DNA of 44,246 bases from Candidatus Melainabacteria bacterium (GCA_027371815.1 DAHXLC010000160.1:1-44246); one strand, 5' to 3'; counted from the stretch's first letter, positions 1-44,246 are shown. The notes: a model not told the origin generated them from the letters alone. A program made the numbers and translations.

Positions 1-1020
1 CTTTTTTCCATGGTGGCAAGTCGTTTAGCGATTGAAGATGCCAAGCTCGACATCCGTAAAACAGTAGCTGAAAGAGTTGGAACATTTATTGGTACAGGTG
101 TTGGTGGTCTAATAACAACTACGGCTGATCATATCAAATTAATGGAAGGTGGTCCGAAAAAAATCGGCTTACGGTCGATTATAAGATTAATGCCTAATGC
201 ACCATCTGGTCAGGTCGCAATTGAATATGGCGCAAAAGGACGAGCTAAAAGCGATGCTACGGCTTGTGCTAGCGGTCTAGACTCTTTGTTTGATGCTTTT
301 ATGTATATTAAAAACAATCGTGCTGATGTAATGATATCAGGCGGAGCTGAAGCATGCATTAATCCTTTTAGTTTGGCTTCATTCAGTAATATGATGGCTT
401 TATCTAAACGTAATGACAGCCCTGAAAAAGCTAGCCGTCCGTTTAATGCCGATCGAGATGGTTTTGTTATGGGGGAAGGGTCAGTAATTTTAATCCTGGA
501 AGAATTAGAACATGCCTTAAGGCGCAATGCTCAGATATACGCTGAAATCATTGGCGGTGGAGCTAGTTGCGATGCAACGCATATCGTAGCTCCGGATGGG
601 ACTGGCGATGGAGCTTCGCGGGCAATTCGTGAAGCCCTGCGTGATGCTAATATAGAACCCAGTCAAATTGATTATATTAATGCACATGGAACATCCACTA
701 CGCTTAATGATGAAGTTGAAACCCTTGCCATCAAGAATGTCTTTGGGGCTCATGCTTATAAATTAGCTATATCAAGTACTAAATCAATGGTTGGACATTT
801 GCTTGGAGCCGCTGGCGTTATTGGCGCAGCCGCTACGGCTTTATCGATTACCCATCAAAAAATTCATCCAACTATTAATTATGAAAAACCCGATCCAAAA
901 TGTGATCTTGATTATGTACCTAATGTATATCGGTCAGCTAAAGTTGAACATGCTTTAGTTGAAGCACTTGGCTTTGGTGGTCATAATACGGCGTTGGTTA
1001 TGAAGAAATATGTAGCATAA
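1..1020 (+). CDS. fabF: beta-ketoacyl-ACP synthase II, 5'-partial (continues upstream of window)
   Basis: Frame 1 is open from base 1 (LFS precedes the first Met at 10). KAS-II hallmarks are present: active-site Cys in DATACASGLDS, His in NAHGTSTTLND, GHLLGAAG, and C-terminal GFGGHNTALVMKKY. Stop TAA is at 1018-1020. Confidence 0.93.
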   Translation, partial: LFSMVASRLAIEDAKLDIRKTVAERVGTFIGTGVGGLITTTADHIKLMEGGPKKIGLRSIIRLMPNAPSGQVAIEYGAKGRAKSDATACASGLDSLFDAFMYIKNNRADVMISGGAEACINPFSLASFSNMMALSKRNDSPEKASRPFNADRDGFVMGEGSVILILEELEHALRRNAQIYAEIIGGGASCDATHIVAPDGTGDGASRAIREALRDANIEPSQIDYINAHGTSTTLNDEVETLAIKNVFGAHAYKLAISSTKSMVGHLLGAAGVIGAAATALSITHQKIHPTINYEKPDPKCDLDYVPNVYRSAKVEHALVEALGFGGHNTALVMKKYVA

Positions 1021-1021
1021 T

Positions 1022-1939
1022 GTGTTTGATTTATTAAAGAAATATTGTGTCGTAACCTGGATTAGCTTATTAACTCTAAATACAGCAAATTCAGAAGAAT
1101 TGTCAATAAATCAGTTGACAACAGATCTGCCGCAATTTATAAAATTAGGGATAGACAATTTTAATCATTACCAATTTAAAGTGGCCAGTCTTGAATTTGA
1201 ACTAATTACGGCCTTAACACCTCACGAATCAATTTATCAGCGTTACTATTTAAGCAGTTTATTATTTAACGGCGAATTTGCCCATGCCTTTAGTGAATTC
1301 TTGATTGTCATGGGGCTGGCGAAGTCAACTGATTATTTGCCAGCTGAAATCAATGAATTAACCCATAAGCTCAAACAGTTATATTTACAGTTAGCGGTAT
1401 CGGCAATGCATAAAAGCAATTGGCAGGGTGTGGTTAAATTCACCCAAATGTACTTAGTCCATAGTCCTAATAGTCTTAAAGCCAAAAGACTACTGGCGTT
1501 TGCCTATGCTAATTTAAACAATTATGATTTGGCTGAAAAATATTATAATATCTGCCTTACGGCTAATCCGCAAGATTCTTCGTTAAGAGCTGATTTTGCC
1601 TATATGCTCGAAAGTATGGGTGATATCCATAAGGCTTATGAGCAAATTAAAGAAGCTAGCAAAAATGCGCCAAATGTTACGGCATTATATGTTGATCGTG
1701 CCTGGCTTTCTGAGGCCTGTAAAGATTATAGTGCTGCATTAGATTCAATCGATGAAGCTATTAAACTAAGTCCAAATAGTCCTGGTTTATGGATTCATAA
1801 AGGACGCATTTTAATTTCTTCAGGAAAAATTAATGAAGCTCGAATCGCCCTTTTGAAAGTTTTACAATTAGAACCTGACTCAATTGCAGCCCAAGCAAGT
1901 TTAAAACAAATTTCCCAAAATAGTAAACCAGTAGATTAA
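1022..1939 (+). CDS. TPR-repeat protein with N-terminal signal-like segment
   Basis: GTG start lies 1 nt after the fabF stop. The N-terminus is hydrophobic (KKYCVVTWISLLTLNTANS). The C-terminal half has TPR-like helical repeats (AEKYYNICLTANPQDSSLRADFAYMLESMGDIHKAYEQIKEA...; ALDSIDEAIKLSPNSPGLWIHKGRIL). Confidence 0.6.
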   Translation: MFDLLKKYCVVTWISLLTLNTANSEELSINQLTTDLPQFIKLGIDNFNHYQFKVASLEFELITALTPHESIYQRYYLSSLLFNGEFAHAFSEFLIVMGLAKSTDYLPAEINELTHKLKQLYLQLAVSAMHKSNWQGVVKFTQMYLVHSPNSLKAKRLLAFAYANLNNYDLAEKYYNICLTANPQDSSLRADFAYMLESMGDIHKAYEQIKEASKNAPNVTALYVDRAWLSEACKDYSAALDSIDEAIKLSPNSPGLWIHKGRILISSGKINEARIALLKVLQLEPDSIAAQASLKQISQNSKPVD

Positions 1940-1948
1940 TATATTGAA

Positions 1949-1972
1949 TATAATCCTGTCAAGTGGATTATA
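1949..1972. promoter_or_regulatory. 8-bp inverted repeat TATAATCC-N8-GGATTATA upstream of yjbQ-glnN (operator, weak terminator of the TPR gene, or -10 box in a hairpin)
   Basis: Read directly: tataatcc (1949-1956), tgtcaagt, ggattata (1965-1972). The left arm contains a perfect TATAAT. No T-run follows. Confidence 0.25.
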
Positions 1973-1997
1973 ATTAAGAATTAACCTGTTTACAATT

Positions 1998-2444
1998 TTG
2001 CGGTTTAATTTGACAATGCAAGCAATGTTAGCTCAGACAAAGTATCTCTGGTTTAATACCAATAAACGTCAAGAATTTATTCGAATTACTGACGATGTGG
2101 CTAGTTTTGTCGATAGCAGTAAAATTGTGGAAGGTATTGTCTTAATTTCAGCCATGCATATAACGGCTGGAGTTTATGTCAATGATAATGAAAATGGCTT
2201 AATTGCTGATATTCAAGAATGGCTGGAAAAATTAGCTCCGGCTAATATAAATTATAAACATCATCAAACTGGTGAAGATAATGGTGATGCACATTTAAAA
2301 AGAATGTTAATTAATCATCAGGTAACCGTACCCATTACAAATGGCAAATTAGATTTGGGCCCTTGGGAACAGATTTTTTATGCCGAATTTGATGGACAAA
2401 GGAAGAAACGCTTAATTTTAAAAGCTTTAGGTATAGGAAGGTAA
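1998..2444 (+). CDS. yjbQ: UPF0047/YjbQ family protein (secondary thiamine-phosphate synthase-type)
   Basis: The ORF opens at TTG 1998, but ATG 2016 or 2025 are more plausible starts. [34 protein letters not shown] and [19 protein letters not shown] fit the YjbQ family pattern as I recall it. The stop is 4 nt before the glnN ATG. Confidence 0.75.
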
Positions 2445-2448
2445 AATT

Positions 2449-4707
2449 ATGACAAATACAACATATTCAGAATCAAAACCCAATTTTATGTCTTCGGTTA
2501 ATTTTAATCCGAATCGTAATCAATCTCGCAAAAAGGCAAGTCAGCAAATTATGAATCGTAGCAATTATGTAAATACCAATATGTCCGCTGATTTTAAAAT
2601 TGGTGATATTTTTGGCACTAATGTTTTTAACCGTCAAGTCATGTCTACTTTATTGCCTAAACCAGTTTATAAATCACTGGTTCAATCGCTTGATCGTGGC
2701 GAGCGATTAGATCCTAGTATTGCCGATGTTGTTGCTAATGCCATGAAAGACTGGGCAATCTCTAAGGGGGCAACCCATTTTTGTCATTGGTTTTTACCGA
2801 TGACTGGTCTTAGTGCTGAAAAGCATGATTCATTTTTGGTTTCAGCTAACGATAGTGGTGCTATCATTGAATTTTCTGGACAGAATTTATTGCTGGGTGA
2901 GCCTGATGCCTCTAGCTTTCCCTCTGGCGGTATTAGGTCTACTTTTGAAGCTCGTGGCTATACGGGTTGGGATCCAACCAGTCCAGCATTTATTATGGAA
3001 AGTGTAAATGGAAAAACCTTATGTATTCCCTCAATTTTTTGTTCATTTAGCGGACATGCTTTAGACAAAAAGACACCATTGCTACGTTCAATGGATGCTT
3101 TAAACCGAGCTGCCTTAAGGTTATTAAACTTGCTTGGTAATACCACACCAACACGGATTATTTCCACCGTTGGACCCGAACAAGAATACTTCCTTATTGA
3201 TGAAGCCTATTATCTTTCCCGACCAGACTTGATTAATTCAGGTCGCGCCTTGTTTGGTGCCAAACCACCTAAAGGTCAGGAAATGGAAGATCATTACTGG
3301 GGATCAATTAAAGAACGTGTTTTAGCTTTTATGATTGACAGTGAATACGAACTTTATAAATTAGGCGTTCCCGTTAAAACCCGACATAATGAAGTAGCTC
3401 CAGCACAATTTGAAGTAGCTCCGGTTTTTGAAACCAGTAATATTGCCTGTGATCATAATATGCTGTTAATGGAAGTATTTCGCAAGACCGCCCAAAAACA
3501 TGGCTTACGTTGCCTCTTGCATGAAAAGCCCTTTAGTGGTGTAAATGGTAGTGGCAAGCATAACAACTGGTCGTTAGCTGATGATCTAGGTAATAATCTA
3601 CTCGATCCAGGTTCAACGCCAGCAGAAAATTCTCAATTTTTAGTAATGCTCACTTGCGTCATTTTAGCGGTAAGTAAATATGGTAATCTGCTCAGGGCTA
3701 GCGTAGCTTCCGCTGGTAACGACCATCGTTTAGGTGCTAATGAAGCACCTCCAGCTATTATGAGTATTTATCTAGGTGATAAATTAACCCAAATTATTGA
3801 AAGTCTAGTATCAGGTAAAAAAGAAGTTAAAGGTAATCATGGATTGCCAATTGAAATCGGGGTATCACTGCTGCCTAATTTACCCCGTCATGATTCCGAC
3901 CGCAACCGTACTTCACCGTTTGCTTTTACCGGCAATAAATTTGAATTTCGGGCAGTTGGCTCCAGTCAGTCAATAGCTTTTCCTAATACAGTAACCAATA
4001 TTATTGTTGCTGAAGCGATGAAAATCATTGCTAATGATATTGAAGCCCATTTAAAGAAAGGTCAGGATCTTAATGCCAGTATTGCCAACGTTTTACAGAA
4101 AACGTTAAAAGAACATCAGAAAATTATTTTTAATGGTGATAATTACAGTAAGGAATGGCATGAAGAAGCAGCTAAACGCGGTCTGTCAAATTATAAAAAT
4201 ACGGTGGAATCATTGCCCAGTTTAATGACCAAAGAATCGGTTGAATTATTTTCCAGTCATGGGGTTTTAACCGAGGCGGAATTAAATAGTCGTTATATAA
4301 TAATGCTGGAAAACTATACAAAAACCATTGCAATTGAAGCCTCACTTACAGCAAATCTAGCCCAAACCGTTATACTACCTCCTTGCTTAGAATACCAGGC
4401 ACGGCTAGCTCAAACAATAGCAACCAGTAAAATGGCCATGCCCAATATTATGCAGACGGCTCAAGAAGAAATTTTACGAGAATTATCTAGTAAAATAAAT
4501 GATTTCTATCGCTCAATTGAAGTTTTAGAAACTTTAATTAAAAGTAGTGGTGAAAATCATGATTTGCTTCACGAAGCTCAGTATTATGAACAGGAAGTTT
4601 TGGCAGCAATGAAAGAAGTTCGCAAATTTGCTGATCAATTAGAGTTATTTATTGATGATTCACTTTGGCCAATGCCGAAGTTTAGAGAAATGCTTTATAT
4701 TTATTAA
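2449..4707 (+). CDS. glnN: glutamine synthetase type III
   Basis: 752-aa ORF with SD AGGAAGG at 2435-2441, 7 nt before the ATG. GSIII-like N-terminus ([35 protein letters not shown]). Catalytic-core motifs are [31 protein letters not shown] and [11 protein letters not shown]. Size fits GlnN, not GSI. Confidence 0.9.
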
Positions 4708-4763
4708 TTTCAAGTAAGACTTCAATATTATACTTTATAAGTAATTTTAAGGATTGAAACATC

Positions 4764-5732
4764 ATGATAAGAAAAAAAATCACTATTTTAGGCTCAGGAG
4801 CTAGTGGCTTAACAGCGGCTGTTTATGCAGGGCGAGCTAATCTTGAGCCTTTGGTTATTCAAGGACTTCAAGCTGGTGGTCAGTTAACGATAACAACTGA
4901 TGTAGAAAATTTTCCTGGTTTTCCTGAAGGCATTCAAGGTCCAGATCTTATGGAAGCCATGCATAAACAGGCTGAGCGCTTTGGTACTCAATTTATATAT
5001 GACAATGCGCAAATGGTTGATTTAAAAAAAAGACCTTTTGTCGTTAAAACTTCTAGTGAAGAGATTCTAACCGATAGTTTGTTAATTTGCACTGGGGCTA
5101 GTGCTAAATTATTAGGAATTGAATCAGAATCCCGGTTAATGGGTCATGGTGTTTCAGCTTGTGCAACTTGCGATGGTTTCTTCTTTAAAGACCTTAAAGT
5201 ATATGTAGTTGGTGGTGGTGATACCGCTTTAGAAGAAGCAGTGTTTTTAACAAGATTTGCCAAGTCGGTTACCTTAATTCATCGCCGTGAAACTTTCCGC
5301 GCTTCAGCTATTATGGTTGAGCGGGCTAAAAATAATCCTAAAATTAATTTTATTTTAAATAGTGTAGTTGAAGAAATTTATGATGTTGAATCTGGTTCAG
5401 TCAATGGCCTTTTAGTTAAAAACATTAAAACCAATGAAAAGACTAAGTTAGAAGCTGATGGTGTTTTTATTGCCATTGGACATCATCCAAATACTGATTT
5501 ATTTGCTAACCAGCTAGATCTTGATGAATCAGGATACATTATAACTGATGGTGTTAAAACCAATATACCTGGTGTCTTTGCTGCTGGCGATGTAATGGAT
5601 ACAGTCTATAAACAAGCCGTAACAGCAGCTGGCAGTGGCTGTAGGGCAGCGCTTGAAGCGCAGTGGTATCTAGAAAATCTAGAAGCCAATTCAGATCATG
5701 ATAAGAATAAGGAAAAAATGCTTGTTGACTAA
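4764..5732 (+). CDS. trxB: thioredoxin-disulfide reductase
   Basis: FAD motif ILGSGASGLTAAVYAGRA, redox-active CATCDG, NADPH Rossmann VVGGGDTALEEA, and FAAGDVMD. SD AAGGA lies upstream of the ATG. There is a short acidic/basic C-terminal tail ([19 protein letters not shown]). Confidence 0.92.
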   Translation: MIRKKITILGSGASGLTAAVYAGRANLEPLVIQGLQAGGQLTITTDVENFPGFPEGIQGPDLMEAMHKQAERFGTQFIYDNAQMVDLKKRPFVVKTSSEEILTDSLLICTGASAKLLGIESESRLMGHGVSACATCDGFFFKDLKVYVVGGGDTALEEAVFLTRFAKSVTLIHRRETFRASAIMVERAKNNPKINFILNSVVEEIYDVESGSVNGLLVKNIKTNEKTKLEADGVFIAIGHHPNTDLFANQLDLDESGYIITDGVKTNIPGVFAAGDVMDTVYKQAVTAAGSGCRAALEAQWYLENLEANSDHDKNKEKMLVD

Positions 5733-6870
5733 CGTTGGTTTAAAGCATATAGCCATATTGGTTCGAAATTTTACCCCTTTTGGTGGATTAGAAGGATATA
5801 ATTTTAAATTAATTCAGGGCTTGTTAAATCAAGAGTTCAAAGTTACGGTTATTTGTGAACAAAACTCTGGGGAATTCTCTCATAAGAATTTAACTGTTTA
5901 TGAAAGTTTAAAGTGTAATACCAAACTCAAGTATTCCGAAAAACTTAAATGGTATTATCATACCAGTAATAATTTGTTGCAAAATCATTCCTTCGATTTA
6001 ATTCATAGCCAGCAAGTTCCAACAAAATATGCCAATGTAGTTACCTTTCATAATCATACCATTGCCCGACAAATTAATGCCGGTACACACTTTGAAAACC
6101 TGGTGAATAACTATAAAGCTAAATTTACAGCAAAATATAAATTGCAAAATTACTATGATGAAATTTTAGCTAAATCCGCACAAAGTTTAATTTTTCCGTC
6201 TTTTCAAGCCTTAGCGGATTATCGTCAAACCTATCAAATAAATTCTCAAGATAATTTATTTGTTGCCTACCCTGGGCTTGATCCAGAAATTAATCTTGAA
6301 TACAGTAAGGATCAAAATAATATTTTATTTATTGGTAAAGGTTACCGACGCAAAGGGCTAGATGTGTTATTGAAAGCCATAAGTAAATTAATTCAGGATA
6401 ATGTCCCAGTTAAACTTAATATTATTGGTTTAAAATTAACCCCAGTTTATAAATTGCGCCTAAAAATTTTAGGTATTGAAAATAATGTATTTTTTCATGG
6501 TTCCATTTATAATCTTAAAGATTTTTTTGCTTTTAGTGATATTATTGTCCAAGTATCTCGAATTGAAACTTTTGGTATGTCGGTGCTGGAAGCTATGCAG
6601 TATCATGTATTGCCTGTAGTCAGTCGCAATTGTGGTATAGTTGAAATTTTTCAAAATGATGTTAATGGAATAATAATTAATAATTATCTTAGCGTAACTG
6701 AATTATCGGAAAAATTAAAAATGCTGATATCCAACCAAAGTTTAAGACATAAAATTGTCTGTAATGCCCAAGAATTAAGCCATAAATTTTCCTGGGATAA
6801 AACGGTAACAGATACATTAAAAGCCTATGAATACGCTTTAAAGGAAATACACAATGTCACAAACAGATAA
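5698..6870 (+). CDS. GT-B fold glycosyltransferase (family 4 / group 1)
   Basis: C-terminal signature [30 protein letters not shown] (E-x7-E). N-terminus [18 protein letters not shown] is typical of GT4. It overlaps trxB by 35 nt if ATG 5698 is the start (start uncertain) and overlaps the next gene by 17 nt. Confidence 0.75.
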
Positions 6871-8938
6871 AACTCTAAAGAAGCCAAATCACTTAATTAA
6901 TGAAACGAGTACGTATTTGTTACAACATGCTTATAATGAGGTTAACTGGTATCCCTGGGGCAATGAAGCTTTAAATTTAGCTAAAACCCAAAACAAGCCA
7001 ATATTTTTATCTATTGGTTATTCGGCCTGCCATTGGTGTCATGTCATGGAACATGAATCATTTAATGACCCCCAGATTGCCAAAATTATGAATGATAATT
7101 TTATTAATATTAAAGTAGACCGTGAAGAGCGGCCTGATCTTGATGAAATTTATATGAAAGCCGTTCAGATAATTTCGCATCACGGCGGTTGGCCAATGAG
7201 TGTATTTTTAACTACAGATTTAAAGCCATTTTTTGGTGGTACTTATTTCCCGCCCGAAGACAGCCATTCACTGCCAAGTTTTAAGAAAGTTTTAAATACT
7301 TTAGCTAAACTTTATCATGAGAGTATTGATGATATTAATAATAGTGCCAGTGAAATAATTGCGCTTATGCAATCAATGGACAACTGGCAAACTGAGTCTA
7401 ACGCTAAAATTGATTTTGAATTGATTTTAAATAAATTTTTAACCAATGCTGATATGCTTTATGGTGGCTTTGGCAGTCAGCCCAAATTTCCTAATCCCGG
7501 AAATTTATTATTCTTGTTAAACTTAAGTTTAAAAATTGACAGTGAAAAGCTAAAGCTGTTTTTACAAACCACTTTAGATAAAATGGCTATTGGCGGTATA
7601 TTTGATCAATTAGGCGGTGGCTTTGCTCGTTACGCAACAGATAATAAATGGCATATTCCCCATTTTGAAAAAATGCTTTATGATAATGCACAATTAGCCT
7701 ATATATATTTAAAAGGCTATTTAATCTATAATAATAAATTTTATTTAGAAATTGCCAGAAAAACCTTAGATTTTGTCTTAACCAATTTAAAGGATTCTAG
7801 TGGTGGCATTTTATCAAGCCTAGATGCTGATACCATCGAAGGTGAAGGTCATTATTATGTTTTTACCATCGCTGAAATTAAATCGCTCTTAAATAAAGAT
7901 GAATTTGATTTTATCAATAAAATTTACGATCTTAAAGATACCGGAAATTTTGAACACCAAAAAAATATTTTGTATTTAAAAGCCAATCCGGAAAACCTTT
8001 GCTCAGCATTGGCTTTATCGATGACGGATTTTAAGGAAAAATTAGCCACGGTCAATCAAAAGTTATTTGACTATCGACAGCAGCGACCTATTCCTTCAAT
8101 AGATCAAAAAATTATCACATCCTGGAATTGTTTAATGGTTGTTAGTTTGGTTTATGCCTATAATATAACTAAAAATATTGACTATTTAGAAAACGCTAAA
8201 TCTATAACTGATTTTATTTTAGCTAAATTAGTGCTAAATGGTAATGTAATGCATTCAATTGCTCAAAATAAAACTAGTATTTACGGATTTCTTGACGACT
8301 GGTCATATTTAGTTATGGCTTTGTTAGAATTAGCCCAAACTGTTCCTGAAGCCAAATATCTAAATTTAGCAATTGATTTTACGAATAAAATCATGACACA
8401 GTTTTCTGCCGATAATGATTTCTATTTTACTTCAAATAACCAAGCCGAAAATTTGATTATTCGACCTAAACATATTTATGATACGGTTTATCCATCAGGT
8501 TTATCGGTTTTAGTAGCCAATTTCCTTAAACTTTTCCAGTTTACAAATTATCAGCCATACCAGGATCTGGCTTTAGGAATAATTGATAAATATCAAGGTC
8601 AAATTGTTGAAGTACCCCAACAATGGGGTTATATGTTAAATGCTATTTTAGCTAAGGACAATGCTTGCCTTATTTTGTTAGCTAATCCTGAAAATGATTC
8701 TTATAATGATTTTATGACTACGATTTATCAAAAATATTTAGCCGATAAAAATATGCTGATTTTAACACCAGCTATGTTAAATGAATTTTTAACCAGGCAA
8801 GAATTTTCGCAATGCCTTAGCCTCCAGAATAAAGAATTAGTTCAAGGCAAGACAACATTATATTATTGTGAAAATTATACCTGTAAAGAACCAATTAATG
8901 ATTTAAGTAAATTACAAAATTTTAGTTTTAAGGAGTAA
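6854..8938 (+). CDS. thioredoxin-domain protein, YyaL/SPATA20-like (DUF255 plus alpha/alpha-barrel region)
   Basis: SD AAGGAAA at 6841-6847. N-terminal thioredoxin-fold with [16 protein letters not shown], then [10 protein letters not shown] and GGFARYATD...[12 protein letters not shown]. The ~690-aa length matches the family. Confidence 0.85.
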
Positions 8939-8943
8939 AATCT

Positions 8944-9207
8944 ATGGCCAATGATCTAAATGAAGATAAAAGTATTGCCAAAGCCGAATTAATCCAAGGT
9001 ATAAAGGCTTTGTATATCCCCTTATCATCATTTCTAGCCTGTGTTATTATGGCTGGTGGTGTCTATTTAATCATTAATGGTGAACCGTTGGGTTATTTTA
9101 TGTTTACCCTAGCCATTGTAATTATTATAAGTGCTATTTTTGCATTTTTAACATTTCAAAATAGTTTAAGAGCCCAAGGCAAAATTTTAGATAAAGAAGA
9201 TCATTAA
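8944..9207 (+). CDS. small two-TM membrane protein, unknown function
   Basis: SD AAGGAG lies upstream and the ATG is 5 nt after the previous stop. Two hydrophobic segments are present (LSSFLACVIMAGGVYLII; FMFTLAIVIIISAIFAFLTF). No motif recognised. Confidence 0.5.
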   Translation: MANDLNEDKSIAKAELIQGIKALYIPLSSFLACVIMAGGVYLIINGEPLGYFMFTLAIVIIISAIFAFLTFQNSLRAQGKILDKEDH

Positions 9208-9249
9208 AAAAGTGATGACCTTAACTTAATTAATTATGTCATCACTTTT
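9208..9249. terminator. bidirectional intrinsic-terminator-like hairpin between convergent genes
   Basis: aaaagtgatgac (9208-9219) pairs perfectly with gtcatcactttt (9238-9249), with an 18-nt loop. The GC-containing 8-bp core GTGATGAC/GTCATCAC is followed by a T-run on both strands. The right arm encodes the last residues (KSDD) of the minus-strand gene. Confidence 0.5.
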
Positions 9250-11097
9250 AATAACATTATTGAGCTTATAATCTTGACTTAAATTTAATTTAGGTAGATT
9301 GGCATTCATAAATAAACTTTTATTACCATAATCTAATAGTCTTAAGGTGTTACCAAAATCATTTTTAAAACTAGTTATTAGCTTAGAATCATTATCGGAA
9401 ATAAACCATTTCGGATATGTTTTTATAACAGTATTAATTTTATTAATCCAAATTGCTTCTAAGTCTAAGGCTATAGCAATACATAGTAAGCGATCAAACA
9501 TATAGGGATTTTTTTTGGCTAATATTATAATATCTTCTTGCGTTGCATTCATTATAAAATCTTGGATATGTTTAATTTGTTCATAAACTTTAAGCCCATT
9601 AATTGATCTTATCGGCAAATGCCGGGCACTTAAAAAGATTATGACTGCACTAAGACAAAGACCAATTATCGAGGGTAAGATATTTAAAATGACCGTTTCA
9701 TAATAAATACCATAGGTGGCAAAAAGCGTAAATATTGGTTGTAATCCGGCACAAATTAAAGTGCTTATCGCTAATAAATTATAAAGTCGGATAATTTTAG
9801 TCGGGTTATTCAAAGTTATATAACCTAAATGTTTGAGATTGGCATAAATTAAATTAGTTATTTCTTTTATTGATTCTTTATCTGTTGAAATAATTAGTTC
9901 AGAAAACTTTATCTGCGTATTATTTTGCTTAAACATTGTTCGATAAATATATAGTTCAAATGATTTTAATTCTTCAGGGTCATGATTAGACATAGATTTC
10001 TTGAATATCAAATCATTGTCACTCATTAAAGGTAAATTTTCACCTTGACATTGTTGAATACTAATATAGTCACGACAAGCCAAATCAATAAAAACTGCAG
10101 TTAAATCCCGCGGGTCAAATTTCCCATCAAAAATAATACCAATTTCTCCAGGGCTTAAAGTATTCAAAAGATTTAAATTGGGATCTTGATCTAGGGCTGA
10201 TAGTTTTTTCCGCGGAGTTAAACTTAAAAATTGAATGCCAAAAATTAATAATGTTAAAATCGGAAGTAATATTCCTGGTTGAAGATATTCCCACAGCCAA
10301 TAAAAACTTAAAAAATTATACTGGCTTAAATCTATTGAATTTTTAGGTAAATAACATAAAAATGAATATTCAGGATTGTTTAAATCAGGGACAAATTTAC
10401 ATTGAATTGAATTTTTTGCATAACTTATAGGTAAATCAACTTTATGATCATAACTAACAATTTCAGTATGAGTATTACTACTATTTATATTTTCAGGTAA
10501 AGTAAGTGTTAAGTTGATATTTTTCAAAGCTATATTTTTGGGCGAATTTAACAAATTAAAGTGTAATAGCTCTTGATTTTTATCTTGCGAAACGGCGCCC
10601 AGAAGCTGATATTTTAAAATTAGCACAGGTGTTATATTAAGGCTAAAATACCTACGACGGAATAATGAAAAAAACTGGTATAAAATATTTTGGTCGTTAT
10701 TGTTTACATTGTGCTTAGTAAGTTTTATTCTAAGTAAATAGTCATTATCAATCTTAAGCAGGGAATAAGAAATTGGAACCCTATCTAATGTTAATTTGTT
10801 GATTTTTATTTTTAAATGGCCATCACCTTTAAAAAATTTTGTATATTCCTCATTATCATTATTTATTAAATCCGACTTAATAACTTCAGTAGCATCAAGA
10901 ACACCATTCTTTTCAAGGCTAAGGTTTAGATTATAGTCGTTATTTTCATAACCTTTGTCCTGCTTATTAATACCTTGGTTGGCAACGATAAAAGCTGTTA
11001 AAAAAAATAGCGTTAAACCCATTGTAAGATATCGATATAATCGAACCGCTTTTTCTGAACGATTAACATCAGTATATTCATCAAACTTACTTAACAT
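9226..11097 (-). CDS. polytopic membrane protein, DUF2207-like architecture
   Basis: 623-aa ORF. It has an N-terminal TM (LTMGLTLFFLTAFIVA), a ~230-aa extracytoplasmic region, a TM (ILLPILTLLIFGIQFLSL), a soluble loop, then clustered C-terminal TMs. The family assignment is from architecture only. Confidence 0.5.
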   Translation of the reverse strand: MLSKFDEYTDVNRSEKAVRLYRYLTMGLTLFFLTAFIVANQGINKQDKGYENNDYNLNLSLEKNGVLDATEVIKSDLINNDNEEYTKFFKGDGHLKIKINKLTLDRVPISYSLLKIDNDYLLRIKLTKHNVNNNDQNILYQFFSLFRRRYFSLNITPVLILKYQLLGAVSQDKNQELLHFNLLNSPKNIALKNINLTLTLPENINSSNTHTEIVSYDHKVDLPISYAKNSIQCKFVPDLNNPEYSFLCYLPKNSIDLSQYNFLSFYWLWEYLQPGILLPILTLLIFGIQFLSLTPRKKLSALDQDPNLNLLNTLSPGEIGIIFDGKFDPRDLTAVFIDLACRDYISIQQCQGENLPLMSDNDLIFKKSMSNHDPEELKSFELYIYRTMFKQNNTQIKFSELIISTDKESIKEITNLIYANLKHLGYITLNNPTKIIRLYNLLAISTLICAGLQPIFTLFATYGIYYETVILNILPSIIGLCLSAVIIFLSARHLPIRSINGLKVYEQIKHIQDFIMNATQEDIIILAKKNPYMFDRLLCIAIALDLEAIWINKINTVIKTYPKWFISDNDSKLITSFKNDFGNTLRLLDYGNKSLFMNANLPKLNLSQDYKLNNVIKSDDIIN

Positions 11098-11163
11098 AGA
11101 AACACTTTATGATTACACCCAGAGAGAAGAATTTTTTTTGCTATAAACATAGGTCGATGAAAT

Positions 11164-11922
11164 CTAAGGATCCTGTATTTCAACAGTTTCCCCAATGGCT
11201 AAAGGTAAAATTTTTAAATTGAGTCCCTGGCTTTTTACGAGCTTAACCAAATGGGACGGCTGATAGCGAAATGGCACTTGCTGAATTAAGGGATGGTAAT
11301 GCATTGGTATTATAGAAGGAGCTCCAATTTCTGTGGCTATTTGTATGGCTTCACCAGGGTTGGCTACCGCATATTTACCACCAATAGGCAAACAAGCAGC
11401 CTTTACAATTTTACCAGCTAAACTTTCCGCAATAGCACTAGTATATTTGGTATCACCACTATGGTAAAAGCCATTTATATAATAACCATTAACAGGTTTA
11501 CCAGGTGTTCGGGAACGAGTATGCAGGGCAAAAATAGTTTTACCAAGTCGATTTAAAGGATGGTAGGCTGGTATAGCCGTAATTTCATTACCTTCAAAAT
11601 TAACAGTTTCATTATAATCAGCAATTAAATAGTTGTCGCTAGGTATATAACGCTTATATTTGCGCTTCATCCATTTAACAAGATCACCAGATGCTAAAAT
11701 TGGACACATCCAATGCTTATAAAGATTTTTTAACATTAAGGCACCATGATCAAAATGACCATGACTAAACACAATTAAGTCAGCTTTAGCCAAAGAATCA
11801 ATTTTATGAACATATTTTAAATAAGGATCAAAATAAATAATTTTGCCTTTAGTCTCTAATTTAAAACAGCTAAATCCGTAAAATGTTAAATGCAAAAGTT
11901 CAATCTCCAAATCAGTTGTCAA
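11164..11922 (-). CDS. MBL-fold metallo-hydrolase
   Basis: HxHxDH motif in VFSHGHFDHG, plus downstream His/Asp ligands (YHSGDT, IIPMHYH). The TTG start at 11922 is uncertain. Confidence 0.8.
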   Translation of the reverse strand: MTTDLEIELLHLTFYGFSCFKLETKGKIIYFDPYLKYVHKIDSLAKADLIVFSHGHFDHGALMLKNLYKHWMCPILASGDLVKWMKRKYKRYIPSDNYLIADYNETVNFEGNEITAIPAYHPLNRLGKTIFALHTRSRTPGKPVNGYYINGFYHSGDTKYTSAIAESLAGKIVKAACLPIGGKYAVANPGEAIQIATEIGAPSIIPMHYHPLIQQVPFRYQPSHLVKLVKSQGLNLKILPLAIGETVEIQDP

Positions 11923-12026
11923 GCATCGGTAAATTTTATATAATAACTTAAACTAATTAGACAACAATATACGACTATTAAAGTATATTTTAAATATTGG
12001 TAAATTTGAATATTAGTTAAGCTTTA

Positions 12027-13673
12027 ATGCAATTTTATAACAAGGAAGGCATAGTTGTGGTTTTAAAAAAATCTATTTTTTTATTTTTAACAGTAATTTG
12101 GGCTGGTTTTTTCATGACCGCACCAGTAATAGCCAAATCTAATCTTAGTAATTACATGGATTATTTAAAGCCTGATTTAACGAAAAAAACCAATTTAAAT
12201 CAAGCTCAAGATCGACTAATCAAGAAGCAAAAAATTACTAAATCTAAACTTTCGGTAAATAGATATATTGACAATCGTGAAATTGGGATTTTTCTTAATA
12301 CCAACCTTGACGACTTGAAAAAAGTTTATCCCAACAATTCTGAATTTACCAAAACGGTTAAATATATTGCCGGTATTGTTTTAACAATTCCCTGGAATAA
12401 ACTAGAGCCAGAAGAAGCTAATTATGATTTTAGTCAAATTGATGAAGCCATTGACTGGTGTAAACTCCATCAAAAATTGTTAATTCTACAAATTCCCAGT
12501 TCGGGATATAGTTTAACCACTGATTCACAAATCAACTCTTATACACCAGAATGGTTTTACCGCAGTGACGCCAAATTTATTGAATACAAAAATGCCCATA
12601 ACCAGAGTTGTAAAATGCCAGTTCCTTGGGATGATACCTATCTGGCTAAATGGGTTAATTTTATTATGGCCGTCGGTAAAAAATATGATGGCAATCATTA
12701 TTTACACAGTATAAGTATCACGGGTGGTGGTTATGATACCAATACAGCTATTCTTCCCGATAACATTACGGAGCCAACTCGCCAAGAAATTTATACTAAA
12801 TTAAAAACCGATTTTAAATTAAATCAGAAAGTTGCTGTAGATAATTGGAAATATATTTGTGATTTATATGCTAAGGCATTTCCAGAATCATCACTCAATT
12901 TTGGCTTGAATCCACCAATTCCTAGACGTATTGGTGAAGATAGCCTTGATGAAATTAGTAATTATATAATTTTTCGCTATGGCAAAAAAATCTTTTTAAC
13001 CCGACAAAATGTAAATTCTAGTAAAAACACCTTTGATGATTACAGATTGCTTTTAAAATTTCATACTGATACCTATACAGCGCTTCAACTTTCAGATAGT
13101 ATTGATGCTGAGATGTTTCGTAAAATCACCAAATGGGCACTTACTGATGGGGTTAGTATTTTACAAATACCTTATCCTTTGCTTGAAAATCTCACTAATG
13201 ATACCAACTTAAATATGTTTAAAGATTTTCGCAGACGACTCGGTTTTCAGCTGGTTTTCCTTAAAGCCAATTTTCCAAAAGAAATTGATTTTGATGACGA
13301 TATTACTATGGACTTTACTTTTGATAATAATGGTGTAGCTCCAGCCATTAATTATACCAAAGAATTAGATAAACAAATACCGGCAAGCTATAAAATTGAA
13401 ATTACCTTTAAGAACAAAGATAATCAAATCAAAGCAATATCATATCATACACCAAAACCGCCTACCAATAGCTGGAAGTCAGCTGCGCCTATAACCTGGA
13501 GCGAAGATCTTAAAACTACTGGTATCGCTCGTGGATCTTATTCATTATTTTTAAGCCTGATGGATAAGGAAACGGATCAAAAATTAAACTTACTTGATTA
13601 TCATCAGGTTTTACCAAACGCTCAACCAGAAATAAAAAACTCCCTGTTTATTGGTAAAATTATCATTAAGTAA
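12027..13673 (+). CDS. secreted protein, possible clan GH-A TIM-barrel glycosidase-like (function uncertain)
   Basis: Likely true start is GTG 12057, 7 nt after GGAAGG (12044-12049). Signal peptide KKSIFLFLTVIWAGFFMTAPVIA/KS. The segment IPWNKLEPEEANYDFSQIDEAIDWCKLHQKLLILQI resembles GH42/GH5/DUF4832-type proteins. Confidence 0.4.
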   Translation: MQFYNKEGIVVVLKKSIFLFLTVIWAGFFMTAPVIAKSNLSNYMDYLKPDLTKKTNLNQAQDRLIKKQKITKSKLSVNRYIDNREIGIFLNTNLDDLKKVYPNNSEFTKTVKYIAGIVLTIPWNKLEPEEANYDFSQIDEAIDWCKLHQKLLILQIPSSGYSLTTDSQINSYTPEWFYRSDAKFIEYKNAHNQSCKMPVPWDDTYLAKWVNFIMAVGKKYDGNHYLHSISITGGGYDTNTAILPDNITEPTRQEIYTKLKTDFKLNQKVAVDNWKYICDLYAKAFPESSLNFGLNPPIPRRIGEDSLDEISNYIIFRYGKKIFLTRQNVNSSKNTFDDYRLLLKFHTDTYTALQLSDSIDAEMFRKITKWALTDGVSILQIPYPLLENLTNDTNLNMFKDFRRRLGFQLVFLKANFPKEIDFDDDITMDFTFDNNGVAPAINYTKELDKQIPASYKIEITFKNKDNQIKAISYHTPKPPTNSWKSAAPITWSEDLKTTGIARGSYSLFLSLMDKETDQKLNLLDYHQVLPNAQPEIKNSLFIGKIIIK

Positions 13674-13832
13674 AATTTCATGGTGTATAAGAAATACATA
13701 CAATCACCCATAATAATTTACCAGTAAAGTCAATTATGGAATAAATTTTAGATCCAAATATAACTGTCAATATAAATGGATATTATCGATTTGAATTGAT
13801 GATCACAAATAAGTTAATTTGATTATATGATA

Positions 13833-16412
13833 CTACAGTTTAACCAATTCATTTTGTTGAGCCCAAAGTACAAATTTGGTATCAAAACTTGAATTTAAAT
13901 TTTCATGATACGGTAAAACTCTTACGGTAAAACCATGCCGGCCACTTTGATCACATTTAAACGTGCCATTAAATAAAGTTGATTTATCTTTATTTTCCTT
14001 TCCCTGCATAGTTATTACTTTTCCGTCACTAATTTCACCAATTTCATTAAGTAGTCCATAATAAATCTGTACGACAATATCGCTAGGTTTTAAACTGCCA
14101 AGATTAATAGTTACATCAACTTCAATTTCATCACCAACACGGGTATTTGATTTAGCTTTAGTATTAGCTGCTAAAATTCTTATGTCTTTAAAATGTTCGT
14201 CAATAGACTTATTCCAAAGCGCTAGAGCCTTTACTTTCTGCAAATTGTCGTTAAGCATCACTTTACTTGACTTAATTGCTGGCAGGTACATATCCTTATA
14301 ATATTCTTTGAGCATACGGTTAACATTAAAAGTTGGGCATAATGTCAACATTGAAGCTTTCATCTTTGACAACCAGGTTCTGGGTCGATTATTTTTATCA
14401 CGATCATAAAATGCTGGCACAATTTCTTTTTCTAAAAGTTCATATAAAGCATTAGATTCTATTAAATCCTGATAATTGCTATCTGCATAAACTTCACCAC
14501 GACCAATCGCCCAACCTAAGGTTGCCTTATAAGCTTCATCCCACCAACCATCAAGAATACTAAAATTAAGACCACCATTAAAAGTTACTTTCATGCCACT
14601 GGTACCACAGGCTTCTAGAAATCTACGTGGTGTGTTAAGCCACATGTCAACACCTTGAACCAAATATCGCGAGACATTCATATCGTAATCTTCAATAAAA
14701 ACAATACGTTTACGTAAATCTTCATCATGAGTAAAATTAATAATCTGACGAATTAACTCCTTCGCAGGCACATCTTCAGGATGTGCCTTACCAGCAATTA
14801 AAATTTGCACTGGCTTATCTTTATTTAATAAAATTTGCGCTAAGCGTTTAGTATCTTTAAATAAAAGCGTGGCTCGTTTATAAGTAGCAACACGCCTGGC
14901 AAATCCAATCGTTAAAATCTGCGGATCAAGAATTTCATTAGCTTCGGATAATTCACTAGGCATAGCCCCTTTTTCTTCAAGCTGTTGCTTCAAACGATTT
15001 CGCGTAAAATAAACAAGTTTCTGACGCCTGGCCTCATGCACCCGCCAAAGCTCTTCATCAGGAATATCTGCAACTTTCTGCCAGATATTTTGGTCAAAGA
15101 TGTCTTCAGACCAGCGACTACCTAGATACATATCAAATAATTCAGCCATTTCATCAGATATCCAGGATCGAGTATGAATACCATTAGTAACATAAGTTAT
15201 TGGTATTTCATTTATAGGAGTTTTAGGCCAGTTGGCAGCAAATAATTTTGCCGATACTTCTTGATGCAATTTACTTACGGCATTAATTTTACCGGAAAGG
15301 TTAATCGCCAGATTAGCCATACTAAATGACTCGTTCATATCATTTGCATTTATGCGCCCTAAACTTAAAAATTCTTCTTTAGTTAAGTTTAGTTTAATAA
15401 AATATTCTTTTAAGTACTCATCAAGTAAATCAGGGCTGAATTTATCAATACCAGCTGGAACCGCAGTATGAGTTGTAAAAATATGTCCCATTCGCGCTAA
15501 TAGTTTAGCTTCGGTAAAAGTAATTTTATGTTTTTCCATTAACATGGCTATTCGTTCAATAGCCAAAAAGGCAGAGTGCCCTTCATTCATATGAAATACA
15601 CTTGGTTCAATGCCAAGATTCGCTAAGGCTTTCATGCCACCAATACCAAGCATTATTTCTTGCTTAATTCTTATATCAAGGTTGGCTTGATAGAGCGCAT
15701 TGGTAATTACTCTATCCTCGGGGATATTTTGCGATACATTAGTATCCAGTAAGTAAAGCATCACCCGACCAACTTGAGCTTTCCAGATCCGCGCATAAAC
15801 ATCACGCCCTTTCATTTTGACACTTATTACCAGTGGCTTGCCATCTTCTCGTTTTACTTCAATAATCGGTAAATTATAAAAATCATTATTAGGATATTTT
15901 TCCTGTTGCCAGCCATCAATAGTTAAATATTGTTTAAAATAACCTTCTTGATAGGCTAAACCAACAGCTACTAAAGGCAAACCCAACTCAGAGGCGGCTT
16001 TAACATGATCGCCGGATAAAATCCCTAAGCCACCCGAATAAATAGCTAAAGCTTCAGTTATGCCATATTCGGCCGAAAAATAAGCAATAGTATCATTACT
16101 TTGAGCCTTAAAATTCTGACTGAACCAAGTTTGTTTACCTTGCATGTATTCTTGATGTTTGGTGTAAAGCCGGTTTAACTGAGTTAAAAACCCTTCATCT
16201 AAAGCGGCTTGATTAAGTTTTTCCTGAGATAACTTACCTAATAAAGCAACCGGATTATGATTGCTCAACTGCCATAGATCTAAATCCAGCCTGGCAAATA
16301 ATTTAACGATTTCATGATTCCAAGTCCATCGTAAATTATAGGCTAGTTCGCGTAAACCTTCTAACGGAGTGGGTAAAAATGGGGTAACTTCAATTGTAGA
16401 TATGGGTTTCAA
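13833..16412 (-). CDS. glgP: alpha-glucan family phosphorylase (GT35, DUF3417-type N-terminus)
   Basis: TTG start at 16412, 7 nt after AGGAG (16420-16424 on the minus strand). N-terminal LAYNLRWTWNHE...LW...NHNPV, GGLGILSGDH, and the PLP-Lys region EACGTSGMKVTFNGGLNFSILDGWW. Confidence 0.9.
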   Translation of the reverse strand: MKPISTIEVTPFLPTPLEGLRELAYNLRWTWNHEIVKLFARLDLDLWQLSNHNPVALLGKLSQEKLNQAALDEGFLTQLNRLYTKHQEYMQGKQTWFSQNFKAQSNDTIAYFSAEYGITEALAIYSGGLGILSGDHVKAASELGLPLVAVGLAYQEGYFKQYLTIDGWQQEKYPNNDFYNLPIIEVKREDGKPLVISVKMKGRDVYARIWKAQVGRVMLYLLDTNVSQNIPEDRVITNALYQANLDIRIKQEIMLGIGGMKALANLGIEPSVFHMNEGHSAFLAIERIAMLMEKHKITFTEAKLLARMGHIFTTHTAVPAGIDKFSPDLLDEYLKEYFIKLNLTKEEFLSLGRINANDMNESFSMANLAINLSGKINAVSKLHQEVSAKLFAANWPKTPINEIPITYVTNGIHTRSWISDEMAELFDMYLGSRWSEDIFDQNIWQKVADIPDEELWRVHEARRQKLVYFTRNRLKQQLEEKGAMPSELSEANEILDPQILTIGFARRVATYKRATLLFKDTKRLAQILLNKDKPVQILIAGKAHPEDVPAKELIRQIINFTHDEDLRKRIVFIEDYDMNVSRYLVQGVDMWLNTPRRFLEACGTSGMKVTFNGGLNFSILDGWWDEAYKATLGWAIGRGEVYADSNYQDLIESNALYELLEKEIVPAFYDRDKNNRPRTWLSKMKASMLTLCPTFNVNRMLKEYYKDMYLPAIKSSKVMLNDNLQKVKALALWNKSIDEHFKDIRILAANTKAKSNTRVGDEIEVDVTINLGSLKPSDIVVQIYYGLLNEIGEISDGKVITMQGKENKDKSTLFNGTFKCDQSGRHGFTVRVLPYHENLNSSFDTKFVLWAQQNELVKL

Positions 16413-16637
16413 GGTATTACTCCTTAGTTGCAGAATATGATTTAGATAGTGTAAAGAATATAGGTTAACTTGTTATGCTTTATTGTCAAGATGCTAAAAT
16501 ATTTATTAGCAGGCTCGATCTGATTATCGTGAATTATCTTTTGGATTTTCTTAATTAATTTTACAACATCAGTTATAGTTTAGCTGTAAATAAACAAAAA
16601 ACGTTAAGCATAAAAACAATACTATCGTATATACATT

Positions 16638-17120
16638 ATGACTGCACTTAATATAAAAGATTCTGTAACTGATTTTAATTTAATTAGCCTAAATGGTGAA
16701 GAGTATTCATTATTAAAGCTTTTAGCTAAATATGAAGAAGCCTGTTTAGTTTTTTTTAAGGTTACTTGTCCAACCTGTATATTTACTTTACCATACGTAA
16801 ATTCTTTGTTTGAGTATTATCCTGATGCGCCAATATTCGCCATATCGCAAGATAATCAAGCTGATAGCTTAATATTTAAACAAAAATACAACTTAAGTTT
16901 ACCTATATTAATTGATGAAAATCTTAAGGTAAGTGAGCAATTTAAATTAACTAATGTACCTACGACCTTTGAAATTACGGCGGATTATATTATCAAAAAT
17001 ATAATTATTGGCTTTAGTAAAGCAGATTATGAAAAGATCAATATAAATCTCGTTAATTTGACTCGATTACCTAAAATCGAATTGTTTAATGATAAAGTTC
17101 CTGTCTATAAGCCTGGTTGA
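16638..17120 (+). CDS. thioredoxin-fold redoxin (AhpC/TSA-TlpA-like)
   Basis: CxxC in FFKVTCPTCIF in a ~160-aa thioredoxin-like context. Confidence 0.6.
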   Translation: MTALNIKDSVTDFNLISLNGEEYSLLKLLAKYEEACLVFFKVTCPTCIFTLPYVNSLFEYYPDAPIFAISQDNQADSLIFKQKYNLSLPILIDENLKVSEQFKLTNVPTTFEITADYIIKNIIIGFSKADYEKININLVNLTRLPKIELFNDKVPVYKPG

Positions 17121-17173
17121 GGCAGCAAGAAGGTTAACTTTGGATAAGTTATAAAACAGGATTGAGAATGTAG

Positions 17174-17635
17174 ATGATTAAAACCATTTTAGACAAAATA
17201 AATGTATGCCTTATAGCCTTAATTTTTGGTAGTAGTATTGGAGTTTTATTTTCCGTACTTACCAATATTAATATTGCTAAACATAATGGCATAGCTGTCA
17301 AAGTCGCTGCAAATAATAATGCACCAATATTTATTGCTTATAGTAAAATGCTATTAGTTTTAGGTGTGTTATTTTTACTGGTTAGTCTAATTAAACGTAA
17401 ACTGCAGCAAGGTATACAAATAAGTTTACCGATTATCTTGTGTGTAATAGCTATTTTTATTTTTTCGCTTTATATATCTCCACAAATGGATTTATTAAGA
17501 CCAAGCTTAAGCACAAGTAATGATGCTAAAACAATGTTTGAAAATCTCCATAAAATTTCCCAAATAGATTTTGGCCTGGTTATAATTACTAGTTTAATTT
17601 GTTTAATCCAATTACCAACTTCTTGCCAAAGCTAA
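17174..17635 (+). CDS. integral membrane protein, unknown function
   Basis: Four hydrophobic segments in 153 aa. The stop is 3 nt before the next ATG. No motif recognised. Confidence 0.5.
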   Translation: MIKTILDKINVCLIALIFGSSIGVLFSVLTNINIAKHNGIAVKVAANNNAPIFIAYSKMLLVLGVLFLLVSLIKRKLQQGIQISLPIILCVIAIFIFSLYISPQMDLLRPSLSTSNDAKTMFENLHKISQIDFGLVIITSLICLIQLPTSCQS

Positions 17636-17638
17636 TAT

Positions 17639-18934
17639 ATGAAAACATTAAGAACCTATCTTGATCCTATTCATCGCGAAATTATTCTGGATTTAGCTAA
17701 TCCTTATGAAAAACTAATAGCTGATCTTATTGATACTCCAGAATTTCAAAGGTTAAGAAGAATTCATCAGTTGGGTATTACGCATCTAACTTTTCAAGGG
17801 GCAGAGGGATCTAGATTTACCCACAGTCTTGGGGTAATGCAATTAGCTAGGCGGTTTATTAGTATTGTTGAGCATGATTCCCCGTTTATTAAAGAGCAAA
17901 TCCCTTTTATTCTAGCCTCAGCCCTACTTCATGATATTGGGCATGGTCCATTTAGTCATGTAACCGAAAAAATCTTAGGCTTAGATCATGAGGACTGGTC
18001 ATGTAAAATCATTTCAGATGATACCAAAGTGCATGAAGTATTAGATAAGTTTTCTTCTTCAACAAATTTGCCATCAACGATTATTAAAATTCTTAAAAAA
18101 GCTTATTATCCAAAATATGTATCTCAATTGATTTCATCACAAATGGACTTAGATCGATTTGATTATTTACTGCGTGATACATATTTAGCTGGAACTTCAT
18201 ATGGTTTATTTGCACTAGATCGAATTTTACATTCTATGGCCATTGATCAAAAAGAAGATCGAATCTTGATTGTTGGCGAAAAGGGGCAGGTAGCTGTAGA
18301 GGATTACCTGTTTTCACGATATTCAATGTACACGCAAGTTTATTATCATAAAAAAAACTTAGCAGCTAAAGCCTTATTGGCTAGTATTCTAACCAGAGCG
18401 CAATTTCTTATAACGAATAAATTACGCTTAAATTTTTGTGATGAAGCTACACAAAAATGGTTACTTAAAAATAATTTGCAAACTAAAGATTATTTACAGC
18501 TTGATGATATTCAGCTCTTATACCATATTAAACGCTGGACGCAAGAAGAAGACTCAATATTACAAGATCTTTCCTTAAGGTTTATGGATAGGCGCCTACC
18601 GAAAACCGTAAAATTGAATACGCAAATTCCAGATGCGACTTTAATCGAAAATATTAAGGCTATTATGCTTAAACATGGTTATGATCCTGATTATTATTTA
18701 AGGGTTGAAAGTACTGGATTTAAGCCATATGATTATTATCGACCCGAAGCATCAATGCCCCAGACTAATATTATGATTAAAACCAATAGTGGTCTAGTCG
18801 AAGAATTGTCGAAATTATCGAAACCAATTGAAGCTATGGCTCAAGTCGATTTTGCTACTAACTATCTTACTTTCCCTAGTGAATTGAAAGATGTTATAAA
18901 TAATATTCATGAATTAAATAGGTCTTTAACTTAA
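17639..18934 (+). CDS. HD-domain phosphohydrolase (COG1078; SAMHD1/EF1143-like dNTP triphosphohydrolase family)
   Basis: RFTHSLGVMQLA, LLHDIGHGPFSH and QMDLDRFDYLLRDTYLAGTSYG are characteristic of this HD family. Length is 431 aa. Confidence 0.8.
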   Translation: MKTLRTYLDPIHREIILDLANPYEKLIADLIDTPEFQRLRRIHQLGITHLTFQGAEGSRFTHSLGVMQLARRFISIVEHDSPFIKEQIPFILASALLHDIGHGPFSHVTEKILGLDHEDWSCKIISDDTKVHEVLDKFSSSTNLPSTIIKILKKAYYPKYVSQLISSQMDLDRFDYLLRDTYLAGTSYGLFALDRILHSMAIDQKEDRILIVGEKGQVAVEDYLFSRYSMYTQVYYHKKNLAAKALLASILTRAQFLITNKLRLNFCDEATQKWLLKNNLQTKDYLQLDDIQLLYHIKRWTQEEDSILQDLSLRFMDRRLPKTVKLNTQIPDATLIENIKAIMLKHGYDPDYYLRVESTGFKPYDYYRPEASMPQTNIMIKTNSGLVEELSKLSKPIEAMAQVDFATNYLTFPSELKDVINNIHELNRSLT

Positions 18935-18949
18935 ATCAGGAGAATCGTT

Positions 18950-20452
18950 ATGTTTGACAACCTTACCGATAAATTACAAGGAATAATTAAAAACATTCAA
19001 GGAATTGATAAATTAACTCCGGAAAATATGGATGAAGCAATTCGCGAGGTAAGGCGATCTTTAATTGAAGCTGATGTCAGTTTAAAAGTTGTCAAAATTT
19101 TTATTTCCCAAATTCGTCAAAAGGCATTGGATTCCCAGGTGTTAACTGGTGTTACTCCTTCCCAACAATTTATTAAAATAGTCAATGATGAATTAATTCA
19201 AATTTTAGGTGGGGCTAATGTACCCCTTGACTTAAGTGCTAAGCCATCGATTATCATGCTTTTAGGCTTACAGGGAGCTGGCAAAACAACGGCTTGTGCT
19301 AAATTAGCACTTAAATTAAAAGGCCAAAATTTAAAACCGCTTATGGTTGCCTGTGACGTTAAACGACCAGCAGCTATTGAACAGTTAATTACTTTAGGCA
19401 AGCAAATTGAGGTTCCAGTATATAGTGATATTAACAATGATGATATTCAAGAAATTTGTAAAAGTGCCTTAGCTAAGGCTTATGCAGAAAATTTAAGTCC
19501 AGTCATTATTGATACAGCTGGTCGTCTGCAAATTGATACCGAACTTATGGCTCAACTGCTTATTTTAGATCGATTTTTAGAACCAGCTGAAAAAATCCTG
19601 GTTATTGATGCAATGACCGGACAAGAAGCTGTTAATATTGCTGAAACCTTTAATACCCAGCTTGATGTAAGTGGTATTATTTTAACTAAAATTGATGGCG
19701 ATGCTCGTGGTGGAGCAGCCTTATCGGTTCGTGAAGCTGTCGGCAAACCGATAAAATACATTGGCACTGGTGAAAAATTAGCCGATTTGGAAGAATTCTA
19801 TCCCGAGCGAATGGCTAGCCGAATTTTAGGTATGGGTGATATTGTAACGCTTGTTGAAAAGGCTCAGGCTTCTATTGATGAAAAACAGGCTGAAAATATT
19901 GCTAATAAAATATTAACCGGGGACTTTTCTTTAGAAATATTTTTACAAGCTCAAAGTATGCTTAAAAAAATGGGTTCGATGAAAGACATTATGAAACTTA
20001 TGGGTATTGGCAGTATGTTTGGAATTAATACCAATCAACAAGAGCTTATTGCCACACATGGTGAAGCAATGATTAAGCTTTATCAAACGGCGTATAATTC
20101 GATGAATAAAAAAGAACGTGTTGATCCTTCCCTTGTTAATGTTGAACGCAGAATGCGAATAGCTACTGGAGCTGGTTTAAAAGAAACAGATATTAAACGT
20201 ATGTTGGATGAATTTAATCAAATGAAATCTATGTTTAGTCAGTTTCGTAAAATGTTTGGCATGATGGGTGGTGATATGGGCAAAATGTTTAGTAATGGTC
20301 GAATGCCTACTGAAGATACCATTAAAGATGTGGTTAACAATTTAAGTCGTAATCCCGGAAAATTAAATCCTAAACCACCAAAAACGCCAAGCCCTGATTT
20401 TCCTTTTAGCATGCAGGGTGGTAATGTCTACAAGAAGAAGAAAAAGCCCTAA
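18950..20452 (+). CDS. ffh: signal recognition particle protein Ffh
   Basis: SD AGGAG at 18938-18942. G-domain motifs GLQGAGKTT, DTAGR and TKIDGDARGG. Met-rich M domain, plus a ~65-aa C-terminal extension ending KKKKKP. Confidence 0.95.
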   Translation: MFDNLTDKLQGIIKNIQGIDKLTPENMDEAIREVRRSLIEADVSLKVVKIFISQIRQKALDSQVLTGVTPSQQFIKIVNDELIQILGGANVPLDLSAKPSIIMLLGLQGAGKTTACAKLALKLKGQNLKPLMVACDVKRPAAIEQLITLGKQIEVPVYSDINNDDIQEICKSALAKAYAENLSPVIIDTAGRLQIDTELMAQLLILDRFLEPAEKILVIDAMTGQEAVNIAETFNTQLDVSGIILTKIDGDARGGAALSVREAVGKPIKYIGTGEKLADLEEFYPERMASRILGMGDIVTLVEKAQASIDEKQAENIANKILTGDFSLEIFLQAQSMLKKMGSMKDIMKLMGIGSMFGINTNQQELIATHGEAMIKLYQTAYNSMNKKERVDPSLVNVERRMRIATGAGLKETDIKRMLDEFNQMKSMFSQFRKMFGMMGGDMGKMFSNGRMPTEDTIKDVVNNLSRNPGKLNPKPPKTPSPDFPFSMQGGNVYKKKKKP

Positions 20453-20510
20453 TTCTAATACTCAAATTGTTCTTAACGGCAATACCCAGGTTAATTTAAC
20501 AACTTATAAG

Positions 20511-20540
20511 GCTCTACTAGTAATTAGAGCTTATTTACTT
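20511..20540 (+). terminator. weak intrinsic-terminator-like hairpin after ffh
   Basis: GCTCTA (20511-20516), an 8-nt loop, TAGAGC (20525-20530), then TTATTTACTT. The stem is short, so support is weak. Confidence 0.3.
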
Positions 20541-20617
20541 ATGACCCATTTAGCCATATTACAATTATTACTGATTACAACTACCAATCATCTAAAACAA
20601 CAACCACTAACAGTGCT

Positions 20618-21382
20618 TTAAAATTTAACAATGGGGCTTTGCGCTTGGCCTAAATAGTTAACCCCAGTTAAAGTAAGATCAGTTACGGCTAAATTTATCC
20701 CTGAACAAAAACCTGCCAGAACCTGAATAAAACCACCAGTACCAATAATATAGACATCCTTGTTTACATGAGTTTTTACGGTATTAATCCAACAGTCTAC
20801 CGTACCGATATGACTTAAGAAGCAACCATTAGCAATTGCCTTATCAGTATCAAAAGCCAGCGGCGATGCAATTTTCAAGCCATCAAGATCGACTTCCGGT
20901 AACTGATCGAGGTAATTAGATATTGCTTTAAAGGTTTTGGAAATTCCCAGAGTAATTAATCCGCCTAGAAATTTTCCTGAATTTTCAACTACTGTTAATG
21001 TCGTAGCCGAACCAAAATCAATGATACCAATAACTTCTTTATCACTATATAATTTAATCGCAGCAGTTGCGTTGGCTATTCGGTCAATGCCTATACCATC
21101 GTAAATATTGGTAATAATGTTCTGTTCATTAGACTTTAATTCAATAATTTTAACGTTCAAATTACTCAGAGCATCAATTAATTTTTTGGCCAAATCAGGA
21201 ATTACTGAAGATACAATAACTCGAACCTGCTTAATTAATTTAATTTTATTCACTAAAAAGACAATAGCTAGTTCTAATTGCTGAATCCGAAAATCATTTC
21301 TTTCAATAAGTTTGTGTTCATGAAATAAGCCAACTGATAGCCTAGAATTGCCAATATCAATGCATAAGAATTTATTTATCAT
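20618..21382 (-). CDS. coaX: type III pantothenate kinase
   Basis: LCIDIGNSR, GIDR and IIDFGSATT, at ~254 aa. The start overlaps the upstream amidase stop by 11 nt. Confidence 0.88.
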   Translation of the reverse strand: MINKFLCIDIGNSRLSVGLFHEHKLIERNDFRIQQLELAIVFLVNKIKLIKQVRVIVSSVIPDLAKKLIDALSNLNVKIIELKSNEQNIITNIYDGIGIDRIANATAAIKLYSDKEVIGIIDFGSATTLTVVENSGKFLGGLITLGISKTFKAISNYLDQLPEVDLDGLKIASPLAFDTDKAIANGCFLSHIGTVDCWINTVKTHVNKDVYIIGTGGFIQVLAGFCSGINLAVTDLTLTGVNYLGQAQSPIVKF

Positions 21383-23189
21383 CCGTATTTCCCTTTATGT
21401 AATCATAAATCCCCTGATAAAGACCAATGGCAATTTTATCCTGGAATCCTGGGTTAATAAGTTTGGTTAAATCATCAGGATTGATAACAAAACCCACTTC
21501 AACTAAAACTGCCAGCATATTTGAGGTTCGATTTAAGGCCAGGCTTTGATATCTAGTTCCGTAGTCAGGTAAATTAATTGTTTTTACTAAACTATGCTTA
21601 AGCGATCGAGCTAAGTTTAATGACTGAATTTGATACCAGTAGGTTGATGTTCCGTGTTCGGTTAAAGGATTACGCCCGTCAGGTAGCGAGTTATTATGAA
21701 TGGAAATCAACATATCACTACTATGGTCTAAGGCATAATTTACCCTATCATATAAATCCACATAAGTCTTGTTGTCAGTTCTTGTTGAATAAACTGTTGC
21801 TCCATGCTGTTTTAACAGCGAAATTACCTTTTGGGCAATATCCAGGTTGAGCCTACTTTCTTTAATTCCGGATAAACCAATTGCCCCATTTTCACTACCA
21901 CCATGCCCAGGATCAATACATATTTTAAGACCTTGCAAGTCATTAATTATATGTGGTGGCTTTTTGCAAAACACATAAAGACAATTCTGACTGTATTGCG
22001 CAAAATAACCCCACTGCTGATGGCCTTTAAGGCTAAGGGTAAGTTTTAAGGTGCTATCATCCGTTTGGTTAAAGGTAACAAAATTAATTAACCTTAAACA
22101 TTTGTTTTGAGGAGTGGTTATCCATTCAATATTAGCTTTAGCCCCATAGATGTTTACGACCAATTCATTAGGATTTAGTTTTTGCGTGATTTCATAGGGT
22201 AGATTATTTTCTAGCGGAATTTTGATAAATTCAAAATTCTGATTAGAATCAGTGTTAATAGTTCTAGGTATAGCTGTATTGACAAAATATTTATTATTTA
22301 AAGAAAAATCCAGATCAGTTTTATTGATCCAAACATGTTTTTGTTCAGTATATTTAATACGATAATTATCGCCATTATAACCATCAACAATAACTTGAAT
22401 ATTTTTGGATAAAGGCGTGGTTCTTGAACCCGTTTCACTCGTACGAACTACGGTATTATCAGATTTGGTAGTGGCATTTAAATCATTCGCTAGAACTGTG
22501 ATAGTATTAGAGCTTATAAAGTGCTTATCATCATTATTAAGTATGATATTAAAATTATCCTGATTAAAATTGTCATCACCCGTAATTTTATAGTCAAGAA
22601 TATATTCACTAAGTTGACTGTTATTAGCTAATCTTGATTGTCCATATTGAGTGTCAAATTTAATACGATTTATTTTGGGGAATAAATTTAAGCTTTGATT
22701 TTTGATTTTAAGAGTCAAATTACTGTTAGTTTTAGCTTTAACGGCAAAGTGAATTGTATCACCGCATTTAACGCCAAGATTATTCTTAGGCTGAATGGAG
22801 TTTGTATCCAGTACTAAATTGGTAGTATCATCTAGGGGTCGGTTAATTAATAAATTCACACTCTCATTGGCACTTTTAAGCTCAAATAAATTATTGCCTT
22901 TTTTTAAATCAACAACAGTAGCAAAAAAACCTAAATTATTATAAGATACGGGCTGATTGTTTAAAAATAAAGGTTTGTGGCTATAACAAGTACCTAAAAT
23001 AAAACTAGTTGGACTGTTGATTAGGGAATTATTAATCGGATAAACAATAAGGAATGATTTAGTTTGCGCAAACTGAGCCAAGGCAAGCTCAAGAGGCAAG
23101 CCTAAAATTATCATTAGTATCAGTAAAAAATTTTTGTTTTTTTTTAAAACAGGCATATTTATTGATTTAACCTTGATTACTTGTATCAT
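21372..23189 (-). CDS. N-acetylmuramoyl-L-alanine amidase (amidase_3) with ~400-aa N-terminal non-catalytic region
   Basis: C-terminal ICIDPGHGGSENGAIG, LISIHNNS and AVLVEVGF. The more likely start is ATG 23156 (MPVLKKNKNFLLILMIILGLPLELALA, signal-like). The N-terminal region is N/T-rich and beta-like, with no recognised motif. Confidence 0.8.
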   Translation of the reverse strand: MIQVIKVKSINMPVLKKNKNFLLILMIILGLPLELALAQFAQTKSFLIVYPINNSLINSPTSFILGTCYSHKPLFLNNQPVSYNNLGFFATVVDLKKGNNLFELKSANESVNLLINRPLDDTTNLVLDTNSIQPKNNLGVKCGDTIHFAVKAKTNSNLTLKIKNQSLNLFPKINRIKFDTQYGQSRLANNSQLSEYILDYKITGDDNFNQDNFNIILNNDDKHFISSNTITVLANDLNATTKSDNTVVRTSETGSRTTPLSKNIQVIVDGYNGDNYRIKYTEQKHVWINKTDLDFSLNNKYFVNTAIPRTINTDSNQNFEFIKIPLENNLPYEITQKLNPNELVVNIYGAKANIEWITTPQNKCLRLINFVTFNQTDDSTLKLTLSLKGHQQWGYFAQYSQNCLYVFCKKPPHIINDLQGLKICIDPGHGGSENGAIGLSGIKESRLNLDIAQKVISLLKQHGATVYSTRTDNKTYVDLYDRVNYALDHSSDMLISIHNNSLPDGRNPLTEHGTSTYWYQIQSLNLARSLKHSLVKTINLPDYGTRYQSLALNRTSNMLAVLVEVGFVINPDDLTKLINPGFQDKIAIGLYQGIYDYIKGNTDDK

Positions 23190-23997
23190 TAATTAACCAG
23201 TTGTATTGAGGAAAAAAATATTTTTCGATGGTAATATTATACAATTCTTCTTTATGGGGATAAGTATAATATTCAATCACAAAATTAAACGGATCACCAA
23301 AAAGACTGTCAAAAATTAATTTATTAATTTGAAAAAATTGGGAAATCATTAAACACTTATTTTGCGGCTTAAAAATTACATTGGCTTTATTGTTAATAAA
23401 TAATTCAATACTACTTTCACAGTCATCGTAAAGCGTATGAGGATAAATTGGATGATTTAACAATTTTGGCCAGCCAACACTACCATTACAAGTAAGAAAT
23501 AAAGGTTTGATATTTTTTTGACTTTGCATTGGCAAAAGAAGTTTGAAATTATATATATCCTGGATTGAGCAGATTTGTCCGTTAACAATAAATTTTTTAC
23601 TAGCATAGGCATTTTTAAGCTCATGAAGCGATTTTAGAGGATATTGATCACAAATAGTTTTTAAAACTAAAGTATTATACGCATTAATCCAGAAGGCAAA
23701 ATATTGTTCAGGGGTAGTGATTAAAGTTGGTGACTTAAGTTCATTAAGGGTATTTTCCCACTGTCTATCAGCTTTTAACTTTTGATAGTCCACATAGCCA
23801 TTGTGAACATATTTTGTTAATAACAACTCATAAGTCTTAAAATTATTCAATACTGGTTTTTGCTGATTTATAAATAAACACTGAAAGTTTAAAAACAAAT
23901 TAGTCAAATTAGCAAAAATACAGATAAGAAGAACAATGATCAAGATAATCATTGTCAAAGGATTTTGCGGTGCTGATTTTGTAACGGACATCAACAA
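23167..23997 (-). CDS. DUF547-domain protein with N-terminal TM anchor
   Basis: FAFWINAYNTLVLKTICDQYP matches the DUF547 core. The ATG at 23991 is likelier than TTG 23997. TM segment LTMIILIIVLLICIFANL. Confidence 0.7.
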   Translation of the reverse strand: MLMSVTKSAPQNPLTMIILIIVLLICIFANLTNLFLNFQCLFINQQKPVLNNFKTYELLLTKYVHNGYVDYQKLKADRQWENTLNELKSPTLITTPEQYFAFWINAYNTLVLKTICDQYPLKSLHELKNAYASKKFIVNGQICSIQDIYNFKLLLPMQSQKNIKPLFLTCNGSVGWPKLLNHPIYPHTLYDDCESSIELFINNKANVIFKPQNKCLMISQFFQINKLIFDSLFGDPFNFVIEYYTYPHKEELYNITIEKYFFPQYNWLINDTSNQG

Positions 23998-24010
23998 TTT
24001 AAGAACTAAA

Positions 24011-24083
24011 TGGAGCGTACGAGATTCGAACTCGTGACCTCTTCAATGCCATTGAAGCGCGCTACCAACTGCGCTAACGCCCC
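24011..24083 (-). tRNA. tRNA-Ala (anticodon GGC), CCA not encoded
   Basis: The reverse complement GGGGCGTTAGCGCAGTTGGTAGCGCGCTTCAATGGCATTGAAGAGGTCACGAGTTCGAATCTCGTACGCTCCA folds as a cloverleaf. It has a 7-bp acceptor stem with the G3:U70 Ala identity pair, D-stem GCGC/GCGC, anticodon stem CTTCA/TGAAG with loop AT-GGC-AT, T-arm ACGAG-TTCGAAT-CTCGT, and discriminator A. It is followed by TTT, not CCA. Confidence 0.93.
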
Positions 24084-24100
24084 TTAAAGTCACAATTTAC

Positions 24101-24106
24101 ATTATA
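24101..24106 (-). promoter_or_regulatory. candidate -10 box (TATAAT) for tRNA-Ala and the downstream operon
   Basis: Perfect TATAAT on the minus strand, 17 nt upstream of the mature tRNA 5' end. No convincing -35 was found. Confidence 0.25.
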
Positions 24107-24192
24107 ATATATTGTTGACCTTAAATAAACTGCTTTAAAATAGATATTTCTAAAAATAATTATTAAATTTAATTAACCTTTCTTTAATCTAT

Positions 24193-25179
24193 TTATTTTG
24201 GCGCCAGCATTTTTTGTTTTAGCTTTTCTTTAAACCAAAGGGTTTTACTGCGTGCATTTAACCAAAAATACTTATCTGGTGGCCACAAGAACGATGTTTC
24301 AAAGTAGCACCAAATTGTGCATCCCTGACAAAAAGACCAGGAACCTTCTTTTTTGCGTTTTTCCTGAACCGCAAAACTATGCCATAATTCATCTAAATTA
24401 GATATTCCATTTACATGTTGAATTTTAAGTTTTTCATCGAACATGTGATAACACGGCAATAAAAGGTAATCATCGGGAGATATAACAATATTTGAAGAAA
24501 TGGCACGGCATCTAGGATTATTAATCTGATTACCGCCATTTTTAAAAAATTCTAAAAAAGCTTCATTTAAACAGACATTTTCATATTTCATCAGTCTTTC
24601 CAACTCTTGGAGGTTTTCCTGATTTAATAATTCATTGTCACAGTAGTCAAATACCGGCCCCAATAAAACAATGACGCCTAAATCGTAGGCCAGTTTAATA
24701 AGTTTTTCCATTCCGGGTAGCGAATTTGGTGTAGCAGTGGCAATAATCGATGGGCTTTGCCCTAGTGATTTAGCCAGTTTTACACTTTCAATAACTTTGC
24801 TATAGCCATCTATTCCCCGTTCAACTTTATATTCATCAGGATCAGTGGTCGATAAAGAAAATTTAAGATCGTCAACTAACCCTTTAAGTTGATGTGCTTT
24901 GTAAGGATACAACGTGCCAGTATTGGCCAAGCTAGTATAAAAGCCCAGGTCTTTAGCAGCTTTAAGTACTTGCGGCAAATTCTTATAAACTAAAGGCTCC
25001 CCACCCGTAAAATCAATTACCTTAACGCCCAGACGCTTTAAAGCCTGGAGATTTTCAATAATAATTTGCGGGTTAACTTCTTTAACTTTAACATTATTAG
25101 GATTTACGGGAATATCACAGTACACACAGCGCGAATTACATTTGTAAGTAAGATAATAGTTGGCTAAAACTGGTGGCAT
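24193..25179 (-). CDS. radical SAM enzyme with Cys-rich C-terminal auxiliary domain (SPASM/twitch- or DUF3463-like), substrate unknown
   Basis: CX3CX2C at residues 14-21 (YKCNSRCVYCD) and the GGE motif FTGGEPL. C-terminal cysteine patterns are C-x19-C (CRAISSNIVISPDDYLLLPC) and C-x2-C-x3-C (FCQGCTIWCYFE). Confidence 0.85.
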   Translation of the reverse strand: MPPVLANYYLTYKCNSRCVYCDIPVNPNNVKVKEVNPQIIIENLQALKRLGVKVIDFTGGEPLVYKNLPQVLKAAKDLGFYTSLANTGTLYPYKAHQLKGLVDDLKFSLSTTDPDEYKVERGIDGYSKVIESVKLAKSLGQSPSIIATATPNSLPGMEKLIKLAYDLGVIVLLGPVFDYCDNELLNQENLQELERLMKYENVCLNEAFLEFFKNGGNQINNPRCRAISSNIVISPDDYLLLPCYHMFDEKLKIQHVNGISNLDELWHSFAVQEKRKKEGSWSFCQGCTIWCYFETSFLWPPDKYFWLNARSKTLWFKEKLKQKMLAPK

Positions 25180-25254
25180 GAATTTTATCCTATTAAATTA
25201 AGTAAGTTTTATATTGACTAATTACCTTTAACTAAAAAATAGCTATCGGTAATT

Positions 25255-25677
25255 TTAACTATCAGACTGGTTAAGTTGGGCGATAATACTCGGATATATT
25301 TGAAAAGCTGGCTTAATTGCTGGCAATAAAGCCAATGCTTTATTAATTGGACCTTTAGATACAATTTTACCACTAAGTAAGGCCATTGGCACATTGATTT
25401 TACCCAGCCAAAACTCGTTGGCAACTTCAGCTTTCATAAATAACTCAATTAAAGGTTTAATCTCGTTATCACCAAGCAAAATATTAAAATCACTACCGTT
25501 AGCACAATCAATAGTTAATTGCGCTTCAGGGCTACGATAATGAAAAGTAACAATCAGCTTTGATTCTAAAAGCGGATTAGCTATATGGGGTGTCTGACTA
25601 ATCTGCGTCCAAAGATTTAACATTACTAGATTTAATTCGTCACTGTTTTTAAATGTTGACATTAAATTTAACCTCAA
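25255..25677 (-). CDS. SCP2 (sterol-carrier-protein-2 fold) lipid-binding domain protein
   Basis: Likely start is ATG 25662 (MSTFKNSDEL), 9 nt after GAGG (25672-25675). The C-terminal LSGKIVSKGPINKALALLPAIKPAF is SCP2-like. It lies 15 nt downstream of the Fe-ADH stop. Confidence 0.7.
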   Translation of the reverse strand: MRLNLMSTFKNSDELNLVMLNLWTQISQTPHIANPLLESKLIVTFHYRSPEAQLTIDCANGSDFNILLGDNEIKPLIELFMKAEVANEFWLGKINVPMALLSGKIVSKGPINKALALLPAIKPAFQIYPSIIAQLNQSDS

Positions 25678-26832
25678 TTAATTATAGGAATTAATTATTA
25701 ATTCTTTTAAATCTTCCAGACTAGCCTCAACGGGATTAAACATTAAACTAGGGTCAACCAAAGCGGTTTGCGCTAATTCTTCAATATCTTCGTTGGTTAA
25801 TTGAGGCAATCCAAGTGATTTTAGATTTAAGGGCAGTTCTAACGTAGCTAATAATTCACTAATTTTAACGCATAAAAATTCCTGATTAGCATTGCGATTA
25901 TTAAATACTTTATAACTTAAATCGTCATAATACGATTGGCTATTTCGGCTGTTAAATTTGATACCAGGTAATAAGAATACCGCATTAGTGGCTCCATGAT
26001 GTGTATTATACTTAGCGCCAATAGCGTGAGCCAAGGCATGGACAACACCGACTCCACTATTGCTAAAGGCCAAACCAGCCATAGTGGAAGCAATTAAGGT
26101 TTGTTCACGAGCGCTAAGATTCGTGGGTTCATTATAAGCTATTGGCAAGTACGTAAATAAATTGTTCAGCGCACCAATGCAAAGGCTATCGGTAATTGGC
26201 GAATTAGAATTAATTGAAGTATAGGCTTCAATAGCATGCGTTATAGCATCCATACCGGTAGCTGCTGTTAAAAATTTAGGTAAAGTTACCAGTAAATTAG
26301 GATCTAAAATAGCATATTCGCTTGCCAAGCAATGACTGCCAAAAAATATTTTTTTATTGCTAGCATTGTCTTTAGCAACAGCGACTAAAGATACTTCCGA
26401 TCCAGTTCCGGCAGTTGTAGGAACAACCCAGAGGGGTTTAAGTTTTTGGGTAATGGAATTAATACCCTGATAATTTAAGATTTCTGTATCTTTAAGCGTT
26501 AAGCCAATATTAACCAATTTAGCTGTGTCAATAACCGATCCCCCACCTATAGCTAAAATAAGATCGCAAGCGTTGTCAATGGCGATTCGTGTGATGCTTT
26601 CAACTATGGTAACTTCCGCATCGCTGGTAATTGTATCAAATAAGGTAATTTTAGCTTCAATTTGATTTATGTTATGCAGAAAGACCTTGAAAAAATCTTG
26701 TTTGGCTATACCTAAATCTGTTAAGATTAAAATACTGGAAGTACTTAAATCACTAAGTTTATCGAGGATTAATTCACCAAAATCATAAGTGAAAACAATT
26801 TGAGTATCGGTCGTAAATACAAAAGGGTTCAT
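25678..26832 (-). CDS. iron-containing (group III) alcohol dehydrogenase
   Basis: AIGGGSVIDTAK and VPTTAGTGSE are present. Metal ligands are intact in GMDAITHAIEAY (D-x3-H) and VVHALAHAIGAKYNTHHGATNAV. Length is 384 aa. Confidence 0.88.
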   Translation of the reverse strand: MNPFVFTTDTQIVFTYDFGELILDKLSDLSTSSILILTDLGIAKQDFFKVFLHNINQIEAKITLFDTITSDAEVTIVESITRIAIDNACDLILAIGGGSVIDTAKLVNIGLTLKDTEILNYQGINSITQKLKPLWVVPTTAGTGSEVSLVAVAKDNASNKKIFFGSHCLASEYAILDPNLLVTLPKFLTAATGMDAITHAIEAYTSINSNSPITDSLCIGALNNLFTYLPIAYNEPTNLSAREQTLIASTMAGLAFSNSGVGVVHALAHAIGAKYNTHHGATNAVFLLPGIKFNSRNSQSYYDDLSYKVFNNRNANQEFLCVKISELLATLELPLNLKSLGLPQLTNEDIEELAQTALVDPSLMFNPVEASLEDLKELIINSYN

Positions 26833-27200
26833 TATATTTATTTTACTGTGAATTTAATTAGGTTTTATTATAATGTGAACAGGAGTTAATTGTTTTATTT
26901 AAAATCCGCATGATTGAATTAATCAAGCTATAAAGTAAGTTAAATAAATATAATTTAAATTAGTGAATTACAATTCGAGAGATTCTAACATTATAAATTT
27001 TAAACTAATAGTTAGGTTTATCAATGAAATTTATTAATTATAATATGGGTAAATTTTCATGTTAGTAATGTTGACATCTAAGTGATTTTATATGAATATT
27101 AACTAAGTAAAGACCTTAACTGGATCTTGATTAATAATTTTTAATTTATAATGCTTGTGTGCAAAACAGTCCTTAATTTGATATTTTATAATTGCAGTAA

Positions 27201-29168
27201 ATGATCAGTAAATCTTTATTTTCTCGAATAATCACTACCCTAAATATTTGCCTTATTACCGGCAATTTAATTTGGCCGCAATTAGCTATTTGTGGCACTG
27301 ATCCAAAACAGCCAGTGGGAACAATTCTACTGCCAATTACCCCTAAACTAGACGAAATAGTCCCAGCTACCGAAGATCAACAAGCATTAGAAAATACGGC
27401 TAAGCCAAATAATCTTAAAAATAATTCGGAAGAAACTGGTTTAATAACTGAGGTTAGCGCTGATAATGAATTGCCACTAGCCAAGGATAAAGATACAGCT
27501 GAATCTGATAAGCCTTTAAAAGCTAGTGTGCAAATCGTTGCTGATGATACTGAATTTGATGAGGCCAAAAATACTTTTTTGGGAACTGGTAATGCGGTTG
27601 CCATTATTGGCGATCAAGACTCAAAACTAGAAGCTGATATGATTTTGTATAATCAGGACACTCAAATTATGGATGCGCGTGGCAATGTCAAAATCATTCG
27701 CAAAGGTCAAATAACCACTGGCAGTGCTTTTAAATTTGATGTTTCTTCCGATGAATATTTAATAACTAAACCTGATACTGAATTACAAGGATCAGAAATC
27801 ATATCCCGCAATGCCTTTAGTAATGCTGATGGACTAGCCTTTAAAAATGGTACGATTGACATGCCCCAAGCTTTCTATTATTCAAAAAATACGATGAATG
27901 CGCCAACAGTATATTCACAGGATGTACCTAATCGCTTAATGCATCCCGAAGCTTATGTACCTAGACAGTCTAGTTTTGTGTTTAAGGCACGCAAAATGGT
28001 CTATGAGAAGTATAAAGATACTAATAATTTAACAATTTTTGGCGGCCGGCTACAATTCAAGCATTTCAGTGTTCCGGTAGGTAAAATTGTTACCACGATC
28101 AACGGATCGAAAGAACAAAGAATTGTTATGCCAATCGTGCCTTATTTGGGTAATAACTTGTACGTTGGGGGAACCAGTATCGGGGCTATATTTAATACCC
28201 CAATTGGTAAAACTGGGGTATTAAGTTATGCTCCTTTAATTCAATTAGGTGGGGCTAGCTTAGCTGCTACCGGAAATAGCAATTCAACTGCAATAGGGGT
28301 TGGCACTCAACTTGGTTATGTAAATAATAAAATTAATTTCCATTATGCCTATGGTACCGTTTCTAATTTATCGGTAGGTGATTTTAAGTATAAAATCTGG
28401 AAACGAGTCAGATTTCAGTCTGGCGTTAACCGATTTTTAACCAACGGAATGTTTGGGGCGCAACGGGCACATTTAATTGCTGAAGTTGTTGACAATCATA
28501 TGATTCGTAGCATTCCTTTGATTCCCTTTTTAGATTTTCGGACATCAGCTGGCTGGGCTCAAGATTATCCACAATTGGTTAATTTATCGCCCCAATTCGC
28601 TAAATTATTTGGCAGCCCAACTACAACGCAGACCACGTCAGCTTTTAGGCTACAGGAACAAATTAGAGCAGCTACGGCACCATTATTTCAATTAGGCGAT
28701 GACAAATATGGTATTTCGGGAATGATTATGGGTGGTTTAGTTGGTAGGGCCTATTCAACCGGTGATAAGCAAACAATTGCCACAGGCACGCCAATGCTTA
28801 ATATTTCCCTTAATCGGTTAAAATTACAAACTGGTTACACCACTGCACAAATTCACGGTTCTACACCTTTTGTGTTTGACGAATATTACATGGGCTCTTC
28901 TTCTACTTTTATATCAGGATCCGTTCGCGTTAATAAATTTTTAGATTTAGGTGGTTATTATGGCTATAATCTCCAACAAAAATTACCTTATGCTGAAACA
29001 GTAACAGCCGCAATTGGCCCACCTGATTTTAAAGTCATCTTATCGCATGATATGATATTTGGTTATTCACGGGTAGGTTTTGGTATTTTATATGGACAAC
29101 CCATACCATTTAATAAACTGGTAGTAAAAGGTAATCCAGATAGGGGTCAATTAGGTGGGATTCAATAA
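27201..29168 (+). CDS. outer-membrane OstA/LptD-like protein (LPS-assembly related)
   Basis: N-terminal hydrophobic signal-like segment. OstA_N-like beta-jellyroll (VQIVADDTEFDEAKNTFLGTGNAVAIIGDQDSKLEADMILYNQDTQIMDARGNVKIIRKGQ). The C-terminal ~400 aa are G/Y/F/T-rich, consistent with a beta-barrel. At 655 aa it is shorter than classical LptD. Confidence 0.5.
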   Translation: MISKSLFSRIITTLNICLITGNLIWPQLAICGTDPKQPVGTILLPITPKLDEIVPATEDQQALENTAKPNNLKNNSEETGLITEVSADNELPLAKDKDTAESDKPLKASVQIVADDTEFDEAKNTFLGTGNAVAIIGDQDSKLEADMILYNQDTQIMDARGNVKIIRKGQITTGSAFKFDVSSDEYLITKPDTELQGSEIISRNAFSNADGLAFKNGTIDMPQAFYYSKNTMNAPTVYSQDVPNRLMHPEAYVPRQSSFVFKARKMVYEKYKDTNNLTIFGGRLQFKHFSVPVGKIVTTINGSKEQRIVMPIVPYLGNNLYVGGTSIGAIFNTPIGKTGVLSYAPLIQLGGASLAATGNSNSTAIGVGTQLGYVNNKINFHYAYGTVSNLSVGDFKYKIWKRVRFQSGVNRFLTNGMFGAQRAHLIAEVVDNHMIRSIPLIPFLDFRTSAGWAQDYPQLVNLSPQFAKLFGSPTTTQTTSAFRLQEQIRAATAPLFQLGDDKYGISGMIMGGLVGRAYSTGDKQTIATGTPMLNISLNRLKLQTGYTTAQIHGSTPFVFDEYYMGSSSTFISGSVRVNKFLDLGGYYGYNLQQKLPYAETVTAAIGPPDFKVILSHDMIFGYSRVGFGILYGQPIPFNKLVVKGNPDRGQLGGIQ

Positions 29169-30181
29169 TGGATATTAATTCACAGGAAAATTCAATTATT
29201 AATACTAAATTAGATCAAATGTTGCAAAGTACACTGCCAGCTTTAGGCATTGATTTGGGCGGTACGAAAATCAGTTGTGGTTTAGTAAGTAACTATAAAT
29301 TGGCAAGTGAACCGAAACAATATAAAACACCTAAAGGTAGCGCTAATATCTTAGATCAACTATACAAAATTATTGAAGAATATAAAGCCAAAAATCTAAT
29401 TGCTGGCGTTGGTGTTGCTACGGCCGGAATCGTTGATACTACTTCAGGAACGGTTATTGATTCAACGTTTAATTTACCAGGCTGGGCAGGAACAAATATT
29501 AAGCAATATCTCGAACCCAAAACAATGTTGCCGATTCATGTTGAAAATGATGCTAATGCAGCAGCCTATGGAGAGTTTAAATCCAAGTTTCAAAATCACA
29601 ATTTAAGCACTATTGTGGTAACCTTAGGAACTGGCATTGGTGGTGGCATTATCCTTAACGGACAGATATTTCATGGCGAAAATTATGCTGCTGGTGAAAT
29701 AGGTCATTTGAAAATTTCTTTTGAAAATAAAAGATTGTGTACCTGTGGTCATTTTGACTGCTGGGAAGCTTATGGATCAGGGCCTGGCTTACTTAAAACC
29801 ACTAAAGAACTTTTAAGTGAAGTAAATAGCAGTCAGTCTGTACTTTATGAAAACATTAATGATTTATCAACTTCGCACATTATTCAGGCTATTGAAAACA
29901 ATGATTTTTTAGCGAAAAAAGCCTTTGATTTATGGCATCATCATATAAGCATTGGTTTGGTAACAATTGCTCAAATTCTTAATCCTAAAACATTTATAAT
30001 TTCTGGTGGCATGAGTCCATTTGTTAATTATACTTTGCTCCAAGAAATGGTTATTGACAAGGCCTTAGCCAAAGTTGCCCAAAACCTGGAGATACATCAA
30101 TCAAGACTAGGTATCCATGCTGGAATCATTGGTGCAGGGCAAATAGCGCTAGATGCAATAATTTTACCCAAAAATTATTAA
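29168..30181 (+). CDS. ROK-family glucokinase
   Basis: LGIDLGGTKI, ENDANAAAYGE, LGTGIGGGIILNG, GEIGH, and the zinc motif CTCGHFDCWEAYGSG. The start overlaps the previous stop (TAATG). Confidence 0.85.
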   Translation: MDINSQENSIINTKLDQMLQSTLPALGIDLGGTKISCGLVSNYKLASEPKQYKTPKGSANILDQLYKIIEEYKAKNLIAGVGVATAGIVDTTSGTVIDSTFNLPGWAGTNIKQYLEPKTMLPIHVENDANAAAYGEFKSKFQNHNLSTIVVTLGTGIGGGIILNGQIFHGENYAAGEIGHLKISFENKRLCTCGHFDCWEAYGSGPGLLKTTKELLSEVNSSQSVLYENINDLSTSHIIQAIENNDFLAKKAFDLWHHHISIGLVTIAQILNPKTFIISGGMSPFVNYTLLQEMVIDKALAKVAQNLEIHQSRLGIHAGIIGAGQIALDAIILPKNY

Positions 30182-30184
30182 TCG

Positions 30185-31234
30185 TCAATTTTCTTCTTTA
30201 TTAAGAATACTTCTAGCCGCTTCAATTATTAGCTGTGGATTAAGTTCAGTTAGACATTCTCGATTAACACAGGTTTTATGGTAATTACAGGGTCTACAGG
30301 GTAAATCGCTGCGAAAAATAGCTTTGCTTAAACTAGTATCATTACTTAACGGGCCCCAACGTATTGGGTTGGTTGGCCCAAATAAGATTAAAGTCGGTAT
30401 ATTAGCTGCTCTAGTCAGGTGCGCTGGTCCGGAATCAGTGCAAATAGCTAAATTAAGATGTTTGTACAATGCCATACTTTGCCTTAGATTTAACTTGCCC
30501 GCTAAATTTATACATTTAAAAGGAAGTTTTAATTCTAAATCTTGATAAAGTGGCCGATCAATTGCCTGACCAGTAAAAAGTGGTATTATGTCATAATTTT
30601 TAGCTAACGCTAAAATTACTTTACTGAATAATTCTAAAGGATATAATTTATCCTCATGGGCTGCAGCTGCATGAATGAGAACTTTAATGGATGTATTATT
30701 TTTAAGAATTGGAACCATTTCGATTATTTCCGCTTCTTCACTGGGTGCAAGCCAATACTCAAGATCTGTATCATAATTTTTATTATGGTCAAGTTTTAAA
30801 ATTTCTAAGGTTGATAATATTTCATTTTGATTATCTTGTTGTGGTACGGCTTTAGTATAAAATAAATTATCCAAAAATGATGTTTTATAACCATAACGTT
30901 TTCGGGCTCCCGATAAAAAACTTAAAAGTTTGGCACCAAGAGATCGTTTTAAACAAAATACCATGTCATATTTTTTTTGTTTAATAATGTTCAAATAATA
31001 AAAAAAACTTTTGGTCTTTTCGTTTGAAGAGTCATATTTATGAAATCTAGTAGTATCAAAAATTATCAATTCGTTAATATAGGGACAATTTTCCAGTACT
31101 TGCCCACTTTGTGGCCCAACCAGAATATCGATGGAACTGTCCGGATACAATTCTTTTAGATTGCGGATAAAAGGAACGGTAAGAATAGTATCTCCGATAA
31201 AACGATACCTTATAACTAGTATTTTTTGTTTCAT
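30185..31234 (-). CDS. glycosyltransferase family 9 (LPS heptosyltransferase-like)
   Basis: ILVIRYRFIGDTILTVPFIRNLKELYP and CTDSGPAHLTRAANIPTLILFGPTNP. It is the last gene of the waaA-lpxK operon. Confidence 0.85.
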   Translation of the reverse strand: MKQKILVIRYRFIGDTILTVPFIRNLKELYPDSSIDILVGPQSGQVLENCPYINELIIFDTTRFHKYDSSNEKTKSFFYYLNIIKQKKYDMVFCLKRSLGAKLLSFLSGARKRYGYKTSFLDNLFYTKAVPQQDNQNEILSTLEILKLDHNKNYDTDLEYWLAPSEEAEIIEMVPILKNNTSIKVLIHAAAAHEDKLYPLELFSKVILALAKNYDIIPLFTGQAIDRPLYQDLELKLPFKCINLAGKLNLRQSMALYKHLNLAICTDSGPAHLTRAANIPTLILFGPTNPIRWGPLSNDTSLSKAIFRSDLPCRPCNYHKTCVNRECLTELNPQLIIEAARSILNKEEN

Positions 31235-31243
31235 GGTTTTAAT

Positions 31244-32254
31244 TTATTCAAAAAATTCAAGACCAATTTCAATTGCATATAACTTATTGTATAAAGGAAA
31301 TGATTTGGGTATTTTAAGATAATCCTTAGTGGTGGTAACTAATACTTCAGCTTGATAAGTATTAAATTCTTTAATCAGTAAGTCTAAATCATTTTGATTA
31401 TACCAGTGGTGATCGCTAAATTTCATTTGGTGAATAAGCTTAATATTTAAAGACTTTAAGGTATTGATAAAATTAGGCTCATTAGCGATGCCACTAAAAG
31501 CTAACGTTTTCTGATTTAGTTTAAAACTGTTAACTTCGAGTAAATTATTTTGATAGGAGAAATTTTTAACAATGAGCCTGGTTTTGCTTATTATTGCGCT
31601 TGAATTATATTGTTTAAGAAAATTAATTAATTGAGTTAAGGTTTCTTCCTGATAGTCAATTGGTATTTTAGTGATAATTATTTGCGTGGCTCGCTTAATG
31701 TTTTTAAATGATTCACGAAGCCTGCCTTGGGGGAAAAGTTTTTCTTGAGTAAAATCTGAATTGTAGTCAATTAATAAAATATTTTCATTGCGGTTCAGCC
31801 TTAAATGCTGATACCCATCATCAAGAATTAATACATCGGTTTGATATTGATCAATAGCTAATTGACCAGCTTTACAGCGATCGGCACTTACAATAACTAC
31901 GGCTTGTGGAACGTTTTTAGCAATTAAATATGGTTCATCACCATAAATTTTAGCGGCTAAAATTGAATCTTTATTAGTTTCCACAATATCTAAGGCATTT
32001 TTACCTTGTCGTTTATAGCCTCGACTTAAAATGCCCACGCGTTTATTTTGGCTTAAATATAATTTAGCCAAATAAATAGTATATGGTGTTTTACCAGTGC
32101 CACCTAAAGTTAAATTACCAACACTAACAACTTGGCAAGGTAAAGTTATACTTTCCATGATTTTATACTTATACAATTGAATTCGGCAATTGGTAATTAA
32201 TTCATAAATTTTACCAATTGGCCATAATAAATATTGACTAAAGTTAGTTTTCAT
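31244..32254 (-). CDS. lpxK: tetraacyldisaccharide 4'-kinase
   Basis: P-loop VGNLTLGGTGKTP, plus ILSRGY, YGDEPYL and ILDDGYQH. ATGA overlap with the waaA stop. Confidence 0.88.
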   Translation of the reverse strand: MKTNFSQYLLWPIGKIYELITNCRIQLYKYKIMESITLPCQVVSVGNLTLGGTGKTPYTIYLAKLYLSQNKRVGILSRGYKRQGKNALDIVETNKDSILAAKIYGDEPYLIAKNVPQAVVIVSADRCKAGQLAIDQYQTDVLILDDGYQHLRLNRNENILLIDYNSDFTQEKLFPQGRLRESFKNIKRATQIIITKIPIDYQEETLTQLINFLKQYNSSAIISKTRLIVKNFSYQNNLLEVNSFKLNQKTLAFSGIANEPNFINTLKSLNIKLIHQMKFSDHHWYNQNDLDLLIKEFNTYQAEVLVTTTKDYLKIPKSFPLYNKLYAIEIGLEFFE

Positions 32255-33534
32255 TTAAGACAACCTTCTTTATGAAAAATAATTTCATCGATTAAGGCAA
32301 AGGTCTTATCATTGGCGCCAATTGCTAAAGTCAAGATTTTTTGACCACTTTGCCCCATATTTGCAAGCTTTTGTGGATTAAGAATTAATTCTTGAACCGT
32401 CTCGTAAAGTTCTTGTTTATTATTTACAATTCTAATAGCTTTTAAGGTTAGTAATTCATGAGCAATTAATTTGGTTTTAAAAATATACTTGCCACAGACG
32501 ACTGGAACTCCAAAATTATAGGGTTCCAGTAAATTATGCCCTCCCACTTTAACTAAAGTACCCCCAACAAAAGCTAGCTGCGCCAAAGCATAAAGCTTAG
32601 TTAATATGCCCATTTGATCAATCAAGATAATATTGGTATTTTCACTTATTTTCTCAATATTGCTAAATCTAACATATTGACAGTTGTGGCTTATTAGCAA
32701 TGATTCCACCTGATTAAACCTTTCATCGTGACGGGGTACAATGATTAATTTTAAATTTTGACGCAGGGATGGCAGTTGCGTGACTAATTGATTAAATACT
32801 TCAATGATTGTACTTTCCTCACCTGCGTGCGTGGATCCGGCAATCAAGACAAAATCATTTTGCTTAATTAATAATTTTTGTTTTAAGGAAATTATATCAG
32901 TTTCATTTACTTGATTAATACCATCATATTTTAAATTTCCGGTAATGGCAATTGGTAAATTACTTCCACCAACTAATTCGTATCGCTGTTTTTCTTCGGC
33001 AGACTGAAGGCAGAGTAAATTAAATTTTTGTAAAACTGGTTTAAAAAAATAACGAAGTCGATAGTAGTTTTTAAATGAATTTGGTGACATACGACCATTG
33101 ACTAATATTAATTTAATGTTAAGCTTTTGAGCTTCATGAATAAAGCCTGGCCATATTTCGGTTTCAGCAATAATTACGGCAATAGGTTGAAAAGTTTTTA
33201 AAAATTTATTAATCGCCAATGGTAAATCAAATGGGAAATAAACAATTGTAGCCATTTTACTAAATTGTTCGCAAGCTATAGCATTAGCCGTTTTAGTTGT
33301 TGTCGAAATAATTAACGGTTGATTAGGATAACTGGTTTTAAACCGCTGAATTAACTTGGCTACAGAATTCAATTCACCAACTGAAACAGCATGAAACCAT
33401 ATTGATGCAGTTGTTTGCGGATAATTAAAGAATCCGAATTTGGCTAATATACCTGATCTGGTTTTGGGAATAAATATTAATAAAAAAGCGGCAAAGCCTA
33501 AAATTATCCAAACTAAAGTATAATACCAAAACAT
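32251..33534 (-). CDS. waaA: 3-deoxy-D-manno-octulosonic acid (Kdo) transferase
   Basis: N-terminal TM, WFHAVSVGE, and AETEIWPGFI. Length is ~427 aa. Confidence 0.9.
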   Translation of the reverse strand: MFWYYTLVWIILGFAAFLLIFIPKTRSGILAKFGFFNYPQTTASIWFHAVSVGELNSVAKLIQRFKTSYPNQPLIISTTTKTANAIACEQFSKMATIVYFPFDLPLAINKFLKTFQPIAVIIAETEIWPGFIHEAQKLNIKLILVNGRMSPNSFKNYYRLRYFFKPVLQKFNLLCLQSAEEKQRYELVGGSNLPIAITGNLKYDGINQVNETDIISLKQKLLIKQNDFVLIAGSTHAGEESTIIEVFNQLVTQLPSLRQNLKLIIVPRHDERFNQVESLLISHNCQYVRFSNIEKISENTNIILIDQMGILTKLYALAQLAFVGGTLVKVGGHNLLEPYNFGVPVVCGKYIFKTKLIAHELLTLKAIRIVNNKQELYETVQELILNPQKLANMGQSGQKILTLAIGANDKTFALIDEIIFHKEGCLK

Positions 33535-33691
33535 TCAATTAAGCCAAATAAGTGTTATTCTGCTTGGTTATTATACCATAGGTCAATTTGGCCTAGATGA
33601 GTTAAAGCCAGCCTTAAATTTATCAATAAACTAGGATTAAGGCTATGCTAAATTATCCTTAACTCTATTTAGATTAATGTATTGATTAGGC

Positions 33692-34135
33692 TTAATTATG
33701 ATTAGCTTTTCTTTTCGTAGATTTGGAACTATTTTCCATTTCATCGTCTTGAGCTGTTGCCACATCAATGATTTGTCCATGTTCAGACTTTTCTAATTTT
33801 TCAACTCTAGCTAATAAATCAGCAAATTCTTCTTTAGTAACTAAACCAAAATCATTAGCGGCTTTAAGCACTGATGTCTGCACTTTTGTGGAAACCGTTT
33901 TTTCCATGGATTCAGCCTGTTTAGTAGCATCTTCTTGTAAATTTTTTAAAAAGCTTTGCACTGAATCAGCTTTAACTTTTCCTTTTTCTTCTAATTCATC
34001 AAGAAGGTCCTGACCTACTTTCATTAAGTCATTTAAAGCATCGTTTAAAGCCGATTTAACACGATCTACGTTAGCCGTAGCGCCAACACCAGTTAAAACA
34101 GCTTTTTTTAATAATTTGGTTCTTTCTTTCATCAT
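33692..34135 (-). CDS. phasin-like coiled-coil protein (COG3937-like)
   Basis: SD AGGAG lies 4 nt before the ATG. LKKAVLTGVGATANV...DLLDELEEKGK...LVTKEEFADLLARVEKLEK resembles PHA-granule phasin-type proteins. The assignment is moderate only. Confidence 0.45.
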   Translation of the reverse strand: MMKERTKLLKKAVLTGVGATANVDRVKSALNDALNDLMKVGQDLLDELEEKGKVKADSVQSFLKNLQEDATKQAESMEKTVSTKVQTSVLKAANDFGLVTKEEFADLLARVEKLEKSEHGQIIDVATAQDDEMENSSKSTKRKANHN

Positions 34136-34199
34136 TTTACTCCTAAGTATAATTTATCAGCCGGGTTGCCAATGTAAAATCTAAAATTATTATTAACAA

Positions 34200-34218
34200 A
34201 GTTGTAAATAATACAACT
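34200..34218. promoter_or_regulatory. perfect palindrome AGTTGTA-N5-TACAACT in the divergent phasin/phosphatase promoter region (candidate operator)
   Basis: Read directly at 34200-34218. A second inverted repeat, AATTTGT-N8-ACAAATT, lies at 34351-34372, 32 nt upstream of the phosphatase ATG. Confidence 0.25.
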
Positions 34219-34403
34219 ACTATTACTATTTTTTCCTAAATTTTGTTAAAACCGCAAAATATATATATTTGTATAATAAAAGTTTTAACTTTTGGCAAAA
34301 TTACTATTTAATTTTTAAAATATGCATTAAATTAAGAAAAAAAAAATTATAATTTGTCTAATTTTACAAATTTCATACATTTTTAAGGATTGGTTAATAT
34401 TCA

Positions 34404-36053
34404 ATGCAAGTCATTAAGAAACTTTTGGTTTTATCATTTTTGGTTTTAATGTTAATAGTTCCAGCGCAAGCTAGTGATTATATTAAGCCTAAGTTAATTG
34501 TTTTAATTGTTGCAGATCAGTTTGCCTATAATTATTTAAACCGGTTCAAGTCAAAATTTAATAAACGTGGTTTTAATTATTTATTAAATAATGGTTCGCC
34601 ATGCGTTAATTGTAAATATGATCATGCCACATTGCAAACAGCCTGCGGCCATTCAATAATTTCAACCGGAGCCTATCCTTGGGCAACTGGAATTATTGCC
34701 AATCAATGGTACGATCGTGCGAAAAAGAGCGTTATAACTAGTGTTAGCGATCCAAGTTGCGAAGTTACCGGTGGCAATGGCTTTGGAGCAAGTCCTCATC
34801 TGTTAAACAGTACAACTATTGGCGATGAGATGAAACTTGTATTTAATAATCAAAGTAAAGTGGTATCCGTATCCATTAAAGATCGTGTTGCAGTCCTCCT
34901 AGCTGGACGTTTAGCTAATTTGGCAATTTACTATGATGATAAAACGGGAAATTTTATTACTTCCAGTCATTATACGAGCAATTTACCATTTTATCTTAAA
35001 GACTTTAATGAAAAACATATAGTTGATAATTATTGTGCTAAACCATGGGAACGTTTATTGCCCGAGGCTAATTACACTGAATCCCGTAAAGATGACTATT
35101 TCTATGAACAAGGCATAACCGATGATGGCAAAAAATTCCCTCATTCCATTGCCAATAGTCCAATTAAATATCAATTGTTTCCGCTAACGCCATTTGCCAA
35201 TGATGCTTTAACCCAAATTGCTAAAACTGTTATAGACAAGGAACGCATGGGTACACATGATAAAACCGATTTATTATGTATTGGCTATTCAGCAGGTGAC
35301 TATATTGGTCATAGTTTTGGCCCTTATAGTCAGGAAAGCGAAGATTTGGTATTACGTTTAGACAATAGTTTACAAGAATTATTTAATTACATTGATGCTG
35401 GAATTGGGCTTAAAAACACCTTAATTGTTTTTACTGCTGATCACGGAATTTCACCGATTCCAGAATATCTTCAAGAAATTGGCTTGCCTGGTGGCCGTAT
35501 TGATTATAAACAAATGACTAATAGTTTAAATGCGAGTTTAGCTAGCAAATTAGGTAATGGTGAATGGATTGAAGCTTTTGAGCCACCAAATTTATATTTA
35601 AATCTAAAGACTATTGATCAAAATAATGTCCATCAGCAAGACGTAGAAGCTCTTACGGCTAATCTTGTTCATGGCTTTAAAGGGGTTAGTGATGTATTTA
35701 CGGCCAATCAGTTCTACAATAACAAATTACCTAATAGTCCCTACACTAACGCCGCCCGCAAAAGTTATTATTTTGGTCGCAGTGGCGAATTATTTGTAAT
35801 TTTAAAACCTGGTTATATTTTTTCTACTAATAGTTTGGGTACTAATCATGGTACGCCTTATCGCTATGATGCTCAAGTGCCATTAATTTTCTGTGGGACT
35901 CAAATTAAACCTAAAACTATTTTTACCCAAGTTGCTCCTTGCGATATTGCCCCAACAATTTTAAGTTTATTAGGTTTAGAATTTACCAGTAACTGTGAAG
36001 GTAAAGTTATTAACCTTGATTTAAATGAAAGTTATGGACCGATTAATCAATGA
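34404..36053 (+). CDS. secreted alkaline-phosphatase-superfamily enzyme (PafA / nucleotide pyrophosphatase-like)
   Basis: Signal peptide LLVLSFLVLMLIVPAQA/SD. Also LQTACGHSIISTGAYPWATGIIANQWYD, FTADHGISP and GTNHGTPYRYDAQVPLIF. Confidence 0.8.
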   Translation: MQVIKKLLVLSFLVLMLIVPAQASDYIKPKLIVLIVADQFAYNYLNRFKSKFNKRGFNYLLNNGSPCVNCKYDHATLQTACGHSIISTGAYPWATGIIANQWYDRAKKSVITSVSDPSCEVTGGNGFGASPHLLNSTTIGDEMKLVFNNQSKVVSVSIKDRVAVLLAGRLANLAIYYDDKTGNFITSSHYTSNLPFYLKDFNEKHIVDNYCAKPWERLLPEANYTESRKDDYFYEQGITDDGKKFPHSIANSPIKYQLFPLTPFANDALTQIAKTVIDKERMGTHDKTDLLCIGYSAGDYIGHSFGPYSQESEDLVLRLDNSLQELFNYIDAGIGLKNTLIVFTADHGISPIPEYLQEIGLPGGRIDYKQMTNSLNASLASKLGNGEWIEAFEPPNLYLNLKTIDQNNVHQQDVEALTANLVHGFKGVSDVFTANQFYNNKLPNSPYTNAARKSYYFGRSGELFVILKPGYIFSTNSLGTNHGTPYRYDAQVPLIFCGTQIKPKTIFTQVAPCDIAPTILSLLGLEFTSNCEGKVINLDLNESYGPINQ

Positions 36054-38923
36054 TTAATACTGATAAGAGTTTAATTCTGGTTGATGGCAGTTCATTAGCT
36101 TTTCGATCTTTTTATGCCTTATTTAATTCAAGTTTAAAATCTAAGGATGGAACGCCCACTGGAGCCATATATGGCTTCTTTACAAGTTTACTGGACTTAA
36201 TTGAAAAAAATAATCCCCATAGCTTAGCAGTATGCTTTGATTTAGCCAAGCCAACTTTTCGTCATAAACGTTATGAAGCCTATAAAGCTAACCGATCTCA
36301 AATGCCTGAAGAATTAAGCCTTCAGTGGCCCATAATTAAAGATGGCGTAGCAAGGTTAAATATCCCACTTTTAGAATTAGCTGGCTATGAGGCTGATGAT
36401 ATTATTGGTACTTTGACTAACCGAGCTAATCAGGATGGTCTAAATGTAAATATTTTAACCGGTGATCAAGACGCCTTTCAATTAATAGTTCCAGCTGATG
36501 CCAACAGCCCAACGGCGCCATATAGCAATTTAGTACTTATGCCGAGTAAAACCGGTTTAATTTTTTATGATTATCCACAAGTATTAGCTAAATTAGGTGT
36601 GTACCCAAGTCAAATCATTGATTATAAAGCTTTATGTGGCGACAGTTCAGATAATATACCAGGTATACGCGGCATTGGTCCAAAAACCGCCTGTGAACTT
36701 TTAGTTAAATATAAAAACCTCGATAATATTTATGAAAATCTTGATAATATAACTAAAAAGACTTTAAAGGACAAACTTATTGATCAAAAAGACAATGCCT
36801 ATTTAAGCCAATTTTTAGCCACTATTGATGTTAATATCCCCTTGGAACAAAATTCCAGTGATCTAATTATGGATAAAATCAATTATCGTGACTTCCACGA
36901 GTACTTACAAAATTTAAATATGAAAAATTTAATTAAACGTATTCCTGTTGATGTTTTACCACCACCAAGTGTTACCGGGCAATTAAGTTTTAATTTTGAT
37001 GCAAATTCTAATACCATAAGTAATACAAATAACGTAACACCAACCCCCATTTTTTTACCATTAATGCAACCGGAAAATTTAAACCCGCAAATTATTAATG
37101 ATGAAATTAATTTTGCCAAGTTATTAACAAAATTAAACCAAAATCAAGTTATTTGTGTTGATCTGGAAACCACTGGTTTAGATACTTTAAATACTTCAAT
37201 AGTTGGTATTGCTATTGCCTTTAACGAAGATGTAAAAGTTGTCGATAAGCAAATTGTCTTTGCCCAAAATAATGAGAATTTATTAGCTTTGCCAGTTGAG
37301 ACCTACTATATTCCCCTAATGCATCAGACTGGCGAAATTCAATTGGCTCAAGATTATGTTCTCACAAATTTAAAACCCATATTAGAAAATTCCCAAATTT
37401 TTAAAATTGCCCAAAATGCCAAGTTTGAGATGAATGTATTAGCTAATTACCACATTAATTTTGCACCGTTAATTTTTGATCCAATGCTCGCTAGTTATAT
37501 TGAAAATACTGATAATCGCCATGGTCTTAAAGATCAATCATTAAGAATTTTTGATCATCAAATGACACCAATCGATAGTTTAATTGGTACCGGTAAAAAA
37601 CAAATTACCATGGCTAATGTTGCCGTTAATACCGTAGCCTTCTATGCTTGTGATGACGCTAGAATTACCTTGCTATTAAGTCTTTATTATCAGGAAAAAT
37701 TAGCTAAAACTCAATTAGATTTATTGCAGAAAATGGAAATTCCTTTAACTTCAGTATTAGCAACAATGGAACAGGATGGAGTCTGTATTAATATTGAGTA
37801 TTTACAACAATTATCCGGCGAACTTACTAAGGATTTGAATAGTTTAGAAGAAAGTATTTATCGATTTGCTGGTTATGCTTTTAATATTAATTCCACCCAA
37901 CAACTGCAAAAAGTTTTATTCCAGGATTTAGGCCTAAAAACCAAAGCCAAGACGAAAACTGGTTTTTCTACAGATTTTAGCGTCTTAGAATCTTTACAAG
38001 AGGCTCATGAAATAATACCAAAATTAATAAATTATCGGCAAATTCAAAAATTATTGTCAACTTATGTTGATGCCCTTCCCAAACTTGTTAAAGATACTCG
38101 CGTACATTGTCAGTTTAATCAGGTTATCACTAGCACAGGAAGATTATCCAGTTCCAACCCAAATTTACAGAACATTCCCATAAAAACCAGTATGGGTCGA
38201 AAAATTCGTCAGGCCTTTAAAGCGCAAAATGACGGTGATTTTATTCTATCAGCGGACTATTCCCAGATAGAATTAAGAATTTTAGCCCATATGAGTCAAG
38301 ATCCTAATTTAATTGAGGCCTTTAAACAGAATTTGGATATTCATTTACATACCGCTGCTAAAATTTTTGATGTTGATATTAATGATGTAACTAAGGAAAT
38401 GCGGACAATTGGTAAAACACTTAATTTTGCGCTAATTTATCAACAAGGGGCTTATTCAACAGCCAAAGACTTAAATATTTCTCTTAAAGAAGCTAATCAG
38501 TTTATTGAAAAGTATTTTAGCCAGTACCCGTTAGTTAAGGATTACTTAAATTCAATAATTCAAGAAGCTAAAAAGAATGGATATGTAACTACTTTATGGG
38601 GCAGGCGTCGTTATTTTAAAAATATTAATGATAGTAATGAATTTATTCGTAAAGCTAGTGAACGCGCTGCCTGTAATGCCCCAATTCAAGGCAGCGCAGC
38701 TGATCTTATTAAACTGGCCATGATTGAATTAAGGCAAAATTTACAAAGGCAGAACTTAAAATCCAAGCTTATTCTTCAAGTTCACGATGAATTAGTTTTA
38801 GAAGTTTTAGCTAGTGAAATTGATGAAGTAAAACTTGTTGTGGAAAAATCCATGTTACTTAATCAACCATTATTAGTACCTTTAAAAATCGATTTAGAAA
38901 TAGGTAAAACTTGGCTGGATTAA
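36050..38923 (+). CDS. polA: DNA polymerase I
   Basis: 5'-nuclease domain (LILVDGSSLAFRSFYA, GYEADDIIGTL, GDSSDNIPGIRGIGPKTA). 3'-5' exo motif VCVDLETTGLD. Polymerase motifs A DYSQIELRILAH, B RTIGKTLNFALIYQQG and C QVHDELVLE. ATGA overlap with the upstream stop. Confidence 0.96.
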   Translation: MINTDKSLILVDGSSLAFRSFYALFNSSLKSKDGTPTGAIYGFFTSLLDLIEKNNPHSLAVCFDLAKPTFRHKRYEAYKANRSQMPEELSLQWPIIKDGVARLNIPLLELAGYEADDIIGTLTNRANQDGLNVNILTGDQDAFQLIVPADANSPTAPYSNLVLMPSKTGLIFYDYPQVLAKLGVYPSQIIDYKALCGDSSDNIPGIRGIGPKTACELLVKYKNLDNIYENLDNITKKTLKDKLIDQKDNAYLSQFLATIDVNIPLEQNSSDLIMDKINYRDFHEYLQNLNMKNLIKRIPVDVLPPPSVTGQLSFNFDANSNTISNTNNVTPTPIFLPLMQPENLNPQIINDEINFAKLLTKLNQNQVICVDLETTGLDTLNTSIVGIAIAFNEDVKVVDKQIVFAQNNENLLALPVETYYIPLMHQTGEIQLAQDYVLTNLKPILENSQIFKIAQNAKFEMNVLANYHINFAPLIFDPMLASYIENTDNRHGLKDQSLRIFDHQMTPIDSLIGTGKKQITMANVAVNTVAFYACDDARITLLLSLYYQEKLAKTQLDLLQKMEIPLTSVLATMEQDGVCINIEYLQQLSGELTKDLNSLEESIYRFAGYAFNINSTQQLQKVLFQDLGLKTKAKTKTGFSTDFSVLESLQEAHEIIPKLINYRQIQKLLSTYVDALPKLVKDTRVHCQFNQVITSTGRLSSSNPNLQNIPIKTSMGRKIRQAFKAQNDGDFILSADYSQIELRILAHMSQDPNLIEAFKQNLDIHLHTAAKIFDVDINDVTKEMRTIGKTLNFALIYQQGAYSTAKDLNISLKEANQFIEKYFSQYPLVKDYLNSIIQEAKKNGYVTTLWGRRRYFKNINDSNEFIRKASERAACNAPIQGSAADLIKLAMIELRQNLQRQNLKSKLILQVHDELVLEVLASEIDEVKLVVEKSMLLNQPLLVPLKIDLEIGKTWLD

Positions 38924-38953
38924 ACTTTAAGTCATAAATGATAATATTTTTAT

Positions 38954-39505
38954 TTAAAATTTATATGACATAACTTTCATTTCAACTAATAAATCGAGGG
39001 TTTCTTTAAATAAATTCACCAGGTCTTCAATCCGATCCTGGTCAATAATTAAAGTTGTATCCTGAAAGGACATGAGGAATTTGCCATTAGGCTGATTTTG
39101 AATTCCCCAGTACGGACTACATAATTTACTCGTTATAGCTGTGTTGATTTTGTTATTAGCTAGTAATTGCAAAAGCTTTGGTTTGTTAGATGTTCTAATG
39201 ACAAAATTTTGATCTAATTCTGCCACACCAGTTCTCTGTACCGGTAAATCAACCCGAATCACAACCGTAGAATTAGCAGTTCGCGGTGTTATCGTAAATT
39301 TAAAAGGTACATCCATACTAAATTCAACTTTTAAGAAAGTTGTAGCAGTATTACCTTTACCTTGACAACTAAGTTCCAGTTCTAAATTATTAAAAGGGAT
39401 AATAATTTTTGGTACTTTATAATCTATCCCCTCAGTAATAGCCTGTCCTTTTAATTGGTGCGCTATTCCACCCCAGACATTATAAGCATATTCCCAGTCA
39501 AACAT
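38954..39505 (-). CDS. hypothetical protein (183 aa), no recognisable motif
   Basis: Clean ORF with AGGA upstream of the ATG. Predicted soluble and beta-rich, with no family recognised. Confidence 0.45.
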   Translation of the reverse strand: MFDWEYAYNVWGGIAHQLKGQAITEGIDYKVPKIIIPFNNLELELSCQGKGNTATTFLKVEFSMDVPFKFTITPRTANSTVVIRVDLPVQRTGVAELDQNFVIRTSNKPKLLQLLANNKINTAITSKLCSPYWGIQNQPNGKFLMSFQDTTLIIDQDRIEDLVNLFKETLDLLVEMKVMSYKF

Positions 39506-39667
39506 TGTTTAGTCCTTTTTGTTGAGCCATTTCCTTAATATTATTAATTAATTTAAGTAAATTTTAATAAGCTTAAATTAATTACAATAATAACCTTATA
39601 ATTTTATCTTACCTATATATTATTTTTTATAGTTAAATTAATAAGCAAAATAAAATAATAATAATTA

Positions 39668-41908
39668 TTGATCAATAAAATTACAAATATGGACAATTAT
39701 CAGAAAATTCAATATCAGGCAGCTGAACAAGAATTTGATCAAGCTTTCATTAATTCTTATCAAATTGATCAACGCCCTCTTTGTGCAGGGGTACCTTTTG
39801 CATTAACCGATGTAGCGCATCCACGTATAATTTTAAAATATTTAAGCAATTTTTTAGTTTTGGATAATTTAGCTGGCGTTCCAGCCTGTAATACATTAGG
39901 ATATGGTTATTATCGCAATGATACCAGATATTTAAGCCAATGGGAGTTAAAATTAAATCAGCAAACCTTATCTTTGTTATCGGCTTCTACCCGCAATGGA
40001 TTTTTGGGTTCATTTTTGTATACAAATCATGAAATTGATAATATACCACAGCAAAAAATTACTATTAATCGTGAAATTATTGTAAATGATCTAGTTTGGG
40101 AAAAAATTATTGTTCAGAATTATTTTAACCAAGATCTGGATATTGTTCTTTCATTTAATTTTCAATCTGACTATGCTGATATGTTTGAAATTCGTGGTTT
40201 AGACCTAAGCTCTCGGGGGCTAAGGATGATCCCAGTTGTGGGAAATAATAATACCAGTATTTATTTAGCTTATGCAAGTATCGATAATCAATTAAGTGAA
40301 ACTAAAATTGAATTTTTTGGTTTAAATAAAATTGAATTTAATGTTTATGAAGGAATAATTGACATTCCACTCCATTTACCCAAAAATCAGTTAAGCGAAT
40401 TTCAAATCTGTATGATGCCCGAATTTAAAAAAAATAATTTAAAAACAACTGGCTTTAATGAGGCTAGTACTATAGTTCAAAATGACTATAAAACATGGCT
40501 AGCCAAAGTAGTATCACTAAAGTCAGATAATGCCATTTTTGATGCTACGCTTCACCAATCATTGGCTGATTTGTTTATTTTAAGACAGCCTACGCCAAAT
40601 GGTATTGGCTTGGCGGCAGGAATTCCTTGGTATACAGCTTTGTTTGGACGTGACAGTGCTATTTGTGCTTTAGAAATTATGCCTTTTGCCCAAGATTTAG
40701 CTAAAGAATGTATTGAAGTGTTAGCTAAGTATCAAGGGCAAAAATATGATAAATTTACCGGCGAAGAGCCTGGAAAAATAATGCATGAATTAAGGCTAGG
40801 TGACTTGGCTCGACAAAAACTTATTCCACACACTCCTTACTATGGAACCGCTGATGCTACACAGCTTTGGCTGATAGCTTTTGCCAGCTATATAAACTGG
40901 TCAGGAAATTTGGATTTTGCTAAGCAATACTGGCCTTGTGTTGAACTAGCTTTGGCCTGGATTGATAATTCTTTAAATGGTCGTGGCTATATAACTTATA
41001 AATCAACCGGTGATCATGATTTGGTTAATCAGGGCTGGAAGGATTCACTAGACTCTATAATGCATAAAAATGGAGATTTAGCTAAGCCACCAATAGCTTT
41101 ATGTGAAGTCCAGGCTTATATTTATGCAGCCTGGACGCAAATAGCTAAATTAGCAGCGACTTTAGCAAAACCACAATTAGCTCAAGAACTTAAAGAAAAA
41201 GCCACTGCCTTAAAGAATAGATTTATTAAAGATTTTTGGTTGGACGATATGCAATATATTGCTATGGCCTTAGATGCTAATAGTAAACCAACTCGCGTCC
41301 TAGCCTCCAATGCCGGGCATTGTCTTTATGCAGGTATATTAGATAATGACATTGCTAATATAGTCTGTGATAAATTAATGTCCAGTGATTTATATTCTAA
41401 CTGGGGATTAAGAACTTTAGCTAAATCATGTATTGCCTATAATCCCATGAGTTATCATAATGGTACTATATGGCCACATGACAATGCATTAATCGCTCAA
41501 GGAATGGCTAATTATGGTCGAATAGCTGATGCCCATAAAATCATCTGTAATATTTATGAAGTAGCAAAATTACAGCCAAATTACCGTCTTCCTGAATTAT
41601 TTTGTGGCTTTAAAAAGCAGGAGCTATTTGATCCGGTTCAGTATCCTGTATCATGCAGTCCCCAGGCATTCGCTAGCGCAGCAATGTTTCAGTTTTTGCA
41701 AATCTGTTTAAATCTGAAGCCTGATGCCCTAAACTTAACACTACATATTGATCAGCCTCAGTTACCAGAAATTTTTAATTATTTAAATATTTCTGGATTG
41801 AGGCTTGGGAATGCAGTAATTGATTTAAGTTTTGCCAAAGTAAACCAAGATACAATTTGCAATATTTTAAAGAAGTCTGGTCAAGTAAAAGTCCTAATTG
41901 AAAAATAA
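39668..41908 (+). CDS. amylo-alpha-1,6-glucosidase / glycogen-debranching-enzyme-like protein (GDE_N_bis plus GDE_C)
   Basis: The ATG at 39689 is likelier than TTG 39668. Motifs present: GIPWYTALFGRDSAI, GKIMHELRLGD, YYGTADATQLWL, NQGWKDSLDS, CEVQAYIYAA, and GLRTLA...YHNGTIWPHDNA. Confidence 0.88.
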   Translation: MINKITNMDNYQKIQYQAAEQEFDQAFINSYQIDQRPLCAGVPFALTDVAHPRIILKYLSNFLVLDNLAGVPACNTLGYGYYRNDTRYLSQWELKLNQQTLSLLSASTRNGFLGSFLYTNHEIDNIPQQKITINREIIVNDLVWEKIIVQNYFNQDLDIVLSFNFQSDYADMFEIRGLDLSSRGLRMIPVVGNNNTSIYLAYASIDNQLSETKIEFFGLNKIEFNVYEGIIDIPLHLPKNQLSEFQICMMPEFKKNNLKTTGFNEASTIVQNDYKTWLAKVVSLKSDNAIFDATLHQSLADLFILRQPTPNGIGLAAGIPWYTALFGRDSAICALEIMPFAQDLAKECIEVLAKYQGQKYDKFTGEEPGKIMHELRLGDLARQKLIPHTPYYGTADATQLWLIAFASYINWSGNLDFAKQYWPCVELALAWIDNSLNGRGYITYKSTGDHDLVNQGWKDSLDSIMHKNGDLAKPPIALCEVQAYIYAAWTQIAKLAATLAKPQLAQELKEKATALKNRFIKDFWLDDMQYIAMALDANSKPTRVLASNAGHCLYAGILDNDIANIVCDKLMSSDLYSNWGLRTLAKSCIAYNPMSYHNGTIWPHDNALIAQGMANYGRIADAHKIICNIYEVAKLQPNYRLPELFCGFKKQELFDPVQYPVSCSPQAFASAAMFQFLQICLNLKPDALNLTLHIDQPQLPEIFNYLNISGLRLGNAVIDLSFAKVNQDTICNILKKSGQVKVLIEK

Positions 41909-41965
41909 TTTCATTTGTGTTATTATTTCTTTTATCGTTGGATTTTTTTTGTAATTAAATAAATT

Positions 41966-42997
41966 ATGAAAATTGCCATTCTGTCAACAAATATTGAGCA
42001 AGTACCACCAGTTGGTTATGGTGGTACTGAATTAATCGTTCATCTTTTAACCGAAAGTTTAGTTACAAGAGGTCATGATGTTACCTTGTTTGCCCCAGCA
42101 ACTAGTATTACTAAAGCTAGACATATAGCCTGTGTGAATAAACCGCTACGTCTTGATGATACGATACCAATGCGACGCTGGCAGGCTTATGATATTATTA
42201 CAATGCAAACTTTAACAAAAATGCAAAACGAATTTGATATAGTTCATAATCACATGGGATACCAGGCGCTACCTTTTCTGAATGATTTTAAGACAAAAGT
42301 TGTATCTACGTTACATAATCCAATTCGTGATTACTGTGCACCTATATATTTTTATTATGGTAATTTACCCTATGTAGCAATTAGCAATTCATATAAAGAA
42401 AAAAATTATCCTGAAAAGCTTAATTATGTGGATGTTATATATAATGGTATTGATATTGATTTATTTCCCCTTAAAACCAATTTAAACCCTAAATATTTTC
42501 TGTTTATTGGACGTATTTGCCAGGATAAAGGTACCGGTATAGCTATACATATCGCCCAAAAGCTTAATATCCCATTAAAAATTGCCGGCAAAGTAGATGT
42601 AAGCGATCTTGAGTATTTTAACGCATTTGTTAAGCCTTATTTAAATTCATCGATTGAATATATTGGCGAAGTTAATCACGCCGAAAAATTATCTTTATAT
42701 CATGATGCTATTGCTGTTTTATATCCGATTGCTTTTGCAGAGCCTTTTGGTCTAGTCATGGTTGAAGCTTTGGCAACAGGTACACCAGTCTTAGCCTTTA
42801 ATCAAGGTTCGGTAAGTGAAATATTAGAAGATGGAATTACAGGTATCGTTGCTAATACGGCAGCGCAAATAGTAGAAAAATTTGGGCTTATTGAAAAAAT
42901 AAATAAAGCCACTTTAAGACGCAGAGTTATCGATAAATTTACTAAGGAAAAAATGATTGATAATTATCTTAAATTATATTTAAAACTTTTAAATTAA
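41966..42997 (+). CDS. short GT4-family glycosyltransferase (343 aa)
   Basis: MKIAILSTNIEQVPPVGYGGTELIVHLLTESLVTRGHDVTLFAP and the E-x7-E region AEPFGLVMVEALATGTPVLAF. Confidence 0.85.
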   Translation: MKIAILSTNIEQVPPVGYGGTELIVHLLTESLVTRGHDVTLFAPATSITKARHIACVNKPLRLDDTIPMRRWQAYDIITMQTLTKMQNEFDIVHNHMGYQALPFLNDFKTKVVSTLHNPIRDYCAPIYFYYGNLPYVAISNSYKEKNYPEKLNYVDVIYNGIDIDLFPLKTNLNPKYFLFIGRICQDKGTGIAIHIAQKLNIPLKIAGKVDVSDLEYFNAFVKPYLNSSIEYIGEVNHAEKLSLYHDAIAVLYPIAFAEPFGLVMVEALATGTPVLAFNQGSVSEILEDGITGIVANTAAQIVEKFGLIEKINKATLRRRVIDKFTKEKMIDNYLKLYLKLLN

Positions 42998-43008
42998 TTT
43001 TATCAATT

Positions 43009-43818
43009 ATGCAATTGCCTCTTTCTGAATCTGATTTTATGCAAATTGTCCAGGCCAATGAATTATTTATTGGCCTGGATCGTGATGGTACTTTAGTTCC
43101 ATACACTTTAACTCCAGATATGGCCTATGTTGACAAAACCGTGCTTGATATTGTTCAGCTATTGACTAATACCAAAAATACCACAGTAGCAATAGTTTCA
43201 GCGCGCGGATTAAATCAGCTGAAAAAGGATTTTCCCTTTAATAATATTGTTCTAGCTGGATCCTGTGGGCTTGAAATCAGTTATCCCGATCATAAAATTA
43301 TAACTAATGAAACTGCTTTAAGAATCAAACCATTATTACCTGAATTAATTGAAGCCTTGCAATCATTAATCAAGTCAAAATATCAGGCTATTATCGAGAA
43401 TCATGGACTTACAGTTTGTCTTCATACTAAACTTATTAGTGACAGATCTATCTTACAAAATATTGAAAAAAAGGTTATTGCGCTGGGAAAAATCTTTCCA
43501 CAGTTACAAATTAATAAGCTTGAGACGACCTATGAATTCTATCCTAATATTAACTGGTCTAAAGGAATGGCCATTGAAACTATCTTTAAATATTTAGCAT
43601 TGGATTTTAATCAGGGTTTATCAATATTTGTTGGTGACTCACAGGCTGACGAATCTGCTTATGAAGTAATCAATAGCTATAATGGAATTACTTTTAAAGT
43701 AGCTCATAATCAGAATGTGAGTAAGGCTAAGATTTTATTAAATTCCGAAAAGATCTTAATAGCTATGTTAGATCAAATTGCAAGAATGCGTTGTAATTTA
43801 TTTGGTAAAATAAGCTAA
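43009..43818 (+). CDS. HAD-IIB phosphatase, trehalose-phosphatase-like
   Basis: Motif I GLDRDGTLVPY, motif II IVSARG, and motif IV VGDSQADES. The ATG is 11 nt after the GT4 stop. Confidence 0.7.
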   Translation: MQLPLSESDFMQIVQANELFIGLDRDGTLVPYTLTPDMAYVDKTVLDIVQLLTNTKNTTVAIVSARGLNQLKKDFPFNNIVLAGSCGLEISYPDHKIITNETALRIKPLLPELIEALQSLIKSKYQAIIENHGLTVCLHTKLISDRSILQNIEKKVIALGKIFPQLQINKLETTYEFYPNINWSKGMAIETIFKYLALDFNQGLSIFVGDSQADESAYEVINSYNGITFKVAHNQNVSKAKILLNSEKILIAMLDQIARMRCNLFGKIS

Positions 43819-43822
43819 TAAT

Positions 43823-43851
43823 TTACTCAAATAAGGATCTTATTTGAGTAA
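43823..43851. terminator. 13-bp perfect hairpin between convergent genes (bidirectional terminator candidate)
   Basis: ttactcaaataag (43823-43835), gat, cttatttgagtaa (43839-43851). The stem is AT-rich and both strands are T-rich downstream. The hairpin encodes the last residues and stop of the minus-strand gene. Confidence 0.45.
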
Positions 43852-44246
43852 TATTAGTTTTAGTTTGAATGGAGTTTTGCAAAGCTTTTTGAGCAGCACT
43901 TAAAATTAGGCCGATATCACTATAATCATCAGGACAGGTAACTAGACCTAAGGCAATAAAAAGTTTGTCAGCACTAAAATTACCTAGAATTTCTGGTTTA
44001 TAGCAGTTTTTAATCAGTCGTTGACAAAAACAGTTAGTACCAAAACTGCTGGTAAAAGGCAGTAAAATGGCAAAGTCAAATAATTCATAATTTGCTAAAA
44101 TATCGGTACTTCTTTTGGTCTGGCTAATATAATTAGTAATACTATCAACAATTTGTTTTGGTGGCAGAGTAAGTTTGCTAATATTTTCGTCATCGAGATA
44201 TTTCAAATTCATTAAAATTACCGAAAAACTTTGTTTATATCTTTTA
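43823..44246 (-). CDS. degenerate GGDEF-domain protein, 5'-partial (continues beyond window)
   Basis: The frame stays open upstream of Met 44212 to the window edge (KRYKQSFSVIL M...). GGDEF-domain layout is FSVILMNLKYLDD...RSTDILANYELFDFAILLP...FIALGLV...AAQKALQNS. GG(D/E)EF is replaced by ELFDF, while RxxD (RSTD) sits exactly 5 residues upstream. Confidence 0.6.
   Translation of the reverse strand, partial: KRYKQSFSVILMNLKYLDDENISKLTLPPKQIVDSITNYISQTKRSTDILANYELFDFAILLPFTSSFGTNCFCQRLIKNCYKPEILGNFSADKLFIALGLVTCPDDYSDIGLILSAAQKALQNSIQTKTNITQIRSLFE

Follow-up and report, generated by a model that had tools for sequence, protein, structure and literature searches.

An iron alcohol dehydrogenase-SCP2 pair and a radical SAM enzyme with a trailing tRNA-Ala gene as probable lineage-specific neighbours in a Candidatus Melainabacteria bacterium

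The window analyzed here, a whole stretch of 44,246 nucleotides from a Candidatus Melainabacteria bacterium, contains three intact, co-directional genes on the minus strand that encode an iron-containing alcohol dehydrogenase (Fe-ADH), a small SCP2-fold protein and a radical SAM enzyme (rSAM) (Table 1). A preliminary description of this DNA had called all three open reading frames correctly, down to the SCP2 ATG 15 nt past the ADH stop with a GAGG upstream and the gap between SCP2 and the rSAM gene, and Pfam and fold comparison bear out its domain assignments for all three proteins. It overlooked the tRNA-Ala(GGC) gene that follows the rSAM gene. Co-directionality of three genes is not unusual on its own. 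An Rfam scan of positions 23900-27400 matched the tRNA alone and no riboswitch. The region is AT-rich, and a promoter and terminator scan performed on par with shuffled sequence and so says nothing on whether the 75-nt gap contains an internal promoter; a repeat search at the same junction returned short chance-level matches only, with no mobile-element scars found.

Table 1. Features of the locus, with positions counted from the first letter of the window.
Feature	Coordinates	Strand	Basis and remarks
Fe-ADH (group III), 384 aa	25678..26832	(-)	Pfam and motifs; first gene of the ADH-SCP2 pair
SCP2-fold small protein, 135 aa	25255..25662	(-)	ATG at 25662, stop at 25255; fold and PF02036 family; partner of the ADH
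Spacer, 75 nt	25180..25254	(-)	Probable junction of two ancestral blocks
Radical SAM enzyme, 328 aa	24193..25179	(-)	PF04055; PTO1314-like family, twitch/SPASM-like C-terminal domain
tRNA-Ala(GGC)	24011..24083	(-)	Rfam tRNA (67.2 bits) and ARAGORN; directly 3' of the rSAM gene
DUF547 protein	23167..23997	(-)	Pfam DUF547; opens the conserved downstream block
N-acetylmuramoyl-L-alanine amidase	21372-23189		NCBIfam; in the block after DUF547
Type III pantothenate kinase (CoaX)	20618-21382		In the block after the amidase
655-aa secreted/outer-membrane-like protein, then ROK kinase	27201..30181	(+)	Divergent from the ADH; ROK by Pfam

The Fe-ADH matches two Pfam domains above threshold (Fe-ADH, PF00465, 117.8 bits; ADH_Fe_C, PF25137, 163.3 bits) and carries GGGS at residue 96 together with the Asp and His metal ligands D195-x3-H199, H265-x3-H269 and HH at 278-279, which establishes it as an iron-containing alcohol dehydrogenase. 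Of the motifs reported earlier, GGGS, D-x3-H and HH are intact, whereas the spacing given as H-x4-H proved to be H-x3-H. The best NCBIfam match is ErcA (275 bits versus a cutoff of 550), no equivalog cutoff was attained, and the closest solved relatives are an NAD-dependent methanol dehydrogenase, Zymomonas ADH2 and a 1,3-propanediol oxidoreductase. Orthologues with 44-48% identity occupy the same syntenic position in other Obscuribacterales.

By sequence, the SCP2 protein scores below the gathering threshold of Pfam PF02036 (14.7 bits, E=0.038, versus 21.3 bits), and all 27 members of its family examined match that profile at E ≤0.1 (best E 1.6e-6). Its start codon is the same Met in 26/26 homologues. 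Fold comparison assigns it to the alpha/beta SCP2 fold: when the AlphaFold model (pLDDT 92.9) was compared with the PDB by Foldseek, the top 47 matches were all SCP2-fold proteins, with a probability of 0.99-1.00, a best E of 3e-7 and TM scores, normalized by target length, of up to 0.76. UbiJ appeared at rank 17 of this search, and a UbiJ/UbiT-type identity was rejected, as neither the surroundings of the locus nor the SCP2 loci examined contain a U32 peptidase or Ubi gene.

The third protein belongs to the radical SAM superfamily (PF04055, 69.9 bits versus a threshold of 29.5), with the cluster motif C14-x3-C18-x2-C21 (CNSRCVYC at residues 14-21) and FTGGEPL. Its C-terminal part holds further cysteines, C224-x18-C243 and C284-x2-C287-x3-C291, of which C224, C284 and C287 are invariant among 50 sequences, C243 is kept in 49 and C291 in 39. 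The preliminary description had read these motifs correctly except for C224 and C243, which it gave as C-x19-C. Although PF13186 (SPASM) was not detected in the enzyme, twitch/SPASM-like fold matches and the C-terminal cysteines are present, and the latter probably hold one auxiliary cluster. The AlphaFold model (pLDDT 96.9) is closest to BlsE (7vob; TM 0.70, full length, 324 aligned columns), then to SuiB, SkfB and MoaA, with CteB-type and anSME enzymes also among its structural neighbours; sequence matches to solved structures span residues 3-169 at most. In the model, residues 303-325 form a closing helix, rich in Trp and Lys, that could lie at a membrane surface.

Neither the window rSAM nor any of 50 family members reaches a curated NCBIfam cutoff, so the profile check that the preliminary description had proposed leaves the enzyme outside the characterized families, as it had supposed. 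The best match is TIGR03961 (PTO1314), at 89.2 bits over residues 3-298 and thus below the cutoff of 306; the same profile is the top match for 46 of the 50 relatives, with a best E of 6.6e-47. Being so far under that cutoff, the enzyme is, on profile scores, to be placed in a sister family to PTO1314 rather than in PTO1314 itself. HpnH (TIGR03470) was rejected at 33.7 bits versus an equivalog cutoff of 225, as were MoaA, PqqE, NirJ/AhbD, the mycofactocin maturase, Tes, viperin and BlsE, at 31-66 bits versus cutoffs of 180-650. In the literature collection searched, PTO1314 and TIGR03961 went unmentioned. Across Obscuribacterales outside the window's own clade, the rSAM retains 66-77% identity.

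The three genes had been proposed to form a conserved rSAM-SCP2-FeADH module, and a neighbourhood survey refutes this linkage. Among 53 Obscuribacterales rSAM loci having upstream sequence (57 loci were available for downstream counts), ADH-SCP2 lies beside the rSAM gene in two, both of them close relatives of the window (96% and 86% rSAM identity), and is absent within 8 kb in the other 51. A sensitive SCP2 HMM run over the other 75 rSAM loci revealed no hidden copy, and none of 57 SCP2 loci with room downstream carries a window-type rSAM. In two MAGs, JADJWK01 and DATNPN01, the rSAM gene and ADH-SCP2 are located on separate contigs. The trio is thus confined to the window and two relatives, L001 and L002, and because the whole region of about 14 kb is collinear across these three, it represents a single evolutionary event. 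The spacer between SCP2 and rSAM measures 83 nt in L001 and 9 nt in L002. Within this clade the ADH has diverged to as low as 65% identity with the adjacency still kept, which, together with the 9-nt spacer, indicates that the genes are probably expressed together there. GC content in the clade is 33-35%, whereas the median of the remaining loci is 50%, as would suit a streamlined lineage.

The pairing of ADH with SCP2 is genuine and conserved. Of 54 homologous SCP2 loci with room, 38 have the ADH gene immediately upstream; the pair is kept where identity has fallen to 33-36% for the ADH and 41-43% for SCP2; and elsewhere in Obscuribacterales its genes share a one-base overlap and are usually translationally coupled. 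A PfkB kinase gene follows SCP2 in 30/57 loci, standing in those genomes where the window has its 75-nt spacer. The left flank of the pair, namely the divergent 655-aa protein (for which we found just a weak LptC-like match) and ROK kinase, also recurs in other Obscuribacterales, with 45% and 50% identity to the copies in one such locus (L081). In a further locus (L158) ADH-SCP2 is followed by an aldehyde:ferredoxin oxidoreductase (AOR), and the SCP2 subfamily as a whole adjoins or is fused to Fe-ADH, AOR, TPP-dependent E1 and class III aminotransferase. These ties to aldehyde-level enzymes point to a carrier for hydrophobic, reactive aldehydes. The earlier proposal that the ADH and SCP2 act on a hydrophobic alcohol or aldehyde is therefore plausible for this conserved pair, but the rSAM does not stand as its conserved third member. 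A literature search combining SCP2, iron ADH and radical SAM returned nothing relevant, and a stand-alone SCP2 and iron ADH pair is apparently undescribed.

The rSAM gene keeps different company. Its steadiest neighbour is tRNA-Ala(GGC), which follows it in 51 of the 57 Obscuribacterales loci; DUF547 lies within 5 kb downstream in 31, the genes downstream include the amidase in 36 and CoaX in 28, and a divergent isochorismatase-like gene is the upstream neighbour in 38/53. No glycosyltransferase adjoins the rSAM gene in Obscuribacterales themselves, so the glycolipid role considered below draws on relatives at 34-47% identity. Among these more distant relatives, NodB deacetylase and GT2 genes accompany the rSAM in seven Ignavibacteria loci and one Bacteroidetes-labelled locus, a GT4 gene overlaps it by 4 nt in one case, GT2 and DgkA lie alongside in another, and a further relative (L170) belongs to a multi-rSAM cluster whose other genes include GT4, an MGDG-synthase-like gene, NodB and a ketosynthase. 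AccD is also found in the lipid-type clusters that hold rSAM relatives. By composition, with sequences uncompared, the L170 cluster resembles the ladderane-type clusters of anammox bacteria and Desulfotalea (PMC2649909).

Taken together, these data make it more likely, with a probability we put at roughly 60%, that two units, each conserved on its own, came to adjoin in one lineage than that the locus encodes a dedicated three-enzyme pathway. In the first unit, an iron alcohol/aldehyde oxidoreductase dependent on NAD(P) would receive its hydrophobic alcohol or aldehyde from the SCP2 partner, which would bind and deliver it. The second would be a stand-alone rSAM that has one SAM cluster and, probably, a single auxiliary one, and that is followed by tRNA-Ala(GGC); its upstream neighbour is normally divergent, which indicates that the gene has its own promoter region. 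Because its relatives are found near genes for glycosyltransferases, NodB deacetylases, DgkA, an MGDG-synthase-like protein and a ketosynthase, the proposed substrate is a cell-envelope precursor, either a glycan or a lipid carrying a sugar, from which the enzyme would abstract a hydrogen. In the low-GC clade that includes the window, loss or rearrangement of intervening genes would have set the second unit directly behind the first, and the window lacks the PfkB, TusA, AIRS, isochorismatase-like and TolC-like genes of the two ancestral loci. Co-transcription of the three genes with the tRNA is now likely. The data show directly what the genes are, how the proteins fold, which cysteines are conserved and how often the genes adjoin; the substrates, the carrier function of SCP2, the auxiliary cluster and co-transcription are inferred. 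Evidence of secondary gene juxtaposition means that the claim of a new three-enzyme lipid-tailoring module should be dropped.

Genes that are mostly unlinked can nevertheless share one pathway, and the three proteins may jointly process a hydrophobic membrane-derived alcohol or aldehyde that SCP2 presents, the ADH sets in its oxidation state and the rSAM alters in a radical step; the adjacency in the window's clade would then mirror a functional partnership that is present, unlinked, in other genomes. We consider this shared pathway possible but unlikely. The tight co-directional spacing (15 nt and 75 nt, with 9 nt between SCP2 and rSAM in L002) and the occurrence of both units in the two MAGs that could be checked are consistent with such a pathway, as are the rSAM relatives in lipid-type clusters with ketosynthase, MGDG-synthase-like, DgkA and AccD genes and the predicted terminal helix, a possible membrane surface site. 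However, the separation of the units in all but two of 53 loci, and the complete want of window-type rSAMs at the SCP2 loci, argue against it, as do the different conserved partners of each (ADH and PfkB for SCP2, the tRNA gene for the rSAM), the origin of the trio in one event within one narrow clade, and the lack of a nearby SCP2 or Fe-ADH beside rSAM relatives of four other lineages.

A second adjacency, which arose independently in Myxococcota, bears on the same question. There a TetR gene and a PTO1314-like rSAM gene (TIGR03961 as top match, 94-100 bits) precede a fusion of SCP2, E1alpha and E1beta that overlaps the rSAM gene by 4 nt and is translationally coupled to it, and the SCP2 domain is of the same subfamily, with 39-46% identity to that of the window. 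An hhalign comparison of the two rSAM families spans 290 columns and takes in the C-terminal cysteines (E 9e-35), and both types co-occur in one lipid-like cluster, but pairwise the Myxococcota enzyme shares just 26% identity with the rSAM of the window, over the N-terminal half only, and could be a different enzyme. It is conceivable, though doubtful, that an rSAM-SCP2 partnership is real and has arisen at least twice, in the window's clade and in Myxococcota, with SCP2 carrying a hydrophobic aldehyde-level lipid intermediate. Equally speculative is the idea that this intermediate passes between Fe-ADH, AOR, TPP-dependent E1, omega-transaminase and an rSAM. If true, this would represent a lipid-tailoring chemistry, so far undescribed, in myxobacteria and in non-photosynthetic relatives of cyanobacteria. 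A literature search for SCP2 with radical SAM gene clusters returned nothing relevant, and neither SCP2 nor ADH figures as a partner in a 2026 review of lipid-modifying rSAMs.

Retention of the same-strand tRNA-Ala(GGC) gene after the rSAM even where all protein-coding neighbours have changed, together with an Ectothiorhodospiraceae homologue (L064) that has tRNA-Ala(GGC) 2.3 kb off, could be explained if the rSAM modified RNA, for instance this or another tRNA. We regard this as very improbable: tRNA genes are frequent synteny anchors, and tRNA-Ala(GGC) may just rely on the rSAM promoter; no adjoining tRNA accompanies the homologues in Ignavibacteria, Cyclobacteriaceae and three further loci (L170, L172 and L173) or the second rSAM copies in L048 and L053; and known tRNA-modifying rSAMs did not rise above noise, with TYW1 at rank 45 in the fold search. 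Finally, although SuiB, SkfB, CteB-type and anSME structural neighbours and weak NCBIfam matches to sactipeptide and ranthipeptide maturases might suggest a SPASM/twitch-type peptide (RiPP) maturase with an overlooked precursor gene, we rejected this reading as the least credible of all, since, in keeping with the preliminary description's argument against a RiPP cluster, none of 57 loci has a conserved small, precursor-like ORF or RRE-like gene beside the rSAM, the rSAM core begins at residue 3 and leaves no N-terminal RRE extension, order-wide identity and fixed chromosomal synteny resemble those of a housekeeping gene, and the neighbours in other phyla are glycosyltransferases rather than peptides, proteases or transporters.

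Three leads are left, although no long-standing question is answered yet. The rSAM family, uncharacterized and in other phyla recurring near glycosyltransferase, deacetylase and lipid genes, offers a sensible target for work on glycolipid chemistry of the envelope. The SCP2 subfamily is the second lead, and the third, the Myxococcota TetR-rSAM-SCP2::E1 cassette, is a better place than the window for asking whether SCP2 proteins serve rSAM enzymes.

Among known systems, the adenosylhopane synthase HpnH is of similar length to the window rSAM, likewise has a Cys-rich C-terminal part and aligns with it weakly end to end (rSAM residues 11-296 versus HpnH positions 35-314 of 318), and no hopanoid genes were seen near the locus. 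In hopanoid head-group tailoring, HpnI, HpnK and HpnJ carry out glycosylation, deacetylation and then a radical rearrangement. This logic is echoed in Ignavibacteria, where a NodB-type deacetylase and an HpnI/PgaC-like GT2 come before the rSAM homologue; however, HpnK is a YdjC-type deacetylase, and HpnJ is a B12-binding rSAM, whereas the window rSAM has no B12 domain. With BlsE and other twitch/SPASM rSAMs (MoaA, SkfB, SuiB and anSME) the enzyme shares a partial TIM barrel and a C-terminal beta-hairpin/helix domain with conserved cysteines, but sequence identity amounts to 14-19%, the NCBIfam profile of BlsE gives 31 bits versus a cutoff of 400, and the pattern C-x18-C ... C-x2-C-x3-C is shorter than the full seven-Cys SPASM motif. 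PTO1314, the family nearest in sequence, is itself uncharacterized. The Fe-ADH resembles the group III enzymes FucO, Zymomonas ADH2, DhaT, methanol dehydrogenase and ErcA over its full length (30-40% identity, motifs shared), and differs from them in falling below every equivalog cutoff and in having a conserved SCP2 partner, which suggests a substrate more hydrophobic than those of the characterized short-chain enzymes. The SCP2 protein is only 10-21% identical to solved SCP2 proteins, and UbiU/UbiV and Ubi genes are absent nearby, but it shares the fold of known SCP2 carriers (UbiJ/UbiT and the SCP2 domains of MFE-2, SCPx and alkylsulfatases) and follows the same logic, that of a small lipid-binding module joined to, or encoded beside, an enzyme.

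The three minus-strand open reading frames of the trio, encoding an iron-dependent alcohol dehydrogenase (Fe-ADH), an SCP2-fold protein and a radical SAM enzyme (rSAM), are present at precisely the coordinates given in the preliminary description, which had also annotated the domains of all three proteins correctly (Pfam, motifs and SCP2 fold). Fe-ADH carries GGGS at residue 96, D195-x3-H199, H265-x3-H269 and HH at 278-279, and rSAM carries C14-x3-C18-x2-C21, FTGGEPL and, in its C-terminal part, C224-x18-C243 and C284-x2-C287-x3-C291, correcting by one residue the earlier spacings H-x4-H (ADH) and C-x19-C (rSAM). The start methionine of SCP2 is common to 26/26 homologues. A tRNA-Ala(GGC) gene next to rSAM had been overlooked. 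Homologues assign the window to Obscuribacterales, an order of non-photosynthetic bacteria related to cyanobacteria, and the window clade is low in GC (33-35% versus a median of 50% in the remaining loci).

Positions of the trio, its neighbors and related gene arrangements (L-numbers denote fetched genome loci of rSAM or SCP2 relatives)
Feature	Source	Position	Strand	Remarks
Fe-ADH, 384 aa	window	25678-26832	minus	Pfam Fe-ADH 117.8 bits, ADH_Fe_C 163.3 bits
SCP2-fold protein, 135 aa	window	25255-25662	minus	ATG at 25662, 15 nt past ADH stop
rSAM, 328 aa	window	24193-25179	minus	75-nt gap after SCP2
tRNA-Ala(GGC)	window	24011-24083	minus	just past rSAM
GT9 heptosyltransferase, LpxK, Kdo transferase WaaA	window	30185-33534	minus	adjoin ROK gene
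tRNA-Ala(GGC)	L064	5654-5727	minus	Ectothiorhodospiraceae MAG
Fe-ADH, SCP2, oxidoreductase	L158	3800-7329		67% GC metagenome contig
SCP2::E1alpha::E1beta fusion locus	L153	4899-9962		
SCP2::E1alpha::E1beta fusion locus	L165	3842-8560		
Myxococcota cassette	L167	7414-11545		
Myxococcota cassette	L168			
Myxococcota cassette	L148	202-4463		
Myxococcota cassette	L163	1254-5810		
Eight-rSAM cluster	L174	1-15005		L170/L174, JGI Ga0568869_0000015, 206-kb contig

Gene neighborhoods do not support the three genes of the trio as a conserved unit. Among 77 genome loci with rSAM relatives, 53 are Obscuribacterales loci with upstream sequence, and ADH-SCP2 lies upstream of rSAM in 2 of these 53, both close relatives of the window (L001 and L002, rSAM identity 96% and 86%); the proposal of a conserved three-gene module therefore fails by the second refuting outcome that the preliminary description itself had named, the genes being unlinked in related genomes. 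The upstream neighbor of rSAM in 38/53 loci is a divergent isochorismatase-like gene, usually beside a TolC-like gene, and a search with an SCP2-family HMM found no hidden SCP2 copy in any other rSAM locus. At the SCP2 loci, the proposed ADH-SCP2 pairing proved real, with ADH directly upstream in 38 of the 54 loci with room, usually with a 1-base overlap; a PfkB kinase gene lies downstream of SCP2 in 30/57 loci and a window-type rSAM in 0/57. Two MAGs (JADJWK01 and DATNPN01) carry rSAM and ADH-SCP2 on separate contigs. As read from gene order, the 75-nt SCP2-rSAM gap would be the junction between two ancestral blocks, because the window combines a left flank of the ADH-block type (ROK kinase and an outer-membrane-like protein of 655 aa, which share 45-50% identity with copies elsewhere) with a right flank of the rSAM-block type (tRNA-Ala, DUF547, amidase and CoaX), while PfkB, TusA, AIRS and the usual rSAM-upstream genes are missing from the window. 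The whole region is collinear in all three trio-bearing genomes, and the trio is therefore one event. Whatever their biochemical relationship, the three genes are probably co-expressed in the window clade, because the SCP2-rSAM spacer in L002 is merely 9 nt.

The most conserved linkage of rSAM is to tRNA-Ala(GGC), which lies directly downstream on the same strand in 51/57 Obscuribacterales loci (the observation refers to the window and to L001-L056, L063, L073 and L077), even where all protein-coding neighbors differ. The linkage could arise from a common promoter or from function, or the tRNA gene could be a synteny anchor. In L064, too, a tRNA-Ala(GGC) lies 2.3 kb from a 39%-identical rSAM homologue; this may be due to chance, or to a past transfer that involved that tRNA or a site beside it.

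The window SCP2 scores 14.7 bits against PF02036, under the 21.3-bit Pfam cutoff. Its assignment to the SCP2 fold is nevertheless sound, because 27/27 family members match PF02036, the predicted model has a pLDDT of 92.9 and the top 47 PDB structural matches are SCP2-fold proteins without exception. ADH is a typical group III enzyme under every equivalog cutoff (best match ErcA, 275 versus 550 bits), with methanol dehydrogenase, ADH2 and DhaT as its closest solved structures. The ADH-SCP2 pair is robust and persists where identity has fallen to 33-36% for ADH and 41-43% for SCP2. In L158, Fe-ADH (33% identical) and SCP2 (41%) are followed by a tungsten-type aldehyde:ferredoxin oxidoreductase, an order resembling a series from alcohol through aldehyde to acid arranged around this SCP2 subfamily. 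More distant members of the subfamily (39-46% identity) make up the N-terminal domain in ~860-aa fusions with the alpha and beta subunits of a TPP-dependent E1. All partner enzymes of the SCP2 subfamily make or consume aldehyde-level intermediates, and we therefore infer that SCP2 binds a hydrophobic alcohol or aldehyde on behalf of its partner enzyme. In L153 and L165, the genes flanking the fusion encode a class III aminotransferase (GSA-aminomutase/omega-transaminase-like) and a 253-263-aa protein with a C-terminus resembling a second SCP2, and further upstream genes encode MFS or TRAP-type transporters. Because LPS-core genes adjoin the ROK gene in the window, and because in other Obscuribacterales (L082) the surroundings of the ADH-SCP2 block include LpxC and DUF4139, ADH-SCP2 sits in an outer-membrane/LPS neighborhood.

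The view that rSAM belongs to no characterized family was upheld, as the window protein and 50 relatives score below all curated family cutoffs; for the window protein, the top match is PTO1314 (TIGR03961, itself uncharacterized; 89 versus 306 bits), and HpnH reaches 33.7 versus 225 bits. Only 76 clusters at 50% identity (E below 1e-30) make up this small family. The closest fold to the rSAM model (pLDDT 96.9) is BlsE (TM 0.70 across the full length), followed by SuiB, SkfB and MoaA, folds that identify the modeled rSAM as a putative twitch/SPASM-type enzyme. Across the family, C224, C284 and C287 never vary and C243 is present in 49/50 sequences, a pattern that would fit one auxiliary cluster. 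In most Obscuribacterales orthologues, the conserved Trp/Lys-rich helix is followed by a C-terminal extension of variable, low-complexity sequence (40-140 aa); rSAM of the low-GC window clade lacks this extension (328-332 aa, compared with homologues P0019, P0012 and P0065). Two assemblies hold two rSAM copies each (L027/L048 in CAWICA01 and L053/L073 in JARLHI01, 66-73% identical to that of the window), the second copies sharing another gene context without tRNA-Ala, and these duplicates are either paralogues or mixed bins.

A Myxococcota cassette that appears uncharacterized consists of TetR, a ~350-aa SPASM-type rSAM and an 840-860-aa SCP2::E1alpha::E1beta (TPP-dependent) fusion. Its rSAM is highly conserved, with 63-87% identity among Polyangiaceae, Myxococcales and Sandaracinaceae. 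It lies immediately upstream of the fusion with a 4-nt overlap, and is tied to the window family by PTO1314 as its top NCBIfam match as well and by an alignment of 290 columns (hhalign E 9e-35) in which the four cysteines near the C-terminus are included. An eight-rSAM cluster contains paralogues of both types side by side. The SCP2 subfamily may therefore be functionally linked with rSAM enzymes of this kind. We nonetheless consider a single pathway unlikely for the trio, and retain the juxtaposition of two ancestral blocks as the more probable explanation.

The trio proteins are new members of known superfamilies. What stands of the earlier interpretation is its annotations, the ADH-SCP2 pairing and the uncharacterized status of rSAM, and not the three-gene module; more promising leads are the Myxococcota rSAM-SCP2::E1 cassette and the association of rSAM with glycosyltransferases. 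In seven Ignavibacteria loci and the Bacteroidetes-labelled L068 (together L065-L072), a NodB-type deacetylase and a GT2 precede an rSAM homologue (34-38% identity), and this 363-aa membrane GT2 can be aligned over its whole length with HpnI and PgaC (66 and 82 bits). Downstream of rSAM, these loci encode an M50 protease and a putative outer-membrane protein. Elsewhere, an rSAM relative overlaps a GT4 by 4 nt or is followed by GT2 and DgkA. Of the eight genes in the eight-rSAM cluster, one encodes a B12-binding enzyme, three encode window-type paralogues (43-47% identity) and three Myxococcota-type enzymes (30-34%); the cluster further contains a NodB deacetylase, GT4, a GT28 resembling MGDG synthase, DUF3943 and a large ketosynthase gene. 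These contexts of the more distant relatives point toward a role in glycan or glycolipid chemistry. Our best guess, by analogy with relatives of 34-47% identity, is that rSAM would abstract hydrogen from an envelope lipid, or a precursor, that carries a sugar. In gene composition, the eight-rSAM cluster is reminiscent of the fatty-acid/rSAM clusters of anammox and Desulfotalea discussed in PMC2649909.
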